From the NCBI GenBank assembly GCA_963807575.1, contig CAWECD010000020.1, forward strand, positions 135,037 to 199,036: a stretch of DNA of 64,000 bases, in the 5' to 3' direction. Shown piece after piece: positions 1 to 64,000 of the stretch (position 1 is its first letter; the number at the start of each line of letters is the position of its first letter). The stretch is from an uncultured Acidimicrobiaceae bacterium. Lineage in GTDB: Bacteria; Actinomycetota; Acidimicrobiia; Acidimicrobiales; Bog-793. Position numbers and translations under genes: made by a program. The notes beneath the pieces are model-generated. The model was not told where the DNA came from, made no database searches, and saw nothing but the letters and a program-made list of their open reading frames with translations.

Positions 1-8
1 GCATTGTC

Positions 9-794
9 GTGCTCATCGACCTCGCTTTCGGCTTCGGCCTTGCTCTGGCCCCCGGCGGGCGACACGGCGGCAGCGCCGGCATCGTTCCCCATGGGTCTTC
101 TCAGTGGTTCGTGAACGTGTTCTCTGTGCTCGACGTCTCGCGGATTCTCGCCCTGATTCTCGGCGCGATCATCATCACGGGTGAGTACCGGCACAAGACG
201 GTGACCCCGACGTTTCTCGCCGAACCGCGCCGAGGCCGTGTGGTCATGGCCAAGCTGGGGATCGGGTTCGGGGGCGGTCTCGTGCTGGGCGTGCTGACCA
301 TGCTGACGGGGCTCATCCTGGGCTTCGTGCTGGTCGGCATGAAGGTGCATTCCTGCCTGACGCCGGTGGGCGTGAGCCAGGGAATGTCGCAGGCGCTCTG
401 TAGTGTTCAGCACGGCGTCTACTACGTTGCCACGACGCACAACATGTGGCACGACTGGTCGAGGATCGCGCCGGGTGTGATGCTCGGGACGGGCCTTTTC
501 GCGATCTATGGCCTAGGTCTCGGTGCACTGTTGAAGAACCAGATCGTTGCAATCGTTGTGGGCCTGGTCTTCACCCTGGTCGTGGAGGCGATCATCGGGG
601 CCATCTGGCCAACGATCGGCGAGTACCTTCCAGGACAGGCCGCCACAGCACTCGAGGACGCTGCTCGGACGAACTTCGGTGGCGGCACCAGCCAACTGCT
701 GCCTTGGTGGGGTGGTGCCGCAATGCTCCTGATCTACGGCGTCGCGCTCGCGTTCATAGGCACGTTCACGACCTTGCGCTCCGATATCACCTGA
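9..794 (+). CDS. ABC-2 type transporter permease, 5' end probably outside the window
   Basis: Track ORF (GTG at 9; the frame stays open to nt 3). Multi-pass hydrophobic protein with the ITGEYRHKT..TFL..P.R segment typical of ABC-2 permeases. Confidence 0.7.
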   Translation: MLIDLAFGFGLALAPGGRHGGSAGIVPHGSSQWFVNVFSVLDVSRILALILGAIIITGEYRHKTVTPTFLAEPRRGRVVMAKLGIGFGGGLVLGVLTMLTGLILGFVLVGMKVHSCLTPVGVSQGMSQALCSVQHGVYYVATTHNMWHDWSRIAPGVMLGTGLFAIYGLGLGALLKNQIVAIVVGLVFTLVVEAIIGAIWPTIGEYLPGQAATALEDAARTNFGGGTSQLLPWWGGAAMLLIYGVALAFIGTFTTLRSDIT

Positions 795-821
795 CGTTCC
801 GGGGTGCGCAGTGTTGCGCGG

Positions 822-1664
822 TCAGCTGCCCCGAGGGTCCGAGAGGACAACGTCAACCGACCATCGTTCGGGACTGCCTTCCACGGGGTGCCCGTCAGCG
901 GCAGCGACATAGTGGCCGCCCGGCACCGCATTGGGGAACTCGACAGGGTCACCCTTTCGGGGCCTTTCACCCTCGACGATCGTTGTCGAGCCCCCGGACA
1001 GTCGCGCACCGAGCTCGACCAGCTGCTCGACTCCGGCCCGAACGCGCTCCAGATCGCCATCACCCATGCCTGAGACGACGCCCGCCGCCGCCCGCGAGTA
1101 CGGCTCGGAGTACAAGAGGAAGTAGCTTCCGTTCACCAGCCGAGTCCAACCGTGGGCTATCTTGACCGCCAATTCGAAGGTGTTCTCCATATCAGTGTCG
1201 GTCAGGTTCTCATGCTCGAGCCGGTCGACCAGCAGCGCCGAAGCATCGATCAACTGGTCGAACTCAACGTCGATCCCTTGCTTGTTCCATGATCGGCCGA
1301 GGTCGTACCCGAACTGGGCGCGAATCCGGCTGACGATCGTCTCAATGGCCGAATACCCGCGGATCGTCCGCTCTTGGTCTGCTTCGGTCAGTCCCTTCAC
1401 GAAGTCCTCGCACGCGACCGCCAGGGGACGTGTCAACTCGGGTCGCTCGCCTAGCTCTGCCAAGAACGCAAAGCCCGTCCACGCGGCGGCCGCCTCTTGC
1501 ACCGGCGAGTCACCCGTTCCCTCGCCGTGGCCTTTCGAGAACAGCTCTATGGCATTTGCCAGGTGAGTATGGCTCAGGCCCCATATCTTCCGCTGCGGAT
1601 CGCCCTTGGTCCAGCCGAGCTCAGAGCCCATCTGGCCTTGTCCGACAGGACCCGAGCTCGCCAT
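822..1664 (-). CDS. Hypothetical cytosolic protein (about 280 aa), no family recognised
   Basis: Track ORF 822..1727. I place the start at ATG 1664 (MASSGPV) because GAGGAG lies 7 nt upstream. Acidic, no TM segments, lies directly downstream of the AbiE-like pair. Confidence 0.55.
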   Translation of the reverse strand: MASSGPVGQGQMGSELGWTKGDPQRKIWGLSHTHLANAIELFSKGHGEGTGDSPVQEAAAAWTGFAFLAELGERPELTRPLAVACEDFVKGLTEADQERTIRGYSAIETIVSRIRAQFGYDLGRSWNKQGIDVEFDQLIDASALLVDRLEHENLTDTDMENTFELAVKIAHGWTRLVNGSYFLLYSEPYSRAAAGVVSGMGDGDLERVRAGVEQLVELGARLSGGSTTIVEGERPRKGDPVEFPNAVPGGHYVAAADGHPVEGSPERWSVDVVLSDPRGS

Positions 1665-1889
1665 GGCAGGGCTCCTCAGAATCTCGGCAACATCATCGAC
1701 CGCTGAAGAGCGATCGGGGTGTCGCACACACCATGTTCATACAGGAGGCAGAGGAGCAGCTCACTGACAGCACGTCTCCAGGCTAGTTGTGGGGTCGGCG
1801 AAATTGGCAAGAACTTCGAGTGGCCTGCCGAGCTGTGCTCACGGAGCATCATCGGCTCATATGCAAACAGCGTGGCCGCCAACACGGCC

Positions 1890-2519
1890 TCAGGCCGCCG
1901 GCCGTCCGGCCGCGCTCACAAGAATGCGGTCGAGCTCCCTTGAAACCATCGTCCGGAGACGGTCTGCCGGGATGCGATCGACCCACCACCAGTCCTTTGT
2001 CGCGTCGAAACCGTCGGGAAGCTCCAGCTCCGGAAGAGACACAGTGCCGGAACGCGCCGACAGCAGGTAGACAGTGTCGAACAGCGCCTTTTCCGGGGTA
2101 GCGGTGCCAGCCCGTAAGCTCGCGCCACCCTCGGCCCCCCCGTACAGATCGGGGGAGACGTGGTGGATACGGAACTCACCGGCTTCAGTCTTGACACTCC
2201 GAGCCCCGCCGAGCGACACCGCGTACACCGAGCGGGGGATCTGCTCAATCATCCCGTGACCGAATAGGGCGCTCCACAGCGAGACGTAGCTCGGATATGG
2301 CTGCGTGAGTACGGGTAGCACGAGTAGTGGGTCAATTTTTCCGCTGCCGATCTGCCACACGCCGTGGCGTAGCCGCTTCACGAGACCCACCGCCGCCAGC
2401 CTCGTGAGGGCGTGAGTCGTGGCGGAGGGGTCGAGACTCCAAGCGACGGAGGCTTCTCGCGTCGTGACTACCGGCCTTTCGAGTTGTTCGAGTGTCGCGT
2501 ACAACTGTGCCGTCCTCAC
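1890..2519 (-). CDS. AbiEi-like antitoxin / transcriptional regulator (type IV TA, abortive infection)
   Basis: N-terminal winged-HTH-like segment, then YPSYVSLWSALFGHGMIEQIP, which resembles the AbiEi signature (Y.SLESAL..HGL). Its start overlaps the stop of the nucleotidyltransferase gene by 4 nt (2516-2519). Confidence 0.72.
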   Translation of the reverse strand: MRTAQLYATLEQLERPVVTTREASVAWSLDPSATTHALTRLAAVGLVKRLRHGVWQIGSGKIDPLLVLPVLTQPYPSYVSLWSALFGHGMIEQIPRSVYAVSLGGARSVKTEAGEFRIHHVSPDLYGGAEGGASLRAGTATPEKALFDTVYLLSARSGTVSLPELELPDGFDATKDWWWVDRIPADRLRTMVSRELDRILVSAAGRPAA

Positions 2520-3400
2520 TTCTCACCGCCCTGCTTGATCGCGTCGGCCATCTGGTCGAGATGCAGGACCACGGTTTCGCGCATGGACTCCCACATTTCC
2601 TCGGATTCGTAAAGCTCCAGGACGTCTGAGTCCATGAAAGGCAGTACCTCAGACCGGTAGCTCACGTAGGGGATCGAGTACGCCTTTTGAGCTGCTTGCC
2701 TGGCATGTTCGGACTCGATTGGCTTCGAGGACGATTCCGCACGGTGCAGGCGAAACAGCAGCTCTAGGTCGAACACGTCCCGAGCTTTCGTCTCGCTCCG
2801 GAGCGCCAGCGCGGCGACCTTCTGTCGGATGGCGACTGCTACCCCGTAGTGCTGAACCAAAGGTGCACGCTGGCCATATGGTCGTACGATCGTGTCCGGA
2901 ACGTGTTCCAGGACGAACGGTCCTCCGAACTCCGTCCGCGCCGAGAACTCGATTTTCGTGGGGAGCCTGGGTTCGGTATCTCCGACCCGTGCGAGCTGGA
3001 TCTTCCATCTCCTGGTGGTGTCCGCCTGCTTCGGGCGCGTGACGGACATTGCGATGCCGGAACTCCGCATGAGGGAGGCAAGTGCCCTACCGTCGAGAAC
3101 CTTGTCGACAGCTTCGGCGACCCACCAGGCTTCGCGTTCGATGATGTCCAGGTCGAGGTCGTTCGAGTACCGGTCGCTCCCGAAGAAGTACCTGATGTTT
3201 GCCTCTCCCTTCAGGACGAACCAGTCCTGGCGCGATGCAGTCAGGACCTGGAGGAAGAGAAGATGGAAAGACTCGATTGTCTGGGCGTCCGTCTTGGATG
3301 GCACGAGATGACGATGCAGATTATTGACACTGGTATCAATGACATGCACCGCTGATTCCGCGAGAGGACGCGACGAGAATGCCGGGGGGCCGGCCTGCAC
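2516..3400 (-). CDS. AbiEii/AbiGii-family nucleotidyltransferase toxin (DUF1814-like)
   Basis: 294-aa ORF with KGEANIRYFFGSDRYSNDLDLDI, matching the GG.A...Y...R.S.D.D nucleotidyltransferase motif of AbiEii toxins. Translationally coupled to the AbiEi-like ORF. Confidence 0.78.
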   Translation of the reverse strand: MQAGPPAFSSRPLAESAVHVIDTSVNNLHRHLVPSKTDAQTIESFHLLFLQVLTASRQDWFVLKGEANIRYFFGSDRYSNDLDLDIIEREAWWVAEAVDKVLDGRALASLMRSSGIAMSVTRPKQADTTRRWKIQLARVGDTEPRLPTKIEFSARTEFGGPFVLEHVPDTIVRPYGQRAPLVQHYGVAVAIRQKVAALALRSETKARDVFDLELLFRLHRAESSSKPIESEHARQAAQKAYSIPYVSYRSEVLPFMDSDVLELYESEEMWESMRETVVLHLDQMADAIKQGGEK

Positions 3401-3567
3401 CCGGCGCTCCGGCGAGCGCGATCTGAGTATTGGTGCCCCACACTTTCTAAGTCCAAAGCCAACGGGAAACCAACGTTCGCGCGAGAACTCTGGGACGCCT
3501 GCGACAAACGGATCGAACTAGATCAGCCGTTCATGACCGAGGTTGCTCGCTGGTTTCGCCGCTCCCT

Positions 3568-4371
3568 CTAGCGACGGCGGCCGACGACCCATGCCGTCGC
3601 CGCGGCGCCGGTTACGGTCCATGCCGCCAGGACGAGGAACGAGGTTGCCACGTGAGCCGCGATGCCGGAGGTGAGCCCGGCTCGAATGACGACAGCCATG
3701 TTGTAGAAGGGCAAGAAGTAGTGGACGGTGGCGAGCCAGACGGGCAGCTGTGACGCCGGATAGACGATCGGAGAGAACAACAGCACGACGAACATCAGTG
3801 CGTTGGTGACGACATTGGTCACCATGGGGTTGGGGATGGCCAGTGCCAAGCCGTATCCGACTGTGGTCGCCATCAGCGCGCAGACCAGGACGGCGGGAAT
3901 GAGAAGCGGCGAGACCGACAGGTGCACGTCGTAGCGCCACGCAGCCACGAGGAGGGCGAGAACCGAACCAGGGAGCGCGAGGAGGGCATAGAGCACGAAG
4001 GTGGAGGCGGCCTGGGCACTCCTTGGTGCGGGCAGCGACCAGATGTAGTCGAAGGTTCCCTCGAGCTTCTGCTGGGCGACCGTGCCCGGGACCATCACGA
4101 AGCCGAGCGGTATGAGCGCCAGTGTTGGTGCGCCCGTCGTGATGTACAGGGCCCTCATGGCGGTGATGTGCGGGTAGAAGAACCCGTACAGCAGCGCCAT
4201 GCCGGCCCCCATCATGGTCTGGATGACCACCATCATCGCTGCCCATTGGCGCATGCGGCCGTAATCGAAGCGCATCATCGTGACCAGGCTGGCAACCCAG
4301 TAGCCGATCCCAGAGCGCAGCTCTGATTGCGGCAGGTGCCTGGGGCGGCTTGCGAGGACGCCGGCGGTCAT
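3568..4371 (-). CDS. ABC-2 type transporter permease (second of two)
   Basis: The track ORF 3568..5070 is over-extended. ATG at 4371 (MTAGVLASRP) overlaps the TGA of the upstream permease (ATGA, 4368-4371). The remaining 267 aa are a six-TM-like hydrophobic protein paralogous to 4368..5165. Confidence 0.8.
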   Translation of the reverse strand: MTAGVLASRPRHLPQSELRSGIGYWVASLVTMMRFDYGRMRQWAAMMVVIQTMMGAGMALLYGFFYPHITAMRALYITTGAPTLALIPLGFVMVPGTVAQQKLEGTFDYIWSLPAPRSAQAASTFVLYALLALPGSVLALLVAAWRYDVHLSVSPLLIPAVLVCALMATTVGYGLALAIPNPMVTNVVTNALMFVVLLFSPIVYPASQLPVWLATVHYFLPFYNMAVVIRAGLTSGIAAHVATSFLVLAAWTVTGAAATAWVVGRRR

Positions 4372-5165
4372 GGTCGCCGTCCGAGCGCCCGTCCGGCTAG
4401 TGCCGCACAGACGACCGCCCACACACCGAGCACGACGTACGCGGACATCACTGCTGTATGGACGCCCGGTGTGAGCGCTGAGCGCGTGACGACGGCCATG
4501 TGACGGAACGGGAGCCACCAGTTGACAGCACCGAGCCAGCGCGGCATCTGGGAGAGGGGGAACATGACAGGAGCGAAGCCGAAGACGACGAAGACGAGCA
4601 GTTGAGTGATCAGCCTCGTCGCCATCGGGTTGCCGATCGCGTGCCCGATGGCGTAGCCGAGCATCGTGCCGGCGAACGAGGTGAGCAGGACGGCCGGGAC
4701 GATCATCGGTGATACGTGCAGCGGCAGGTCGTAGCGCAGTCGCGCGACGCCGAGAGAGACGATCATCGCCGGCACGCCCCCGATGAGGCAGACCGTGTAC
4801 CACGCGGCGCCGGTCACGGACCGGCTGACTGGCATCGAGCGCAGATACTCGTAGCTCCCGTTGGACTTCTGGTCGGCCACGAGCTGGGGCCCGAGGATCA
4901 TCCCGACCATCAGCAGGTTGATGACGGGCACGCCGGTCGACACGAACAGGGCGGCTGTCATGGGGATGTGGGAGAAGAACAGGGAGATGCCGAGCACGAA
5001 TCCCACGCCCGACAGCAGCTGGACTGCCGTGAGAGTCACGAGCCACATCCGCAAGTCGGCTAGATGCCACCGCACCATCACCGCGTAGTCGTGCAACCAG
5101 TGCTTCGCCCCGCGTTCGACCGTGCCGTGGGGGACGATGACCGAGGCAGGCAGGACCTCAGCCAT
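4368..5165 (-). CDS. ABC-2 type transporter permease (first of two)
   Basis: 265-aa multi-TM ORF. Its start ATG 5165 overlaps the ATPase stop (ATGGCTGA, 5158-5165). Confidence 0.82.
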   Translation of the reverse strand: MAEVLPASVIVPHGTVERGAKHWLHDYAVMVRWHLADLRMWLVTLTAVQLLSGVGFVLGISLFFSHIPMTAALFVSTGVPVINLLMVGMILGPQLVADQKSNGSYEYLRSMPVSRSVTGAAWYTVCLIGGVPAMIVSLGVARLRYDLPLHVSPMIVPAVLLTSFAGTMLGYAIGHAIGNPMATRLITQLLVFVVFGFAPVMFPLSQMPRWLGAVNWWLPFRHMAVVTRSALTPGVHTAVMSAYVVLGVWAVVCAALAGRALGRRP

Positions 5166-6210
5166 CTTCGTCGTCGTCTCCGTCGTCGGACATGTGGGAG
5201 GTGAGCCTGATGTACGCGTCCTCCAGGGTCATCGCACCCAGCGCGTACTCCTCCGCTGAGCCCGCGTTGGTCATCTCTGCCGCCCAGGCGATCGCGACGG
5301 ACGCGTCGGCCTCGGCGATCGTAGTGACGAGGTTGTTGCCGACCCGTACCGCCGGACCGGCCCACGGCGGAAGGGCCGGCGTGGCTCTTCCCGGTGCGAG
5401 CATCAGCTGCAGGCGAAGCTGCGACCGGTCGGCCGTCTTCATCGAGGACGGCGTGCCTTCCGCCAGGAGCCGGCCCTTGTGGATCACTGCCAGGCGGTCG
5501 ACCGACTTCTCGGCCTCGAGCACGTTGTGGGTCACCAGCAGCACGGCGCACCCGTGCGCGCCGAGGGCGCGAATCTCTTCCCATAGAAGACGCCTGCGCA
5601 GCGGGTCTACGTCGTTGGTCGGCTCGTCGAGGATCACGACGCGCCCAGGACGCACAACTGCCATGCAGAACCCGACGAGACGCCTTACACCGCCCGACAA
5701 GCTGCGCCCGAGAGCGTTCTTCCATTCGCCGAGATCGAGGGTGGTGATCAGCGACGCCGTGCGTCCCCGGACGTCGGTCGCGCTGCCGCCCCGAATGCGG
5801 CCGGCCAGCTCGATCGCCTCCGAGACGTGAAACGAGTCGATCGGCATCTGAACTTGCGGCAGGTACGAGCACAGTTGCCGTGCCGCATCAGGATCAGCGA
5901 CGAGGTCGAAGCGACCGAGTGTGATGCGACCGGAGGTCGGCTTCAACAGGCCGATGGTCTGTTTCACGAGCGTGGACTTGCCGGCTCCGTTCGGGCCGAG
6001 AAGTCCGTAGACCTCGCCCGGTTCGACGCGGAGCGTGATGGCGTCGTTGGCGACAACTGCGCCGAACCGCTTTGTGAGACCGTCGACGCGAAACGTCCAG
6101 TCGTCGGACGGCTCCGTTGACGGCGTGGACGAGCCCGTCGGTTCGGACGGTGGTTCGGCTGGCGTTTCGGCAGGCCGTCCGGTCGGCCGTTCGGCAGGCG
6201 GCGGTGACAT
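5158..6210 (-). CDS. ABC transporter ATP-binding protein
   Basis: Walker A GPNGAGKST, signature LSGGVRRL, Walker B VVILDEPT. The track ORF extends to 6510, but ATG 6210 (MSPPPAERP) overlaps the GNAT stop by 1 nt (TGATG), so I take that as the start. Confidence 0.85.
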   Translation of the reverse strand: MSPPPAERPTGRPAETPAEPPSEPTGSSTPSTEPSDDWTFRVDGLTKRFGAVVANDAITLRVEPGEVYGLLGPNGAGKSTLVKQTIGLLKPTSGRITLGRFDLVADPDAARQLCSYLPQVQMPIDSFHVSEAIELAGRIRGGSATDVRGRTASLITTLDLGEWKNALGRSLSGGVRRLVGFCMAVVRPGRVVILDEPTNDVDPLRRRLLWEEIRALGAHGCAVLLVTHNVLEAEKSVDRLAVIHKGRLLAEGTPSSMKTADRSQLRLQLMLAPGRATPALPPWAGPAVRVGNNLVTTIAEADASVAIAWAAEMTNAGSAEEYALGAMTLEDAYIRLTSHMSDDGDDDEDG

Positions 6211-7205
6211 CAGCGCCAGTCGTCGATCACGTAGCAGTTGGGCTTGTCGTAGCCGGGCTCGTTTCCCCGGTGCATCGCGATGCCCTGGAATTGGGCCCGG
6301 AACCCACGTTGCCGAAGTGCGGCGTAGGCCCTTTCCCGTCCGAAGTTGACCCCGGCGGAGAGGACCGAGACACCCGAGGTCGCGGCGAGATCCTGGCACG
6401 CGTCGATGAGCTGGCCGAACGACCGGGCCGCTTTGCGACCGGGCCTTGCCGCCCCGAACTTCACGTAGCACGTGTCGCTGCCGGCCTCGGTTCCGGGACC
6501 GATGTGGCATACCGCCACTGCCTGCAGGCCCGAGGCGTCGGAGATGAGCACCGTCTCGCCGAGATTCTGGTTGAGCACCGCGTCGATCTCCCGCGTGACA
6601 TCCAGGCCGTCGAACACGGCGGAGGTGAGCTCACGGACACTGCTTGTCAGGCCGGCGCGGTCGTGCGACGCGACCTCGGAGAACCGGGTGTAGGCGACCG
6701 CCCGCCCCGGCGCGCCCGCCGGCACCGGTGCGACCACGGGCGCGGCCATCGCGGCGATCAGGTACCGGGGCCAGAACCCGAAGCTCTGGTAGAGGCCGAC
6801 GTGTTTCGGGCTCTCGGCAAAGGTGAGGAGCCCCACGTGGCGCGTCTTCCACGATGCGAATAGGTCCATCGTCGGCTCGAGCAGCTGCTTGGCTATGCCG
6901 CGGTCCCAGCAGTCGGGCCGCACTGTCAAAGGCCCGAAGAAACCAACACTGCCCCAGTTCGTCACGAGATTCGAGCCGACGAGCTCGCCGTCCAGCTCGG
7001 CTGCGAAGGCCGCCGTCGGGTCGGCCCGCCAGCGAGTTCGCACCAAGTCGGTATCGCCGAAGAACCTCTCGGGCTCGGCCGCTCCCGTGAAGGTGCCGAA
7101 CGCAGTGCGAAAGATCAGGTCGGCCTGGTCGAGGTCGCGCTCGACGAGATGTCGGACGACCACGTCGTTGCGTCGGTTTGAAGGTCGTGTCGTCATGGAA
7201 CTCAC
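6210..7205 (-). CDS. GNAT-family N-acetyltransferase (two-domain, about 330 aa)
   Basis: The N-terminal half has a GNAT-like core (ELVGSNLVTNWGSVGFFGPLTVRPDCWDRGIAKQLL). The start is either GTG 7205 or ATG 7196 (AGGTGAG lies 6 nt upstream of the latter). Confidence 0.75.
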   Translation of the reverse strand: MSSMTTRPSNRRNDVVVRHLVERDLDQADLIFRTAFGTFTGAAEPERFFGDTDLVRTRWRADPTAAFAAELDGELVGSNLVTNWGSVGFFGPLTVRPDCWDRGIAKQLLEPTMDLFASWKTRHVGLLTFAESPKHVGLYQSFGFWPRYLIAAMAAPVVAPVPAGAPGRAVAYTRFSEVASHDRAGLTSSVRELTSAVFDGLDVTREIDAVLNQNLGETVLISDASGLQAVAVCHIGPGTEAGSDTCYVKFGAARPGRKAARSFGQLIDACQDLAATSGVSVLSAGVNFGRERAYAALRQRGFRAQFQGIAMHRGNEPGYDKPNCYVIDDWR

Positions 7206-7292
7206 CTGCGATCTCCCACGTGAAGTCGGCCTAGATCCAGCCCGGGGCGTGAAGTCGGCCTCGATCCAGCCCAGGACCGGATGCCCGTCACC

Positions 7293-8309
7293 CTAGGTCC
7301 AGGAGTGCAAGGTCCTCAGATAGTTGACCCGCTCGAACGCGCTCGCGTCGATCGAGTTCGCTTGGGACACCGAGCCGCGTAGCTCAGTGACCGAGGTGTA
7401 CTCGTGTTCGGCCAGCCAGGAGCGCAGCTCGGACTCGACCGAGCTGACGTGCGTCGGGCCGAACTGGAGGATGGCCGATGTCATCATCGCTACGTCCGAG
7501 CCCACTGCGAGAACCTTGACTACGTCGGATCCGGTGTGAACCCCCGACGTGGCGGCCAGCGACACGCCCCGTCCCAGCTGGGGGCGCAAGATGGCGATCC
7601 AGCGCAGCGGCAAGCGCAGCTCCCAGGCCCGGGACAGCTCCACCTTGGGCACGACGTCCATTGTTTCTAGGTCCAAGTCGGGCTGGTAGAAGCGATTGAA
7701 CAGGACCAGTCCCGAGGCGCCGGCCTCCACCACTCTGGAGGCGAAGCCGGCCATGGACGAGTAGTACGGGGAGAGCTTCACCGCAACTGGCAGTGACACG
7801 CTGGCGCACACATTGGCTACCAGTGCCAGGTCCGCGTCCTCCACCTGCGCCGCGGTCAACTGCGGGTCGGTGGGGACCCGGTACACATTCAGCTCGAGGG
7901 CATCCGCGCCAGCCTCGGCGAGAAGCCTCGCGTAGCGCACCCAGCCGCCAGTGGACGAAGCGTTCAGACTTGCGATCACCGGCACCTCTACAGCCTTCTT
8001 GGTCTGCTCGAGCCGTTCCAGGTACTGGTCGGCCGTGCTCGTGAAGCTAGTGACGGCAGGAAAGTAGTCGAGCGCCTCGGCGAAATGCTGACTTCCTGCC
8101 TCGAGAGCAAGTGACAGCCTGACCTCCTCGGCGACGATCTCCTCCTCGAACAGTGACGGCAGGACGAGCGCGCCCACACCTGCGTCGGCGAGCGCCTTGG
8201 CCCCTTTGACGTCTCGTGTGAACGGCCCCGCCGACGCGACGATCGGCGACGACAGCTGGAGACCCAGATAGGACGTCCTCAGGTCCACCGAGTCCGGTGC
8301 GGTCATCAC
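7293..8309 (-). CDS. Dihydroorotate dehydrogenase-like protein (PFOR-associated)
   Basis: 338-aa TIM-barrel-like ORF (LRTSYLGLQLSSPIVASAGP...). The ATGA overlap with the PFOR stop (8306-8309) indicates co-translation with PFOR. Confidence 0.78.
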   Translation of the reverse strand: MMTAPDSVDLRTSYLGLQLSSPIVASAGPFTRDVKGAKALADAGVGALVLPSLFEEEIVAEEVRLSLALEAGSQHFAEALDYFPAVTSFTSTADQYLERLEQTKKAVEVPVIASLNASSTGGWVRYARLLAEAGADALELNVYRVPTDPQLTAAQVEDADLALVANVCASVSLPVAVKLSPYYSSMAGFASRVVEAGASGLVLFNRFYQPDLDLETMDVVPKVELSRAWELRLPLRWIAILRPQLGRGVSLAATSGVHTGSDVVKVLAVGSDVAMMTSAILQFGPTHVSSVESELRSWLAEHEYTSVTELRGSVSQANSIDASAFERVNYLRTLHSWT

Positions 8310-11300
8310 TCGGCCCCTTCCTTCTTGCGACCTTCAACACCTGAGTCCACTTCGGTTTCCACGTCGGACGCGATCTGGGGAACAGAGCGTTGCACCGTGG
8401 CCAGCTGCTCGTAGTACCGCCACCGCTCGATCACATCGGCCTGGGCCAGTTCGGACAGGCGAGCCGCCTGGCGAGGGTAAGTCCGGGCCAGCGTGGCATA
8501 GCGGGCCTCGCTGGCGGTGAACTCGGCGAGCGGGATCGATGGTGCCTTGGAGTCGAGCTGGAAGGGCTGGCCCGCCTCGGCCTGGGACGGATGGAACCGG
8601 TACAAGGGCCAATAGCCGGACCGGACAGCGTCCTTCTGGTGCGTCATCGACGTGGCCATCTCGATGCCGTGGGCAATGCAGGTCGAGTAGGCGATGATCA
8701 GCGATGTTCCGGGATAGGCGTCGGCCTCGAGCAGAGTCTTGGTCGCTTGCGTGTCGTTGGCCCCGATGGCGATCTGGGCGACGTACACGTTGCCATAAGA
8801 GCGAGCCACCGCACCGAGGTCCTTCTTCGCCGACTCCTTGCCGGCCGCAGCGAACTTGGCCATTGCACCCCGCTGCGTGGCCTTTGACGCCTGGCCACCG
8901 GTGTTCGAATAGACCTCCGTGTCGAGCACGAGGATGTTCACGTCGCGGCCGGAGGACAGGACATGGTCGAGACCACCAAAGCCGATGTCGTAGGCCCAAC
9001 CGTCGCCGCCGAAGATCCAAACGCTCTTGCGGACCAAGGCGCTCGTCAATGCCAGCAGATGGCGGGCGCGCAGTGCAACGGCGTCGTCGCCGGAAGCCAC
9101 CAGTTGGCCCAACTTCTCGTCGAGATCGGCGACGCGTCGCCGCTGGGCGAACACCGCCTCCTCCTCATCCTGAACGGCGTCCAGTATGGAGCCGGCCAAC
9201 TCCTGGCCCACCTCCCAGGAGAGCGACCTGAGCAGGGCACGAGCCCCTGTCTGTTGCGCCTCGAGACCGAGCCGGATGCCGAGGCCGAACTCGGCGTTGT
9301 CCTCGAACAGTGAGTTGGCCCAAGCCGGCCCGCGCCCTTCGGCGTTCGTCGCCCAGGGAGTTGTCGGCAGGTTGCCGCCGTAGATCGAAGAGCAGCCCGT
9401 GGCATTGGCCACCAGCATGCGGTCCCCGAACAGCTGGCTGGCCAGCTTCAGGTAAGGCGTCTCCCCACAACCGTCACAAGCTCCGGAGAACTCGAACAGT
9501 GGCTGGAGGGTCTGCGAGCCTTTCACCGAATCGTGGGGCAGGAGGGAGCGGTCCAGCTCCGGGATGGACAGGAAGAAGTCCCAGTGATCCCGCAGCCGCT
9601 CGCGACGCCCGAGCGCAGGTTCCATGTTGATTGACTTGTGCTTGGCCTCGGTCTTGGACTTCGCCGGGCACACGTCGACACAGACACCGCAGCCGGTGCA
9701 GTCGTCAACTGCCACCTGGAGGGACATGTGGTGACCGGGCAGATCCTTGGAACGGAAAGGCTTTGACAAGAACCCGTCAGGGGCCCCGACGAGCGCTTCG
9801 GGAGGGAACACCTTCATCCGGATGACTGCGTGCGGGCAGACGATCGTGCACTTGCCGCAGTCGATGCAGATGTCCGGGTCCCACATCGGCATCTCCAACG
9901 CGAGGGCCCGCTTCTCGTAGCGAGTGGTCCCTGATGGGAAGCGCCCGTCCGCCGGAAGAGCGGACACGGGCAAGAGGTCGCCCTGACCGTCCATGAGCAT
10001 TGAGGTCACGTGCCGGACGAAGTCCGGGGCGGACTCGGGGACAGCGACGCCGATCGATCCGGAGGCGGTCTTCTCTTCGGGGATCTCCACCTGGGCCATG
10101 TTGGCAAGTGCCGCGTCGATGGCCACAAAGTTGCGTTCCACGACGGTGCGACCCCGTTTGCCGTAAGCCTTGGTGACCGAGGCCTTGATCTCGGTCACCG
10201 CCTTTTCGGCCGGCAACACCCCCGAGAGGGCAAAGAAGCACGGCTGCATCACTGTGTTGATCCGGCCGCCCAGTTGGGCCTCAACCGCGACCTTGTTCGC
10301 ATCGATCACCCAGAACTTGATGTGCTTGTCCTGCAATTGGTGCTGCACTCTGCCCGGCAGCTGGTCCCACACCTCCAGTGGCCCGTAGGGGCTGTTGAGC
10401 AGGAAGGTCGCTCCGTCCCTGGCGACATCGAGGATGTCCACGCGGCTGAGAAGGCCGAACTGATGGCAGGCGACGAAGTCGGCGTCGCTTATGAGATAGG
10501 TCGAGTTGATGGGCTCGGGCCCGAATCGCAGGTGCGAGGCGGTCATGGCGCCTGACTTCTTCGAGTCGTACACGAAGTAGCCCTGCACGAAGTCGTCGGT
10601 CGCGTCGACGATGATCTTGGCGCTGTTCTTGTTGGCGCCGACGGTGCCGTCAGATCCCAGTCCGAAGAACACTGCCTGGACTTCGTTGGCTGGCCTCGCC
10701 GGGCGGAAGTCCTTGTCCCAAGGAAGGCTCAGCGACGTCACGTCGTCGAAGATGCCGACAGTGAAGTGACGCTTGGGCCGATCGCTGCTCAACTCGTCGA
10801 GAACGGCCTTGGCCATGGCCGGTGTGAATTCCTTGGAAGACAGCCCGTAACGGCCTCCGATGATCCGCGGCCGTTCACTGAAGGCCGGTTCCGCGTCTTC
10901 CATCGCCTCGGCCACCGCCGCGCGAACATCGAGATAAAGCGGCTCGCCAACAGCGCCGGGCTCCTTGGTGCGGTCGAGCACGGCGACCGAGCGGACGCTC
11001 GGCGGAAGGGCGGAGACGAACTGTTCAGCCGGGAAAGGCCGGTAGAGGCGGACGGTCACCATCCCCACCCGCTCCCCGTCCTTGACGAGGGCGTCAACCG
11101 CCTCGCGCGCCGCGCCGACGCCAGAGCCCATGAGCACCACGACCCGCTCGGCGTCGGGAGCGCCGTGATACTCAGCGAGGCTGTATGAGCGTCCTGTCCT
11201 CTGTGCGAGAGTGTCCATCGTTGCCTGCACGATCCCAGGGACGGCCAGGTGATAGGGATTCGATGCCTCGCGAGATTGAAAGAACACGTCGGGGTTCTGT

Positions 11301-11959
11301 GCCGTGCCCCTCACGTCGGGACTGTCAGGGTTCATTCCCCGGCCGCGGAACTCGATTATCGCGTCATCTTCGATGAGCGCGGCCATGTCCTCGGTCGAGA
11401 GCAGGGCGATCTTCGCCAGCTCGTGGGAGGTTCGAAAACCGTCGAAGAAGTGGAGGAACGGCACGCGCGCCCGCAGGGTCGCAGCGTGGGCGATCAGGGC
11501 GAAGTCCTGGGCCTCTTGGACCGAGCTAGCTGCCAGCATGGCCCAGCCTGTAGTCCGGGCGTGCATCACATCAGAGTGATCGCCGAAGATCGACAGGGCA
11601 TGAGTCGCGATCGTGCGGGCGGCGACATGGATCACCGCCGGAGTCAGCTCTCCGGCGATCTTGAACATGTTGGGCACCATCAACAAAAGGCCCTGCGACG
11701 CGGTGAACGTCGTGGCCAGGGCTCCCTTTTGCAAAGCACCGTGGAAGGTGCCCGCCGCGCCGGCTTCCGATTGCATCTCGATGACATCGGGCACTTGTCC
11801 CCAGAGGTTCTCTTTGCCTGCGGTTGCCCAGTCGTCGGCGAGCTCACCCATAGGCGACGCCGGCGTGATCGGGTAGATCGCGATCACTTCCGAGAGGGCG
11901 TAGGCGACGCGGGCAGCGGCCTCGTTGCCATCAACGCAGACCCACTGGCGTTCGTACAC
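8306..11959 (-). CDS. nifJ: Pyruvate:ferredoxin (flavodoxin) oxidoreductase
   Basis: 1217-aa single-chain PFOR. It has two 4Fe-4S ferredoxin motifs (CIDCGKCTIVCP, CTGCGVCVDVCP) and a C-terminal TPP-binding region (GGDGWAYDIG). Confidence 0.95.
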   Translation of the reverse strand: MYERQWVCVDGNEAAARVAYALSEVIAIYPITPASPMGELADDWATAGKENLWGQVPDVIEMQSEAGAAGTFHGALQKGALATTFTASQGLLLMVPNMFKIAGELTPAVIHVAARTIATHALSIFGDHSDVMHARTTGWAMLAASSVQEAQDFALIAHAATLRARVPFLHFFDGFRTSHELAKIALLSTEDMAALIEDDAIIEFRGRGMNPDSPDVRGTAQNPDVFFQSREASNPYHLAVPGIVQATMDTLAQRTGRSYSLAEYHGAPDAERVVVLMGSGVGAAREAVDALVKDGERVGMVTVRLYRPFPAEQFVSALPPSVRSVAVLDRTKEPGAVGEPLYLDVRAAVAEAMEDAEPAFSERPRIIGGRYGLSSKEFTPAMAKAVLDELSSDRPKRHFTVGIFDDVTSLSLPWDKDFRPARPANEVQAVFFGLGSDGTVGANKNSAKIIVDATDDFVQGYFVYDSKKSGAMTASHLRFGPEPINSTYLISDADFVACHQFGLLSRVDILDVARDGATFLLNSPYGPLEVWDQLPGRVQHQLQDKHIKFWVIDANKVAVEAQLGGRINTVMQPCFFALSGVLPAEKAVTEIKASVTKAYGKRGRTVVERNFVAIDAALANMAQVEIPEEKTASGSIGVAVPESAPDFVRHVTSMLMDGQGDLLPVSALPADGRFPSGTTRYEKRALALEMPMWDPDICIDCGKCTIVCPHAVIRMKVFPPEALVGAPDGFLSKPFRSKDLPGHHMSLQVAVDDCTGCGVCVDVCPAKSKTEAKHKSINMEPALGRRERLRDHWDFFLSIPELDRSLLPHDSVKGSQTLQPLFEFSGACDGCGETPYLKLASQLFGDRMLVANATGCSSIYGGNLPTTPWATNAEGRGPAWANSLFEDNAEFGLGIRLGLEAQQTGARALLRSLSWEVGQELAGSILDAVQDEEEAVFAQRRRVADLDEKLGQLVASGDDAVALRARHLLALTSALVRKSVWIFGGDGWAYDIGFGGLDHVLSSGRDVNILVLDTEVYSNTGGQASKATQRGAMAKFAAAGKESAKKDLGAVARSYGNVYVAQIAIGANDTQATKTLLEADAYPGTSLIIAYSTCIAHGIEMATSMTHQKDAVRSGYWPLYRFHPSQAEAGQPFQLDSKAPSIPLAEFTASEARYATLARTYPRQAARLSELAQADVIERWRYYEQLATVQRSVPQIASDVETEVDSGVEGRKKEGAE

Positions 11960-12237
11960 GCTGTCTCCTTGGCTTGTCGGACTACTGCCCCATTTCTAGT
12001 GAAACGGTGACAGAAGGACGGCGGACGGCTCCAACTTTGGAGATCGGACCGGTGCATCAACCCTATCGCAGGCCCGTCGGGCGACCATATCGGGAAGGCG
12101 CGCCTCTGGCCAGCGGTGGGTCGAGAGCGTTCAGCCTGTGCGCTGCCAGCCTTGCGGGCAGCTCGAGTGGGGTCCCGGTCCGAAAGGCTGTCATAGCTGG
12201 TGGACCTTGTGCGCGTTGCTGAGCTAAGAAGATCGAC

Positions 12238-12738
12238 ATGGAAGAGCTGAGCCGTGGCCCATCCCGGGTCGCCGAGGAGCTCCTCCGTCTCGGCGTCACA
12301 AGCGCCGTGAAGGAGATGCCCGAGAGCACCAGGACAGCGGTAGAGGCTGCAGCCGCCTTGGGCTGTGATGTCGCCCAGATCGTGAAGTCACTGATCTTCC
12401 GCTCCGTCGCTGCCGACGAGGCGCTGCTGGTCCTGGTGTCGGGTGCAGACCGCGTTGACGAGCCTCGCCTGGCGCAGGTCGTCGGTGAGCAGGTGGAGAA
12501 GGCCACCGGCAATTTTGTGCGGGCCCGCACCGGGTACGCCATCGGAGGCGTCCCACCCGTGGGGCACAGCCAGCCTCTCGTCACCTATCTCGACGAGCAC
12601 CTGCTCGATCACGCCCTCGTGTGGGCCGCAGCCGGCACGCCGAGGGCTGTCTTTCCGATCAAGCCCGCCGATCTCCTCCGAATCACGTCGGCCAAGGTCG
12701 TGGCTGTCGCGGCTGCACAAGTGCCCGCCGCGTATTGA
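12238..12738 (+). CDS. YbaK/EbsC-family aminoacyl-tRNA deacylase domain protein
   Basis: 166-aa ORF with IVKSLIF...LVLVSG...GYAIGGVPPVGH, the YbaK/ProX-type editing-domain pattern. Confidence 0.78.
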   Translation: MEELSRGPSRVAEELLRLGVTSAVKEMPESTRTAVEAAAALGCDVAQIVKSLIFRSVAADEALLVLVSGADRVDEPRLAQVVGEQVEKATGNFVRARTGYAIGGVPPVGHSQPLVTYLDEHLLDHALVWAAAGTPRAVFPIKPADLLRITSAKVVAVAAAQVPAAY

Positions 12739-12817
12739 GCGCGCCCGGGTGCAGCCGGCGAGCGGGTGAGGGTCACGTCGGGTCGTCAATCAGGTTGGAG
12801 CCGGCGGGGACGAGTTT

Positions 12818-15658
12818 GTGCGCCACGGTCGGTACGATCCGTCCGTGCCGCAAGAGACGGGCGAGTCGCCTGACGCTCGGACCTACGTGCGAGACCCCAT
12901 CACCTCCTACGACGCCGCCCCGACAGAGGAGCGCCACGCCGCACTGCGGCGAGATATCCGTCTCGTTGCTTCCTTGCTCGGCGATGAGCTTGCCCGTGTC
13001 GAAGGTCAGGCATTCCTCGACCTCGTAGGACAGATTCGAGGCGTCGCCAAACTCGAGTGGTCAGAGGGCGAACAGGCGCGAAGTGGCGGACTCGCCGATC
13101 AACTTCCGGACGTCCCGACAGGCACGGCACTTCTCCTCGCGCGTGCGTTCGCCGCCTACTTCCAGCTCGCCAACGTCACCGAGCAGGTCCACCGCGCGGC
13201 AGAGCTCAGCCAGGCCCGGCGAGCGGAGCGAACCTGGCTGAGGGTCACTCTGGACCGAATCGCGGAGCAGGGGATCGACCGAGAAAGCGTCGCGGCAGCC
13301 CTTTCGCGCCTTGAGTTCCGTCCCGTGTTCACGGCACACCCGACCGAGTCGGCGCGCCGTTCGGTTCTGTCGAAACTCCTCGATGTGGCGCACATTGTGC
13401 AAGCGCTTCGAGCCGATCCGACACCGGCAGAGGAGAGGCGACTCGTCGGTCGGCTTCGCGAGACGATCCTGCTGTTGTGGCAGACGAGCGAGCTTCGAGT
13501 CGGTCGTCTGCGACCCGAGGACGAGGCTCAGAACGTCCTCTATTACCTGTCCCAGCTCTATGACAGCGCCGTGCCAACGCTCCTCGAGGACCTCGATGAC
13601 GAACTCGCCCGGCACGGCATCGTCCTTGGTTTCTCAACTTCTACCCTTCGCTTCGGTTCTTGGGTCGGCGGCGATCGCGACGGCAACCCATCGGTCACCC
13701 CGGCTGTCACGACCGATGTGCTGCTCATGCAACACGAGCTTGGATTCCGAAAGCTCGTCGGGCTCGTCGACCAACTGACGCGGACGCTCTCCAACTCGAC
13801 GGCGATAGTTGACGTCTCCGGCGCGCTCTTGGCGAGCCTGGAGGCGGACCGCGTCTCGCTACCGGGGGTGTACGACCGCTACATGGGCCTCGACGCGGAG
13901 GAGCCGTACCGGCTGAAGTGCTCCTACATGCGCCAGCGGCTTGTCAACACCCGAGCACGACTGGCAGCGGGCACAGCGCACGTGCCCGGCGAGGACTATG
14001 CGGACCTAGAGCCATTCATCGATGAGCTGCAGCTGTTGAGTGACTCCCTCGCAGCCAATCGAGGCGAGGCCATCGCCGAGGGGCTTCTGCGTCGCATGGG
14101 TCGTCTCGTCAGGACCTTCGGGTTCCACCTTGCAACCCTCGACGTGCGTGAGAATGCTGAAGCGCACCACAAGGTGCTCGGCGAGATCTTCGATCAACTC
14201 GGAGAGCTCCCGAGACCGTATGGGCAGCTTGACCGCTCCGAACGAAGCGTCGTGCTGCGGACGGAGTTGAGCAGCGCACGGCCCCTAGGAGTTTCCCGCT
14301 TCGCGCTCTCGCCACGAGCTGCGACGACCTATGCGACCTTTGAGTCGGTCGCGGCCGCGCTCAACCGCTTCGGTGACGGAGTGATCGAGAGCTACGTCAT
14401 ATCGATGACCGAAGGGGTCGACGATGTTCTCGCCACGGTCGTGCTTGCGCGCGAGGCCGGGCTGATCGATTCGCGTGGGCGCTGGGCCCGGATAGGCATC
14501 GTCCCGCTCTTCGAACGCGTGGCCGAGCTACGCGGCTCGGGTGCTCTGCTTGAGGAACTTCTTTCGGATCCGAGCTATCGAGCGGTGGTCGCGGCGCGCG
14601 GAGACGTCCAGGAGGTCATGGTCGGTTACTCCGATTCGAACAAGGACGCTGGTATCACGACCTCCCAGTGGGAGATCTACAAAGCGCAAGGCGTGCTGCG
14701 GGACGTCGCCCAGCGCAACGGCGTTGCACTGCGACTGTTCCACGGCCGGGGAGGGACAGTCGGACGAGGCGGTGGGCCGTCAGCCGAGGCGATCTTGGCT
14801 CAGCCGGAGCGAACTGTGGAAGCGTTCCTCAAGGTCACCGAGCAGGGAGAGGTCATCTCCGACAAGTACAACCTCGCGGAGCTTGCGCGGGAGAATCTCG
14901 AGGCGAGCCTTGCCGCGGTGATTGAGTCGAGCCTCCTCCACAGCTCGTCGCTGGGCACTGACACCGCGTCCGATCGCTGGCATGAGGTCATGGAAGCGGT
15001 CTCCTCGGTCGCCGAGCGTGCCTATCGCAAGCTGCTCGGGAACGAGGGTTTGGCTCAGTACTTCATGTCCTCGACACCGGTGGCCGAGCTCAACGAGTTG
15101 AATCTCGGCTCACGGCCTGCCTATCGCCCTGAGTCGGGGTCAGACCTGGCTGCGCTTAGGGCGATTCCCTGGGTGTTCGGGTGGACTCAGTCCCGCCAGA
15201 TCATCCCGGGGTGGTTCGGCGTCGGGTCCGGGCTCGCGGCGGCGCGCAAAAGGGGCGCAGGGCAGGCTCTCGGTGAGATGTACGCGAGGTGGCCCTTCTT
15301 TAGGACCTTTGTCGGCAACGTCGAGATGACGCTCGCGAAGACCGACATGGACATCGCGTGGCTATATGTCAAGTCACTTGTCGAGCATGACAAGCATGCG
15401 ATATTCGAGGAGATTGCCGATGAGCATGCGCGTACCGTTGCCGAGATTCTCAATCTGACGGGCGAGTCCACTCTGATTGAGGCGAGGCCCCTCCTGCGGC
15501 GAACCCTCGCGGTGCGCGCCGATTATCTCCGGCCGGTCCACTACCTCCAGGTCGAACTGCTCGGAAGGCACCGGTCTGGCTCCGAGGAACCGGAGTTGCG
15601 GCGGGCGCTCCTCATCACGGTGAACGCGATCGCCGCCGGGCTGCGAAACACCGGCTGA
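12818..15658 (+). CDS. ppc: Phosphoenolpyruvate carboxylase
   Basis: Hallmark motifs FTAHPTE, VGYSDSNKDAG, FHGRGGTVGRGGGP and the C-terminal ...NTG. The start is uncertain (GTG 12818 or GTG 12845). Confidence 0.95.
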   Translation: MRHGRYDPSVPQETGESPDARTYVRDPITSYDAAPTEERHAALRRDIRLVASLLGDELARVEGQAFLDLVGQIRGVAKLEWSEGEQARSGGLADQLPDVPTGTALLLARAFAAYFQLANVTEQVHRAAELSQARRAERTWLRVTLDRIAEQGIDRESVAAALSRLEFRPVFTAHPTESARRSVLSKLLDVAHIVQALRADPTPAEERRLVGRLRETILLLWQTSELRVGRLRPEDEAQNVLYYLSQLYDSAVPTLLEDLDDELARHGIVLGFSTSTLRFGSWVGGDRDGNPSVTPAVTTDVLLMQHELGFRKLVGLVDQLTRTLSNSTAIVDVSGALLASLEADRVSLPGVYDRYMGLDAEEPYRLKCSYMRQRLVNTRARLAAGTAHVPGEDYADLEPFIDELQLLSDSLAANRGEAIAEGLLRRMGRLVRTFGFHLATLDVRENAEAHHKVLGEIFDQLGELPRPYGQLDRSERSVVLRTELSSARPLGVSRFALSPRAATTYATFESVAAALNRFGDGVIESYVISMTEGVDDVLATVVLAREAGLIDSRGRWARIGIVPLFERVAELRGSGALLEELLSDPSYRAVVAARGDVQEVMVGYSDSNKDAGITTSQWEIYKAQGVLRDVAQRNGVALRLFHGRGGTVGRGGGPSAEAILAQPERTVEAFLKVTEQGEVISDKYNLAELARENLEASLAAVIESSLLHSSSLGTDTASDRWHEVMEAVSSVAERAYRKLLGNEGLAQYFMSSTPVAELNELNLGSRPAYRPESGSDLAALRAIPWVFGWTQSRQIIPGWFGVGSGLAAARKRGAGQALGEMYARWPFFRTFVGNVEMTLAKTDMDIAWLYVKSLVEHDKHAIFEEIADEHARTVAEILNLTGESTLIEARPLLRRTLAVRADYLRPVHYLQVELLGRHRSGSEEPELRRALLITVNAIAAGLRNTG

Positions 15659-15865
15659 CATCCCAGTCGTTGCCCTTTTAGGACCAAGCCCGTTGACCCG
15701 GCCGCTGTGAGCATTGGGTCCGAGTCCTCTCCCAGTCCCGCGAACTCGAGGTCCCCAGCAGAGCCGTATCCCAGGCCAACGCCCAGGCCGACGCCCACGA
15801 CGAGCCGGCCCCGGGACGCCCGGTCGAGGGTTCACTACTGCCGCGTGCTGAACGGTCAGGATGAG

Positions 15866-16228
15866 ATGATGGTCGCCACTCCCGCTGTCGACTTCCTCGT
15901 CCGTAGCGGCATCGCTCACCGCTTGCACGAGTACGTTCACGACCCGGCGGCGGCCGAGCGCGCGACCGGCTACGTGGTCGGGGGCATAAGCCCGTTCGGC
16001 CAGAAGCGTCGCCTTTCGACCATTGTCGACGAGAGTGCTTCGGGCTGGCCTACGGTATTCGTCAATGGCGGTCGGCGGGGCCTCGAGCTCGAGCTCGAGC
16101 TCGCGCCCGCAGATCTGGTCGCCTTGACGGGCGCGTCCCTCGCACCGATCGCTCGCGCCCCCAAGCGGCGGAGCCGCCACACCGACGCCCGACAGGGTAG
16201 GTCGCTACGCGATCGGGAAGATCCGTAA
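15866..16228 (+). CDS. YbaK-like Cys-tRNA(Pro) deacylase with a large internal deletion (possible pseudogene)
   Basis: ATG-ATG at 15866. The N-terminus (ATPAVDFLVRSGIAHRLHEYVHDP) joins directly to the C-terminal block (ATGYVVGGISPFGQKRRLSTIVDES...GGRRGLELEL). About 70 residues of a canonical YbaK are missing between them. Confidence 0.55.
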   Translation: MMVATPAVDFLVRSGIAHRLHEYVHDPAAAERATGYVVGGISPFGQKRRLSTIVDESASGWPTVFVNGGRRGLELELELAPADLVALTGASLAPIARAPKRRSRHTDARQGRSLRDREDP

Positions 16229-16335
16229 CTCTTGCCTACAGGTGCTGGGCACTGACCCCGGAAGACGCCTGTGGTTTCGGCGCGACACCGGCCGGGGAAG
16301 GCCGCCCATGAAGAGTGCCTTCGATGCAGGACGGA

Positions 16336-17823
16336 TCAGCTGACCGCGACACTCTCCTTCGAATGGTGGTGCACAGGCCAGCCCAGATACTTGACCATCG
16401 CCTCAGCGAGAATTCCTGCCACCCGGCTTTGTGCGAGAGCAACGTGATGCTCGAAGCCGTTTTCACAGATGTACGCCAACAGCTCCTGGAGGTGAGGGAC
16501 GCGGACGACCCCGTAGCCGCCGAAGGTGTCGAGGGGGTCGTGGGTGAACGCGCCTTCGCCCACGTAAGCGGACATTCGACCCGCCGTGTCGTCCGTGGAC
16601 ACGCGCAAATACGTGAACGCGCCCGGCTTTACTCGGCCGACGATCGTGCCAAAGGCGTTCTCGGCACCAAAGGTGTTGGCGAGAATCGCGTTGCTGTCCA
16701 TGCGCGGCCTCTTGTCGACCATGATCGTCTTGGGCAGGTTGGAGCAATGGAAAACCACTGCCTTGTCAGGATCGTCGCCATAGTTGTTGTTCCAGTCCAC
16801 CAAGGCTGCGGGGCTGCCTGAGGCGAGGACCAACGCCAGCATGCTGAGAGCGCCCGTGACGTCCGCCTCACATGCCGCCGGCAATAGGCCATCGCTCGCC
16901 ATGCTCATGATCGTGCAGGGAACAACACCGAAGTTCTCCTGCATCGAGCTCCAGCATTGAATCGAGATCGCGTCAAGTTGATTGGCCTGCCGCCATTCGT
17001 CGATCACCACGCCCAGCTTTGCCATCTTTGTCACCGCCGCTTCGGGAACGCGCCGACAGCTGCTGTACCCTTTGATGGCCTGCCGCTTGAGCTCGATCGC
17101 GCTGTCATTGGCATCGAGACGGTCGATGCGGCCAAAAACGTCGGATAGGTCCAAGGTCTCGACACTGATGCCCGCACGCTCCAGCAGCTTCTCGCTGAAG
17201 CGCACCGTGGTGAAGTTCGCTGGACGCGCACCAATAAGGCCGATACGAGCACGCCGAAGTCCCCGAACAAGCCGACACATAGCCACAAAGTCACCCAAGT
17301 CAGCTTTGAAGGAATCGCCAGTCGGGTCGGACGTATGCTGGGTAGTTAGAGAATAACGTATACCGTACTGCCGCAAGTTGCTGCAGACGCTCATCTTGCC
17401 ACAAAAGCTGTCACGTCGCTGGTCGATAGTCATATGAACAGGATCGTCAGGAAAGGCGTGCACAAGCACTGGCACGTCAAGGCCTGCGAACCTTATTGTG
17501 TTCGCGACGGCCCGTTCGTCACCGAAATTCGGCAGCGTGACTATTAATCCATCTATCTGGTCACTGTGATCCTTGAACACCTCAGCGCACAGCCGAGCCT
17601 CCGCTAGCGACTCGATCGCGCCATAACTAGTGGCGTTGACATCCGGAACGATCGCCTGGATGCCCCCTTCTTCCAAGGCCCGCAGGATGAGCTCCCTGCC
17701 TTCGGCTGCGAGATGGTGCGGGAAGAAGCCCCGATTGCCGACGATCACGCCAAGCGTGACGGGACGTGCCAGCGGCGAGGGGTCAGCTTGCGGGCGGGCA
17801 AGGAACGAAGGAATACTAGCCAT
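16336..17823 (-). CDS. L-fucose/L-arabinose isomerase-family protein
   Basis: 495-aa ORF. Its overall pattern (LGVIVGNRGFFP..., central Rossmann-like region, C-terminal barrel) fits the family as I remember it. No adjacent sugar kinase or aldolase gene. Confidence 0.7.
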   Translation of the reverse strand: MASIPSFLARPQADPSPLARPVTLGVIVGNRGFFPHHLAAEGRELILRALEEGGIQAIVPDVNATSYGAIESLAEARLCAEVFKDHSDQIDGLIVTLPNFGDERAVANTIRFAGLDVPVLVHAFPDDPVHMTIDQRRDSFCGKMSVCSNLRQYGIRYSLTTQHTSDPTGDSFKADLGDFVAMCRLVRGLRRARIGLIGARPANFTTVRFSEKLLERAGISVETLDLSDVFGRIDRLDANDSAIELKRQAIKGYSSCRRVPEAAVTKMAKLGVVIDEWRQANQLDAISIQCWSSMQENFGVVPCTIMSMASDGLLPAACEADVTGALSMLALVLASGSPAALVDWNNNYGDDPDKAVVFHCSNLPKTIMVDKRPRMDSNAILANTFGAENAFGTIVGRVKPGAFTYLRVSTDDTAGRMSAYVGEGAFTHDPLDTFGGYGVVRVPHLQELLAYICENGFEHHVALAQSRVAGILAEAMVKYLGWPVHHHSKESVAVS

Positions 17824-18458
17824 CGGTTCTCCTTATGAGCGAAGCACCAACCTGGTCAGGGCCCACGTTCTGATTGAGACGTGAACCTGACTCTACTAGG
17901 TTTCTGCTGGTGGCACGCTATCGACGGGTTGACGACCGGTGTCGGCAACATTCTCCGGAGTGTGTCCTCGTCAGGAGTCGGTGCCACGACGGTGATACGG
18001 TTGATGCTGAGTCAGCACGCAAGCGACACAAGCGGCTCTGAATGGGTGATCATCAGAGCCGTATATGAGTGTTGCAATGCGGAGCGACTATGGTGGATCG
18101 TCCTCGTCGAGGACTGAAGGACGATGCGAACGTGCCACTTCGGCCTCGAGAGGCATTGGATTGAGCTCGTCACGTCTTGACGCATCCCTAGGGCCAGGGA
18201 AGGCGCCGCACACAAGGACGCCCGCGGAGAAGTACAACCGGTGCGACACCTGAGGACCGGTGTGATGAATCGAGGATGCTCCTGTTCGGGGGCAGACGAG
18301 GGCGCGAAGACTCGTGGCCCTGGTTGCAAGGTCGCGTTCTCCTGTCTATTTGCCTGGCCGTTGCGCACGCTGCGGCGGAGATGTCTACTATCGTAAAAGT
18401 AAGTCCGGCGCCATTGGGGGGCCGAGGAAGTATCGGAGCCAAGGACAAGGGAAGAACG

Positions 18459-19115
18459 ATGGCACTTCAGCTGGGTAGTGTCGCGCCCGATTTCGTGGCG
18501 CAGACAACCGAGGGCCCGATTCGCTTTCATCAGTGGATCGGCGACTCATGGGCGGTGCTCTTTTCGCACCCGAAGAACTTCACGCCGGTCTGTACGACCG
18601 AGCTGGGCTACATGGCCAAGATCAAACCCGAGTTCGACCGCCGAGGCGTGAAGGTGATCGGGCTCTCCGTCGACTCCGTCGACAGGCACGCCTGGTGGGC
18701 GAAAGACATCGAAGAGACACAAGGGATGGCGCCCAACTTCCCGATCATCGGCGACGACGAGTTCAAGATCTCCAAGGCCTACGGGATGCTCGGAGCCGAC
18801 GTCAGCGGAGACCCGGCCGATCAGACCGCGGCCGCCTACCTGACCGTGCGCAACGTGTTCGTGATCGGGCCGGACAAGAAGATCAAGTTGATCCTCGCCT
18901 ACCCGATGACGACCGGCCGCAACTTCGACGAAGTGTTGCGGGTGATCGACGCGCTGCAACTGACCGCGAAGCACCAGGTCGCCACCCCGGTGAACTGGAA
19001 GCACGGCGAGGACGTCATTATCTCCACCTCGGTCACCAGCGAGCGGGCGAGGGAGATCTTCGGGACCTGGAACGAACAGAACCCCTACATCCGGATGATC
19101 CCCCAACCGAACTGA
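18459..19115 (+). CDS. 1-Cys peroxiredoxin (Prx6-type)
   Basis: ATG 18459 is preceded by AAGGACAAGGGAAG. Motif WAVLFSHPKNFTPVCTTEL contains the peroxidatic Cys. The track ORF start at 18276 is over-extended. Confidence 0.9.
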   Translation: MALQLGSVAPDFVAQTTEGPIRFHQWIGDSWAVLFSHPKNFTPVCTTELGYMAKIKPEFDRRGVKVIGLSVDSVDRHAWWAKDIEETQGMAPNFPIIGDDEFKISKAYGMLGADVSGDPADQTAAAYLTVRNVFVIGPDKKIKLILAYPMTTGRNFDEVLRVIDALQLTAKHQVATPVNWKHGEDVIISTSVTSERAREIFGTWNEQNPYIRMIPQPN

Positions 19116-19341
19116 CCGGTCCAGGGGGACCTCCCGGGGCCGTCCGGGACGGCGTGCAACTGCGTGCGACGCTTCGGGACGGGTTCGTTCTCGCCATTGA
19201 GCATGCGGGTAGACGCAGCCTTGCCGGCTCGTGGTTCGCTGAGCACCGCGCTCAGGTTGTGGTTGTGTGCCGCCCGGCCAGTCTTAACCGCGCTTGCGGG
19301 ATAGGTCCTATAGTATAAGAACTCGATATAGTTATCCAAGT

Positions 19342-20514
19342 ATGAATACGCGAGCCGCAATCCAGCCGAACCCGTACACGCCCGGAGCCGGCGACCGGCC
19401 GCGCGCCCTCGTCGGGCGATCCGACCAACTCGCTCTCGCCGAGAGCGTGCGCAGCCAGCTCGAATCGGGGTACGCGGCAAACAGTCTCATCTACGTGGGC
19501 CTGCGTGGCGTCGGCAAGACCGTCCTGCTGAAAGAGATCGCCGACCGCCTGGCCGGCGCCGGCTGGTACGCGCCGTACCTCGAGTTGCGTCGCGGCCTGG
19601 CCGTCGACACGGCGCTCGGCGTCGTCGCCGACCGCTTCGCCGCCCACCTCCGCCCTGGCGCAAAGTTGACGCGCCGCGTCGGCCAGCTGCTAGGCCGCGG
19701 CGGCGGTTTGCAGGTGCTTGGAAGCGGCGCCAATATTGCCAGCAATCGGCCCGTACCGACCTACAACGACCTGGCCAGGGTGCTTGGAACCCTGGCGGAC
19801 GCCGCCCACGAAGACGGCCTAGGCGTCGCGCTAATCGTCGATGAGTTGCAGGCCATCTCGCTCGCCAGTCTCGGCGCACTCGTGCACGTCGCCCAGGATC
19901 TGCGTGACCGACTGCCCTTCGCCTTCATCGGAGCAGGGCTGCCACACCTACGCTCTTACATAGCCAAGGCCGCGACCTACACCGAGCGGTTTCGCTACGA
20001 ACCCACGGACAACCTGCACGACCAAGAGGCACGCGCCGCCGTCCTGGAGCCGGCAGCGGCCGAGGCTGTGGGCTGGGACGACGACGCGCTCGCTAAGGTC
20101 TCCGCTGTTGCTGGTGGGTATCCGTACTTCCTCCAGCTCTACGCGTTCGAGGCCTGGGAAGCGGCGGCACACGCCGGCGCCATCCAGAGGATCACTCTCG
20201 CGGACGTGGTGGCAGGCGAGCCCGTCGCGCAACGCCAGATCGAAGCTGGGATCTACGGCGCGCGTTTCGAAGGCGCGACGGAATCCGAGCGCACGTACCT
20301 GTTCGCCATGTCGGATCTCATGGACGCAGAAGGCGACCGGGTACGATCCGGCGACGTCGCTCGGGTACTCAATCGCGAACTCTCTGCGGTCTCGCCCACG
20401 CGCGACGCTCTTATCCGCAAAGGTATCGTCCATGCGCCCGAGCACGGGCTACTCGCCTTTTCGATCCCGGGTTTCCAGCAATACATAGGCAAGCGCCGCT
20501 CCGACGAGGTTTGA
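19342..20514 (+). CDS. Orphan AAA+/STAND-like ATP-binding protein with a C-terminal winged-helix-like region
   Basis: Walker A GLRGVGKT, Walker B LIVDELQ. ATG 19342 sits right after a markedly A/T-rich stretch containing an imperfect inverted repeat (19299-19337). Confidence 0.72.
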   Translation: MNTRAAIQPNPYTPGAGDRPRALVGRSDQLALAESVRSQLESGYAANSLIYVGLRGVGKTVLLKEIADRLAGAGWYAPYLELRRGLAVDTALGVVADRFAAHLRPGAKLTRRVGQLLGRGGGLQVLGSGANIASNRPVPTYNDLARVLGTLADAAHEDGLGVALIVDELQAISLASLGALVHVAQDLRDRLPFAFIGAGLPHLRSYIAKAATYTERFRYEPTDNLHDQEARAAVLEPAAAEAVGWDDDALAKVSAVAGGYPYFLQLYAFEAWEAAAHAGAIQRITLADVVAGEPVAQRQIEAGIYGARFEGATESERTYLFAMSDLMDAEGDRVRSGDVARVLNRELSAVSPTRDALIRKGIVHAPEHGLLAFSIPGFQQYIGKRRSDEV

Positions 20515-20706
20515 GACGCGACCCGAATCGATGCAGGCAAGGCAGTTTACCTGGACCTATTCAGCGCGCTCGGAGGAACTCAACTCGAATCCCCGACCTT
20601 TTGATCCGTAGTCATATCGCCGTGAACGGTGTGCTCACATGCGGCTTTGCACGTCAGAGGGGTGCGAAACGGAGGGGGGAATTAGATGCTATTGCCTCAT
20701 CCCATG

Positions 20707-21141
20707 TCAACCCGTTGCAGCCTTTGGGAGACTGTCGCTGTCCCTGAAGCCCGTCTCAGGAGCACGCGAAGGACTACGGCGCGACCCGGCCTTCGCGGTT
20801 GGCCTGGAGCTGAGTGTCGGTTCCTGCCGTTGCGGGATCTTCAGGTCGAACTCAACGTCGAGAACGCTGGCGACGCGCCGTAGCGTCTCGATTTCGGGAT
20901 TGTGGATCGCCGCTCCGAGCCGGGCCACCTGGGGCTGCGACATGTGAAGCTCGTCTGCCAGCGCTCGCTGTGACAGACCGTGCTTGACTCGATACGCGAC
21001 CACCTGCGAAGCAAGGGCGCGCGCGACGGCAGTCCGCTCCCACTCTGCCCGGAACGCGGGATCTCGCAAAGAGCCCGCGAGAACCGCTTCGCTAGTTCTG
21101 AGATCGCCGAGCTTCGTCATTCCGTCCTTGCACGTGGCCAC
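20707..21141 (-). CDS. XRE-family helix-turn-helix transcriptional regulator (antitoxin-like)
   Basis: HTH core GLSQRALADELHMSQPQVARL preceded by RDPAFRAEWERTA, a layout common in HigA-like antitoxins. The C-terminal tail is low-complexity. Confidence 0.72.
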   Translation of the reverse strand: MATCKDGMTKLGDLRTSEAVLAGSLRDPAFRAEWERTAVARALASQVVAYRVKHGLSQRALADELHMSQPQVARLGAAIHNPEIETLRRVASVLDVEFDLKIPQRQEPTLSSRPTAKAGSRRSPSRAPETGFRDSDSLPKAATG

Positions 21142-21717
21142 GATACCACGCTTGATATCGCGGGAGAACGTTCACGCGCACAATTGTGTCGAAACTAGGC
21201 GGCTGCCGCCGCCCTGCCCAAAATCAAACCACCCTCGGCTGTATCGGGGTTCCCGCTCAACCAAGATTTCGGCATTCTGGTGCCATTGTGGCTGCAACGT
21301 CTTCGCCTCCACACGCACCTCGAGCGTGCGACCTCGGAGTTCGATATCAACTCCTTGCCGATCTGCCTGAGCATCGCCGACAACGTCCGCCGCTTCGCTG
21401 ACGTGCACGCTTATTGCAGAGGCCGCGGGAACTTATAGCGGTCGCAAGCCTGGCTACAAGACCAACCGTGCTAATGAACGCGCAGAGCCTAGGTCGCGAC
21501 GGTACGCGCCCATGTCGCCGCAAGGCTGCAGGGCAAGCTGGCGACAGGGCCGCGACGTTTCACATCCTCCCTCATAGGTTACGGGCAGTGCTTCGTGTCC
21601 ACCGAGCAGTGCCGGATCCCATGAGGAGTCGGTTGCCGGCTTCGACGAGGAGAGGGCCCAACTGGGCTTGACCCGTTCTGACGGACATCCACGATCGGCC
21701 GGACAGGCCGGGAAAGG

Positions 21718-22032
21718 ATGTCCATCATGGAGAACATGGGAGACGGGAGACGACCACGACGGTCGTTCACCGACGAGTACAAAGCCGAGGTGGTCCAGCT
21801 GTGCTGCACCAGCGGCAAGTCGATCGCCGAAGTTGCCCGTGATCTCGGTCTGGGAGAGACGGCGGTGCGCCGCTGGGTCGCCCAGGCTGAGATCGACGCC
21901 GGCCGGCGTCCTGGGCTCACGACAGAAGAGCACGCTGAGCTGGTGGCGCTGCGCAAGGAGAACAGGGTGCTGCGCGAAGAGCGCGACATCTTGAGGCGCG
22001 CGACAGTTTTCTTCGCCAAGGAGACCCGGTGA
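21718..22032 (+). CDS. IS3-family transposase OrfA (HTH)
   Basis: 104 aa: RRSFTDEYKAEVVQL...SIAEVARDLGL, followed by a leucine-zipper-like tail (LVALRKENRVLREERDILRRA). Confidence 0.9.
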   Translation: MSIMENMGDGRRPRRSFTDEYKAEVVQLCCTSGKSIAEVARDLGLGETAVRRWVAQAEIDAGRRPGLTTEEHAELVALRKENRVLREERDILRRATVFFAKETR

Positions 22033-22934
22033 ACGTCTACCCGTTCGTCGGGGCGGAGAGGGCTGAGCAGGACGGCAACGTCGCCATGACGTGCCGGGTG
22101 CTCGAGGTCTCCAGAGCCGCCTACTACGAGTGGTCCAAGCAGGGACCCTCTCCCCGCCAGCTGTCAGATGCCGAGCTCGCCGAGCAGATAAGACACATCC
22201 ACAAGGCCTCCCGGGGCACCTACGGGGCTCCGAGGATCACAACCGAGCTGCGTGAGCAGAACATCTGCGTGGGCAAGAAACGAGTTGCCCGTCTCATGGT
22301 CCTAAACGGCCTCGTCGGCAGGTGCAAGCGTCGGTTCAAGAAGACGACGATCGCAGATCCGGATGCCGAAACAAAAGCCATCGACCTCATCAAGCGCAGC
22401 TTTGGCATCGGGGTTCGCGAGATCGACACCGCCTGGTGCGGCGGCATCACCTATGTGCGCACTTGGGAAGGCTGGCTGTACTTGGCAACGGTGATCGACC
22501 TCGCTTCCAGACGAGTCGTCGGCTTCGCCATGGCCGACCACATGCGCGCCGAGCTCGTCAAAGACGCGCTGCAGATGGCGATCGACCGGCGCAAGCCGGC
22601 ACCTGGACTCATCTTCCATTCCGACCGCGGTTCGCAATACACTTCGGCCGCGTTCCGCCAGCTTCTCGACGAAAACGACATCGTCCAGTCCCTCTCTCGT
22701 GTCGGCCAGTGCTGGGACAACGCCGTTTCGGAAAGCTGGTTCTCGACCCTCAAAGAGGAGCTCATCTACCGCGTCGTACTCCCGACGCGTGCCGTCGCCC
22801 GACGAGCCATCTTCGAATACATCGAGGTTTTCTACAACCGGACGCGCCGGCACAGTTCGCTGGGCAACATCTCGCCGGCTGAGTACGAGAGGCGCGGAGC
22901 CGACCTCGCCCTCAGTCAAGCCCAAGCGGCATAA
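22029..22934 (+). CDS. IS3-family transposase OrfB (DDE/rve integrase core)
   Basis: 301 aa with WCGGITYV, HSDRGSQYTS and a downstream E (rve-type DDE). It is in the -1 frame relative to orfA. That frame is open from 21939, so an OrfAB fusion by frameshifting is possible. Confidence 0.9.
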   Translation: MNVYPFVGAERAEQDGNVAMTCRVLEVSRAAYYEWSKQGPSPRQLSDAELAEQIRHIHKASRGTYGAPRITTELREQNICVGKKRVARLMVLNGLVGRCKRRFKKTTIADPDAETKAIDLIKRSFGIGVREIDTAWCGGITYVRTWEGWLYLATVIDLASRRVVGFAMADHMRAELVKDALQMAIDRRKPAPGLIFHSDRGSQYTSAAFRQLLDENDIVQSLSRVGQCWDNAVSESWFSTLKEELIYRVVLPTRAVARRAIFEYIEVFYNRTRRHSSLGNISPAEYERRGADLALSQAQAA

Positions 22935-23400
22935 TCAACCTGTCCGTCGAAACGGGGCAATCCCAAACCTTGCGCGTACGCGACTTGGTCGCATGGCGCC
23001 TTTCGTAGCCCTCTCCTGTGGACTGTGTCGTTGTCGGAACTCAACCTTGCGACTGAGCGCTTCTCGGCGTTGACGCTTCAGCGCTTGGAGCAAACCAGGA
23101 TTCACGATGGGTTCCTTTCGGGGAAGCGGAATGCGAGTGACACAACGTTCATGTCGAGGCAAGGCGCCGCGACGGCACCAGAAGGGGGGCGCGTTCGCAC
23201 GCGTGGAGTGGCGAAACGGCTAGATCAAGAGGCGCTGCTGAGAGTGTTCAGCAGGCAACGAGTTTGAGGGCGCCCGCCTTTATAAACATGAGGAATTCGT
23301 TCATCAGGGCACCTCCTTCAGGCTCGTGAGAAAGTGATGATAACGGATCTTGGAGGAGTTGACTAGTGCCAATTACTGCCTAACGAATACGAGAGGGCCT

Positions 23401-23600
23401 ACGCTGCTGCGTTGGCATCGCGAGCTCGTGGCTCGGCACTGGACGTTCCCTCGCGTCGGCGGCGGTGCCCAACAACGCACTTGATGACGAGGTCGTTGAG
23501 CTCATCGTCCGTCTCGCCCGCGAGAACCCGCACCGCACCGTTAGGCACGCTCTGGGGCGTTTCGCGGAGCTGGAAACTTAGCCTAGGAGGCACTTTCAAG
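23401..23600 (+). pseudogene. Frameshifted transposase/integrase N-terminal remnant
   Basis: TLLRWHRELVARHWTFP runs into a stop. In the next frame LDDEVVELIVRLARENP continues into another stop. Together they match the LLRWHRELV..W.YP...GRPP.D.E...LI.RLA.ENPRWG pattern of actinobacterial transposases, but are broken by at least one frameshift and truncated. Confidence 0.65.
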
Positions 23601-24184
23601 CTCGCGTCTGAGCGCGATCACTCGATCGATTGGGAGACGGCCCTCGAGGTTTCCCTTGGTGACTTCAGAGCAAACTAGCGCGTTGACTTCGTCACCCATG
23701 TGAACAGGGCTTTTCTCGTTGCACGTTTGATGAAGGTGCGGCCGGGCGAACGGTGGAGGACCACTAGTGCAAGAAGGCCGCTACGTCTAGGGCGATGACG
23801 ATGGTCCCGTACACCTTGGCTCAGCCCCCCGGACTCGGGCATCGCCCAGACGAACTGCCACTCCACGAACAGGGAGCGCCGAACGATTATCTGTCGATAC
23901 GGTCCCGCCAGCCAACAGACTGTGCTTCGCGCCAGAGCGAGACGGTGCTGGCCGCATCCGGTTCTTCGGCTTTGTCGCCATCTGTCCTGGGGAAGATCCT
24001 CGATAGTCCTCAGCTTCTAAGGTCCTAGCGCCGCGACCGGCAACGTTCGCCTGGGCCTGACGGAGTCGGAACCGGTTACCGAGCCACCGATCGGTCACGA
24101 GCGCCGAGCTGCCTAGGGTCGTCGTTCGGTGTGCCGACCTGAACGCGGGTGACCTCTACCGGCACATGGGCTAGGTGGTCACCC

Positions 24185-24811
24185 TCACTTCGACGCCTCG
24201 ACCGTGCCGATGATCAGGCTATAGAGGCGGTGCCATTCCATGGTACGGAAACCGGCGGCCTTTAAGAGAGTCTCGGCTCGACGTCTTGTCCGTGCGCGGT
24301 CCCGGTGACCGGCAACCATCGTGGGAACCAGCAACATGGAGAACAGGTCCGTCAGAACGAAGTGACCGCTCGGAGCAAGGACCCGGGCGCACTCGGCGAG
24401 CCCCGTACCCTGGTCCTCCCAGTGGTCGAAGGACGTGGTGCTGACCACTAAGTCGAACGACTCGTCGGGATATGGCAGGTTCTCCGCAACTCCGTTGGAA
24501 AAACTCAGGCGGGGGTCGTTTGCAGTCGATTTCGCGGCGGCAATCATCCCCACTGCGGCGTCGATTCCGACCAGCTCCTTCGCTTCGGGCAAGCGGTCGG
24601 CGAGGAGCCGCAAGAGGAAGCCGCTTCCGCAGCCGACATCAAGCACGCGCCATGGTGCGTCGCCGGAGGTGAGCGCTAGATCGGCCGTGCGGGCCGCAAT
24701 GTCGTGATGCATCCGACCGCGCCACCCGCCTTCATAGGTGGCGGCCCGATCATGAAACGCCTGGACATCGCGATCGTGAGGCACCTTCTGAGTATGCCAG
24801 CCGTCTGACAA
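24185..24811 (-). CDS. Class I SAM-dependent methyltransferase
   Basis: SAM-binding motif VLDVGCGSGFL and ...PYPDESFDLVVS. The track ORF (to 25102) is over-extended. I prefer TTG 24811 (MSDGWHTQKVPHDRD...); GTG 24784 is an alternative. Confidence 0.75.
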   Translation of the reverse strand: MSDGWHTQKVPHDRDVQAFHDRAATYEGGWRGRMHHDIAARTADLALTSGDAPWRVLDVGCGSGFLLRLLADRLPEAKELVGIDAAVGMIAAAKSTANDPRLSFSNGVAENLPYPDESFDLVVSTTSFDHWEDQGTGLAECARVLAPSGHFVLTDLFSMLLVPTMVAGHRDRARTRRRAETLLKAAGFRTMEWHRLYSLIIGTVEASK

Positions 24812-25002
24812 TCCCAGTAGTGGTTCACCCGTCCCAGTACGTCGGGTTGGCGGCGCCAGAACGTTCACCCAGTGGAATGTTCGGCGACGCGGTACGGTTC
24901 TTTGCCTTTGTCGCCATGTGTCGCGATCGGAACGTTTCTGGCAGTCCCCAGTTTCTGACGTCCTAGCGTGAGCACGAGTAGCGAGACGTTGAAGGAGGTT
25001 GC

Positions 25003-25938
25003 GTGCCGGTTGTCTCCGTCGAGCAACTCGGAAAGTCCTACCAAATGACCGAAGCAGTGAGGGACGTTGCCTTTGAGGTGAACGAGGGCGAGGTCTTCGC
25101 ACTGCTCGGGCCGAACGGGGCAGGCAAGACCACGATCATCGAGATCCTCGAGGGCTTTCGCAAGCGAGACCATGGTCGCGTTGCCGTGCTCGGTTTTGAC
25201 CCGGCGAATCCGGCGACCAGCCGCGAACTGCGAGAACGCATGGGGGTCGTGCTCCAGGAGCTTGCCGTAGAGCCGTTCCTGTCGGTCCGCCAAGCGCTGA
25301 CGCGCAATGCCGGCTACTACCCGAATCCGCGATCAGTTGACGAGGTGCTCGGGCTTGTTGGGCTCGCAGAGAAGGCGGACGACAGGGTGAAGTCGCTGTC
25401 CGGTGGTCAACAGCGCCGCCTGGACCTCGGGCTTGGCATCGTCGGGAGCCCGAGCCTGCTCTTCCTCGACGAGCCCACCACGGGCTTCGATCCCTCGGCG
25501 CGACGCGGAGCTTGGGAGGTGGTCCGCGCACTGACGGGCGGGGGCACGACGGTGGTGCTCACGACCCACTACATGGACGAGGCGGAAGCACTCGCGGATC
25601 GTGTCGCGGTGATCAACGCCGGTCGGATCGTTGCCGAGGGCGCTCCAGAATCACTGGGGGGCCGCGACGTGGGCGAGTCGACCATCCGGTTCCGGCTGCC
25701 GGCAGCCGCCGCGTCGACGCTTCCCATCCCGGCGAAGGTCTCGAGCAACGGTGTCTACGAGATGAGGACGGACAAAGAAATCGAGGTGCTGGCCGCCCTC
25801 ACGAACTGGGCCCTCCGGGAGGACGTGGAGGTGGTGGGCTTGACCGTGGAGCGACTCACCCTGGAGGACGTCTATCTGCGATTGACTGGCTTCGAGTCCG
25901 ATGATGAGGCCGCCTCGCTCACGATCGGGAACACGTGA
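25003..25938 (+). CDS. ABC transporter ATP-binding protein (DrrA-like)
   Basis: GTG 25003 lies 4 nt after GAAGGAGG. Walker A GPNGAGKTT, signature LSGGQQRRL, Walker B LLFLDEPT. Confidence 0.9.
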   Translation: MPVVSVEQLGKSYQMTEAVRDVAFEVNEGEVFALLGPNGAGKTTIIEILEGFRKRDHGRVAVLGFDPANPATSRELRERMGVVLQELAVEPFLSVRQALTRNAGYYPNPRSVDEVLGLVGLAEKADDRVKSLSGGQQRRLDLGLGIVGSPSLLFLDEPTTGFDPSARRGAWEVVRALTGGGTTVVLTTHYMDEAEALADRVAVINAGRIVAEGAPESLGGRDVGESTIRFRLPAAAASTLPIPAKVSSNGVYEMRTDKEIEVLAALTNWALREDVEVVGLTVERLTLEDVYLRLTGFESDDEAASLTIGNT

Positions 25939-26801
25939 TGGGGGGTCAGACTCCTTCGCGCCGCTTTCGCGGAGTCAGTGACTTGAGGCTCGCAGGCCGG
26001 CAGGTGTACTACGAGCAGCTCAACTTCTGGCTGAACCCGATCGGCGCCGTCTTCACGGTCGGGTTCTCCGTCGTCTTCCTCGTCCTTGTCGGCTCGACCG
26101 CAGGGCACCAGCGCAGCAGCGCCATTGGTGGCGGCCTGCTCATCGGGTACTACGTTCCGGGGTTCATCGCTTACGGAGTGATGGCCGCTTGTTTCAACAT
26201 GTTGACCATCAACCTCGTCGTGAGGCGTGAGATGGGCCTCTTGAAACGCGTGCGCCTTTCACCGCTTCCCACCTGGGCCATGATGGCGGCGGTTTCGGTC
26301 AATGCGCTCATGATCTCTGCGGTTCAAGTGGTTCTCGTGTTGTTGATCGGGCGGTTCGGATACAATGTCCCCTTCCCGCAAGACCTCCCAGCTCTCGTCG
26401 TCGTCCTCGTCGTCGGCGCGGCTTCGTTCACCGCTCTCGGTCTGGGCGTGAGTACCTTGATCCCGAACCAGGAAGCAGGGGCGCCTGTCACGAGCATCGT
26501 CTTTTTCGTCCTGCTCTTCTTGTCTGGACTGTGGTTCCCCCTGGCCGCGAACTCGGGGCTGGCGAAGTTCTCGTCGTACCTGCCCGTCCGGCACATGATC
26601 GTCGCTGTCTACGACGCCTCGATCGCTCAAAAGGGGGTGTCGAGCTGGCCGTGGCACGACCTTCTCGTCATGGCGATCTGGGGCGTTGGAGCGGTTCTCG
26701 TGGCTGCGCGGCGCTGGAGCTGGGCTCCCCGCCAGGCTAGGCGTGGCCGCGCGCGGGGCTTTTCAAGTTTCGCCATGATGAGCCGGCGCCAATCCGGGTG
26801 A
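25935..26801 (+). CDS. ABC-2 type transporter permease
   Basis: GTGA overlap with the ATPase stop. 288-aa multi-TM ORF. Confidence 0.85.
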   Translation: MMGGQTPSRRFRGVSDLRLAGRQVYYEQLNFWLNPIGAVFTVGFSVVFLVLVGSTAGHQRSSAIGGGLLIGYYVPGFIAYGVMAACFNMLTINLVVRREMGLLKRVRLSPLPTWAMMAAVSVNALMISAVQVVLVLLIGRFGYNVPFPQDLPALVVVLVVGAASFTALGLGVSTLIPNQEAGAPVTSIVFFVLLFLSGLWFPLAANSGLAKFSSYLPVRHMIVAVYDASIAQKGVSSWPWHDLLVMAIWGVGAVLVAARRWSWAPRQARRGRARGFSSFAMMSRRQSG

Positions 26802-26961
26802 GACGGAGTGCTTTGTTACAAAACGGATCGATCCACCTTCATGACCCCTTTGCTCATGCGACATAAGCAAAGGGGCGTGTTGCCATCACGGTATACCGCA
26901 TGATCAACCGTTGGACAGTAGGTCGTCCCACCTGCCACGAAACCTGAGCGAGGGCAGAAAG

Positions 26962-26998
26962 AACGGCCCCGGCGCTCCCCCCTCGCACCGGGGCCGTT
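26962..26998. terminator. Strong hairpin between convergent genes (possible bidirectional terminator)
   Basis: Perfect 11-bp stem AACGGCCCCGG / CCGGGGCCGTT around a 15-nt loop. On the minus strand it is followed by CTTTCT. Confidence 0.45.
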
Positions 26999-27321
26999 TA
27001 CCGTATGGCGCATAGAGTACTGGCTGTCTGCTGCCACTTCAACAACCTCAGAGGTTCCAGTCCAGACGACCTGACCGAGGATCGTGAGTGCCCGCTCACG
27101 TACGGGGGTCGGGCCCCACAGATCGGCCGATTATTCGTTCGGCACTACGCGACCGCGATCTCCACTATGCGCGCACCGAACAACCACTTCGGCGCTCAAC
27201 GGCACAGGTTGTGAGCTTGGCGATGCGCTTCAATCAGACTGGATCGCGCACACCGAGCCGGTGCTTCTTGTATGCACCTGCAAGTTCCCGCTTGCCGGTA
27301 TTGGCCAGGGCCGGGGCATCG

Positions 27322-28083
27322 TCAGGAGATCTTGTGGTGGTAGATGACAACAGCGAAGACGTACGCAACTATGACGATGCCGATCATCCAGGCGAGGGCT
27401 GTCCAGATGCCGGTGCCGACTGGCTGCTGGGCGAACAGGTGGCGAATCGAATTGACGATCGACGTCACCGGTTGGTGTACTGCGAAGGCGCGTACTGGGC
27501 CGGGCATGGTTTCGGTGGGCACGAACGCCGAACTGATGAACGGCAGCAAGATGAGCGGGTAAGAGAACGCGCCCGCGCCATCGGGAGACTTCGCGGAGAG
27601 GCCGGGGATGACGGCGAGCCACGTCAGCGCCAGGGTGAACAGGCCCAGGATGCCGGCGACCGCGAGCCATGCAAGCGCCCCGGCCCCCGAGCGGAAGCCC
27701 ATGAGGAGAGCGACGCCCACGACCACCGCAATCGACACCAGATTGGCGACCATCGAGGTGAGCACGTGCGCCCACAGCACAGTCGACCGTGCGATCGGCA
27801 TGGACTGGAACCGGTCGAAGATGCCGCCCTTCATGTCGAGGAAGAGCCGATACGCGGTGTAGGAGATGCCTGAGGCGATCGTGATGAGGAGGATGCCTGG
27901 GAGCAGGTAGGTCACGTACGAGCCCGACCCATGTTTGATGGCGCCGCCGAACACGTAGACGAACAACAGCATGAACGCGATCGGCATCAGCGCGGTCGTG
28001 ATGATCGTGTCGAGGCTGCGGGTGATGTGCTTGAGGGACCGTCCCAGTAGCACAGCGGTGTCGTCGAAGAAGTGCGTGTCCAT
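27322..28083 (-). CDS. ABC-2 type transporter permease
   Basis: ATG 28083 (MDTHFFDDTAVLLGRSL...). The track ORF is over-extended into the ATPase gene. 253-aa six-TM-like protein. Confidence 0.85.
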   Translation of the reverse strand: MDTHFFDDTAVLLGRSLKHITRSLDTIITTALMPIAFMLLFVYVFGGAIKHGSGSYVTYLLPGILLITIASGISYTAYRLFLDMKGGIFDRFQSMPIARSTVLWAHVLTSMVANLVSIAVVVGVALLMGFRSGAGALAWLAVAGILGLFTLALTWLAVIPGLSAKSPDGAGAFSYPLILLPFISSAFVPTETMPGPVRAFAVHQPVTSIVNSIRHLFAQQPVGTGIWTALAWMIGIVIVAYVFAVVIYHHKIS

Positions 28084-28091
28084 CGGTGTCC

Positions 28092-28880
28092 CTACCTCTT
28101 GTTCGGCTCTTCGTCTGTCGGGACGTCTTTGTTGCCGACGATGGCGAAGAAGACATCCTCGAGCGTCGGCTGCTTTTCTACGTATTCGACTTTCGCCGGT
28201 GGGAGAAGCTGCTTCAGTTCGGCCAAGGTCCCGTTCACGATGATCCGACCCTCGTGGAGGATCGCGATCTGGTCGGCGAGCTGCTCGGCCTCGTCCAGGT
28301 TCTGCGTTGTGAGCAGCACAGTCGTCCCCTGGCCGGCAAGGTCCTTCACGGCGTGCCACACCTCAACGCGGGCCTCGGGGTCGAGGCCAGTGGTCGGTTC
28401 GTCGAGGAAGATGATCGGCGGAGTGCCGATCAGGCTCATCGTGATGTCGAGACGACGGCGCATGCCACCGGAATAGGTCGATACCTTCCGCCCGCCGGCG
28501 TCGGTCAGCGAGAAGCGGGCGAGCAGGTCATCTGCGATCCTGCCTGGGTCGTCGAGGTGTCGCAGCTTGGCGACCAGCACGAGGTTCTCTCGCCCGCTCA
28601 GAATTTCGTCGACGGCAGCGAACTGCCCAGTGAGGCTGATCGAGGCGCGCACCTTCGCGGCTTGCGTGACGACGTCGAATCCGTTGACGCTGGCAGTTCC
28701 CGCTTCGAACTTGAGCAGCGTCGAGAGGATTCGCACGACCGTGGTCTTGCCCGCTCCGTTCGACCCGAGCAGAGCGAAGACGCTGCCCCGAGCGACGTCG
28801 AAGTCCACGCCGCGCAGCACGTCCAGCTTCTTGAACGACTTCTCCAGTCCTTGCACGCGAACGGCTGCGTCGGTGGTCAT
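28092..28880 (-). CDS. ABC transporter ATP-binding protein
   Basis: ATG 28880 (MTTDAAVRVQGLEKSF) overlaps the upstream stop (TAATG). Walker A GSNGAGKTT, signature YSGGMRRRL, Walker B IIFLDEPT. Confidence 0.9.
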   Translation of the reverse strand: MTTDAAVRVQGLEKSFKKLDVLRGVDFDVARGSVFALLGSNGAGKTTVVRILSTLLKFEAGTASVNGFDVVTQAAKVRASISLTGQFAAVDEILSGRENLVLVAKLRHLDDPGRIADDLLARFSLTDAGGRKVSTYSGGMRRRLDITMSLIGTPPIIFLDEPTTGLDPEARVEVWHAVKDLAGQGTTVLLTTQNLDEAEQLADQIAILHEGRIIVNGTLAELKQLLPPAKVEYVEKQPTLEDVFFAIVGNKDVPTDEEPNKR

Positions 28881-29248
28881 TACTGTTCCCGTCGCTCCGC
28901 GTCCTCGATCGCCTTGGTCAGGCGAGCGCGTTCCTTGTCGATCCATTGTTTGCCGGTATAAGCCTGGGCAAAAGTCTCGGCGAAGTCGATTGGGTCGTCA
29001 CCAACGATCGCGCGCACCGGCGTGCCGTCGGCTGCGGCGCGCTCCCAGAGATCGACGAAGTCGCCCCACATCTTGATGGCGGTCTCGCCGTCGATGACGC
29101 CGCCGTAGTACATGTAGTAACGCTGTAGAGCTCTCGCAACGGTGCGGTACGGCTCGGGGAGCGCCTTGATGCGGTCCCTGTACCGCCTGTACTGCCTCTT
29201 CTGCTCGAGCGACCCGGTAATGGTCTCGATCCAGTTGGCCATGGTCAC
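28880..29248 (-). CDS. DUF1048-like small helical protein (PadR-operon partner)
   Basis: 122 aa: WIETITGSLEQKRQYRRYRDRIKALPEPYR.... This composition and its position between padR and an ABC exporter match the PadR-DUF1048 arrangement as I remember it. Family name unverified. Confidence 0.65.
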   Translation of the reverse strand: MTMANWIETITGSLEQKRQYRRYRDRIKALPEPYRTVARALQRYYMYYGGVIDGETAIKMWGDFVDLWERAAADGTPVRAIVGDDPIDFAETFAQAYTGKQWIDKERARLTKAIEDAERREQ

Positions 29249-29598
29249 TTCACTCCTTGTTCGATGTCGCCGGCTGGTTCGAGGTGGAGCCGTTCGATGC
29301 GTTCAGCGAGGAAGCTCCAGGTCCTCCAGAACTCTTCGAGATCGGTCCGGCCCTTTGCATTGAGCGAGTAGACCTTGCGCGGCGGCCCCTTTTCGGAGGG
29401 GACCTTCTCCACGTCGACAAGACCGCGCTGTTCGATCCGTATCAGCAGCGCATAGACGGTTCCTTCCGCGATGTCGGCAAATCCCTGATCGCGGAGCCAG
29501 GCTGTGATCTCGTAGCCGTAGGCGGAGCGGCTGGACAAGATCGCGAGGACGATGCCCTCGAGTACGCCCTTGAGCACCTCCGTCATCTGCTTGCCCAT
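29245..29598 (-). CDS. PadR-family transcriptional regulator
   Basis: LKGVLEGIVLAILSSRSAYGYEITAWL....GTVYALLIRIEQRGLV is the canonical PadR winged helix. ATGA overlap with the next gene. Confidence 0.9.
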   Translation of the reverse strand: MGKQMTEVLKGVLEGIVLAILSSRSAYGYEITAWLRDQGFADIAEGTVYALLIRIEQRGLVDVEKVPSEKGPPRKVYSLNAKGRTDLEEFWRTWSFLAERIERLHLEPAGDIEQGVK

Positions 29599-29606
29599 TG
29601 CCGCCC

Positions 29607-29650
29607 CTACTCAGTGACACTGACTACTAGTACATAGTAACACTGAGTAG
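29607..29650. promoter_or_regulatory. Putative PadR operator: nested palindromes upstream of padR
   Basis: Outer perfect inverted repeat CTACTCAGTG (29607-29616) / CACTGAGTAG (29641-29650). Inner palindromes TCAGTGaCACTGA (29611-29623) and TACTAGTA (29625-29632). Located 9-52 nt upstream of the padR ATG. Confidence 0.5.
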
Positions 29651-30012
29651 ATGAAAGGCAAGCCCCATCTAGACACGAGCGCGGAGCGGACGCGCGCTTG
29701 CCGAGAGAGCCGCTTTGGGTGCACATCAGGAACGCCGTGCTTGAGCGCGCCGCAAGTGCTCCTAGCGCCCGATCTGCGCCGGCGCCAGGGAGAGTGACGG
29801 CCTGTTGGAGGCGAGCAGACGGCTCGGGATCGCCGAGTATCTGCGCGCGCTTTCGACGCCCGGAGTGCGTGTCGAGCCCAGACCGATCGGGCGTTACCGT
29901 CGCCCGAGCGCCCTTCGGGAAGCTGAACCTCTACCCACCACCCAGGCATGCCCGCGGATGATGACAAAAGGCATACGCGAGTTGTGAGCGATCTCACTAC
30001 AACTCAGCCCGA

Positions 30013-30962
<950 letters not shown>

Positions 30963-30966
<4 letters not shown>

Positions 30967-31697
30967 GTGCGGGCACGCACGTGCGCTACGAGCTCCTCCG
31001 GACCGTGCGCAGTCGCCTGACGTGGGCGCTCTCATTGGCGCTTCCGCTCGTCGTCTACTACGCGGTCGCTTCGGGCCAGCGTCACGTATTCGTCTACGCC
31101 GCGGGCGTCTCCTTTCCTCTCTTCTTCATGACAGGGATGGCGGCCTATGGCGCGATGTTCGCCGCCATCGGACCCGGTGCCCGTCTCGCGCGCGACCGCG
31201 CCCGGGGCTGGACCCGCCAGTTGCGGATTACGCCACTTCGGGTCCGCACCGACTACCTCGCGAAAACGCTCGCCGCCTACCTCGTGGCGCTGCCCGCGCT
31301 CGTCTTGGTCTTCCTGGCCGGCGCAACACTCGGGGTCCGCCTCAACGTGGCGCAGTGGTTGGAGATGAGCGGCCTGCTTCTTGTTGGCTTGGTGCCGTTC
31401 GTCTTGATGGGCCTCATCTTGGGTCACCTGATCGCGACGGATGCCCTCGTGCCAGTCATGGGCTGGCTCGTCGTCTTCTTCGCCCTCTTTGGCGGCGCGT
31501 TTGGGAGCTTGTTCAACAGCGGGGCGATGCTGACCGTCGTCAAGGGGCTGCCCTCCTACTGGCTCGTGCATGCAGGCGCGGCCGCGCTCCTCCGCGGAGA
31601 CTGGCCTGCGGAGGGATGGATCGTGCTCGCCTGCTGGACCGCCGCGCTCATCCCACTCGCCGTCCTCGCCTACCGGCACGACGCCGGCGGCGTCTAA
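30963..31697 (+). CDS. ABC-2 type transporter permease
   Basis: ATG 30963 (MSAGTHVRYELLRTVRS) overlaps the ATPase stop (ATGA). 244-aa multi-TM protein. Confidence 0.8.
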
Positions 31698-31719
31698 TCG
31701 CTTCGAACCAATACGCTTA

Positions 31720-32892
31720 GTGGACGTGGATAGCGTGGAACGACCAGCGACTCCACGGGGGATGGCGTGGCCAGCTGACGATCGGGGTTGGACGACGGGA
31801 TGGCGCGGCCGTGTCCTTCCGGTGGTCTTCCTTGCGTACTTGATCTACGTCGCCCAAGCCGTCGCTCAGAACTCTCCCCGCCACACGGTCGGAGGCTATC
31901 TCGTCCTCGGAGTCTTCGTCTCTTCCTACATTGCCATTCTCTTCCAAGACTCCGGTCCAATCTGGCTACCGTCCCGGTCCATTTGGCGGTTCTGGGCTCC
32001 TTACGTTCTGCTCGTCGCCGCGTTCATTGCCGAGGTGCCCTTCGCCCGCGCTCCCGCGTTCATCATGTGCCTGTACATCACGATGATCGGCGTGGCGCGC
32101 TTCGGCGTCCGAGCCGTGCCCGCGACGGTGGCGATGGCGATGGCATCGCTCGTCGTGCCCGTCGCGATTCCCTCTTGGCATGACAGCCTCGCCAAGGCCT
32201 TCGACAACGTCGCCCCGCTCGCCATCCCCGTCGTCGGCATCGTTACCTACGCCGTCGTGCAGATCCGCGAAAAGAACATCGCCCTCGCCGAGGCCCGCGC
32301 AGAGATCGGTCGGCTGGCAGCTGACAACGAGCGCTCGCGCATCGCCCGCGACCTGCACGACCTGCTTGGACACTCCCTCACGACGGTCACGCTAAAAGCG
32401 GGACTCGCACATCGCCTGAGCGCTACTGATCCTACGCGGGCTGCTCAGGAGATCGGTGCCGTCGAGGAGCTCTCGCGCCAGGCCCTCGCGGAGGTGCGTG
32501 CGGCGGTGTCGAGCTACCGAGACGTCAGCCTCGCGAGCGAGCTCGCCCAAGGCAGGGAGCTGCTCCGGGCCTCAGGAGTGGCCGCGGACCTCCCGAGCGC
32601 GACCGATGTCGTCGATGTCGCCCATCAGGAGCTGTTCGGGTGGGTCGTGCGCGAAGGTCTCACCAACGTCGCCCGCCATGCTCACGCGACACGATGCTCG
32701 GTGACCTTGTCCGCGTCGGAGATCGAGATTCGCGATGACGGGATTGGCACATCGACTGCCGACGGGAACGGCCTCTCGGGTCTCCGCGAGCGCGCCGCCG
32801 CGGCCGGTGGCACCGTCGAAGCTGGTCCACTGCGCCCACGCGGTTGGCGACTACGTGTGGTGATCGACTCTGCGGTCCCCACTGCACCGTGA
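31720..32892 (+). CDS. Sensor histidine kinase (HisKA_3 / NarL-partner type)
   Basis: H-box ERSRIARDLHDLLGHSLT, an N-terminal multi-TM region and a C-terminal ATPase region (GLTNVARHA...DDGIG...GNGLSGLRER). Start is GTG 31720 or ATG 31762. Confidence 0.85.
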   Translation: MDVDSVERPATPRGMAWPADDRGWTTGWRGRVLPVVFLAYLIYVAQAVAQNSPRHTVGGYLVLGVFVSSYIAILFQDSGPIWLPSRSIWRFWAPYVLLVAAFIAEVPFARAPAFIMCLYITMIGVARFGVRAVPATVAMAMASLVVPVAIPSWHDSLAKAFDNVAPLAIPVVGIVTYAVVQIREKNIALAEARAEIGRLAADNERSRIARDLHDLLGHSLTTVTLKAGLAHRLSATDPTRAAQEIGAVEELSRQALAEVRAAVSSYRDVSLASELAQGRELLRASGVAADLPSATDVVDVAHQELFGWVVREGLTNVARHAHATRCSVTLSASEIEIRDDGIGTSTADGNGLSGLRERAAAAGGTVEAGPLRPRGWRLRVVIDSAVPTAP

Positions 32893-33497
32893 CGATCCGC
32901 CTCCTCCTCGCCGACGACCAGGAGCTGGTGCGAGGAGCGCTGTGCGCGCTGCTCGAGCTGCAACCGGACTTCGAGATCGTCGCGTCTGTCGGTCGGGGAG
33001 ACGAGGTCGTCGATGCCGCCATGGCCAATCACCCTGACGTTGCGCTGCTCGATATCGAGATGCCTGGTGTCGACGGTCTCGCGGCCGCCGGAGCACTCGC
33101 TGCCCAGTTGCCCGAGTGCCGTGTCGTCATGCTCACGACGTTCGGCCGCGCGGGCTACCTACGCCGAGCGATGGAGGCTGGCGCAGTCGGTTTCGTCGTC
33201 AAAGACGCTCCTCCTGAAGTCCTGGCACAGGCCATACGTCGTGTGATGACGGGAGATAGCGTCGTCGACCCAACCCTTGCAGCCATCGCGCTCGCCGCGG
33301 GCGACTCCCCGCTAACGGCCCGTGAGCGAGACGTGCTTGCTGTGGCGCGCTCGGGAGCAACTGTGGCCGAGATCGCCTCCAAGCTCTTTCTCTCCGAGGG
33401 GACGGTTCGCAACTACCTCTCAACCGCGATCGCGAAAACCTCAGCGCGAAATCGGCTGGATGCGCTCCGCATCGCCGACGAGAGGGGTTGGCTCTAG
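32889..33497 (+). CDS. NarL/LuxR-family response regulator
   Basis: GTGA overlap with the kinase stop. Receiver domain (LLLADDQELVR...DVALLDIEMPGVDG) plus a LuxR HTH (LTARERDVLAVARSGATVAEIASKLFLSEGTVRNYL). Confidence 0.9.
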   Translation: MTIRLLLADDQELVRGALCALLELQPDFEIVASVGRGDEVVDAAMANHPDVALLDIEMPGVDGLAAAGALAAQLPECRVVMLTTFGRAGYLRRAMEAGAVGFVVKDAPPEVLAQAIRRVMTGDSVVDPTLAAIALAAGDSPLTARERDVLAVARSGATVAEIASKLFLSEGTVRNYLSTAIAKTSARNRLDALRIADERGWL

Positions 33498-33670
33498 ACA
33501 AGCGACCACCTGCAACGGTGGCTCGTCCAATGGGTTCGCCTCTGCGCCGCCTGCCTGTCGATCTCTGGGAACAGATGCCCATACCGGTCATGAGTGAACG
33601 CCACTGAGCTGTGTCCGGCACGTCGCGAGATCTCGAACGGATCGACTCCCGCGATGACTACGTCCTGAGC
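33497..33670 (-). pseudogene. C-terminal remnant of a tyrosine recombinase/phage integrase
   Basis: The ORF fragment encodes ...AGVDPFEISRRAGHSSVAFTHDRYGHLFPEIDRQAA. This is the terminal LGHSS...T.D.YGHLFP block containing the catalytic Tyr. There is no upstream catalytic or N-terminal domain. Confidence 0.6.
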
Positions 33671-33779
33671 TGTCCTTTCTGTCGTGCCGGGAGGCGGACA
33701 GATCCCGGCGTGCCTTGTACGTGCGTAATTCGGGGCGGCGAGGGTGGCGACTGCCACGTCGAGACCCGTTCGCCGCGGT

Positions 33780-34838
33780 TCATGCCGCCCGACGGCGCAC
33801 GAGCCAGACGGTCACGGCGCCAAGCAGTACTGACAGCGCCAGTAGCCAGCCACCTTCGATCCACTGGAAGGACCAGAAACGGCTGACCGGTTGGTAGTTG
33901 GCCCACAGTGTGTAGCCGTGCTGGAGGAGGCACTGCGTAGGGGTCAGGGAGCCGAAACCGTTGACGCCGCCGCGCCCAGTTGCAACGAAAGATGCAGGGC
34001 AGAGCTGCGGGAGTAGACCAAGAGGCGGTCGGCTGCCGAACACGACCCTGCCGGCCTTCGTCCACCACTCACTGATGACCCAAGCCGAGCCAGGTATGTT
34101 CAGATTTCTCGCCACGAGCGGCGTCATGTAGTGCTGGCGCAGGACATTCGCCGTCAGGAGAGCGAGTGCGGTATAGACGGCGAGGGTGGCGACGATCGCG
34201 GGCACGATCCGGCGGACGAGCATGCCGGCGAGGACGCCGATCGCGAAGGCGGCGAGCGTCCACGCGGCGAACGCGACCGGGCGGAGATCGAACAGCCCGG
34301 CAGAGAGCAGGCTCGCCCCGGAAACGTTGGGGGCGTTCTGCGCGGCGACGTAGGGCTGGTAGTACCAGGACAACAACACGCCGAAGGCTCCGGCGAGGGC
34401 GGCCACTGCGACGCCGAGCGCCACCAGCTTGGCGACCGCCCAGCGGCACCGGCCGAAGGCCTGCGTCCAGGCATAGCGGAAGGTTCCGGTCTCAAACTCA
34501 CGGGCCAGCACCACTGACCCGACGAACGCCCCGATCAGCGCAGCCACCGGCTGTAGGACGAAGCCACCTTTCAGAAAGGAGTTCGTGCCGTCAAAGATGG
34601 CGGCCAGGTTGGTGCAGTTCGCCGAACCCACTGGACGGCAGGCGACCGCAGCGGCGTACTCGTGGTGCACCGAAAGGCCGGTTATCCACAGCCACACCGC
34701 CAGTGCTCCGAGGAAAGCCACCACGCCGGCCAGTGCGACCCGATGATGCCGCCAGATAACCCAGCCCATTCGGCGCCAAGGCACGGGTCGCAGACGGGCG
34801 TCCTGCTCAAGACGGGCGGGCAAGGCGAGCGTGGTCAT
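33780..34838 (-). CDS. ABC transporter permease-like integral membrane protein (GntR-ABC module)
   Basis: 352-aa multi-TM ORF. Its ATGA overlap with the upstream ATPase stop (34835-34838) implies that it is the membrane partner. Confidence 0.7.
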   Translation of the reverse strand: MTTLALPARLEQDARLRPVPWRRMGWVIWRHHRVALAGVVAFLGALAVWLWITGLSVHHEYAAAVACRPVGSANCTNLAAIFDGTNSFLKGGFVLQPVAALIGAFVGSVVLAREFETGTFRYAWTQAFGRCRWAVAKLVALGVAVAALAGAFGVLLSWYYQPYVAAQNAPNVSGASLLSAGLFDLRPVAFAAWTLAAFAIGVLAGMLVRRIVPAIVATLAVYTALALLTANVLRQHYMTPLVARNLNIPGSAWVISEWWTKAGRVVFGSRPPLGLLPQLCPASFVATGRGGVNGFGSLTPTQCLLQHGYTLWANYQPVSRFWSFQWIEGGWLLALSVLLGAVTVWLVRRRAA

Positions 34839-35752
34839 TTCGCCAACTCCGATCGATCGCTGCCTCCGCCGCGGCTCGGCCCAGGCAACGCCGCGGCACC
34901 AGGCTCACGCAGATAGGCAATGGTCAGTTCCTCCAGAGTGATGGGCCGTGCCTCCCATCCGGCTGGTACCGGATCAGAGGTACCGTCGCAACGGACGCGA
35001 AAGTGCACCCGCGACGTATCGTGGCTGGCGTGCACGACGTTCCACTTGTCCGCATACCGCTCTGACTCCGAGACAGGGCCGGCGAGGACACGGTGGTGTG
35101 CAAGGAGATCGTCGACTTCCCCGACCACCTGGACGCGACCGCGCGAAAGAAGCACGAGGTAGTCGCAGACTCGCTCGAGTTCCGCGAGGATGTGGGAGGA
35201 CAACACGACCGAGACGCCGTCGTCCGCGACCGCGGCCATCACCGTCGCCATGAAGTCGATCCGGGCCAGCGGATCGAGCGAGGCCATCGGCTCGTCGAGC
35301 ACGAGGAGCTGCGGCCTTCGCGCGAGCGCCAGAGTCAACGCGAGCTGGGCCTGCTGGCCGCCTGACATCTCCCCCGCCTTCTGCCGAAGCGGGATTCCGA
35401 GCTCGTCGAGGCGCCGCTCGGCGTAGCCCTGGTCGAAGCGGCGGTTCAAGTTGCGCGTCTCGTGGATAAGGTCGGCTGCCGACAAGTTCTTGTAGAGGGG
35501 CGTGTTCTGTGCGACGAACGCGATCCCATCGAGGGCGGAGGGAGAACCGGCGGCGCGACCGCCGAGTACCGTCACCTCACCGCTCGTCGGCACTGCGAGA
35601 CCGACCGCGAGATTCAAGAGCGTCGTCTTTCCGGCACCGTTCGGCCCGACCAGCGCGACGACGTGCCCCTCAGGGATCGCCAACGTGCAATCGTCCAGTG
35701 CCCTTGTCTGGCCGTATGACTTGGCGAGAGCGTGCGTCTCGATGACGTTCAT
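34835..35752 (-). CDS. ABC transporter ATP-binding protein
   Basis: Walker A GPNGAGKTT, signature MSGGQQAQL, Walker B LLVLDEPM. ATGA overlap with the GntR gene stop. Confidence 0.9.
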   Translation of the reverse strand: MNVIETHALAKSYGQTRALDDCTLAIPEGHVVALVGPNGAGKTTLLNLAVGLAVPTSGEVTVLGGRAAGSPSALDGIAFVAQNTPLYKNLSAADLIHETRNLNRRFDQGYAERRLDELGIPLRQKAGEMSGGQQAQLALTLALARRPQLLVLDEPMASLDPLARIDFMATVMAAVADDGVSVVLSSHILAELERVCDYLVLLSRGRVQVVGEVDDLLAHHRVLAGPVSESERYADKWNVVHASHDTSRVHFRVRCDGTSDPVPAGWEARPITLEELTIAYLREPGAAALPGPSRGGGSDRSELAK

Positions 35753-36240
35753 GCCACGCCCTCCGCTCCGCGCCGTGCCGCGCCACGCTCGCGGGCAGCA
35801 CCCCCGCTGGGCTCAGGAAAATCCCGCATCACGTTTGCCATGAGCGCCGCGATCCCGTCCTCGTCGAGCCCGGCCGCGTCGGCGGCCGTCACCCATGAGA
35901 CGAGCGAGCGCCGAAGCTCGGTGAGCACCGGAAGTGCCACCTGGTTGAGCGTCGCCTCGATGAAGGTTCCCTGGCCGGGTCGTCCGATGGCGAGGCCCTT
36001 CATTTCGAGCTCTCGGTACGCCTTCATCACCGTGTTCGGATTGATCGCCAACTGCGCGACTACGTCGCGGACCTTCGGAAGCTGATCGCCGGGCGACAGG
36101 TAGCCGAGTCGCAGCGCATGTTCGACCTGCTGGACGACCTGCATGAACGTCGGAACGCCCGAAGCGAGATCGAGGTGGAACTCGATTGACGGGACTCGCC
36201 GCTGAGTCGCCGCCTCATCCTCGTCCTTATCGTCTGTCAT
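35749..36240 (-). CDS. GntR-family (YtrA-like) transcriptional regulator
   Basis: LSPGDQLPKVRDVVAQLAINPNTVMKAYRELEMKGLAIGRPGQGTFI is a GntR winged HTH. The short effector domain and downstream ABC genes fit the YtrA subfamily. Confidence 0.85.
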   Translation of the reverse strand: MTDDKDEDEAATQRRVPSIEFHLDLASGVPTFMQVVQQVEHALRLGYLSPGDQLPKVRDVVAQLAINPNTVMKAYRELEMKGLAIGRPGQGTFIEATLNQVALPVLTELRRSLVSWVTAADAAGLDEDGIAALMANVMRDFPEPSGGAARERGAARRGAEGVA

Positions 36241-36246
36241 AGCACA

Positions 36247-36274
36247 ACGATACAGCGACGGGCGGCTCTGTCAA
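36247..36274 (-). promoter_or_regulatory. Sigma-70-like promoter giving a probable leaderless gntR transcript
   Basis: On the minus strand: TTGACA (36274-36269), a 16-nt spacer, TATCGT (36252-36247), then only 6 nt to the ATG at 36240. Confidence 0.4.
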
Positions 36275-36633
36275 CGGCGGCCCAGCAATCAACCGCAACT
36301 CACCGTGGTCAGGTTGCCCATTACCCGAAGGCCGACGCTTACAGAACGGTAGGCCAGGCTCAGATAGCTCAATCGGCGTCCCGAAGGTGAACGACCGACG
36401 GTCGCGCTGCTCGGCATCACCGTTGCGCCCGATCGACTGTTCAACCTGCCGAGTCTGGCGCGGCGTTCGCGTCACTCGACGCTGGCGCAAGAGCGTCGAT
36501 CTGTCACGGTGGACCTGCCAAGACGGGCCACGTGCAGGGTGACGTTCTTTTCACCACCGCCGCCGACCGATGCTTCAGCGGTGCTCGGAAACCGTGGCGA
36601 TCATCCTCTGTCCTGGCAGCGAGATCGGCAGAA

Positions 36634-37521
36634 CTATCCTGTCGCTGCCGTCAGCCAGGCAAGAGACTCGACGAGGTCGGCATCAGGATTACCCATGTGT
36701 CCGAGCGCGTTCAATCTGACGACTGCACCAGGGACGGTCCGAGCAATCCACTCCCCATGAGCCGGAGGAACGAGGACATCCGAGGTCCCATACCAAACCT
36801 GAGTCGGCACGGTGATGGCCGCCGGGTCGAAACCCCAGGGCCGGACAAAGGCAATGTCGTCATCGACCCAGCCCCAGACTCCGTTGCGGGTCTGCTCGCC
36901 TATCGACTCCCGGAGGACTTGGGCGAAGTCTTCCCGGGCGAGAACCTCCTTGTCCGACGGCGGCAAGTCGAACTGTCCAAGGATCGCCGATGGGTTGACG
37001 GACGCTATCTCACGAAGCTTCTCGCTCTCATGCTCGAGCTCTCTGGCAAGCCGGGCTTCGCCCTCCAGCGCCCAACCGAACTCCTTCACGTTCTCGGGGT
37101 CCATGCCAGCAAACCAGTCGTCTCCCAAAGCTTCATAAGGAGCCACCCCGACGGTGCATATCACCCTGGTCACCCGATCGCCAAGGAGGGCAGCGACAGC
37201 CAGCGCATGGGGTCCTCCCCCTGAACCGCCCGTGACAGCGAAGCGGTCGAGGCCGAGGGCGTCGGCGATAGCGACCACGTCTCCCACGCAGTCCGCCACT
37301 GCCCGCCCACCATGGCGATCCGAGCCTCCGTAGCCGGCGCGGTCATAAGTGATGACGCGAGCTCCAGTCGAGCGCACGAGATCTTCGTTGGGATGACGGT
37401 CGAGCCGGCATCCGGGTGTGCCGTGGAGTGCGAAGACCGGCTTGCCGTCGAGGTCGCCCCACTCGGCGAACATGACGGTCCGGCCGTCGCCTGCCCTTGT
37501 GACCTGCGCAGTTCGGTCCAT
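36634..37521 (-). CDS. Alpha/beta-fold hydrolase
   Basis: 295 aa with HGTPGCRL (oxyanion region) and the nucleophile elbow VTGGSGGGPHAL. Confidence 0.85.
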   Translation of the reverse strand: MDRTAQVTRAGDGRTVMFAEWGDLDGKPVFALHGTPGCRLDRHPNEDLVRSTGARVITYDRAGYGGSDRHGGRAVADCVGDVVAIADALGLDRFAVTGGSGGGPHALAVAALLGDRVTRVICTVGVAPYEALGDDWFAGMDPENVKEFGWALEGEARLARELEHESEKLREIASVNPSAILGQFDLPPSDKEVLAREDFAQVLRESIGEQTRNGVWGWVDDDIAFVRPWGFDPAAITVPTQVWYGTSDVLVPPAHGEWIARTVPGAVVRLNALGHMGNPDADLVESLAWLTAATG

Positions 37522-37571
37522 ACGGGAAACCTAACGCATCCGCAGGGCCGGTAGCTCAGCCTCGCTCGACG

Positions 37572-37680
37572 GTCGGAGATCCGCGACGTCGGCCCGCCGA
37601 CGCGAACTTCCACCTCATTGTCACGACGGTGAGCGACCCTTCGCCAACCACGGCAGAACCGACCTAACGTCTCATCTGCG
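37572..37680 (+). repeat. Direct repeat R1 (109 nt), paired with 44153-44261
   Basis: Ungapped hand alignment with R2 gives 85/109 identical positions. Exact blocks are GTCGGAGATCCGCG, ACGGCAGAA and AACGTCTCATCTG. Confidence 0.7.
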
Positions 37681-37823
37681 CGGTCGCCGAACGGTCTTGG
37701 CGGAGGCAGCGGCCCTCCAGATCGACGGTTATCACAAGCCCTGGGTCTGGAATCCCTTGTAAAGACTCGGTTTTGCAGCGTAGACATGTCACCGCCGGGA
37801 GCATGCGGAGCGGTTCGTCGATG

Positions 37824-38219
37824 TCATCGTGGTCCGCCCGGCCGCTGGCGGAGAGGCTGCACGCGTTGAGCTCCGAGATGACGAGCGAGCTGGTCGCGCA
37901 GCGCGTCGTTCTCGGCGCGAAGACGGGAGATCTCGTCTCGGGCGGTGTCGAGGCGTTGGCGTAGCGAGTCGGTGCTCGCCCGCAGAGCAGCGCGCGCAGT
38001 CGTCCTCGTCGGCAGCGCTCGCAGCTGGGTGACGAGCTCGCGGATCTCTGGCTCGCGATAGAGCCAGGCCCTTGAGACGCCGGCTGCGTTGGCGACAGCC
38101 TCGAAGTTGACGGACCGTCCCTCGCGGCTGAGGCGCTCGATCGCCTCGTGCGCTGCCGCGAGTGCCGCATCGTGGCGCCGGGCGTTGGCCTTGGCGAGGA
38201 AATGAGCGTTGTCAGGCAC
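37824..38219 (-). CDS. Small HTH + coiled-coil protein in the TnpC position (DUF6262-like from memory)
   Basis: I take GTG 38219 as the start (GTGCCTGA overlap with the upstream stop), giving 131 aa. Contains SVNFEAVANAAGVSRAWLYREPEIRELVTQLR, then a coiled coil LRQRLDTARDEISRLRAENDALRDQL. Confidence 0.6.
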   Translation of the reverse strand: MPDNAHFLAKANARRHDAALAAAHEAIERLSREGRSVNFEAVANAAGVSRAWLYREPEIRELVTQLRALPTRTTARAALRASTDSLRQRLDTARDEISRLRAENDALRDQLARHLGAQRVQPLRQRPGGPR

Positions 38220-39720
38220 GGCCGTTTTCGCCTTCGGTGTCGTCGGCGATCCTCTCCAAGGCGGGGATGATCCGTTCCAGGTTGGTCTGGACATGTCGCA
38301 GGTTCTCGGACAGTCGAACCTGGCCCTTGGCGTCGGCTTGGGCGATAAGGCGGCGGTTGGTGACGGCCTGATGGCGGTGGATCTCCAAGAACTCGGGCGT
38401 GGTCTGGAAGTCCGGGCAGGTGAGGCAGGCGTTGGGATGTGGGCAGTCCTGCTGGGCGGGGCGGCCGCAGTAGCCGTTGGGGAGGCTGTCGCGGACCCGG
38501 TTCAAGTTGTGCTTCATCCACTCGGCCGAAGCGGTGGGGCCGTCGGGGTCGTAGCCGATCTGTTCGCCGGCGATGTCGACGCGCTTTTGCTGGTAGCTGT
38601 CGAAGGCCTCACGGATCGTGGTGTCGTGGACCTTGGCGTAGTGACCCGTCATGTTCGGCGAGGCGTGGCCGAGGAGCCTCTGCACGACGTGCTGGGGGAC
38701 CCCTTGGTTGATGAGCCGGGTCCCGAGGGTGTGGCGGAACTGGTGGCCGGTCACCCGCACGGGCTGGCCGGCTTGGTCGTGCAGTCCGATGACCTCGCAC
38801 CAGCGGACGAGCTGGCGAGTGAAGTTGGAATGCGAGTAGGCCTTCGAGCCGTCGTCGTTGTCGGCAATCCCCGGAAACAGCCACGGGCTTCCAGCGGGCC
38901 AGTGGCTTTTGACATAGTCCTGCTGGGCGGAGATGGCCGCCGCCGCCCTGGCCGAGAGTGGGACGAGCTGCTCCGAGCGGACCTTGGAAGCCATAAAGCG
39001 TAGGCACGGCCAGCCGCTGCTGTCCTCGACGACGGGGTTGAAGATGAGGTTGCAGGCGTCCCCGCCGCGCAGCCCGGTCTCCATCATCACGATCACCAGG
39101 TGCCGGGTGGTCGGGTAGCGGATCTTGGCCAGAGCCTCGTCGGACTCGAGCTGGGCCATGACGAACTCGGGGATGAAGCGGGCGATCTCGTCGTGGTGGA
39201 AAGGGAGCTCTTCGACGTAGATGGTCGCGCCGGGCACGAGGCCGGGAAGCCACCCGTGGCGGTGGCAGGCGTCGAAGAAGACCCGGATCATCGAGCAGGA
39301 CAGGGCCCGTGTCGCTGGTGAGTAGCCCTGCAAGAGCAGCCATGCCAGGTAGTCCTCGAGCACCGGCCGGGTGATGCCGGCGGGATCGGAGACCTCAGGG
39401 TGGCACTCGGTGAGACAGCGCGAGAAGCGCGATAGAGCCAGGGCTCCCGCGCTGACGGTCTGAAAGGCGCACCCGGTGGCGAGGCGGAACCGGGACCAGC
39501 GCTTGGCCGGGTCACGCAGCCAGTCCTGGGTGATCGTGTCGAAGCGGGCCCGGCCGCGCCCGCGGCGGGTGGGGATGCCGAGGCGGGCCGCGTCCCAGTG
39601 GTCGTCTGCCCAGTTCCCGTCGAGTGTGGTGTCCCTCGACGCTACGAGCGAGAGTTGCAGCGCCTCCGCTCTCGCTGCCGCTGAGGCAGGGCTCACCTGC
39701 TCGCCTCCTCCCGCTCCCAC
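38212..39720 (-). CDS. Tyrosine recombinase, large (TnpB-like)
   Basis: HQFRHTLGT and LLGHASPNMTGHYAKV (H-x-x-R and H...Y catalytic blocks), followed by a Cys-rich tail YCGRPAQQDCPHPNACLTCPDF. The alternative start GTG 39696 makes a GTGA overlap with the upstream stop. Confidence 0.85.
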   Translation of the reverse strand: MGAGGGEQVSPASAAARAEALQLSLVASRDTTLDGNWADDHWDAARLGIPTRRGRGRARFDTITQDWLRDPAKRWSRFRLATGCAFQTVSAGALALSRFSRCLTECHPEVSDPAGITRPVLEDYLAWLLLQGYSPATRALSCSMIRVFFDACHRHGWLPGLVPGATIYVEELPFHHDEIARFIPEFVMAQLESDEALAKIRYPTTRHLVIVMMETGLRGGDACNLIFNPVVEDSSGWPCLRFMASKVRSEQLVPLSARAAAAISAQQDYVKSHWPAGSPWLFPGIADNDDGSKAYSHSNFTRQLVRWCEVIGLHDQAGQPVRVTGHQFRHTLGTRLINQGVPQHVVQRLLGHASPNMTGHYAKVHDTTIREAFDSYQQKRVDIAGEQIGYDPDGPTASAEWMKHNLNRVRDSLPNGYCGRPAQQDCPHPNACLTCPDFQTTPEFLEIHRHQAVTNRRLIAQADAKGQVRLSENLRHVQTNLERIIPALERIADDTEGENGRA

Positions 39721-40799
39721 ACCCCCGCCCGCAGCAGCGCCTCGCGGATGTCGGCCGCCTCGAGATGTACGTAAGTCTGGCTGGTGGTCGTAGAGGAGCG
39801 ATGCGTGAGGAGACGGGCGACCACCTCGATCGGCACGCCTTGGCGGATCATGTCGGTGGCGTGTGAGTGACGAAGCACATGCGCGGTGAAGGGGATCCCG
39901 GTCACCGCCGCGATGCGGACGATCAGCTGCTGGACCGTCGGGTAGCTCATCGGTTCGCCGATTCTGCCGGCGAAGAGGTTCACGAACACGTAGTCCGAGT
40001 CGATCGCGCCGTACTCGGCGTGCATGTACTCCGAATAGAGGCGCACGAGCGGAGTGGAGACGGGCAGCACTGCCGACGAGCGCATCTTGGCTCGTGCCCC
40101 GTTCGCGTTGTCGGGGCGAGGAATGATGTGCACTTCGCGCCGGCGTGAGACGAAGTCGCTATGGCGCAGCCCGAGTGCCTGGCCGATGCGCATGCCGGTC
40201 TCGGCGAGCAGCGACAGCAAGAACCTGTCGCGCAGGTGCTCGCAGGCGGCGAGGATTGCGACGATTTGCTCGGTCTGCAAGGTGCGCGGTGCCCGCCGCT
40301 CGACGTGCAGCTTCACGGGCCTGGTCGGGATGGGACGGCCCTTGGTCACGTGGTGCAGGAACGGCTTGTAAGAGCCACGGCTCGTGCGCCGCCATGCCAC
40401 GAGCTCGGCCGCCACCTCGAGCCCGGCGCGGGCGTGGTGGTCGTAGAAGCCGAACACGCCCGCCAGGTAGCGGTTCACCGTCGCCGGGTGGCGCACGCCG
40501 CTCCCGTCGGCGAGCACCACCACGTTGTCGGCCGGCGCCCGCAGCCAAGCGACGAAGCGGGCGACGTCCTCGATCCCGACGGCCTCCCAGTTCTTCCCGG
40601 TCCGTGCCAGGAACTCGAACCACAGCTTCAGGCTGACGGCGTAGGCGCGCACAGTGTTCGGCGAGCGCTCGAGCGCCGCTAGGTAGGCGAGGTAACGCTC
40701 CGCAGGCTCGACCACCTCTCCTTCCTCGGTGACAAGCGTGAAGGACTCTGCGCCCGTGACCGGCATCAGCACCTTCTGAACGAGCACGCTCCCTCCCAT
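39693..40799 (-). CDS. Tyrosine recombinase, small (TnpA-like)
   Basis: SAM-like N-domain (LERSPNTVRAYAVSLKLWFEFL) and catalytic blocks HVLRHSHAT and LLTHRSSTTTSQTYVH. Start is ATG 40799 or 40766; the track start at 40910 is probably over-extended. Confidence 0.85.
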   Translation of the reverse strand: MGGSVLVQKVLMPVTGAESFTLVTEEGEVVEPAERYLAYLAALERSPNTVRAYAVSLKLWFEFLARTGKNWEAVGIEDVARFVAWLRAPADNVVVLADGSGVRHPATVNRYLAGVFGFYDHHARAGLEVAAELVAWRRTSRGSYKPFLHHVTKGRPIPTRPVKLHVERRAPRTLQTEQIVAILAACEHLRDRFLLSLLAETGMRIGQALGLRHSDFVSRRREVHIIPRPDNANGARAKMRSSAVLPVSTPLVRLYSEYMHAEYGAIDSDYVFVNLFAGRIGEPMSYPTVQQLIVRIAAVTGIPFTAHVLRHSHATDMIRQGVPIEVVARLLTHRSSTTTSQTYVHLEAADIREALLRAGVWEREEASR

Positions 40800-40826
40800 C
40801 GGAGAAGCCGGATGTCGCAACCCTCT

Positions 40827-40849
40827 CCTTGAATGTATGACATTCAAGG
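40827..40849. promoter_or_regulatory. Perfect 10-bp inverted repeat in the divergent promoter region of the recombinase element
   Basis: CCTTGAATGT-atg-ACATTCAAGG lies between the recombinase operon start (40799) and the divergent 113-aa gene start (40890). Confidence 0.5.
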
Positions 40850-40889
40850 CATCGAGCGGCGGATCGCCGGCGGCGGGTAACAACAGGGC

Positions 40890-41231
40890 ATGCCGTCGGT
40901 CGAACAGCAAGCCAAGCGCCGCCAGCGCCAGATCGTTGCCGAGATCGCCAAGCTCGGACTATGCCCGCCTGGGAGCCTGGTGACACGGATGACACGCTGC
41001 GGCACGCCCACATGCCGTTGCTCGAGTGATCCGGCGCAGCGCCACGGGCCCTACCCGACGTGGATCCGCAAGGTCGGCACGAAGACCGTCACGCGCACAC
41101 TCAGCCCATCCCAGCTCGAGCGTTACCAACCCCTGTTCGAGAACACCAAGCGTCTCCGGGAGTTGATCGGCGAGCTCGAAGCGATCGCGGCGGAGGTCGT
41201 CGAGAACACCGACGAATGGAGTCGCCGATGA
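40890..41231 (+). CDS. Small Cys-rich protein divergent from the recombinases (DUF6788-like from memory)
   Basis: 113 aa with the RCGTPTCRC motif, followed by HGPYPTWIRKVGTKTVTRTL and a helical tail. ATG start. Confidence 0.6.
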   Translation: MPSVEQQAKRRQRQIVAEIAKLGLCPPGSLVTRMTRCGTPTCRCSSDPAQRHGPYPTWIRKVGTKTVTRTLSPSQLERYQPLFENTKRLRELIGELEAIAAEVVENTDEWSRR

Positions 41232-41433
41232 TCCCCGGCGTGCTTATCAACTACGAATGAGACACCGCTTTTGATAACGCGTCGCCGCCGAAGCCCGATA
41301 CCCCTCGTCAGTTACAGAGAAGACGGGTCAAGTCCCGCTTGTGATAACGACGGCTCCGGGTCGGCGCACAACTCCACGAGCCCAAGGGCGCGACAGAATG
41401 TGCAGATGGCGGCGCCAAGCGGTGCTTGCGCAC

Positions 41434-42270
41434 TCAACTGGGGGAGAAGACCTCGATCTCTGCCGCGCCCGTGTTTCCGCCGGTCGACTGGACGACCTCG
41501 AAGCGAAGGAAGCGGCCCGTGAACGACACCGGCACTCTGTGCGGGTCGAGGCGGTTGCCGGCGGGGAAAGGCCCGTACCGTTTGCGACCGTCGACAACTA
41601 CGGCAAAGGTTCGAGTGATCGCCGAACCGTCCGACATCTCACGTGTGACAAAGGAGATGCCTGTGATCTTGTGTTGTCGTCCGAGGTCGATCTCGACGAA
41701 GGCCCGATCACCGTCGTCGGCTGAGGCCCACTCAGTCGAGAGGTTGCCGTCGACCGCGTTCGCCGCCCGGTAGGCGTTGCTCCACTGCGAGCTGACGGCG
41801 ACGATCTTCGCGCCGATGGCGATGTCTTGTCCCGGGGCAGCGCTCTGGCGCGGCGTCGTGAAGGTGGTCAGCTCTCGGGTCTGAAAGACGCGACCTTGCG
41901 CGTCGGTGGCAGTGAGCAGGAAGCGGTAGGTCGTGCCCGGAGTCAGGCCGCCGAGAAGGACGGTGTGCTGGGAGATCGCGGTGCCGCCCATGTTGGGATC
42001 GTCTGCGATCGATCCCAAGGCTGCCGTCCTGCCGTAGGCGATCGCGCACACAGTCGGCGGGTTGGTCTCGACCTGCACGACCGCCGATCTGCCGTCGGCG
42101 GCGATCTGCAGGTGAATCTTCCCGACTTCGACCAGGCGGAAGTCACGGACGCTCGTCGTGTTCTTGGTCATGCCGGTGCCACCGCACGCAGTCAGACCGA
42201 GACACAGCGCAGCGAGCGCGGCTAAAGCGCGGGCGGTTGGTTGCCTCACGGCGCGCTGCTCTGTCGCCAT
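41434..42270 (-). CDS. Lipoprotein with FN3-like and discoidin (F5/8 type C)-like domains
   Basis: ATG 42270 (MATEQRAV...). Signal peptide with lipobox LGLTAC. GGLTPGTTYRF is FN3-like. AANAVDGNLSTEWAS...ITGISF...EIEVF is the discoidin-domain pattern. Confidence 0.72.
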   Translation of the reverse strand: MATEQRAVRQPTARALAALAALCLGLTACGGTGMTKNTTSVRDFRLVEVGKIHLQIAADGRSAVVQVETNPPTVCAIAYGRTAALGSIADDPNMGGTAISQHTVLLGGLTPGTTYRFLLTATDAQGRVFQTRELTTFTTPRQSAAPGQDIAIGAKIVAVSSQWSNAYRAANAVDGNLSTEWASADDGDRAFVEIDLGRQHKITGISFVTREMSDGSAITRTFAVVVDGRKRYGPFPAGNRLDPHRVPVSFTGRFLRFEVVQSTGGNTGAAEIEVFSPS

Positions 42271-43013
42271 GCCGTATCCGGGACCAGAACCACCTTCCTG
42301 CCTGCTCATGGGTTGCGGGACCGCCGGGTTGGACCGTGCCCTCCCATCCGCCAACAAGACGCTCCGAGCGGCGAGCACCGAGCGGAAGAAGGTGTCGCGG
42401 TGAGAGCTTTGTGTGCGCGAGGACGCGTATTCTCCGGCATTGGCGCGATCCTAGGGACAAGCACGGAGGCCTAGGCGTCGTCTCGCGGATGGGCCCCAGG
42501 CATGAGCCACCGATACCAGGTTCCAGGGCACGTCGCTGCCCCCTTCGCGATCCTTGCGAATACCGGGCCATTTCGAGAAGCAGGCACTATCAGGCAGTCT
42601 GGTCGAGCACGAGACCCCAAGAGCGATGCCGCGACATGGCCACGTCCACGGTGCCCTCAGACCGCCCACCGTCACGCGTGGGAGCACGCAATCGCATTTC
42701 GAGTGGAAAGCGGACCAAGGGGACAACCCCGTCGCACAAAACGCCGTAGGGGCCATTCGGAGGGCCCCTGCTCACACCACATTTACGAAACCCGAGTCCG
42801 TTAAACGATCGAGCGTCATGCGAGGAAGCTGCCGCTCCAAACATGTCGCTCATGAGGTGCGCGACTACTGTGTGCCGCACCGGCGAAGCCGGCCGTCGCT
42901 CGTGATCTTCAGAAGCGCTCGGGCGGGAGGACCAGATAGCGGCGACCTCTCTTGCAGACACGAGCGCTACATCTCGCTTCGACAGGTCTCGATTACTTGG
43001 GGGACTAGCGGAC

Positions 43014-44000
43014 TTGAACCCCTACATCGTGCTCGGAAGTGTCATCGTGGGCTTCCTGGTCGGCATGACCGGCGCGGGAGGCGGCGCCCTTATGACGCCG
43101 ATGTTGATCCTGCTGTTCTCGGTCAAGCCATCGACGGCCATCTCGAGCGACCTCGTCGCCGCCGTCGTGATGCGCCCCTTCGGAGCTGCGGTGCACCTCC
43201 ACAAAGGAACGGTCAATCTCCGTCTTGTCGGGTGGATGGTCTTGGGCTCGGTTCCGATGGCGTTTCTCGGCGCCTACCTCCTGCACCTGATGGGCCAATC
43301 TCATGTCGCCCAGGACAACGTGGAGCGGGCGCTCGGGGCAGCCCTTTTGATCGGCGCCGCCGCCATGACGCTGCGCTACGTCCTCGACCGCCGCGGTGGC
43401 CACCACCGCAGCGGCGCCGTCCGCGAGATCGTCGTCCGTCCGGTCCCCACAGTCGCGATCGGGATGCTGGGCGGGGTCATCGTCGGGATCACCTCTGTCG
43501 GCTCGGGGTCGTTGATCATCGTCCTGTTGCTTTTCGCCTATCCCCTCCTCGGAGCCAACCAGCTCGTCGGCACCGACCTCACCCAGGCCGTTCCGCTGAC
43601 CGGTGCGGCGGCACTCGGCGCGTTGGCATTCGGGCATGTGGAGTTCTCGGTAACGACCTCCATCATCGTCGGCAGCGTTCCCGCCGTGCTCGTCGGGTCC
43701 TTTCTCTCTTCGAGGGCGCCCGACCGGATCGTGCGCCCGGTCATCACCTTCGTCATCTTCGCCTCCGGCCTCAAATACGTCGGGGTGAGCACGACGACGC
43801 TCGGCTGGGTCCTGTGCGTGACGGTTCTCCTCCTCGCGGTCGTCTGGACGGCGCACACGCGGCCGTGGAGAAACCAGATCAAGCCGTCAACGGTGGAAGT
43901 GGCCGCTGGCGGCGCTTCGTCTCAAGACCCTGCTCTGGCTCCAGTAGATGAGCGACCACCTTCCTCCCCAAGGGGGGACGAACACCCGCTTGTTGAGTAG
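43014..44000 (+). CDS. TauE/SafE-family sulfite/anion exporter
   Basis: GFLVGMTGAGGGALMTPMLILLF near the N-terminus and a second GSGSLIIVLLLF repeat, giving the two-fold TauE/SafE topology. TTG start. Has a C-terminal extension of about 60 aa. Confidence 0.82.
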   Translation: MNPYIVLGSVIVGFLVGMTGAGGGALMTPMLILLFSVKPSTAISSDLVAAVVMRPFGAAVHLHKGTVNLRLVGWMVLGSVPMAFLGAYLLHLMGQSHVAQDNVERALGAALLIGAAAMTLRYVLDRRGGHHRSGAVREIVVRPVPTVAIGMLGGVIVGITSVGSGSLIIVLLLFAYPLLGANQLVGTDLTQAVPLTGAAALGALAFGHVEFSVTTSIIVGSVPAVLVGSFLSSRAPDRIVRPVITFVIFASGLKYVGVSTTTLGWVLCVTVLLLAVVWTAHTRPWRNQIKPSTVEVAAGGASSQDPALAPVDERPPSSPRGDEHPLVE

Positions 44001-44152
44001 TTGAGGCTGGCCGACACAACCGCCGGGAGGGAGTTCGGCTGCGACCAGCAGCGCAATCTCGTGGACTCCTGTCGCGAGAACCGGTTAACGGTTGGCAATG
44101 CGCTGTCGAATCCGCGTCTACTACCCATCACGCCGACGGGGACCCATCGCCA

Positions 44153-44261
44153 GTCGGAGATCCGCGTCGTCGCCCCTCCGACACGAACCCCCACCTCACT
44201 CTCGCTACGGCGGGCGACGCTCTACTGATTACGGCAGAAAGGACCGAACGTCTCATCTGTG
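44153..44261 (+). repeat. Direct repeat R2 (109 nt), paired with 37572-37680
   Basis: See R1. Lies between the convergent TauE (+) and MarR (-) genes. Confidence 0.7.
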
Positions 44262-44400
44262 GGCGTCGAGAACGACCATCACCAAGCTGTACATGAATAC
44301 CGATCAGACGGATCCGGAGCGTGCACGAGATCGCCGAATATCTGCGGCTCCGTCCAGGCTTCGAAGGCCCAGCAGCGCGTTGTTATGGCGCGCTGTCGCG

Positions 44401-44871
44401 TCAGGCCGACTTGTGGATCTTCGACGCCAAGCGGGCCTGCCGGACGTCGGCAAGTTCACTGCCTCGCTCGAAGTAGGCGATCAAGACCCGAAGGTCGCGC
44501 TCGCTGAACTGAGCCTGAAACTCAGCCATGAGCGACTCGGGAATCTCGTAGAGCTCCCCGCCGAGCCGACGGAGTTTCGGCGTGAGGTCGACGATGACTC
44601 GACGGCGATCAGCTGGGTCACAGGCGCGACTCACGTAACCCGCGTTCTCGAGCCGGTCCACGACCTTGGTGATCGCACCGGTCGTCAAACGGCTCAGCTC
44701 AGACAGCCGCCCGGCCGTCATCGGTCCGAACTGCTCGAGGACGTCGAGACAGTGCGCCTCGGCTCGCGAGACACCGAGGTAGTCCGCGACCGCCTGATCG
44801 AACCTGTCGTTTTCGCGTTGGGACTGCCGGACCATCTCGAACAGCCGACCGAAGAGCGCCACACGATCCAT
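44401..44871 (-). CDS. MarR-family transcriptional regulator
   Basis: ATG 44871. Winged HTH LDVLEQFGPMTAGRLSELSRLTTGAITKVVDRLENAGYVSRACDPADRRRVIV. Confidence 0.85.
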   Translation of the reverse strand: MDRVALFGRLFEMVRQSQRENDRFDQAVADYLGVSRAEAHCLDVLEQFGPMTAGRLSELSRLTTGAITKVVDRLENAGYVSRACDPADRRRVIVDLTPKLRRLGGELYEIPESLMAEFQAQFSERDLRVLIAYFERGSELADVRQARLASKIHKSA

Positions 44872-44882
44872 CGAACAATATC

Positions 44883-44897
44883 TCTTCCTATGGAAGA
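44883..44897. promoter_or_regulatory. Putative MarR operator
   Basis: Palindrome TCTTCC-tat-GGAAGA, followed by a third half-site TCTTCC, in the marR/ABC divergent intergenic region. Confidence 0.45.
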
Positions 44898-44975
44898 TTC
44901 TTCCAGTCTCAGATGTTATCGTACAGCAGCAGCGTGATCGTGCTCGACACACGCCCAAGGGAGGAGCGACTGACC

Positions 44976-45959
44976 TTGGACACCGTCATCTTGACTACCG
45001 AACTCCAAAAGAGCTTCCCCTCGAAGGGTGGGCCGATCGAAGCGGTCCGTGGCGTGAGCATCGAGGTGCAACGGGGAGAGATCTTCGGCTTCCTCGGGCC
45101 GAACGGGGCCGGGAAGACGACGACACTCCGCATGCTGACGACATTGCTCCCCATTGGTGGGGGCAGTGCGACTGTCGCGGGGTTCGACGTCGCCCGTCGA
45201 CCGCAGCAGGTCCGGCAGCAAATTGGCTACGTCAGCCAGTTGGGTGGCGCCGATGACCTCGCCACCGGGCGCGAGAACCTCATCTTGCAGGGTCGCCTCT
45301 ACGGCGGTGATCTCGCTTCGGTATCGGCGCGCGCCGATACCTTGATGAAGATCCTCGATATCGAGGAGTTTGCCGACCGGCGCGTGAAGACTTATTCCGG
45401 TGGACAGCGTCGGCGTCTCGACGTCGCGCTCGGGATCGTCCACGAGCCGGAGGTGCTCTTCTTGGACGAGCCGAGTACTGGGCTTGATCCGCAGAACCGG
45501 GCAAACCTCTGGGATCACGTCCGCCGGCTCCGTGAGCACGGTACGACCGTCTTTCTGACGACGCACTATCTCGAAGAGGCCGACGCCCTCTGCGACCGCC
45601 TCATGATCATCGACCACGGCAAGATCGTGATCGAGGGGTCACCCCGAGATCTCAAGCGGGACGTCGCGGGGGATGCCATCTTGCTGAGCTTGCACGACAG
45701 CGACAGCGTGCTCCTTCGGGCCCAATCACTTCTCGAAGGTGAGTCCTATGTACGCGAGGTCAACACTGAAGGCGACCAGTTGCGCCTCTACGTCGAGGAT
45801 GGGAGCACTGCCCTTCCGAAGCTGATGCGCCTACTCGATCAAGAGCGCATCACTCTTCGGTCGATCAGCTTGTCCGAGCCCACACTCGATGACGTCTTCT
45901 TGCGGGAAACCGGCCGTTCGCTGCGTGACACCGGAGCAGGCGAGGGGGTCGCGGCGTGA
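44976..45959 (+). CDS. ABC transporter ATP-binding protein (DrrA-like)
   Basis: I take TTG 44976 as the start (AAGGGAGGAG lies 9 nt upstream). Walker A GPNGAGKTT, signature YSGGQRRRL, Walker B VLFLDEPS. Confidence 0.88.
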   Translation: MDTVILTTELQKSFPSKGGPIEAVRGVSIEVQRGEIFGFLGPNGAGKTTTLRMLTTLLPIGGGSATVAGFDVARRPQQVRQQIGYVSQLGGADDLATGRENLILQGRLYGGDLASVSARADTLMKILDIEEFADRRVKTYSGGQRRRLDVALGIVHEPEVLFLDEPSTGLDPQNRANLWDHVRRLREHGTTVFLTTHYLEEADALCDRLMIIDHGKIVIEGSPRDLKRDVAGDAILLSLHDSDSVLLRAQSLLEGESYVREVNTEGDQLRLYVEDGSTALPKLMRLLDQERITLRSISLSEPTLDDVFLRETGRSLRDTGAGEGVAA

Positions 45960-46717
45960 AGACCGTGCGAGACATCAGCCTGCTGTTCGAGCGCTACACG
46001 ATCCAGATGCTGCGCAACCCCGTATGGCTCTTCGTCGGCTTCTCGACTCCGATCCTGTATCTCGCGCTCTTCACACCGCTGTTGAAGCACTTCAGCGGAA
46101 TCCCGGGATTTCCGAAGGGCAGTGTTCTCGACATCTTCCTGCCGGGCATCCTTGCGCTTCTCGCGTACGCAAGCGGAAGCGCCATGGGCTTCAGCACGAT
46201 CTTCGAGCTCCAGGCCGGCGTCATCGAGCGCCTCCGGGTCACGCCGGCGAGCCGTTTCGCGATCCTCATCGGACCGATCCTGTCCGGGCTCATGATGATG
46301 TTCGTGTTCGATGCCGTCGTCGTCGCAGTCGGTTACGGCTTTGGCTTCCACGTCCATTGGCTCGGTTTGCTGGTACTCGGTGTGCTCCTCGCGCTGCTTG
46401 CGGGGCTGATGGCTGCGTTCTCCGTTGCCACGGCGCTGGTGACCAAGGACATCAACAGCTTCGCCGCGATCATCAACGGGCTGAACCTGCCGCTGCTGCT
46501 CCTCGCAGGCGTGCTGCTTCCGATCTCGCTCGGACCCCTTTGGATGCGCGTCATTGCACGCTTCAATCCGCTCTACTACCTCGTGCAGGCTTCGCGGGCG
46601 CTCGCGGTTGGGGCATTCGGCGATTCGGCCGTTTGGCAGGCGTTCGCCGTGCTCGCACCGCTGTGTGTGCTGGTGTTGATATGGGCGACTCGAGTGTTTC
46701 GCAAGGCGGTCGCATGA
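45956..46717 (+). CDS. ABC-2 type transporter permease
   Basis: GTGA overlap with the ATPase stop. 253-aa six-TM-like ORF. Confidence 0.85.
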   Translation: MKTVRDISLLFERYTIQMLRNPVWLFVGFSTPILYLALFTPLLKHFSGIPGFPKGSVLDIFLPGILALLAYASGSAMGFSTIFELQAGVIERLRVTPASRFAILIGPILSGLMMMFVFDAVVVAVGYGFGFHVHWLGLLVLGVLLALLAGLMAAFSVATALVTKDINSFAAIINGLNLPLLLLAGVLLPISLGPLWMRVIARFNPLYYLVQASRALAVGAFGDSAVWQAFAVLAPLCVLVLIWATRVFRKAVA

Positions 46718-47132
46718 GGGAGCGATCCCGGGGCGACAGCTGAACGCCCAACTTCGAAGGCTCGAGTCGAACTGAAGGTGCGTGCTCCACAGAAGAGTCA
46801 AGGAAAGTCGCGGATCCTCGGTCCTTCGAGCGCACAACGCCGCACCGAACTTCCTCTGTTCGGGACGAGCGGGCGGAGCCATATCGAGGCCTCGAGCCCC
46901 AGAGCGTGAGCGCCGATCGCCGATTATCGCGTTCGGCCAGCAAAATGGCCACAGAGGCAGACGGTGTTGTTCTGTCGCGTCACTCGACCGGGTGTTCAGG
47001 GATACCTGGACTCCGCTCGGCATCGGCACGGTTAATCAGGTGATGAACATCCCTCCCTGGCTCAAGGGCGATGGGCGATGAGTTGGGCCGTCCCGGCGCC
47101 GGCGAGAAGGCACCGTTGGCACCTAAGCCGTT

Positions 47133-47801
47133 TCAGGCGGCCATGTCCAGCTTCAGCAGGCGCTCGAGGACGGGCACGTGTGCTGCCGCGGAACCAAAGG
47201 TCTTCGCCCCACGGCCCATGACTGCACCATAACTGGTGGTCTTGATGTTGTTCACGACACCGACGAGCTGACCCCCGTTCACCGGTTTCGTGTAGGTCCA
47301 GCTGAACGCTATGGGGCCGAGGGACGGGAGCGCCGTGAAAAGGACCTTCACACCCTTCGGCGATCGAGCGGCAAGGCTCGCCTCGGCAGCTTTGAGTGTG
47401 GCGACTTCGGCGGGCGGCATCTTTGGTGTCATCGAGATGATGACCTCCCACCCGCTCGCGGTGGTGGGCTCGAATATGCACTCATACGAGGAGTTCTCGA
47501 TGACGGCCTCCAAGAGCCTTTCGTTCGCTCCTACGGTCGAGGAGACTGTTCTGACCGGGAAGTGGGCGCAGAAAGCCGAGATCGTCAAGCCCGGAGCCGA
47601 CCTCCGCCCGACCAGCACGGGTGCTGCGTGCTGTGATCCCGCTCCGTGTTGCTGTGCCTGGGCAGTAGTCGGCAGGAGAGCCAGAGACGCTGCACAGCCG
47701 CTCGCGGCGAGGAGCATGCCCGCGAGCCACCAAGCGCGGGGTCCGCGACGGATCGAGGTTGCCGCGGCCTTGTGCGGCCCGGCGGTGCTTGAGGTGCTCA
47801 T
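47133..47801 (-). CDS. Secreted/lipoprotein-like hypothetical protein
   Basis: 222-aa ORF with an N-terminal basic region plus a hydrophobic segment ending in ...LAASGC. No family recognised. Confidence 0.55.
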   Translation of the reverse strand: MSTSSTAGPHKAAATSIRRGPRAWWLAGMLLAASGCAASLALLPTTAQAQQHGAGSQHAAPVLVGRRSAPGLTISAFCAHFPVRTVSSTVGANERLLEAVIENSSYECIFEPTTASGWEVIISMTPKMPPAEVATLKAAEASLAARSPKGVKVLFTALPSLGPIAFSWTYTKPVNGGQLVGVVNNIKTTSYGAVMGRGAKTFGSAAAHVPVLERLLKLDMAA

Positions 47802-48183
47802 GATCTCTGCCCCCTTGGTCGAGGTTGCCTTGGATGTTCCCGAAGACCGGCCGAGACTGATCAGTACACCCTCTGAGCTCGATCGATCTCACTCTGCGTG
47901 CCACGATAATGATATCGGTCGACTCTGTTTTCCGGCCCGGACGAGCCCGGTTGTCCAGAGAAGGTATCGACGAAGGCATCAGCATCCAACGCGTTCCAGT
48001 TTCTGAACATCCGCTCCACGAAGGAGACCAGCTCGGGGGCTGACTCCATGCTCGACGATACGTCTTGGGGCCGCGGGCCGTTGGTCCGTCTTGCTGCGCC
48101 GGTCAGGGGCGCCTACGCAGGTGCAGAACTTCCGATCTGAGCGCGTTCGCTCTTTGCTGCTGAAGTACGGCGATGCGCCCGAT

Positions 48184-48279
48184 CGAGGCCTCTTGTTCGT
48201 CCTGGCCCGCTCAGAATGCCGAATATTTGCGGGTCCGTCAACACCTCTACAGACGACTTGCGCGTCGTTATGGCGCGCC
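48184..48279 (+). repeat. Interspersed intergenic repeat, copy A (composite: left block + right block)
   Basis: The left block 48184-48212 matches 57435-57463 at 28/29. The right block 48218-48279 matches 52712-52773 at 56/62. The GCCGAATATTTG core also occurs at 51519. Confidence 0.75.
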
Positions 48280-48622
48280 CTGAGCCAACGTTCGAGGACA
48301 CCGTGAGGGTGGGAGGTGGAGTCGATCGAGCCGGCTAAGTTCGAGACCAACCTGGACCCGCCGATCATCGAGGCCTGGCTGGCGGTCATCACCCGCTCCT
48401 GAGAGCCGTCCCGGCCGGCGGCTGGGCGCACGATCCGAGGTAGGCAGAGTCGCGCGTTCTAGGTCGGTGTGCCGCCTTCGTCGTGAAGAGCGCCGGGGGT
48501 ACGGCACGTCGCGGGCGCTCCGCCACTTTGCGGGCAGTGTTTCCCCGTCCCCGGTGCGCAGGATGAAACCCGAAGGTGGCGAGCCCTGCGGCTCAACGAC
48601 GCGCCCGCCGATCCGTCGCCCC

Positions 48623-48665
48623 TTGACAATGCCGCCTGGTGATCTCATAATCACTCTTGTGATTA
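48623..48665 (+). promoter_or_regulatory. Near-consensus sigma-70 promoter with overlapping palindromic operator upstream of the HdeD-like gene
   Basis: TTGACA (48623-48628), a 17-nt spacer, CATAAT (48646-48651). The perfect palindrome TAATCAC-tctt-GTGATTA (48648-48665) overlaps the -10 element. Confidence 0.5.
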
Positions 48666-48726
48666 GACATCAGTTCTGTAGGGAGCACTCCATGCCCGCA
48701 GCGACTGACCACCCATTCACCTACTC

Positions 48727-49311
48727 ATGAAAGGCAACGTCATGCTCAAGTCACTCAGCACCTCCCTCATCCTTCGGGGCCTGCTCGCCCTCGGCATCGG
48801 GGTTGTGGCCCTCGCCTGGCCGGGGGTCACCGTCCTGGCTCTCGTCATCGTGTTTGCCGTGTACGCCTTCATCGCCGCCGGCTTGCAGGCGATGCAAGCG
48901 TTCAGCAGCCGCACCGCCGGGCCTGTCTTCGGCCACCTGCTTCTCGGACTTGTCGACATCGCCGCCGGCGTGATCGCCATCGGCTGGCCTGTGCCCACCG
49001 CCCTGGTCCTCGTGCTGGTTGTCGCTAGCTGGGCCATCGTCACGGGAATCGTCGAGATCGTCGTTGCGTTCCGCAAGGGCGAGCAGGCTGGCACCCGTGC
49101 CATGTTCATCCTCGGCGGTCTTGTGTCCGCGGCGCTCGGCGTCGTGCTCTTCGCCCGCCCCGGCATGGGTGCCATCTCCCTTGCCCTGCTGTTCGGCTTC
49201 TTCAACCTGATCGCCGGCAGCGGGATGCTCGTGCGCGGTATCGAGGTGCGCCGGACCAACTCAAGGTTGCACACCCTCGTCCCGCCGGCCAAGACGAAGG
49301 CCGCCGCTTGA
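48727..49311 (+). CDS. HdeD/DUF308-family membrane protein
   Basis: 194 aa with repeated GxxxG-rich TM pairs (LLALGIGVVALAWPG..., LLLGLVDIAAGVIAIGWP..., ILGGLVSAALGVVLFARPG...), typical of HdeD-like proteins. Confidence 0.8.
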   Translation: MKGNVMLKSLSTSLILRGLLALGIGVVALAWPGVTVLALVIVFAVYAFIAAGLQAMQAFSSRTAGPVFGHLLLGLVDIAAGVIAIGWPVPTALVLVLVVASWAIVTGIVEIVVAFRKGEQAGTRAMFILGGLVSAALGVVLFARPGMGAISLALLFGFFNLIAGSGMLVRGIEVRRTNSRLHTLVPPAKTKAAA

Positions 49312-49329
49312 GCGGGCGACCCCGGCGAA

Positions 49330-49366
49330 GCCACCGGCGGACGCTGCTGAAGCGCCCGCCGGTGGC
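49330..49366 (+). terminator. Hairpin downstream of the HdeD-like gene
   Basis: 11-bp perfect stem GCCACCGGCGG / CCGCCGGTGGC with a 15-nt loop, followed by TCGTCT. There is no clear U-tract. Confidence 0.4.
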
Positions 49367-49399
49367 TCGTCTGGGAGAAAGCGCACCTTTGTAGCATGA

Positions 49400-49413
49400 G
49401 ATCAGAACTGATC
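49400..49413. promoter_or_regulatory. Putative TetR operator
   Basis: Palindrome GATCAG-aa-CTGATC, 27 nt upstream of the tetR GTG (49440). Confidence 0.4.
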
Positions 49414-49439
49414 AACCGATTCCAGAAGGAGAGACGGCA

Positions 49440-50105
49440 GTGACCGCTACGTCAGCAAATGGGGCACTCCCGACCAACCGGCTGGATCGTCGGAAGGCCC
49501 GTACACGACAGGCTCTCGTGGACGCAGCCGTCCGGCTGATCGCCGAGGGGCGGGGAGAACGAGCGAGCGTCCAGGAGATCACCGAAGCGGCAGACATCGG
49601 TTTCGGATCGTTTTACAACCACTTCGAGAGTAAAGAGCAGTTGTTCGAAACTGCGTCGAGTGAAGTGCTCGAGCGTTGGGCGCAAGTGCTCGACCGAGCC
49701 TGCGTCGGGATCTCTGATCCTGCAGAGGTCCTTTCACACTCGCTACGGATATCGGCCCGGCTCGGCTGCACGCATCCCGACGTCGGTCGATTCATCACTG
49801 GGGCCGGCCTGGACCTGCTCGATGCCCCCGGTGGCTTGGCACCGCGCGCCCTTCGGGACATCCGGGCCGGTCAAGCCGCCGGACAGTTCACAGTACGCGA
49901 TGCGGGTGTCGCGCTCGGCGCTGTCGCAGGCGGCCTCATTGGGTTGCTGCGAATGCACCAGAGCGATCCTGCACGAGTCGACGAGACATCTGTCAACGAG
50001 CTCGCCGAAGCGTGCCTCCGGCTGCTCGGGCTTCCCGCCGCGAAAGCGAAGCGATTGGCCGGACTACCCCTTCCGGCTACCGAGCCCTGGCAGACACCAC
50101 GGTGA
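49440..50105 (+). CDS. TetR-family transcriptional regulator
   Basis: RKARTRQALVDAAVRLIAEGRGERASVQEITEAADIGFGSFYNHF is the TetR N-terminal HTH. GTG start lies 7 nt after AAGGAGAG. Confidence 0.9.
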   Translation: MTATSANGALPTNRLDRRKARTRQALVDAAVRLIAEGRGERASVQEITEAADIGFGSFYNHFESKEQLFETASSEVLERWAQVLDRACVGISDPAEVLSHSLRISARLGCTHPDVGRFITGAGLDLLDAPGGLAPRALRDIRAGQAAGQFTVRDAGVALGAVAGGLIGLLRMHQSDPARVDETSVNELAEACLRLLGLPAAKAKRLAGLPLPATEPWQTPR

Positions 50106-51460
50106 CGCCCCTCAGCGTGGCGCCGAGGACGCGCGCTGAGATGGTGGAGGCAGGCCGCACGATGCGCTCTCGAGTGCCTCGCCGGAGTCATGGTGGCTGG
50201 CGACCGGCCCCCGATCGTCCCGATCCCTTCGACATCCTCGAAGGGTCGAACACGAATCGCTTGCCCCATCTGATCCCAGTCCGCAACGGTCGGATGATGG
50301 CATCGCCGTTCGCCTTCTATCGTGGCGCTCCCGCGATCATGGCGGCAGATCTATGTCGGACGCCATCAACGGGGATCGAGTTGCAGATTTGTGGCGACGC
50401 TCACCTTCTCAACTTCGGCACCTTCGCCACGCCCGAACGCAATCAGGTGTTCGACCTCAACGACTTCGACGAGACTCAGGTCGGGCCTTGGGAGTGGGAT
50501 ATCAAGCGTCTGGCTGCCAGTTTGGTGGTGGCGGCGAGAACAGCTGGACTCGACGACAGCGACGGGGTGACAGCCGCACTGGATTGCACGGCGGAGTACC
50601 GCACTGAGATGGCGAAGATGGCGGAACTCTCCGCATTTGAGGTGTGGCACTCCCGGCTTGACGTGGAATCGATTATCGCCGCCGCTCCTGACAAACCGGC
50701 CCGCACTCTTGCCAAGCGGAGCGTGGCCAAGGCCCGACAACGCACGAGTCCGCAAGCGTTGTCAAAGCTCACCACGGTCCTCGACGGCCGCCGGGTGATC
50801 GTGGAAGACCCCCCAGTGGTAATCCGCCTCAGCGATGCGCAGCTGGAACAGGCACGGGGATTCGTCAAGGCCTATCTGGCCACTTTGGATCCGGACCGCA
50901 CTCTGTTGTTGGATCGCTATGAGTTTGTCGATGCCGCGCTCAAGGTCGTAGGCGTGGGTAGTGTCGGCACCCGCTGCTTTGTAGCACTGCTTGCCGGTAA
51001 GGCGGATCTCGATCCTCTCTTCCTCCAGGTCAAAGAGGCCCAGGCTTCCGTATTGGCGCCCTACGTCGGCGGGACTCGGTATAGGAATCAAGGCAAGAGG
51101 GTCGTCGTTGGCCAGCGGATCATGCAAGCGGCGAGCGATGCGTTCTTGGGTTGGGCATGCGCCGACGGATTCGATACCTACGTCCGCCAGCTGCGTGACA
51201 TGAAAGGGTCGGTGCCTCTAGAAGTCGCCCGCCCTGATGACCTGGTCCTGTATGGGCGGCTCTGTGGCGCAGCGTTGGCCCGCGCCCATGCTCGAGCCGG
51301 CCAGCCAGCGCTCCTTTCTGGTTACTTGGGGTCGAGCGCAGCCTTCGACGAAGCCGTGGCTGCGTTCGCCCTGGCCTACGCCGACCAGAACGACAGAGAC
51401 TTTGCGTCTTTTCTGGACGCCATCCGCTCCGGACGTGTCCATGCTGAGCCGGGACGATGA
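50102..51460 (+). CDS. DUF2252-family protein
   Basis: RSHGGW.P...RPDPFDILE......LIPVRNGRMMASPFAFYRGAPAIMAADL matches my memory of the DUF2252 N-terminal pattern. I take GTG 50102 as the start (GTGA overlap with the tetR stop); ATG 50141 is an alternative. Confidence 0.75.
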   Translation: MTPLSVAPRTRAEMVEAGRTMRSRVPRRSHGGWRPAPDRPDPFDILEGSNTNRLPHLIPVRNGRMMASPFAFYRGAPAIMAADLCRTPSTGIELQICGDAHLLNFGTFATPERNQVFDLNDFDETQVGPWEWDIKRLAASLVVAARTAGLDDSDGVTAALDCTAEYRTEMAKMAELSAFEVWHSRLDVESIIAAAPDKPARTLAKRSVAKARQRTSPQALSKLTTVLDGRRVIVEDPPVVIRLSDAQLEQARGFVKAYLATLDPDRTLLLDRYEFVDAALKVVGVGSVGTRCFVALLAGKADLDPLFLQVKEAQASVLAPYVGGTRYRNQGKRVVVGQRIMQAASDAFLGWACADGFDTYVRQLRDMKGSVPLEVARPDDLVLYGRLCGAALARAHARAGQPALLSGYLGSSAAFDEAVAAFALAYADQNDRDFASFLDAIRSGRVHAEPGR

Positions 51461-51518
51461 CCGCAGATCGTCGCAGGGACGACGTTTTGGTACGCGCTCG
51501 TGTGCCAGTCGCGCTTCC

Positions 51519-51555
51519 TGCCGAATATTTGTGCGCGTGCAGACAACCTACGGGC
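51519..51555 (+). repeat. Interspersed intergenic repeat, copy C (diverged)
   Basis: TGCCGAATATTTG is identical to copy A, followed by weaker similarity (GCAGACAACCTAC versus GTCAACACCTCTAC). Lies between convergent genes. Confidence 0.45.
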
Positions 51556-51609
51556 CACCCGGGGGCGAACGGCTGCAGTCTCGAGCCTCGTCTCGTCAAC
51601 GATGAGAGC

Positions 51610-52200
51610 CTAGGGTGGACCCTCAAGCAGGGTGCGGTCTGCGTCCGGGATTCGCACGAACAGAGGCTCCACGGCCGCTTGCAGTTGAGTCATTGCAGAC
51701 TCAAGTTGTGCACGGTCGTCGTCGCTCAGGTGCCCTCGAGACCCGACAGCGATTCTTAAGACCAATCCCGAGAATCGCTCGACCTCCTCCAGAAACCGGC
51801 GGGTCACGGGGTCATCAAACAATCCCGGAGCGGCTGTCAGCAACATGCTCGCCAGGGTTCGAAGCTCCTCAGATGGAGAGCTCGCGGACCCTTCTGCAGT
51901 GTCGCCGACCGTCATGACCGTCTTCCATGCTCGACGAGCTTGGCCGTACACGATCAACGCTTGGACAGCAACCGACTGGGCGTGCTCGCGGCGCTGTCGA
52001 CGGGCAACCACCTCGTCGACGATCAGCGCGGTCACGGCTAGCACCAACAGGCTGGTGGCGACTGAGCCGGTCAGCGAGTGACGGTCCCACCAAAGCTGGA
52101 AACCTCGTATCCACAAATCGCAGGCGACCAATGCGAGGAGGCTCATTGTCACCGTGGCGGCAGCGAAGCGGCGAACAGCCTCGTTCATGAGTGAAAGCAT
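51610..52200 (-). CDS. Hypothetical membrane protein (two N-terminal TM helices + helical domain)
   Basis: Only the C-terminal ~196 codons of track ORF 51610..52797 look protein-like (MLSLMNEAVRRFAAATVTMSLLALVACDLW...). Start is ATG 52200 or 52188. Confidence 0.5.
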   Translation of the reverse strand: MLSLMNEAVRRFAAATVTMSLLALVACDLWIRGFQLWWDRHSLTGSVATSLLVLAVTALIVDEVVARRQRREHAQSVAVQALIVYGQARRAWKTVMTVGDTAEGSASSPSEELRTLASMLLTAAPGLFDDPVTRRFLEEVERFSGLVLRIAVGSRGHLSDDDRAQLESAMTQLQAAVEPLFVRIPDADRTLLEGPP

Positions 52201-52711
52201 GCTTCCTTTGCGTGCAAGCTTGCAGCTCTTGTCGGCGGACTGGTCTTCTGAGCTTCCCGAGTCGCCTGTCGACTGAGAGCTACGGGCTAGACGGCGCGCC
52301 TGCCTGGCGGTCGCGCGAACTTGTCGGGTGTTCGAGCCGGGATAACCCTGAGTGGAGAGCCCCAAGCGAGGCTCTCCACCGCGACATTGACTTCTCTTCG
52401 TCAGCTGGTTGCAGTGAAAGGTCGCCGAACAGCGCTCTCCGCGCCACCGACGGCGCACGCGATGGCCGTGCCAAGGCAGGTTGTCGTACGCGTCCCCAGT
52501 ACGACCTCCACGCGGTTCCTCCTCAAGCGCGAGCATCGTGGTTGTATGGCCGCCACCCGTGGCGCCTGCTGCCCCGGCGGGCACAACGAGGACATGTGTT
52601 CGGCACGCGTGCTCGCTGGCGCACAGATCAACGCTCAGAACGTCAGCCGGGCCATATTCGATTGCCGCGACCGAACAACGGTTCCGGGACGGTCGGCTGA
52701 TCAGCGCGTAA

Positions 52712-52773
52712 CGCCGAATATTTTCGGGTCCGTCAACGCCTCGACAGACGATCTGCGCGTCGTTCTGGCGCGC
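52712..52773 (+). repeat. Interspersed intergenic repeat, copy B
   Basis: 56/62 identical to 48218-48279 in an ungapped hand alignment. Confidence 0.75.
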
Positions 52774-52851
52774 CACACGGAGAGGCGCCCATGTCAATCT
52801 GAAGTCACTCCTTACCTGTGGAGCGCAGCTGGGCTCAATGTTGCCTAGGTT

Positions 52852-55047
52852 TCAAGTAGACCGGCGCCGCTCGACAACGACCAATGCGACGAATGCCGAG
52901 GCGCTGAGCACAAGCAGCTGCAGGTAGTCGGGGAAGCCCCGGTAAACGAAGCGCACCGTGTGTACCCCCGGCTTGACACCCACTCCGACGAGCGCCGGCG
53001 CCACCATCTCTGTAACGGCGGGGCGCCCGTCGACGAAGGCTTGCCAGCCGGGATCGAAAGATGCAGACAACAGCACCACACTGGGTCGCGCGACGGACAC
53101 TTCGGCGAGAACGGAGCCGTCGGCCAGATCGGACCGTTCGGTGAGTACTCGGCCTGGACGCCCCGACGGATGCTTTCCGGCCGGGAGTGTCCCCAGTGCC
53201 GCGCTAGCGCCTCCGTAGGCGACTGTGGGGTAGACCGGGTTGGTAGACGAGAGATCGGCTAGAAACCTGGCCGACATCGAACCGAGGTCGCTTGAGGTCG
53301 CGGCGAAACTGCCGCGTGTGTCGACGATTTGCACATAACCATCGCTCGGGAGTTCCCACAGTGCGTAGCCGCCGCGCCTCTCCACGGGCTTGGCCGGCAG
53401 AGGGGCCTGCATCCCGACCGGAAGGATCAGCCAGCGGATACCGAAGGTCGCGTAATCGGCAGGATTATCCTCGTCGAACTCCACCTCCGGGTCGCTCATC
53501 AACGACGCAGTCCGCAGCGTGAAGCCGACTTCATCGACGTCCTCTGACGCCAGGTACTCATAGACCGGTACCTCCTCGACGGTGAAGTCCGCACCCCACC
53601 CAGCGGGGAGACCGGCAAAGGTCCGCCCGCCACCCTTGCTCTTGATCATGGCGATGAGTACGTCGAGCTGAGCCGCGTCAGGGGCGGCTGAGTACTGCTC
53701 AGAGATGAACGAAGCGTTTCGATCGGCCTGGCCAACAATGAACGACCAGGCCGGTACGAGCGCGCCCACGGCTATGCACCCGACGGCAAGGATTCCAACG
53801 ACGGTCCCGCGTCGAGCGGTGACACCGGGCGCGCCAAGCACTCGTGTTGCTCCAGCTACTGCCCAGGTCGCGAGCTGGGCGGCGCCCACACCAGCGAGGA
53901 ACAGGCCTGAGAGCTGCACTCCGACAATGAACCGTCGGAGGAACAGGTCCTTCGAACCCGGCAGCAGGTCGAGCAGTGATCCCAGCGTGGGACGGCCAAA
54001 GAAGAGAATGAGGCTGCACAGAAAGAGGAGTACGAGCGCACGCGCGCCCCGTCCGACCGCTGCGATTGTCGGCGGACGCTGCCAGGCATAGAGACAGAGC
54101 ACAAGTCCGACGAGGAACAGCGGTGTGATGAGGACAATGTGGTGCCAGTCAAAGATGTCCCCGGTCAAGAGTGCATCAAGAACCTTCTTCGCGCCGTAGG
54201 AGTTCGCGTCAGGTCCGCTGAGCAGGAACTGATCGACGGCGGCCCACCTACCCTCGGCGACGAGCGGTACGAGCGCCCACGCGGAGAGTGCCGCCGCGCC
54301 TCCAGCGACGAGAGATCCCCGACCGGCCCTCACGAGCAGCTGTGAGGGCCGGGCCAGCACGAACACGACCACTGCGGCAAAGGCCAGATATCCGGTCTGG
54401 AAGTGGAAGGCGGCTGTGGCCGCAACGGCGATCGCAGCAAGGACGACGAAGCGCCGCTCCTCGACTGCACGCCATGAGAGTGCCCATGCGAACGGGAGTG
54501 TCCACATCGCCCAGAGCTGGCTCCACAGCCCGTAGCCGCCCCAGAGGTAGCTGATCTGCTCGTAGCCGACGCCCGTGAAGCTCGAGACGAAGGGAGAGAG
54601 CACGGCGGCTGCCATCGCCGCGCCCTGGCGCAAACCGAAGAGGCGACCGGTCGCGTAGACACACAGCGGCCAGCATCCGACAAGCAACCAGGTGGTGAGC
54701 GTGAAGGCGCGCCCGACGCCGATTGCCCAGGCGAATAGCGCCGTGAGCATGGCTGCGAGGCTCTGATAGTGGAGGTATAGCGGCGAACCGAGGTTGAGAA
54801 ACGGGAACCACGAATCGGGCGGGAAGTGGCTGGCACGGATCTTCGCCAAGGCGAAACGGACCATCTCCTCGTGCATCGCGGAATCGTTCAGGTAGGGCAC
54901 CTGGACAAGCTCGGAGCGCAGCAATGCGAGCGAGATGCCGCAAGTTGCGACTACCGGAACGAGCCACAACAGACCCAGCTCCGGTGTTCGGGACGACTCG
55001 AAGTCGACCGGTCGTCCCTCTAGCATTCCCGGCTCCTTCGATCGCAA
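52852..55047 (-). CDS. Large polytopic membrane protein, possibly a GT-C-type glycosyltransferase (YfhO/ArnT-like)
   Basis: 731-aa ORF. The N-terminal ~450 aa contain many TM helices. The C-terminal ~250 aa form a soluble domain ending in one more TM. The functional call is based on architecture only. Confidence 0.6.
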   Translation of the reverse strand: MRSKEPGMLEGRPVDFESSRTPELGLLWLVPVVATCGISLALLRSELVQVPYLNDSAMHEEMVRFALAKIRASHFPPDSWFPFLNLGSPLYLHYQSLAAMLTALFAWAIGVGRAFTLTTWLLVGCWPLCVYATGRLFGLRQGAAMAAAVLSPFVSSFTGVGYEQISYLWGGYGLWSQLWAMWTLPFAWALSWRAVEERRFVVLAAIAVAATAAFHFQTGYLAFAAVVVFVLARPSQLLVRAGRGSLVAGGAAALSAWALVPLVAEGRWAAVDQFLLSGPDANSYGAKKVLDALLTGDIFDWHHIVLITPLFLVGLVLCLYAWQRPPTIAAVGRGARALVLLFLCSLILFFGRPTLGSLLDLLPGSKDLFLRRFIVGVQLSGLFLAGVGAAQLATWAVAGATRVLGAPGVTARRGTVVGILAVGCIAVGALVPAWSFIVGQADRNASFISEQYSAAPDAAQLDVLIAMIKSKGGGRTFAGLPAGWGADFTVEEVPVYEYLASEDVDEVGFTLRTASLMSDPEVEFDEDNPADYATFGIRWLILPVGMQAPLPAKPVERRGGYALWELPSDGYVQIVDTRGSFAATSSDLGSMSARFLADLSSTNPVYPTVAYGGASAALGTLPAGKHPSGRPGRVLTERSDLADGSVLAEVSVARPSVVLLSASFDPGWQAFVDGRPAVTEMVAPALVGVGVKPGVHTVRFVYRGFPDYLQLLVLSASAFVALVVVERRRST

Positions 55048-55147
55048 CTTCGATGTCGTAGATCGGCGCCAAGCACCCAGACGACGACGTCGCCGACCGC
55101 CGCGACTCTTACGAGTTACGGCGAACGGTGATGTATGAGTCAGTGGT

Positions 55148-56392
55148 TCAGCTCCTAGGAGCCAGTGCCTCGGTCGCGATACTCACCAGTTGCTTGGCTG
55201 GCATTGACCAGCCAATGACCGTCACGAGCTGGTACTTCCCATCGCTCGCACGGACTCGAACATAGACGACGGTCCCCGGAATGACCGTATGCAACGCCCG
55301 GTTCGGTGCCGACACGCCGCTCGGACCAGACGCTCGGCACTGCACGACCGTGTTGGGCTGCCCCGATGCTCCGCTCTGCTCTGAGGCTCCGTGCACGACC
55401 GTGTTGGTCGGCCCTGAGGTTCCGCTCATGCCGGAAGCCCCGCTGGGTCCTGAAGGCCCACTCACCCCAGACCCCCCACTGACGCCCGAAGCGTCACTAG
55501 GTGCTGGCGCCCCACTCACGCCAGACGCCCCACTCACGCCGGAAGCCCCGCTGGGCGGGCTACCACATGCCACCTGAGTCCAGTTCGGCCCTTGCCCTTG
55601 TTTGGTTTTGAATTGAGAATTCCACACCGCGACGTGAATCGGCACGACCTCCGCATAGAACCCGTCGATCGAGGTGGGTGAGCCACCTTGTTTGGCAGGG
55701 ACGAATGGCGTGGTGCTTGAGACTCCGACCGGCAACGTGTAAGGGGCACTCTTCGACGCCTGGATGCAGGCTTGCTTTTCGTTCGGCCCCTTGACGAGGT
55801 CACCCATTCCTTGGAGCAGCAACTGGCCACGACCTGGTCGGTTGACGGTCTTGATAACTCCGGCCGGCGTAGTTTCTCCCGCCGGCCCCGATGCCTTCAA
55901 CCCACCTAGCGTCTTAGCGATGTCTACGGGCACCCGGATATTGATCGACACGGTCCACGGACGACACGACGAGCCTGACATTCTGACGAGGCGGAACCCA
56001 TCCGGAAGCACGACTAAGCGGCCGAGGACGCTGGCGCTCGCACCGGTGACCTCGATGTTCGGCCCAAACGCGAACGTGAGACCAAAGGCACCGAGACCAA
56101 CGACGACGAGAGCGGCCACTGATCCCAAGCGGGCGCGGCGGCTGGCCGCGATACGGCGCCGGCCGCGCTCCCCGGCCGGCGAGCGCTCGATCGAGGCGCG
56201 TACCTCGTCGATCAACTGAGGTGAGGGCTCCGCAGTGCTGACGGCGACAGCGACAGCTTCAGAGATCCGATCCCATTGGCGGACTTGAGCCTGGCAACTC
56301 GGGCAGTTTGCCAGGTGCTCCTCGTCTCGCGAGGCACCCTCCAGGCCTCGGATCAGATCCTCCAGGCTCAGATGCGGTGATTCGTCGTTCAT
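55148..56392 (-). CDS. Anti-sigma factor (zf-HC2) with a single TM and a repeat-containing extracytoplasmic domain
   Basis: HLANCPSCQAQVRQW zinc-finger motif and a TM at about aa 91-110. ATGA overlap with the ECF sigma gene stop. Confidence 0.8.
   Translation of the reverse strand: MNDESPHLSLEDLIRGLEGASRDEEHLANCPSCQAQVRQWDRISEAVAVAVSTAEPSPQLIDEVRASIERSPAGERGRRRIAASRRARLGSVAALVVVGLGAFGLTFAFGPNIEVTGASASVLGRLVVLPDGFRLVRMSGSSCRPWTVSINIRVPVDIAKTLGGLKASGPAGETTPAGVIKTVNRPGRGQLLLQGMGDLVKGPNEKQACIQASKSAPYTLPVGVSSTTPFVPAKQGGSPTSIDGFYAEVVPIHVAVWNSQFKTKQGQGPNWTQVACGSPPSGASGVSGASGVSGAPAPSDASGVSGGSGVSGPSGPSGASGMSGTSGPTNTVVHGASEQSGASGQPNTVVQCRASGPSGVSAPNRALHTVIPGTVVYVRVRASDGKYQLVTVIGWSMPAKQLVSIATEALAPRS
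55307..55561 (-). repeat. In-frame tandem repeats encoding Gly/Ser-rich hexapeptides inside the anti-sigma gene
   Basis: An 18-nt unit (GCCCCACTCACGCCAGAC / GCCCCACTCACGCCGGAA and variants) encodes SGASGV-type repeats (aa 278-330). A duplicated PNTVV(H/Q) segment follows. Confidence 0.65.
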
Positions 56393-56946
56393 CGGTCATA
56401 TCCTTTCTCACGCAACTTTTCTGATAGGGCGGTTCGGGCAGCATTCAGGCGGCTCTTCACCGTCCCTTCTGGGATCTCGAGGATGTCGGCTACTTCTGCA
56501 AACGTCAGGCCGGCACCGAAGACGAGACCGAGGACTTCTCGGTGCCTTAGACGAAGCATGGTCACGGCAGTGGCAACGTCGGCCAACTCGGCACGATTGA
56601 GCGCGAGCAGTTCGGGACCCGGCGCTTTGTCGGGATGCTCAGCCAGGACCTCGTCGTCCATGGCGGCTGGCCGGTGTCGCCGCAAGCGATCGCGTGCCTG
56701 CCTTCGCGCGATGGCGATCGCCCACGAACGGACTTTGGAGTCTCCACGGAAGCCCGATGCACCGTGCCAGACTGCGATCATCGTGTCCTGCAGAATCTCC
56801 TCGCTCACACCTCGATCGTTGACGACTAGGAGAATTTGGCCGAAAAGGACGTGACTGTGACGTCGATACAGTGCTGCAAGGGCGTCCCGATCACCATTCG
56901 CGATCTGACGCACGAGTTGGAGGTCCTCGAGCTCGGAGTGATCCAT
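56389..56946 (-). CDS. ECF-type RNA polymerase sigma factor
   Basis: Region 2 (DALAALYRRHSHVLFGQILLVV...EEILQDTMIAVW) and region 4 (LRHREVLGLVFGAGLTFAEVADILEIPEGTVKSRL). ATG 56946. Confidence 0.9.
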   Translation of the reverse strand: MDHSELEDLQLVRQIANGDRDALAALYRRHSHVLFGQILLVVNDRGVSEEILQDTMIAVWHGASGFRGDSKVRSWAIAIARRQARDRLRRHRPAAMDDEVLAEHPDKAPGPELLALNRAELADVATAVTMLRLRHREVLGLVFGAGLTFAEVADILEIPEGTVKSRLNAARTALSEKLREKGYDR

Positions 56947-57434
56947 TACCTCCGCTTCCGTCGGTCGGAGAACTGTCAGACGTAGAGGTGCCGTTCCGCT
57001 GAGGACTGGATCCACGGTCAGGAAACGAGTCTCGGACGCAGCTGCCACACATAGTTAGTAGCAACGAGAGGCTCAATGGTTCGCGAAATCTTGTGAGCCG
57101 GGCGAGATGGTGGCCGGGCGAACGTGCTCTCGTCAATCGCACGACGGCAATTCACGACCACGCCGAACAGCTGGCCAAAACGAGTCGCGAGCGATTCGAT
57201 TCGTTTGGTCATCAGAGGAAAGTGTCGCATGGGGGAGCGCCCTGAAAACCGCGCAGGTTCATGAGGGCGTGCTTGGTCTGTTGTCGCCCTTCCGCCCAGC
57301 CCCTCGCCGCCGTCCGTGCGTTCCGTGCGTTCGCCCTGGTCGGGGATCACCCTTGTAACCACTCCGCTGTGGCTATGGCGTACAGAAGGCCGCCCCGAAC
57401 GACCAGGCGCGTCGCCTGGTGGGGCCGCACCTAA

Positions 57435-57463
57435 CGAGGCCCCTTGTTCGTCCTGGCCCGCTC
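57435..57463 (+). repeat. Interspersed intergenic repeat, copy D (left block)
   Basis: CGAGGCCcCTTGTTCGTCCTGGCCCGCTC is 28/29 identical to 48184-48212. Confidence 0.7.
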
Positions 57464-57658
57464 CGAGCGCCGGTTCCGTTTCCGGCTGCGCCCGCCGAAG
57501 CGAGAGATCAGCACGTCATTATGAACACACGCTTATCCCCACGCGCGAGTGCCTTCGTTCTGAGTCGACGTGCTACGTGCGCCAAACTCGGGGCATCAAG
57601 AGAGACGAACTTGCCCAGCTCCTAGAGAACCGTCTTGCGAGGATCGTTCCTTACGGTT

Positions 57659-58315
57659 CTACGACTCGAGGAACCGCAGCACCGCGAGCACGCGTCGATG
57701 CTGCGCCTGCGACACCGGCAGGTCGAGCTTGGTGAAGATGTTGGTCACGTGCTTTTCGACCGCTCCCTCGGAGATCACGAGCGCACTCGCGATCCCTGCA
57801 TTCGAACGGCCCTCCGCCATGAGCGAGAGCACCTGCCGCTCCCGCTCGCTGAGCCGAGCGAGCGACTCCCGCTTGCGCGAGGCGCCCACCATCTGGGTGA
57901 CCACCTCGGGGTCGAGCGCCGTGCCGCCAGAGGCGACCCGCACCAGCGCTTCCACAAAGTCGCTGGTGTCAGCGACGCGGTCCTTCAGGAGGTAGCCGAT
58001 GCCCGCCGCGTCGCGCGCCAAGAGCTGGGCCGCGTAACGGGTCTCGACGTACTGCGAGAAGAGCAGGATCCCGAGCTTCGGATACCGCTCGCGCAGCCCG
58101 ATCGCGGCCCGCAGCCCCTCGTCTGTGAACGTCGGCGGCATCCGGATGTCGACCACTGCCACGTCAGGGCATTCCCTCTCGACGGCCTCCTCGAGTTCGT
58201 CCGCGGTGCCGACTGCGTCGGTGATCACGAACCCGCGATCGGCCAGCAGCTGCACGAGCCCGTCCCGCAAGACTGCCGAGTCCTCGGCAATGGCGACCCG
58301 GATGGTGTCGCTCAT
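57659..58315 (-). CDS. NarL/LuxR-family response regulator
   Basis: Receiver domain (IRVAIAEDSAVLRDG...DVAVVDIRMPP) plus a LuxR HTH (LSERERQVLSLMAEGRSNAGIASALVISEGAVEKHV). Confidence 0.9.
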   Translation of the reverse strand: MSDTIRVAIAEDSAVLRDGLVQLLADRGFVITDAVGTADELEEAVERECPDVAVVDIRMPPTFTDEGLRAAIGLRERYPKLGILLFSQYVETRYAAQLLARDAAGIGYLLKDRVADTSDFVEALVRVASGGTALDPEVVTQMVGASRKRESLARLSERERQVLSLMAEGRSNAGIASALVISEGAVEKHVTNIFTKLDLPVSQAQHRRVLAVLRFLES

Positions 58316-59718
58316 GCGTGCAGCGGGAGGTCAACGGTGACGACAGTGGGACCACCAGGCGGGCTCACGACGTCGAGGTGGCCGTCCACCGCCTGCACGC
58401 GTTCGCCAAGGCCGGCGAGACCGCTCGACGAGGATCCGACGAGGACGGAATGGGCGCCACCCCGCCCGTCGTCCCGCACCACGACGCGCAGCCACGCCCC
58501 ATGCTGGACGCAGCTCACGCTCGCCTTGGAGGCCTGTGAGTGCTGGGTGACGTTGGCAAGCAGCTCGGCGACGCAGAAGTACGCGATCGCCTCGATCGCC
58601 GGCGTCGGGCGGTCCTGCAGCGTGACAGTGACATCGGTGGGCACCGCGCTGCGCGCGGCCAGCGTCGACAGCGCGCCCTCGAGGCCGACGTCGAGCACGG
58701 GCGGGTGGATGCCCCTGGCGAGGTCTCGCAGCTCCACGATCGCCTCCTTAGCGCCGCGGTGCGCGTCGTCCACCAGGCGGCGCACCTGGTCGAGATCGAT
58801 GTCCCCGCCGGCGGCGAGCTTCTCCTTTGCCTGGCCGAGGCGCATCGCGACGGCAACGAGTTGTGCCTGCGTCCCGTCGTGGAGGTCTCGCTCAATGCGG
58901 CGGAGGGTGGCGGCAGAGGCGTCCACCGTGCGCGTCCGCGCCTGTTCCAGCGTACGCATCCTCGTCGTGACGGCGTCGGGCGACAGGAGCGCGCGCATGA
59001 GGCGGCGGTCGACGAAGACGACAAGCCGCATTGTCCAGGGGGCGATGAAGAACAGCAGCACCCCGGTTACGAAGATGAAGAGGCCGTGCCAAAAGCCGTT
59101 GCTCCCGACGGAGAAGTAGCCCGGCGGGAAGAGATTGCGGACAAAGCCGAACTCCCCCGGGCTGCTGGTGCGGTGCGCGCCCCAGATCGGGTACGTCAGG
59201 CAGGTGAACGCCGCCAGCCAAGTGCTGAGGGCGAACCAGACACCGAAAGCGACAAGCGGGGCCTTGGCCAACGTGTAGACGACGGCCCGCCAACTCGTGC
59301 GGTCACGGAGCGCGGACTGGAGCCAGCCGAAGAATCCCGGTCGGGCCACGAACGGCTCGGGTTCCTCGATGTCGGTGTCGAGCAGGCTGCGGGCGAGCCC
59401 CCGGTGCCACCCGCCGATGCCTCTCGCGCCGCGCAGCGACGCCGCGAACACGACGAGGCCGACGAACGTGACAACGAGCGCCGTCCCGGCCGCCATTGTC
59501 AGCACGATGAACGCCCCACCGACCACCTGGAGCAGCGCCGAGAGGACGAAGAAGAGGAGTTCGCTCCAGGTTCGCCGCGTGAGCGGTGCCCTTGCGACAG
59601 TGGTCGCTGTCTGATGCAGCTGGTCGAGGCGGGCCTGCGGGACGACGAATTCCCGCTCCCGTCCGCGAGTTCGTAGGTGTAAACGCAACCCGGATTCCTC
59701 GACATCGGCCCGCATCAT
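58312..59718 (-). CDS. Sensor histidine kinase (HisKA_3 type) with a multi-TM N-terminal sensor region
   Basis: H-box LRRIERDLHDGTQAQLVAV and an ATPase region (ELLANVTQHS...DDGRGGA). ATGA overlap with the regulator gene. Start is ATG-ATG at 59718. Confidence 0.85.
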   Translation of the reverse strand: MMRADVEESGLRLHLRTRGREREFVVPQARLDQLHQTATTVARAPLTRRTWSELLFFVLSALLQVVGGAFIVLTMAAGTALVVTFVGLVVFAASLRGARGIGGWHRGLARSLLDTDIEEPEPFVARPGFFGWLQSALRDRTSWRAVVYTLAKAPLVAFGVWFALSTWLAAFTCLTYPIWGAHRTSSPGEFGFVRNLFPPGYFSVGSNGFWHGLFIFVTGVLLFFIAPWTMRLVVFVDRRLMRALLSPDAVTTRMRTLEQARTRTVDASAATLRRIERDLHDGTQAQLVAVAMRLGQAKEKLAAGGDIDLDQVRRLVDDAHRGAKEAIVELRDLARGIHPPVLDVGLEGALSTLAARSAVPTDVTVTLQDRPTPAIEAIAYFCVAELLANVTQHSQASKASVSCVQHGAWLRVVVRDDGRGGAHSVLVGSSSSGLAGLGERVQAVDGHLDVVSPPGGPTVVTVDLPLHA

Positions 59719-60228
59719 GTTGAACACGTTACGGGAGCGGGCTGATCCTGAGAATGGCGCTAGCCGGCCTCTCCGAGAGGGGGACAACCCCCGTCGCGGG
59801 GTCCCCCCGCCGTTGGAGCCGCAATCATGATCGCCGACGTGTACGAACGGACCGGACGAACTCGCCGGATCCCCGCGCCCGAACGTGAGCACATAACTTC
59901 GATCTTCGTGCCGCCGTTCCGCCCCGATCGACTGTGATGCGTGCGCCCTATCGCCGATATTTGGCGGCGTCTCAGCGGCCGGCTGTGCGATCTGATCGAT
60001 GTTCTGTCACGGTTTTGACCTGCTCGTCCCCTAGACGGAGCATTGGAGCCTCGGGAACTACGCGACCTGGCACTTGAGACCGATGCGCTCGAAACTTGCC
60101 CTCGCTACGGTCAATCAACGTCCTCCGATCCACTCGACCGACGTCCGACCCCGACCCCGAATGCTCGCAGGTCTCAGCACACGCCAGGCTGGCTAGGGCT
60201 CGGGTCCAACGAGTTGGCCGTTACCGGA

Positions 60229-61359
60229 TCATGCGTCTCGCCGGACGAGAAGCACCGCGCCGATCCCGAGTAACACGGCCGTATAGCCAATAAGAATCAG
60301 CAATCCGACCCATGGGGAGAAGGCATTGGGAAAGCTGTTCGCTGGTCCGTTGATGATCTGGGCGCCGATGCGGTCCGGGAGGAACCGCCGCAGGTCGAGG
60401 CTGAGCGAAGTGGGCAGAGCTTGGACGATGATTGGCAGGACCAGGAGGACGCCGACGAACGCGCTGATCGCCCCAGCGGTGTGGCGGATGATCGTCGCCA
60501 GTCCAAGCGAGAAGAGCCCGAGCACGCAGACGTAGAGGCCACTACCGACGACCGCTCGCCACGCGCCGGGGCTCCCGAGAGTGGCGTGACGCGCAGGCGC
60601 GGTCAGCAGCGCTTGACCGATGAAAAAGGCGAGGAACGAGACGACTTCGGCGACGACGAGGGCGACCACGCCGAAGACGATCACCTTCGCCATGAGCACA
60701 AGCGTTCTGCGCGGCGCTGCCGAGAGCGTCGCGCGGATGGTGCCTGTTCCGTACTCAGCGCTCATCACGAGCACTCCGAGCACTCCGATCGCGAACTGGC
60801 TGACTATGACACCGATGAGACTTGTGCTGATCGGATCGAACCCCTGTTGGCTACTGAGCCAGTGGGCCCGAGTCTCCGCGGTCGCGAGCGCCGAGATGCC
60901 GATGCCGAGTACCACGGTGACCCCGAGGGTCCACATAGTCGATCGGACTGTGCGCAATTTCGTCCACTCCGAGCGAAGCAGACCCGAGATGCCGTAGCGC
61001 CCCGGTGGCATCGCCTTGCCAATGGTGGCGATCGCTTCCTCGGCGCCCTTCGAGGCCGAGAGACGGTGACCACTGCGCTCCGTCGCACTGATGGTCGGTT
61101 GGGGAGTTCTGCTAGAGCTGGCGGCGGCGAGCTGCCCATCGGTTGGAGCCCGCAGTGGATCGTGACGTGTCCGGGGCGACGGCGCGTCGCTGAGTGGACG
61201 ACGGTCGCGGTGTCGCTGCATGGCAACCACCCCACCCCCGATGAGCAAGACGAGCACAAGGATGGGGAGCCCGAGATGCACCCCCACGTGGTGTTGGCGG
61301 ACCACGGCCGCGAGGAGGATCGCCCGGCCGGAGCTCGCAACGATCGACGACGCGCTCAT
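60229..61359 (-). CDS. ABC-2 type transporter permease with a ~125-aa N-terminal extension
   Basis: ATGA overlap with the ATPase stop (61356-61359) supports the long form. The canonical permease part begins at GLLRSEWTKLRTVRS. The extension contains one TM (LGLPILVLVLLIGGGVVAM). Confidence 0.75.
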   Translation of the reverse strand: MSASSIVASSGRAILLAAVVRQHHVGVHLGLPILVLVLLIGGGVVAMQRHRDRRPLSDAPSPRTRHDPLRAPTDGQLAAASSSRTPQPTISATERSGHRLSASKGAEEAIATIGKAMPPGRYGISGLLRSEWTKLRTVRSTMWTLGVTVVLGIGISALATAETRAHWLSSQQGFDPISTSLIGVIVSQFAIGVLGVLVMSAEYGTGTIRATLSAAPRRTLVLMAKVIVFGVVALVVAEVVSFLAFFIGQALLTAPARHATLGSPGAWRAVVGSGLYVCVLGLFSLGLATIIRHTAGAISAFVGVLLVLPIIVQALPTSLSLDLRRFLPDRIGAQIINGPANSFPNAFSPWVGLLILIGYTAVLLGIGAVLLVRRDA

Positions 61360-62297
61360 CGGTCATTCCGAATCGATGACGTTGCGTTTGCGGTCGCCGC
61401 GCCGTGGTATTCGACGCTCTCCTCGGTGAGCTCCATGAACGCGTCTTCGAGTGATCCGGACTGCGGCGAGAGCTCGTGGAGGACAACCGGGATCCTCGCG
61501 GCGAGCTCGCCGATCTCGACCTCGTCGATGCCCCGGACCAAGAGCGAGCCGTCCTCTTGCACCACGGCGGTAGCACCCTCGGCCGCGAGCGCGGCACGGA
61601 GCTTGTCGATCTCCGGAGAGCGGACGCGGACGAAGCGCTGCGAGCTCTGATTGACGAGCTCGTCCACGGGGATCTGGGCGATGAGGCGGCCCCTGCCGAT
61701 GATGACGACCTCGTCCGCGGTGAGCGCCATCTCGCTCATGAGGTGGCTCGAGACGAAGACCGTCCGACCCTGGCGGGCGAGGCCCTTCAAGAGGTTGCGC
61801 ACCCAACGGATTCCGTCGGGGTCGAGCCCGTTCACCGGCTCGTCGAAGAGCAGCACCTCCGGATCGCCGAGGAGCGCCACGGCCATGCCGAGCCGCTGAC
61901 TCATGCCGAGAGAGAACCTGCCCGCCCGCTGGTCGGCGACCGAGGCGAGGCCCACGAGCTCGAGCAGCTCATCGACCCGAGAACGCCCGATGTGGTTGGT
62001 TTCGGCCAGCATCCGCAGGTGCGCCCGGGCGGAGCGCCCGGGATGGATCGATCTCGCCTCCAAGAGCGCGCCGACTTCGTGAAGGGGCCAGGGGAGGTCG
62101 TGGTAGTGACGCCCGTTCACGGTGACACCCCCCGCGTCCGGTGCGTCGAGCCCCATGATGATGCGCATCGTCGTGGACTTTCCCGAGCCGTTCGGTCCAA
62201 GGAAACCGGTGACGACACCCGCGCGTACGGTGAAGCTCAGCTGGTCCACGGCGAGCTTCTGGCCGTAGTGCTTGGTGAGTGCTTTGGCTTCGATCAT
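61356..62297 (-). CDS. ABC transporter ATP-binding protein
   Basis: Walker A GPNGSGKST, signature FSLGMSQRL, Walker B VLLFDEPV. Confidence 0.9.
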   Translation of the reverse strand: MIEAKALTKHYGQKLAVDQLSFTVRAGVVTGFLGPNGSGKSTTMRIIMGLDAPDAGGVTVNGRHYHDLPWPLHEVGALLEARSIHPGRSARAHLRMLAETNHIGRSRVDELLELVGLASVADQRAGRFSLGMSQRLGMAVALLGDPEVLLFDEPVNGLDPDGIRWVRNLLKGLARQGRTVFVSSHLMSEMALTADEVVIIGRGRLIAQIPVDELVNQSSQRFVRVRSPEIDKLRAALAAEGATAVVQEDGSLLVRGIDEVEIGELAARIPVVLHELSPQSGSLEDAFMELTEESVEYHGAATANATSSIRNDR

Positions 62298-62779
62298 CGG
62301 CGTCGTCCCGAGGTGGGAACGGACATTCCTGCTCCGGTCATGATCGGACGCCGCGACAGAGCTTGACGTCGGTCAGCGAAGCACCTGAAACAAGTCTGTG
62401 GGCACGGCGCGTTGAACTGGATCGATCTGCTTTTGTCCAGTCTCGCACGCCTGACGGGCTGCCGGGCGGTTGGTTCCCGAATCGCAAGTTCTGAGCTCTT
62501 GCTGGATGTCTCGGCGCCTACTCCGATTAGCGCGTATCGACGATTCCGGCTTTCACCCGGAAAAGAAGCTCCCGATCGCCGTTCCTGGCGCAATAATCAA
62601 GGACAACGAAGGTGTTTCGGCAGAACATTCGGTACGCCCGGTGCCGGCGTTTGGTGATGCGCCCTAGATCTGGGACCCAGTGGCTGGTTTTTTGGCCATG
62701 AACAGCGTCAGGTGGTGGCCGGGCAGGCCCCTACAGTGGGTGGCGACAGAGGGTCCTCGACGCGAAACAGGAGTTCCCC

Positions 62780-63346
62780 ATGACGACCCTGCCCGATCGG
62801 CCGAATACCGCGTTGCTCGTCATCGACGTCCAGAACGGGGTGGTGACGAACGCCTACAACCGCGACGCCGTGATCGCGAACATCGACTCACTTGTCGACA
62901 GGGCTCGAGGAGCGGAAGTGCCCGTCGTGTGGGTGCAGCACTCCGACGACCATCTCCCCCGGGACAGTGACGAATGGCAGTACGTGCCGGAACTGGTCCG
63001 ACGCGACTGGGAGCCTCTCGTCCACAAGAGCTACGGCGACTCATTTGAGGGCACGGAGTTGGAGGCGTTGCTCGCCGAGCGCCGGGTGGGTCGACTGATC
63101 GTCACCGGTGCCCAGACCGACGCATGCATCCGCTCGACCATACACGGGGCCTTTGTTCGCGGCTACGACGTGACGTTGGTCGGCGACGCCCACACGACGG
63201 AGGACCTCAGCGAGTACGGCGCGCCGCGCCCCGACAAGGTGATCGCGCACACCAATCTCTACTGGCAGGAACAGAGGGCGCCAGGACGCAGTGCCGCCAC
63301 CGTCGAAACGGCCGCGGTGAGTTTCGCACCCGACGGCGCGAGGTGA
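62780..63346 (+). CDS. Isochorismatase-family cysteine hydrolase
   Basis: ALLVIDVQNG near the N-terminus and LIVTGAQTDACIRST containing the catalytic Cys. Confidence 0.85.
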   Translation: MTTLPDRPNTALLVIDVQNGVVTNAYNRDAVIANIDSLVDRARGAEVPVVWVQHSDDHLPRDSDEWQYVPELVRRDWEPLVHKSYGDSFEGTELEALLAERRVGRLIVTGAQTDACIRSTIHGAFVRGYDVTLVGDAHTTEDLSEYGAPRPDKVIAHTNLYWQEQRAPGRSAATVETAAVSFAPDGAR

Positions 63347-63631
63347 GCCGTCCCGGCACTAGATGACTGGCCACTCAGTGTGACCGAGTAGGCCCACTGC
63401 CTGCCCCATCAACCAACCTGGTTTTCAAGTCGGGGCCAAGTTCGTGAAGTCGGCGCATAGGAGCGGCGGCCCCGAACGACCAGCTATGGGCAGCTGACCT
63501 CTCAACGCGGCTCGAATAGGCGGTGCGTAGGCGGAAGCCCCTATCGGGCTCTTGATCATCCGCTGTTGCGCTCGGGGTTGGACCAGTCTTGTCCTCGCGC
63601 AACACAGCAGGGCCCTAGCACGGGACGCACG

Positions 63632-63973
63632 TTAGAGGTCGATGACCTGAGCGACCACTACGGCAGCTTCGGCGATCAACTGATCCTGGTCCCAAGTAAA
63701 TACGCCTGATCGAAGTTCCTCGATGGTTGAGGACAACCACGTCGCTTCAGCGGCGACGAGCGAGCGCTGGTACTCGGTTTCGATCATCGCGATTCGCGGA
63801 ACTGCGCCGAATGCGGCAGGCAGCTGGCGGTCGAGTTCGCCGAGCTGTTCCCGGATCGACTTGAGGCGCTCTGCCAGGAGGTTGGCGAGTTCATCCGGAG
63901 TGAATCCCATTGCGAAGGAAAGCGCGGCTGGGAACTCGGGATACTCGTTGCGCGGGTTGCGCAGCATGTCCAC
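63632..63973 (-). CDS. Hypothetical protein; ORF may continue beyond the window end
   Basis: Track ORF (GTG 63973). The same frame has no stop up to nt 64000, so the true start may lie outside the window. No family recognised. Confidence 0.45.
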   Translation of the reverse strand: MDMLRNPRNEYPEFPAALSFAMGFTPDELANLLAERLKSIREQLGELDRQLPAAFGAVPRIAMIETEYQRSLVAAEATWLSSTIEELRSGVFTWDQDQLIAEAAVVVAQVIDL

Positions 63974-64000
63974 GAGCCACCTCTCCCCGACGGCGCGGCC

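Follow-up and report, generated by a model that had tools for sequence, protein, structure and literature searches.

An intergenic repeat of peat and bog Acidimicrobiales whose right end is an integration site for mobile elements

tRNA and tmRNA genes are integration sites of genomic islands. Among actinobacteria, Bibb and Hatfull are said to have reported in 2002 that the REP13E12 repeat of Mycobacterium tuberculosis serves as attB of the prophage-like element phiRv1. The association between REP13E12 and phiRv1 is also mentioned elsewhere (PMC1931498). Insertion of IS elements into intergenic repeats of the REP/BIME type is known (Tobes & Pareja 2006, PMC1525189), examples being the IS110-family elements ISPpu9 and ISPpu10, which target REPs in Pseudomonas putida (PMC12288879; bioRxiv 10.64898/2026.03.19.712850). 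Tyrosine-recombinase transposons of the Tn554/SE/GInt class are described in PMC10214605, where the hosts of Tn554 relatives are given as Staphylococcus and Enterococcus only. Here we compare these systems with a locus from an uncultured Acidimicrobiaceae bacterium, contained in a 64,000-nucleotide stretch of DNA that was analysed as a whole (hereafter the window), in which two copies of a repeat, R, bracket a pair of recombinase genes.

Alignment of positions 37572-37680 and 44153-44261 with MAFFT gave 85 identical columns out of 109 and zero gaps, which recovers the roughly 78% ungapped match counted by hand in an earlier note on this DNA, along with all three exact blocks listed there (GTCGGAGATCCGCG, ACGGCAGAA and AACGTCTCATCTG). 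The match is significant by blastn (E=3e-21), and a repeat search extended the pair to 113 nt at 78% identity with a spacing of 6581. When the 109-mer of R1 was slid over the whole plus strand, the background was 29.5 matches on average (sd 4.7), and the next best position after R2 reached 50. Mismatches between the two copies fall 10/7/7 across codon positions, variable columns among 17 family members fall 30/27/29, and family members are separated by frame-breaking indels of 1 nt and 4 nt; because of this lack of codon periodicity, already noted for the pair, and these indels, R is non-coding. The 109-nt unit proposed earlier is real as a pair of matching segments, but a family profile (nhmmer) showed that the full units are longer, with hits at 37566-37733 for R1 (E=4e-45) and 44147-44319 for R2 (E=3e-39):

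37566 to 37728, plus strand: R1, full-length copy of the dispersed repeat, R1/L004 subtype (nhmmer family profile)
44147 to 44328, plus strand: R2, second copy, B subtype (nhmmer family profile)

R1 terminates in the 11-nt core CAGATCGACGG, whose junction with the adjacent transposon was read directly. R2 contains a diverged stretch (44262-44300) inside the unit, keeps the right end CCGATCAGACGG and carries a short extension, ATCCGGAGCGTGCACGA. A third, inverted copy suggested at 27115-27166 is a chance match: blastn, nhmmer and Smith-Waterman all miss it, and its score of 20 in a deletion-tolerant alignment compares with 18.4±3.0 across the window, where the highest value is 34.6.

Beyond the window, a two-block pattern scan of Acidimicrobiales MAGs returned 3 R loci and a one-block scan of metagenomes returned 32, 30 of them true R copies, with family profile matches between E=1e-29 and E=1e-57; as the pattern that collected these copies is tied to the best-conserved block, their apparent conservation is inflated and divergent subfamilies were possibly missed. 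Flank clustering placed R in at least 17 left-flank contexts across Acidimicrobiales MAGs and peat metagenomes, always between genes and in most cases with no adjoining recombinase genes; two copies occur in the window and two in a single related MAG (loci L004 and L005). R1 is 95.75% identical to L004 across 36531-37730, and R2 is 95-96% identical to the copies in L014, L018 and L024 over 112-114 nt. Since each is thus about 96% identical to copies in other genomes versus 78% to one another, R1 and R2 are, judging by these identities, members of different subfamilies and not recent duplicates of each other. Overall, the evidence supports R as a repeat of about 170-180 nt that is non-coding, lies between genes and is dispersed in peat and bog Acidimicrobiales genomes. 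Purely random dispersal does not explain, however, why direct R pairs 1.7-6.6 kb apart recur, in the window, in the MAG with L004 and L005, and in L003/L034.

The earlier idea of a dispersed REP/MITE-like family therefore stands as far as the many unrelated and mostly recombinase-free contexts are concerned, while hairpins and clear terminal inverted repeats (TIRs) or target-site duplications are not demonstrable. R resembles REP/BIME repeats in being multi-copy, intergenic and struck at one fixed position, by an IS110-family element among others, and in the rearrangements found at the repeats. It differs in its length of about 170-180 nt, in lacking detectable palindromic units (only hairpins of 4-7 bp), in the absence of a RAYT-type (Y1 HUH) transposase among annotated R neighbours, and in its uncultured actinobacterial host. 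We also considered a classical MITE, moved by the enzyme of a parent transposon and equipped with TIRs and target-site duplications. R is short, non-coding, multi-copy and in many contexts sharply delimited on both sides, and its termini form a weak inverted pair, C(A/C)GTCG...CGACGG (6 nt, imperfect, read from the alignment by eye). However, no convincing TIRs were seen beyond these 6 nt, no duplication of flanking bases was recognised, and neither the IS110 leader nor the ends of the Tn554-like transposon show significant similarity to R that would point to a parent element. Subfamilies also vary in how far the unit reaches on both sides, which is closer to modular repeats of the BIME/BOX type, and we regard a classical MITE as rather unlikely.

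The recombinase genes adjoining R1 belong to a discrete element seated in the right end of that copy, with the following features:

37723 to 37728, plus strand: CGACGG, 6 bp, left flank of the transposon and last 6 nt of the R1 core
37729 to 41347, minus strand: Tn554/SE-like tyrosine-recombinase transposon, 3,619 bp, in the right end of R1 (homologous copies elsewhere)
37729 to 37739, plus strand: terminal inverted repeat, 11 bp, TTATCACAAGC, tnpC-side end (motif read at junction)
37824 to 38294, minus strand: DUF6262 small protein gene, in the TnpC/Srap position (Pfam PF19776, E=1e-13)
38212 to 39720, minus strand: large tyrosine recombinase, TnpB-like (Pfam Phage_integrase, E=2e-21)
39693 to 40910, minus strand: ordinary tyrosine recombinase, TnpA-like (Pfam Phage_integrase, E=4e-32, and SAM-like N-terminal domain)
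40890 to 41231, plus strand: DUF6788 gene, part of the transposon, divergent from the recombinase genes (homologue annotated PF20586)
41267 to 41277: subterminal copy of the inverted repeat motif, TTATCAAAAGC
41337 to 41347, minus strand: terminal inverted repeat, 11 bp, TTATCACAAGC, DUF6788-side end (motif read at junction)
41348 to 41353, plus strand: CGACGG, 6 bp, right flank of the transposon
41354 to 41375, plus strand: putative continuation of the R1 unit past the insertion, CTCCGGGTCGGCGCAC... (short similarity)

Copies of this transposon occur in other contexts, at 95.5% (L038), 96.9% (L073) and 75-77% identity (L039-L041), with homology confined to 37715/37721-41369. The inverted repeat motif occurs 3 times in the window versus 0.16 expected, all three inside the transposon. 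The large recombinase has 1572 homologues, the best at 95%, and probably starts near 39696, since its relatives are 492-494 aa long; likewise, the ordinary recombinase probably starts near 40787, its relatives being 362-364 aa. NCBIfam returned only sub-threshold Xer and Gmt matches for the two recombinases. Gene order around the DUF6262 gene is conserved in L038-L067, and PF20586 is annotated on DUF6788 homologues in L038, L040-L050 and L062-L067. The recombinase module, as distinct from R itself, has the make-up of the Tn554/SE/GInt class, namely an ordinary and a large Phage_integrase protein (about 364 and 494 aa), a small third protein (DUF6262) encoded downstream, short terminal inverted repeats, a 6-bp junction sequence and a target-site preference. 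It differs in its extra divergent DUF6788 gene, its inverted repeats of only 11 bp and its actinobacterial host; DUF6262 is a putative counterpart of TnpC/Srap by gene position.

The transposon junctions share a short target. CGACGG lies on both sides of the L038 transposon and CCGCCG on both sides of those in L062-L064, L066 and L041; CCGYCG was present at every junction read, followed by ATCTG in 3 of 7 contexts. The right-hand CGACGG next to R1 is either a crossover or footprint sequence or a target duplication. Joining 37728 to 41354 would rebuild GATCGACGG followed by CTCCGGG, which, on a short similarity, resembles the uninterrupted copies in L008 and L013 (GATCGACGGCTCGG).

The right-end core of R hosts three types of mobile element, namely the Tn554-like transposon, an IS110-family element and an integrase module. 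At one orthologous site, L073 reads ...CGCGCCCGGAA, then CCGTCG, then TTATCACAAGC, the end of the Tn554-like transposon, and at the orthologous site of L069-L075 an IS110-family element directly abuts R (...CCAGATCGAC followed by the IS), within 2 nt of the transposon point. A conserved non-coding module, Y (about 250 nt), together with a 320-aa integrase directly follows the R end in L024/L032 and L016; L014 has the integrase in inverted orientation, and L027 combines Y with an ISAzo13 transposase. In addition, one left flank, an RCC1 gene at 95-98% identity, is followed by 6 different right flanks, each beginning just after GATCGACGG. Synteny is thus broken at the R core, and elements integrate preferentially at the right end of R, as islands do at a tRNA gene. 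The earlier comparison of the element next to R1 with islands that target tRNA or tmRNA genes is borne out in this respect. The core is free of mobile elements in about 13 of 19 R contexts, which leaves 6 contexts in support of the landing-pad role. Moreover, what R provides may simply be a close fit to a short favoured target, CCGYCG(ATCTG), because insertions of this transposon family are also found away from R, as in L040, where one lies at the end of a peptidase gene, and because the tnpC-side flank in L038 is not R-like (z=0.7); the R core is the insertion context in two of the 7 transposon contexts.

The use of the core by three unrelated element classes also sets R apart from REP/BIME repeats. 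As an actinobacterial dispersed repeat with an attachment site, of which an element can occupy alternative copies, R recalls REP13E12, which differs in being about 1.4 kb long with coding sequence, compared with 170 nt of non-coding DNA, and in the serine integrase of phiRv1, as opposed to the tyrosine or DEDD recombinases at R. R is likewise reminiscent of integron attC sites in that it is a repeated, recombination-prone sequence between variable blocks of single genes, with an integrase beside some copies. An attC or cassette-array identity was rejected, as R has no attC-like imperfect palindrome and forms no long arrays, with at most 2 to 3 copies seen per locus; gene orientation relative to R is also mixed, and no IntI-type integrase was identified.

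Conserved, non-coding and joined to integrase-bearing DNA at one defined end, R shares these traits with tRNA and tmRNA genes, from which it differs in being multi-copy with no RNA signature; ARAGORN found no tRNA or tmRNA at R. R could instead be a small-RNA gene present in multiple copies, or a cis-regulatory RNA leader, with elements integrating at its 3' end. Long invariant blocks, one-ended integration and a length of about 170 nt fit such an RNA, an A.C at one stem position is replaced by A-U or G-C, depending on the copy, and a small hairpin has one G-C to C-G swap. However, Rfam returned nothing at gathering score, its best match at E<=10 being a meaningless miRNA match, no promoter-like or terminator-like site was found at R1 or R2, and the orientation of R relative to neighbouring genes is inconsistent. 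The covariation proposed as a check in the earlier note gave no structure signal: the RNAalifold covariation term was -0.23 kcal/mol with double changes in 4 of 32 pairs, and the consensus fold was no better than in column-shuffled alignments on either strand (z=-0.78 and +0.69), in tests of low power because the copies are similar. Taken together, we find an RNA gene or leader quite improbable.

The alternative offered in the earlier note was that R1 and R2 are attL and attR of a 6.6-kb element. On this view, a circular element with an R of its own would have entered, by site-specific recombination, an R that lay in the chromosome between the hydrolase gene and marR. The flanking and internal features of the segment are:

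36634 to 37521, minus strand: alpha/beta hydrolase gene (Pfam)
42525 to 42810, plus strand: relic of the Y module, with a degenerate R right end before it, in the "gene-free gap" (homology)
44401 to 44871, minus strand: marR gene, its 3' flank forming the outer boundary of R2 (Pfam MarR)

R1 and R2 are indeed direct repeats bracketing recombinase genes that adjoin R1, the genes between them are as previously described (Pfam), and two complete but non-identical R copies, as observed, are what a crossover in the right-end core would produce. In the related MAG, the same two R subtypes appear, from L004 and L005, to bracket a variable segment, hydrolase-R-X-(IS)-RCC1-R. However, a 6.6-kb island bounded by R1 and R2 is not supported, since the recombinases lie in the self-contained 3,619-bp transposon, which has inverted repeats and 6-bp flanks of its own. 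A further 2.8 kb separate this transposon from R2, and its L038 and L073 copies, at 95-97% identity, share only the 3.6 kb, without the discoidin and TauE genes. Besides the transposon, the bracketed segment would thus hold 2.8 kb of DNA of mosaic make-up, comprising the discoidin gene, the Y relic, which is homologous to the R-to-integrase DNA of L024 and L016 and to the Y module of L027, and the TauE gene, which sits elsewhere in its relatives. Att repeats would also be confined to junctions, and dispersed copies unlinked to recombinases, named in advance as evidence against an att-site reading, are found.

The flanks argue in the same direction. Homology of the marR flank with L073, L069 and L077 ends at 44329-44333, and relatives in which this flank is 89-95% identical carry neither R nor the hydrolase gene there, the neighbour of marR being an ABC-transporter operon (L073, L069) or tig-clpP-clpX (L077). 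The hydrolase gene and R1 form a 1.2-kb block (36531-37730) shared at 95.75% identity with L004, both of whose flanks differ, L004 running on into other DNA. The co-directional marR-R-hydrolase row expected after removal of the segment has no counterpart among close relatives, no empty marR-hydrolase site was found, and no empty site with the same flanks but without R was present among the loci fetched. Along with the different subfamilies of R1 and R2, this makes an attL/attR pair highly improbable.

We therefore favour, as the likely history of the locus, that R1 and R2 are independent members of a dispersed repeat whose right-end core is used by mobile elements, with a transposon at R1. The 3.6-kb transposon would have integrated at CGACGG of R1, and R2 would represent an unoccupied copy. 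As to how R itself spread, our best guess is a non-autonomous DNA unit that recombinases mobilise or copy in trans by way of its core-like ends, C(A/C)GTCG...CGACGG. Because it is multi-copy and intergenic, R would offer mobile elements a safe landing pad in these genomes, and recombination that pairs element copies, or R copies, from separate R sites may, with subsequent element loss, shuffle the DNA to the right of R.

The earlier note had described imperfect direct repeats of about 109 nt around the recombinase genes, and this pair was recovered in full. Positions 37572-37680 and 44153-44261 align without gaps at 85 of 109 positions, the three exact blocks named in that note are present, and alignment software returned a 113-nt direct repeat at about 78% ungapped identity (spacing 6581; blastn E=3e-21), the sole long direct repeat of the region. 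Because the 109-mer of the left copy, slid along the whole window, gave a mean of 29.5 matches (sd 4.7) and 50 at the next best position, this similarity is far beyond chance. The gene content described between and around the copies (recombinases, discoidin-domain lipoprotein, gap, TauE) was likewise confirmed, with the following genes in order:

36634-37521, minus strand, alpha/beta hydrolase
37824-38294, minus strand, DUF6262 gene
38212-39720 and 39693-40910, minus strand, two tyrosine recombinases
40890-41231, plus strand, DUF6788 gene
41434-42378, minus strand, F5/8-type-C lipoprotein
43014-44000, plus strand, TauE, preceded by the gap after the lipoprotein gene
44401-44871/44958, minus strand, marR, after the right repeat copy

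Both copies, R1 on the left and R2 on the right, belong to a longer non-coding repeat, R, and the proposal that they represent a dispersed REP/MITE-like family was supported by comparison with loci from other Acidimicrobiales MAGs and peat metagenomes (numbered with the prefix L). A scan for the two terminal blocks across one genome per species yielded three loci, all from Acidimicrobiales or Acidimicrobiaceae MAGs and two of them on separate contigs of one MAG, and a metagenome scan with one conserved block yielded 32 loci, 30 of which align across the whole unit. In the family alignment, R is about 170 nt long, with a sharp left limit (CCAGTCGGAGATCC) and a right end, CCATCCAGATCGACGG, beyond which the flanks diverge. 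The family profile matches the window at 37566-37733 (R1; E=4e-45) and 44147-44319 (R2; E=3e-39), with no other match at E<=1; R2 is full-length, diverged in its interior (44262-44300), and keeps the right end and a short extension. Every copy is intergenic, their orientation relative to neighbouring genes is inconsistent, and clustering of 1.5 kb of flank per side separated at least 17 distinct left-flank contexts. R1 and the hydrolase gene form a 1.2-kb block (36531-37730) that shows 95.75% identity with L004, where the DNA on either side differs, and R2 matches copies in L014, L018 and L024 at 95-96%. Since R1 and R2 each have relatives at 95-96% and are 78% identical to each other, they fall into different subfamilies and do not stem from one recent duplication. 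Overall, R is a dispersed intergenic repeat of which the window holds one occupied copy (R1) and one free copy (R2); the family itself is previously undescribed and fits a known category of repeat. A third, internally deleted copy that had been suspected at 27115-27166 was missed by blastn, nhmmer and Smith-Waterman, and its deletion-tolerant alignment score was at background level. In L004, an IS256/Mutator-family transposase gene adjoins the hydrolase-R block.

Several other identities for R were considered and set aside. Rfam returned nothing credible for the whole window at the gathering score or for R1 at E<=10, and ARAGORN found no tRNA or tmRNA. No signal of conserved RNA structure was obtained on either strand, with consensus energies inside the column-shuffled range on both and an RNAalifold covariation term near zero, in a test of limited power, given how similar the copies are and that an exact pattern was used to collect them. 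A small ORF inside R was rejected given the lack of periodicity and the frame-breaking indels, and derivation from Tn554-like ends or an IS110 leader was rejected for want of significant similarity. A promoter and terminator scan over 37300-44600 gave nothing at either copy, and the right-end core motif, CAGATCGACGG with at most one mismatch, occurs 4 times in the window against 3.35 expected, without enrichment outside R. By eye, R1 (37566-37728) and R2 (44147-44261) contain ACGG-N5-G(G)GGACC twice about 40 nt apart, and R also contains GTCGG twice, 18 nt apart, and an inverted pair, GGGCGAC/GTCGCCC, 43 nt apart; such internal short repeats could be protein-binding sites. R has neither clear TIRs nor target duplications, and the search gave no filled/empty allele pair, so how R itself spreads can only be inferred. 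Beyond the R extension, the flank starts with GATCGCCGA(N)TA in several independent contexts (R2 from 44329, L017, L038 and L004), and the corresponding marR flank of L073, which is without R, carries GATCGCCCAATA; these flanks hint at a preferred target sequence for R itself.

The recombinase genes between the copies belong to a transposon with ends of its own. Close homologues of the large recombinase number more than 1,500 and lie mostly on contigs of 3.5-5 kb, the pattern expected of a repeated element in assemblies, and copies elsewhere share only 37715/37721-41369 with the window (95.5% in L038, 96.9% in L073, 75-77% in L039-L041). A perfect 11-bp inverted repeat, TTATCACAAGC, marks the two ends at 37729-37739 and 41337-41347 (3 occurrences of the motif in the window, 0.16 expected by chance), and CGACGG lies directly outside both (37723-37728 and 41348-41353). 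Elsewhere, the flanking hexamers are CGACGG on both sides in L038 and CCGCCG on both sides, in different contexts, in L062-L064, L066 and L041. These mapped ends and hexamers delimit a transposon of 3,619 bp with four genes (DUF6788, an ordinary and a large tyrosine recombinase, and DUF6262). A further inverted-repeat copy, TTATCAAAAGC, at 41267-41277, 60 nt inside the DUF6788-side end, is also kept in L038 and L062-L066 and probably serves as a second site for recombinase binding. In this layout, the element agrees with the Tn554/SE/GInt class as PMC10214605 summarises it, the comparison at protein level being with Pfam and NCBIfam only. The expected circular junction of the 3.6-kb transposon is GCTTGTGATAA-CGACGG-TTATCACAAGC.

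At its tnpC-side end, the transposon abuts the last six bases of R1 (...CCTCCAGATCGACGG/TTATCACAAGC), and its joined flanks give GATCGACGG/CTCCGGG, which resembles the uninterrupted copies L008 and L013. An RIT-type layout, with an inverted R beyond the recombinase genes, was rejected: 40850-41460 contains no inverted R, and the element has its own 11-bp inverted repeats instead. The family also inserts away from R (L040), and the common denominator of its sites is a short target, CCGYCG, often followed by ATCTG, to which the R core is a perfect match. The 95%-identical element of L038 does not sit in an R copy, as its tnpC-side flank is not R-like (z=0.7); only its other flank has the short extension and X module (the module upstream of the RCC1-repeat gene) in common with R flanks. 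On the reverse complement of L038 (13033-13143 and beyond), an R-like copy breaks off at position 114 of the profile (…AACGTCCCATCT), and a diverged Tn554-like left end with tnpA remnants comes next; the divergence of R2 from the family also starts near position 114 (about 44262).

The competing proposal of the earlier note, that R1 and R2 are attL and attR of a 6.6-kb element, was not supported, as the transposon has its own ends, stopping 2.8 kb before R2, and a marR-R-hydrolase site was not encountered. Relatives of marR were searched for such an empty site, and neither R nor a hydrolase gene lies beside marR in any of them: L073 and L076 (both at 95% nucleotide identity), along with L069-L075, have marR, 175 nt, and then an ABC-transporter pair (30016-31689 in the window), and L077-L080 have marR, a small gene, and then tig-clpP-clpX. 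Relatives of TauE (88% nucleotide identity) have only 43011-44111 in common with the window, with other neighbours and no R. L004 carries R without the element and runs on into the region upstream of the RCC1 gene, but since the DNA on its right differs from that in the window (the X module), L004 represents neither an allele of the window site nor a simple empty site. The 6.6-kb interval is therefore composite, made up of the transposon together with mosaic DNA.

Three kinds of mobile element share one integration core, the right end of R. One orthologous site, downstream of a PEMT gene, is occupied in L073 by the Tn554-like transposon (...CGCGCCCGGAA/CCGTCG/TTATCACAAGC) and in L069-L075 by an IS110-family element of about 1.36 kb within 2 nt of that insertion point, with R on the element's other side (...CCAGATCGAC/IS). 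This DEDD element, at 12470-13826 of L069 and also in L070-L075, lies in the right-end core, and its 316-nt non-coding leader in L069 contains CAGATCGAC and CCCACAGATCGACCGAC, the latter a 9-nt identity with the left flank of the target. The identity suggests a bridge/seek-RNA target loop programmed for R, and a leader that carries its target sequence would fit the RNA-guided targeting described for the IS110 family (PMC11208160, PMC11187229). Thirdly, directly after the R end in L024/L032 and L016 come Y, a conserved non-coding module about 250 nt long, and an integrase gene for 320-348 aa; the integrase gene is in opposite orientation at the R end in L014, and L027 has Y and then an ISAzo13 transposase. 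A mobile element thus lies exactly at the core in 6 of about 19 R contexts. Synteny also breaks there: a single left flank, an RCC1-repeat gene with 95-98% identity across loci, leads via R into six different right flanks, and three groups of relatives (95%, 95% and 89% identity) cease to match the marR flank at 44329-44333, the outer edge of R2.

DNA around the copies is itself a mosaic. Within the supposedly gene-free gap, 42525-42810 is a relic of Y preceded by a degenerate R right end. Several 20-30-nt stretches of Y are nearly invariant; elsewhere it separates R from a 320-aa integrase gene (L024, L016) or precedes the ISAzo13 transposase (L027), and it may act as promoter or att region for the integrase module. 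The ABC ATPase and membrane gene pair at 30016-31689 is directly beside marR in L073, L076 and L069 (92-95% nucleotide identity), which indicates that the window carries about 12-14 kb of rearranged or accessory DNA (about 31.7-44.3 kb) between this pair and marR. One inversion between 30016 and 44329 does not by itself account for how the window differs from L073, since the transposon points the same way relative to marR in both. In the window (41354-44328) as in L073 (9543-12452), marR and the DUF6788-side transposon end are about 2.9 kb apart, with a transposon 96.9% identical and in the same orientation and unrelated intervening DNA (R2-TauE-gap-discoidin versus ABC pair-PEMT). TauE with 111 nt downstream (43011-44111) is 88% identical to loci with quite different neighbours, namely a pyridoxal decarboxylase and a 299-aa gene upstream and Fer4/CCG genes or DUF2510 downstream, so the window TauE is in a non-ancestral context or is a second copy.

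Mycobacterial REP13E12, the target of phiRv1, is a functionally similar case. In function, R also resembles the REP/BIME repeats that serve as IS targets (PMC1525189, PMC12288879). The flank shuffling observed at the core may have arisen where element copies or R copies at different R sites underwent homologous recombination and the element was afterwards lost. Simple dispersal leaves one pattern unexplained: direct R pairs 1.7-6.6 kb apart recur with unrelated content between them (the window; L004 and L005, from one MAG; L003/L034). This recurrence keeps alive a different view, which we consider improbable, namely that R, beyond being a passive target, is a 170-nt non-palindromic recombination site of integron-like cassette exchange in Acidimicrobiales, driven by the tyrosine recombinases at R. 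Single-gene blocks bounded by R (and Y) modules would then be swapped between R copies, candidate blocks being hydrolase+R1, X-RCC1+R and TauE+R2. Such exchange would fit the same R-subtype pair bracketing entirely different DNA in two genomes, the one left flank that meets 6 different right flanks exactly at the core, the marR-transposon spacing of about 2.9 kb over unrelated content in the window and L073, and the R-end relic and Y in the gap.

Read as a dispersed repeat and insertion target, R accounts for the mosaic character of this genome stretch: at least three elements that differ in mechanism (a tyrosine-recombinase transposon, an RNA-guided IS110 and an integrase module) have their insertions concentrated by a short intergenic repeat at a single 11-nt core, which is also where synteny is broken. 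For annotation, a recombinase with an adjacent direct repeat does not equal an island boundary until the element's own ends have been checked. The region also provides an IS110 element whose leader carries its target sequence, along with a natural case of a Tn554/SE-like transposon family whose ends, 6-bp junction sequence and target are defined, a family that is abundant in environmental Actinobacteria and barely described outside Firmicutes and Gammaproteobacteria.
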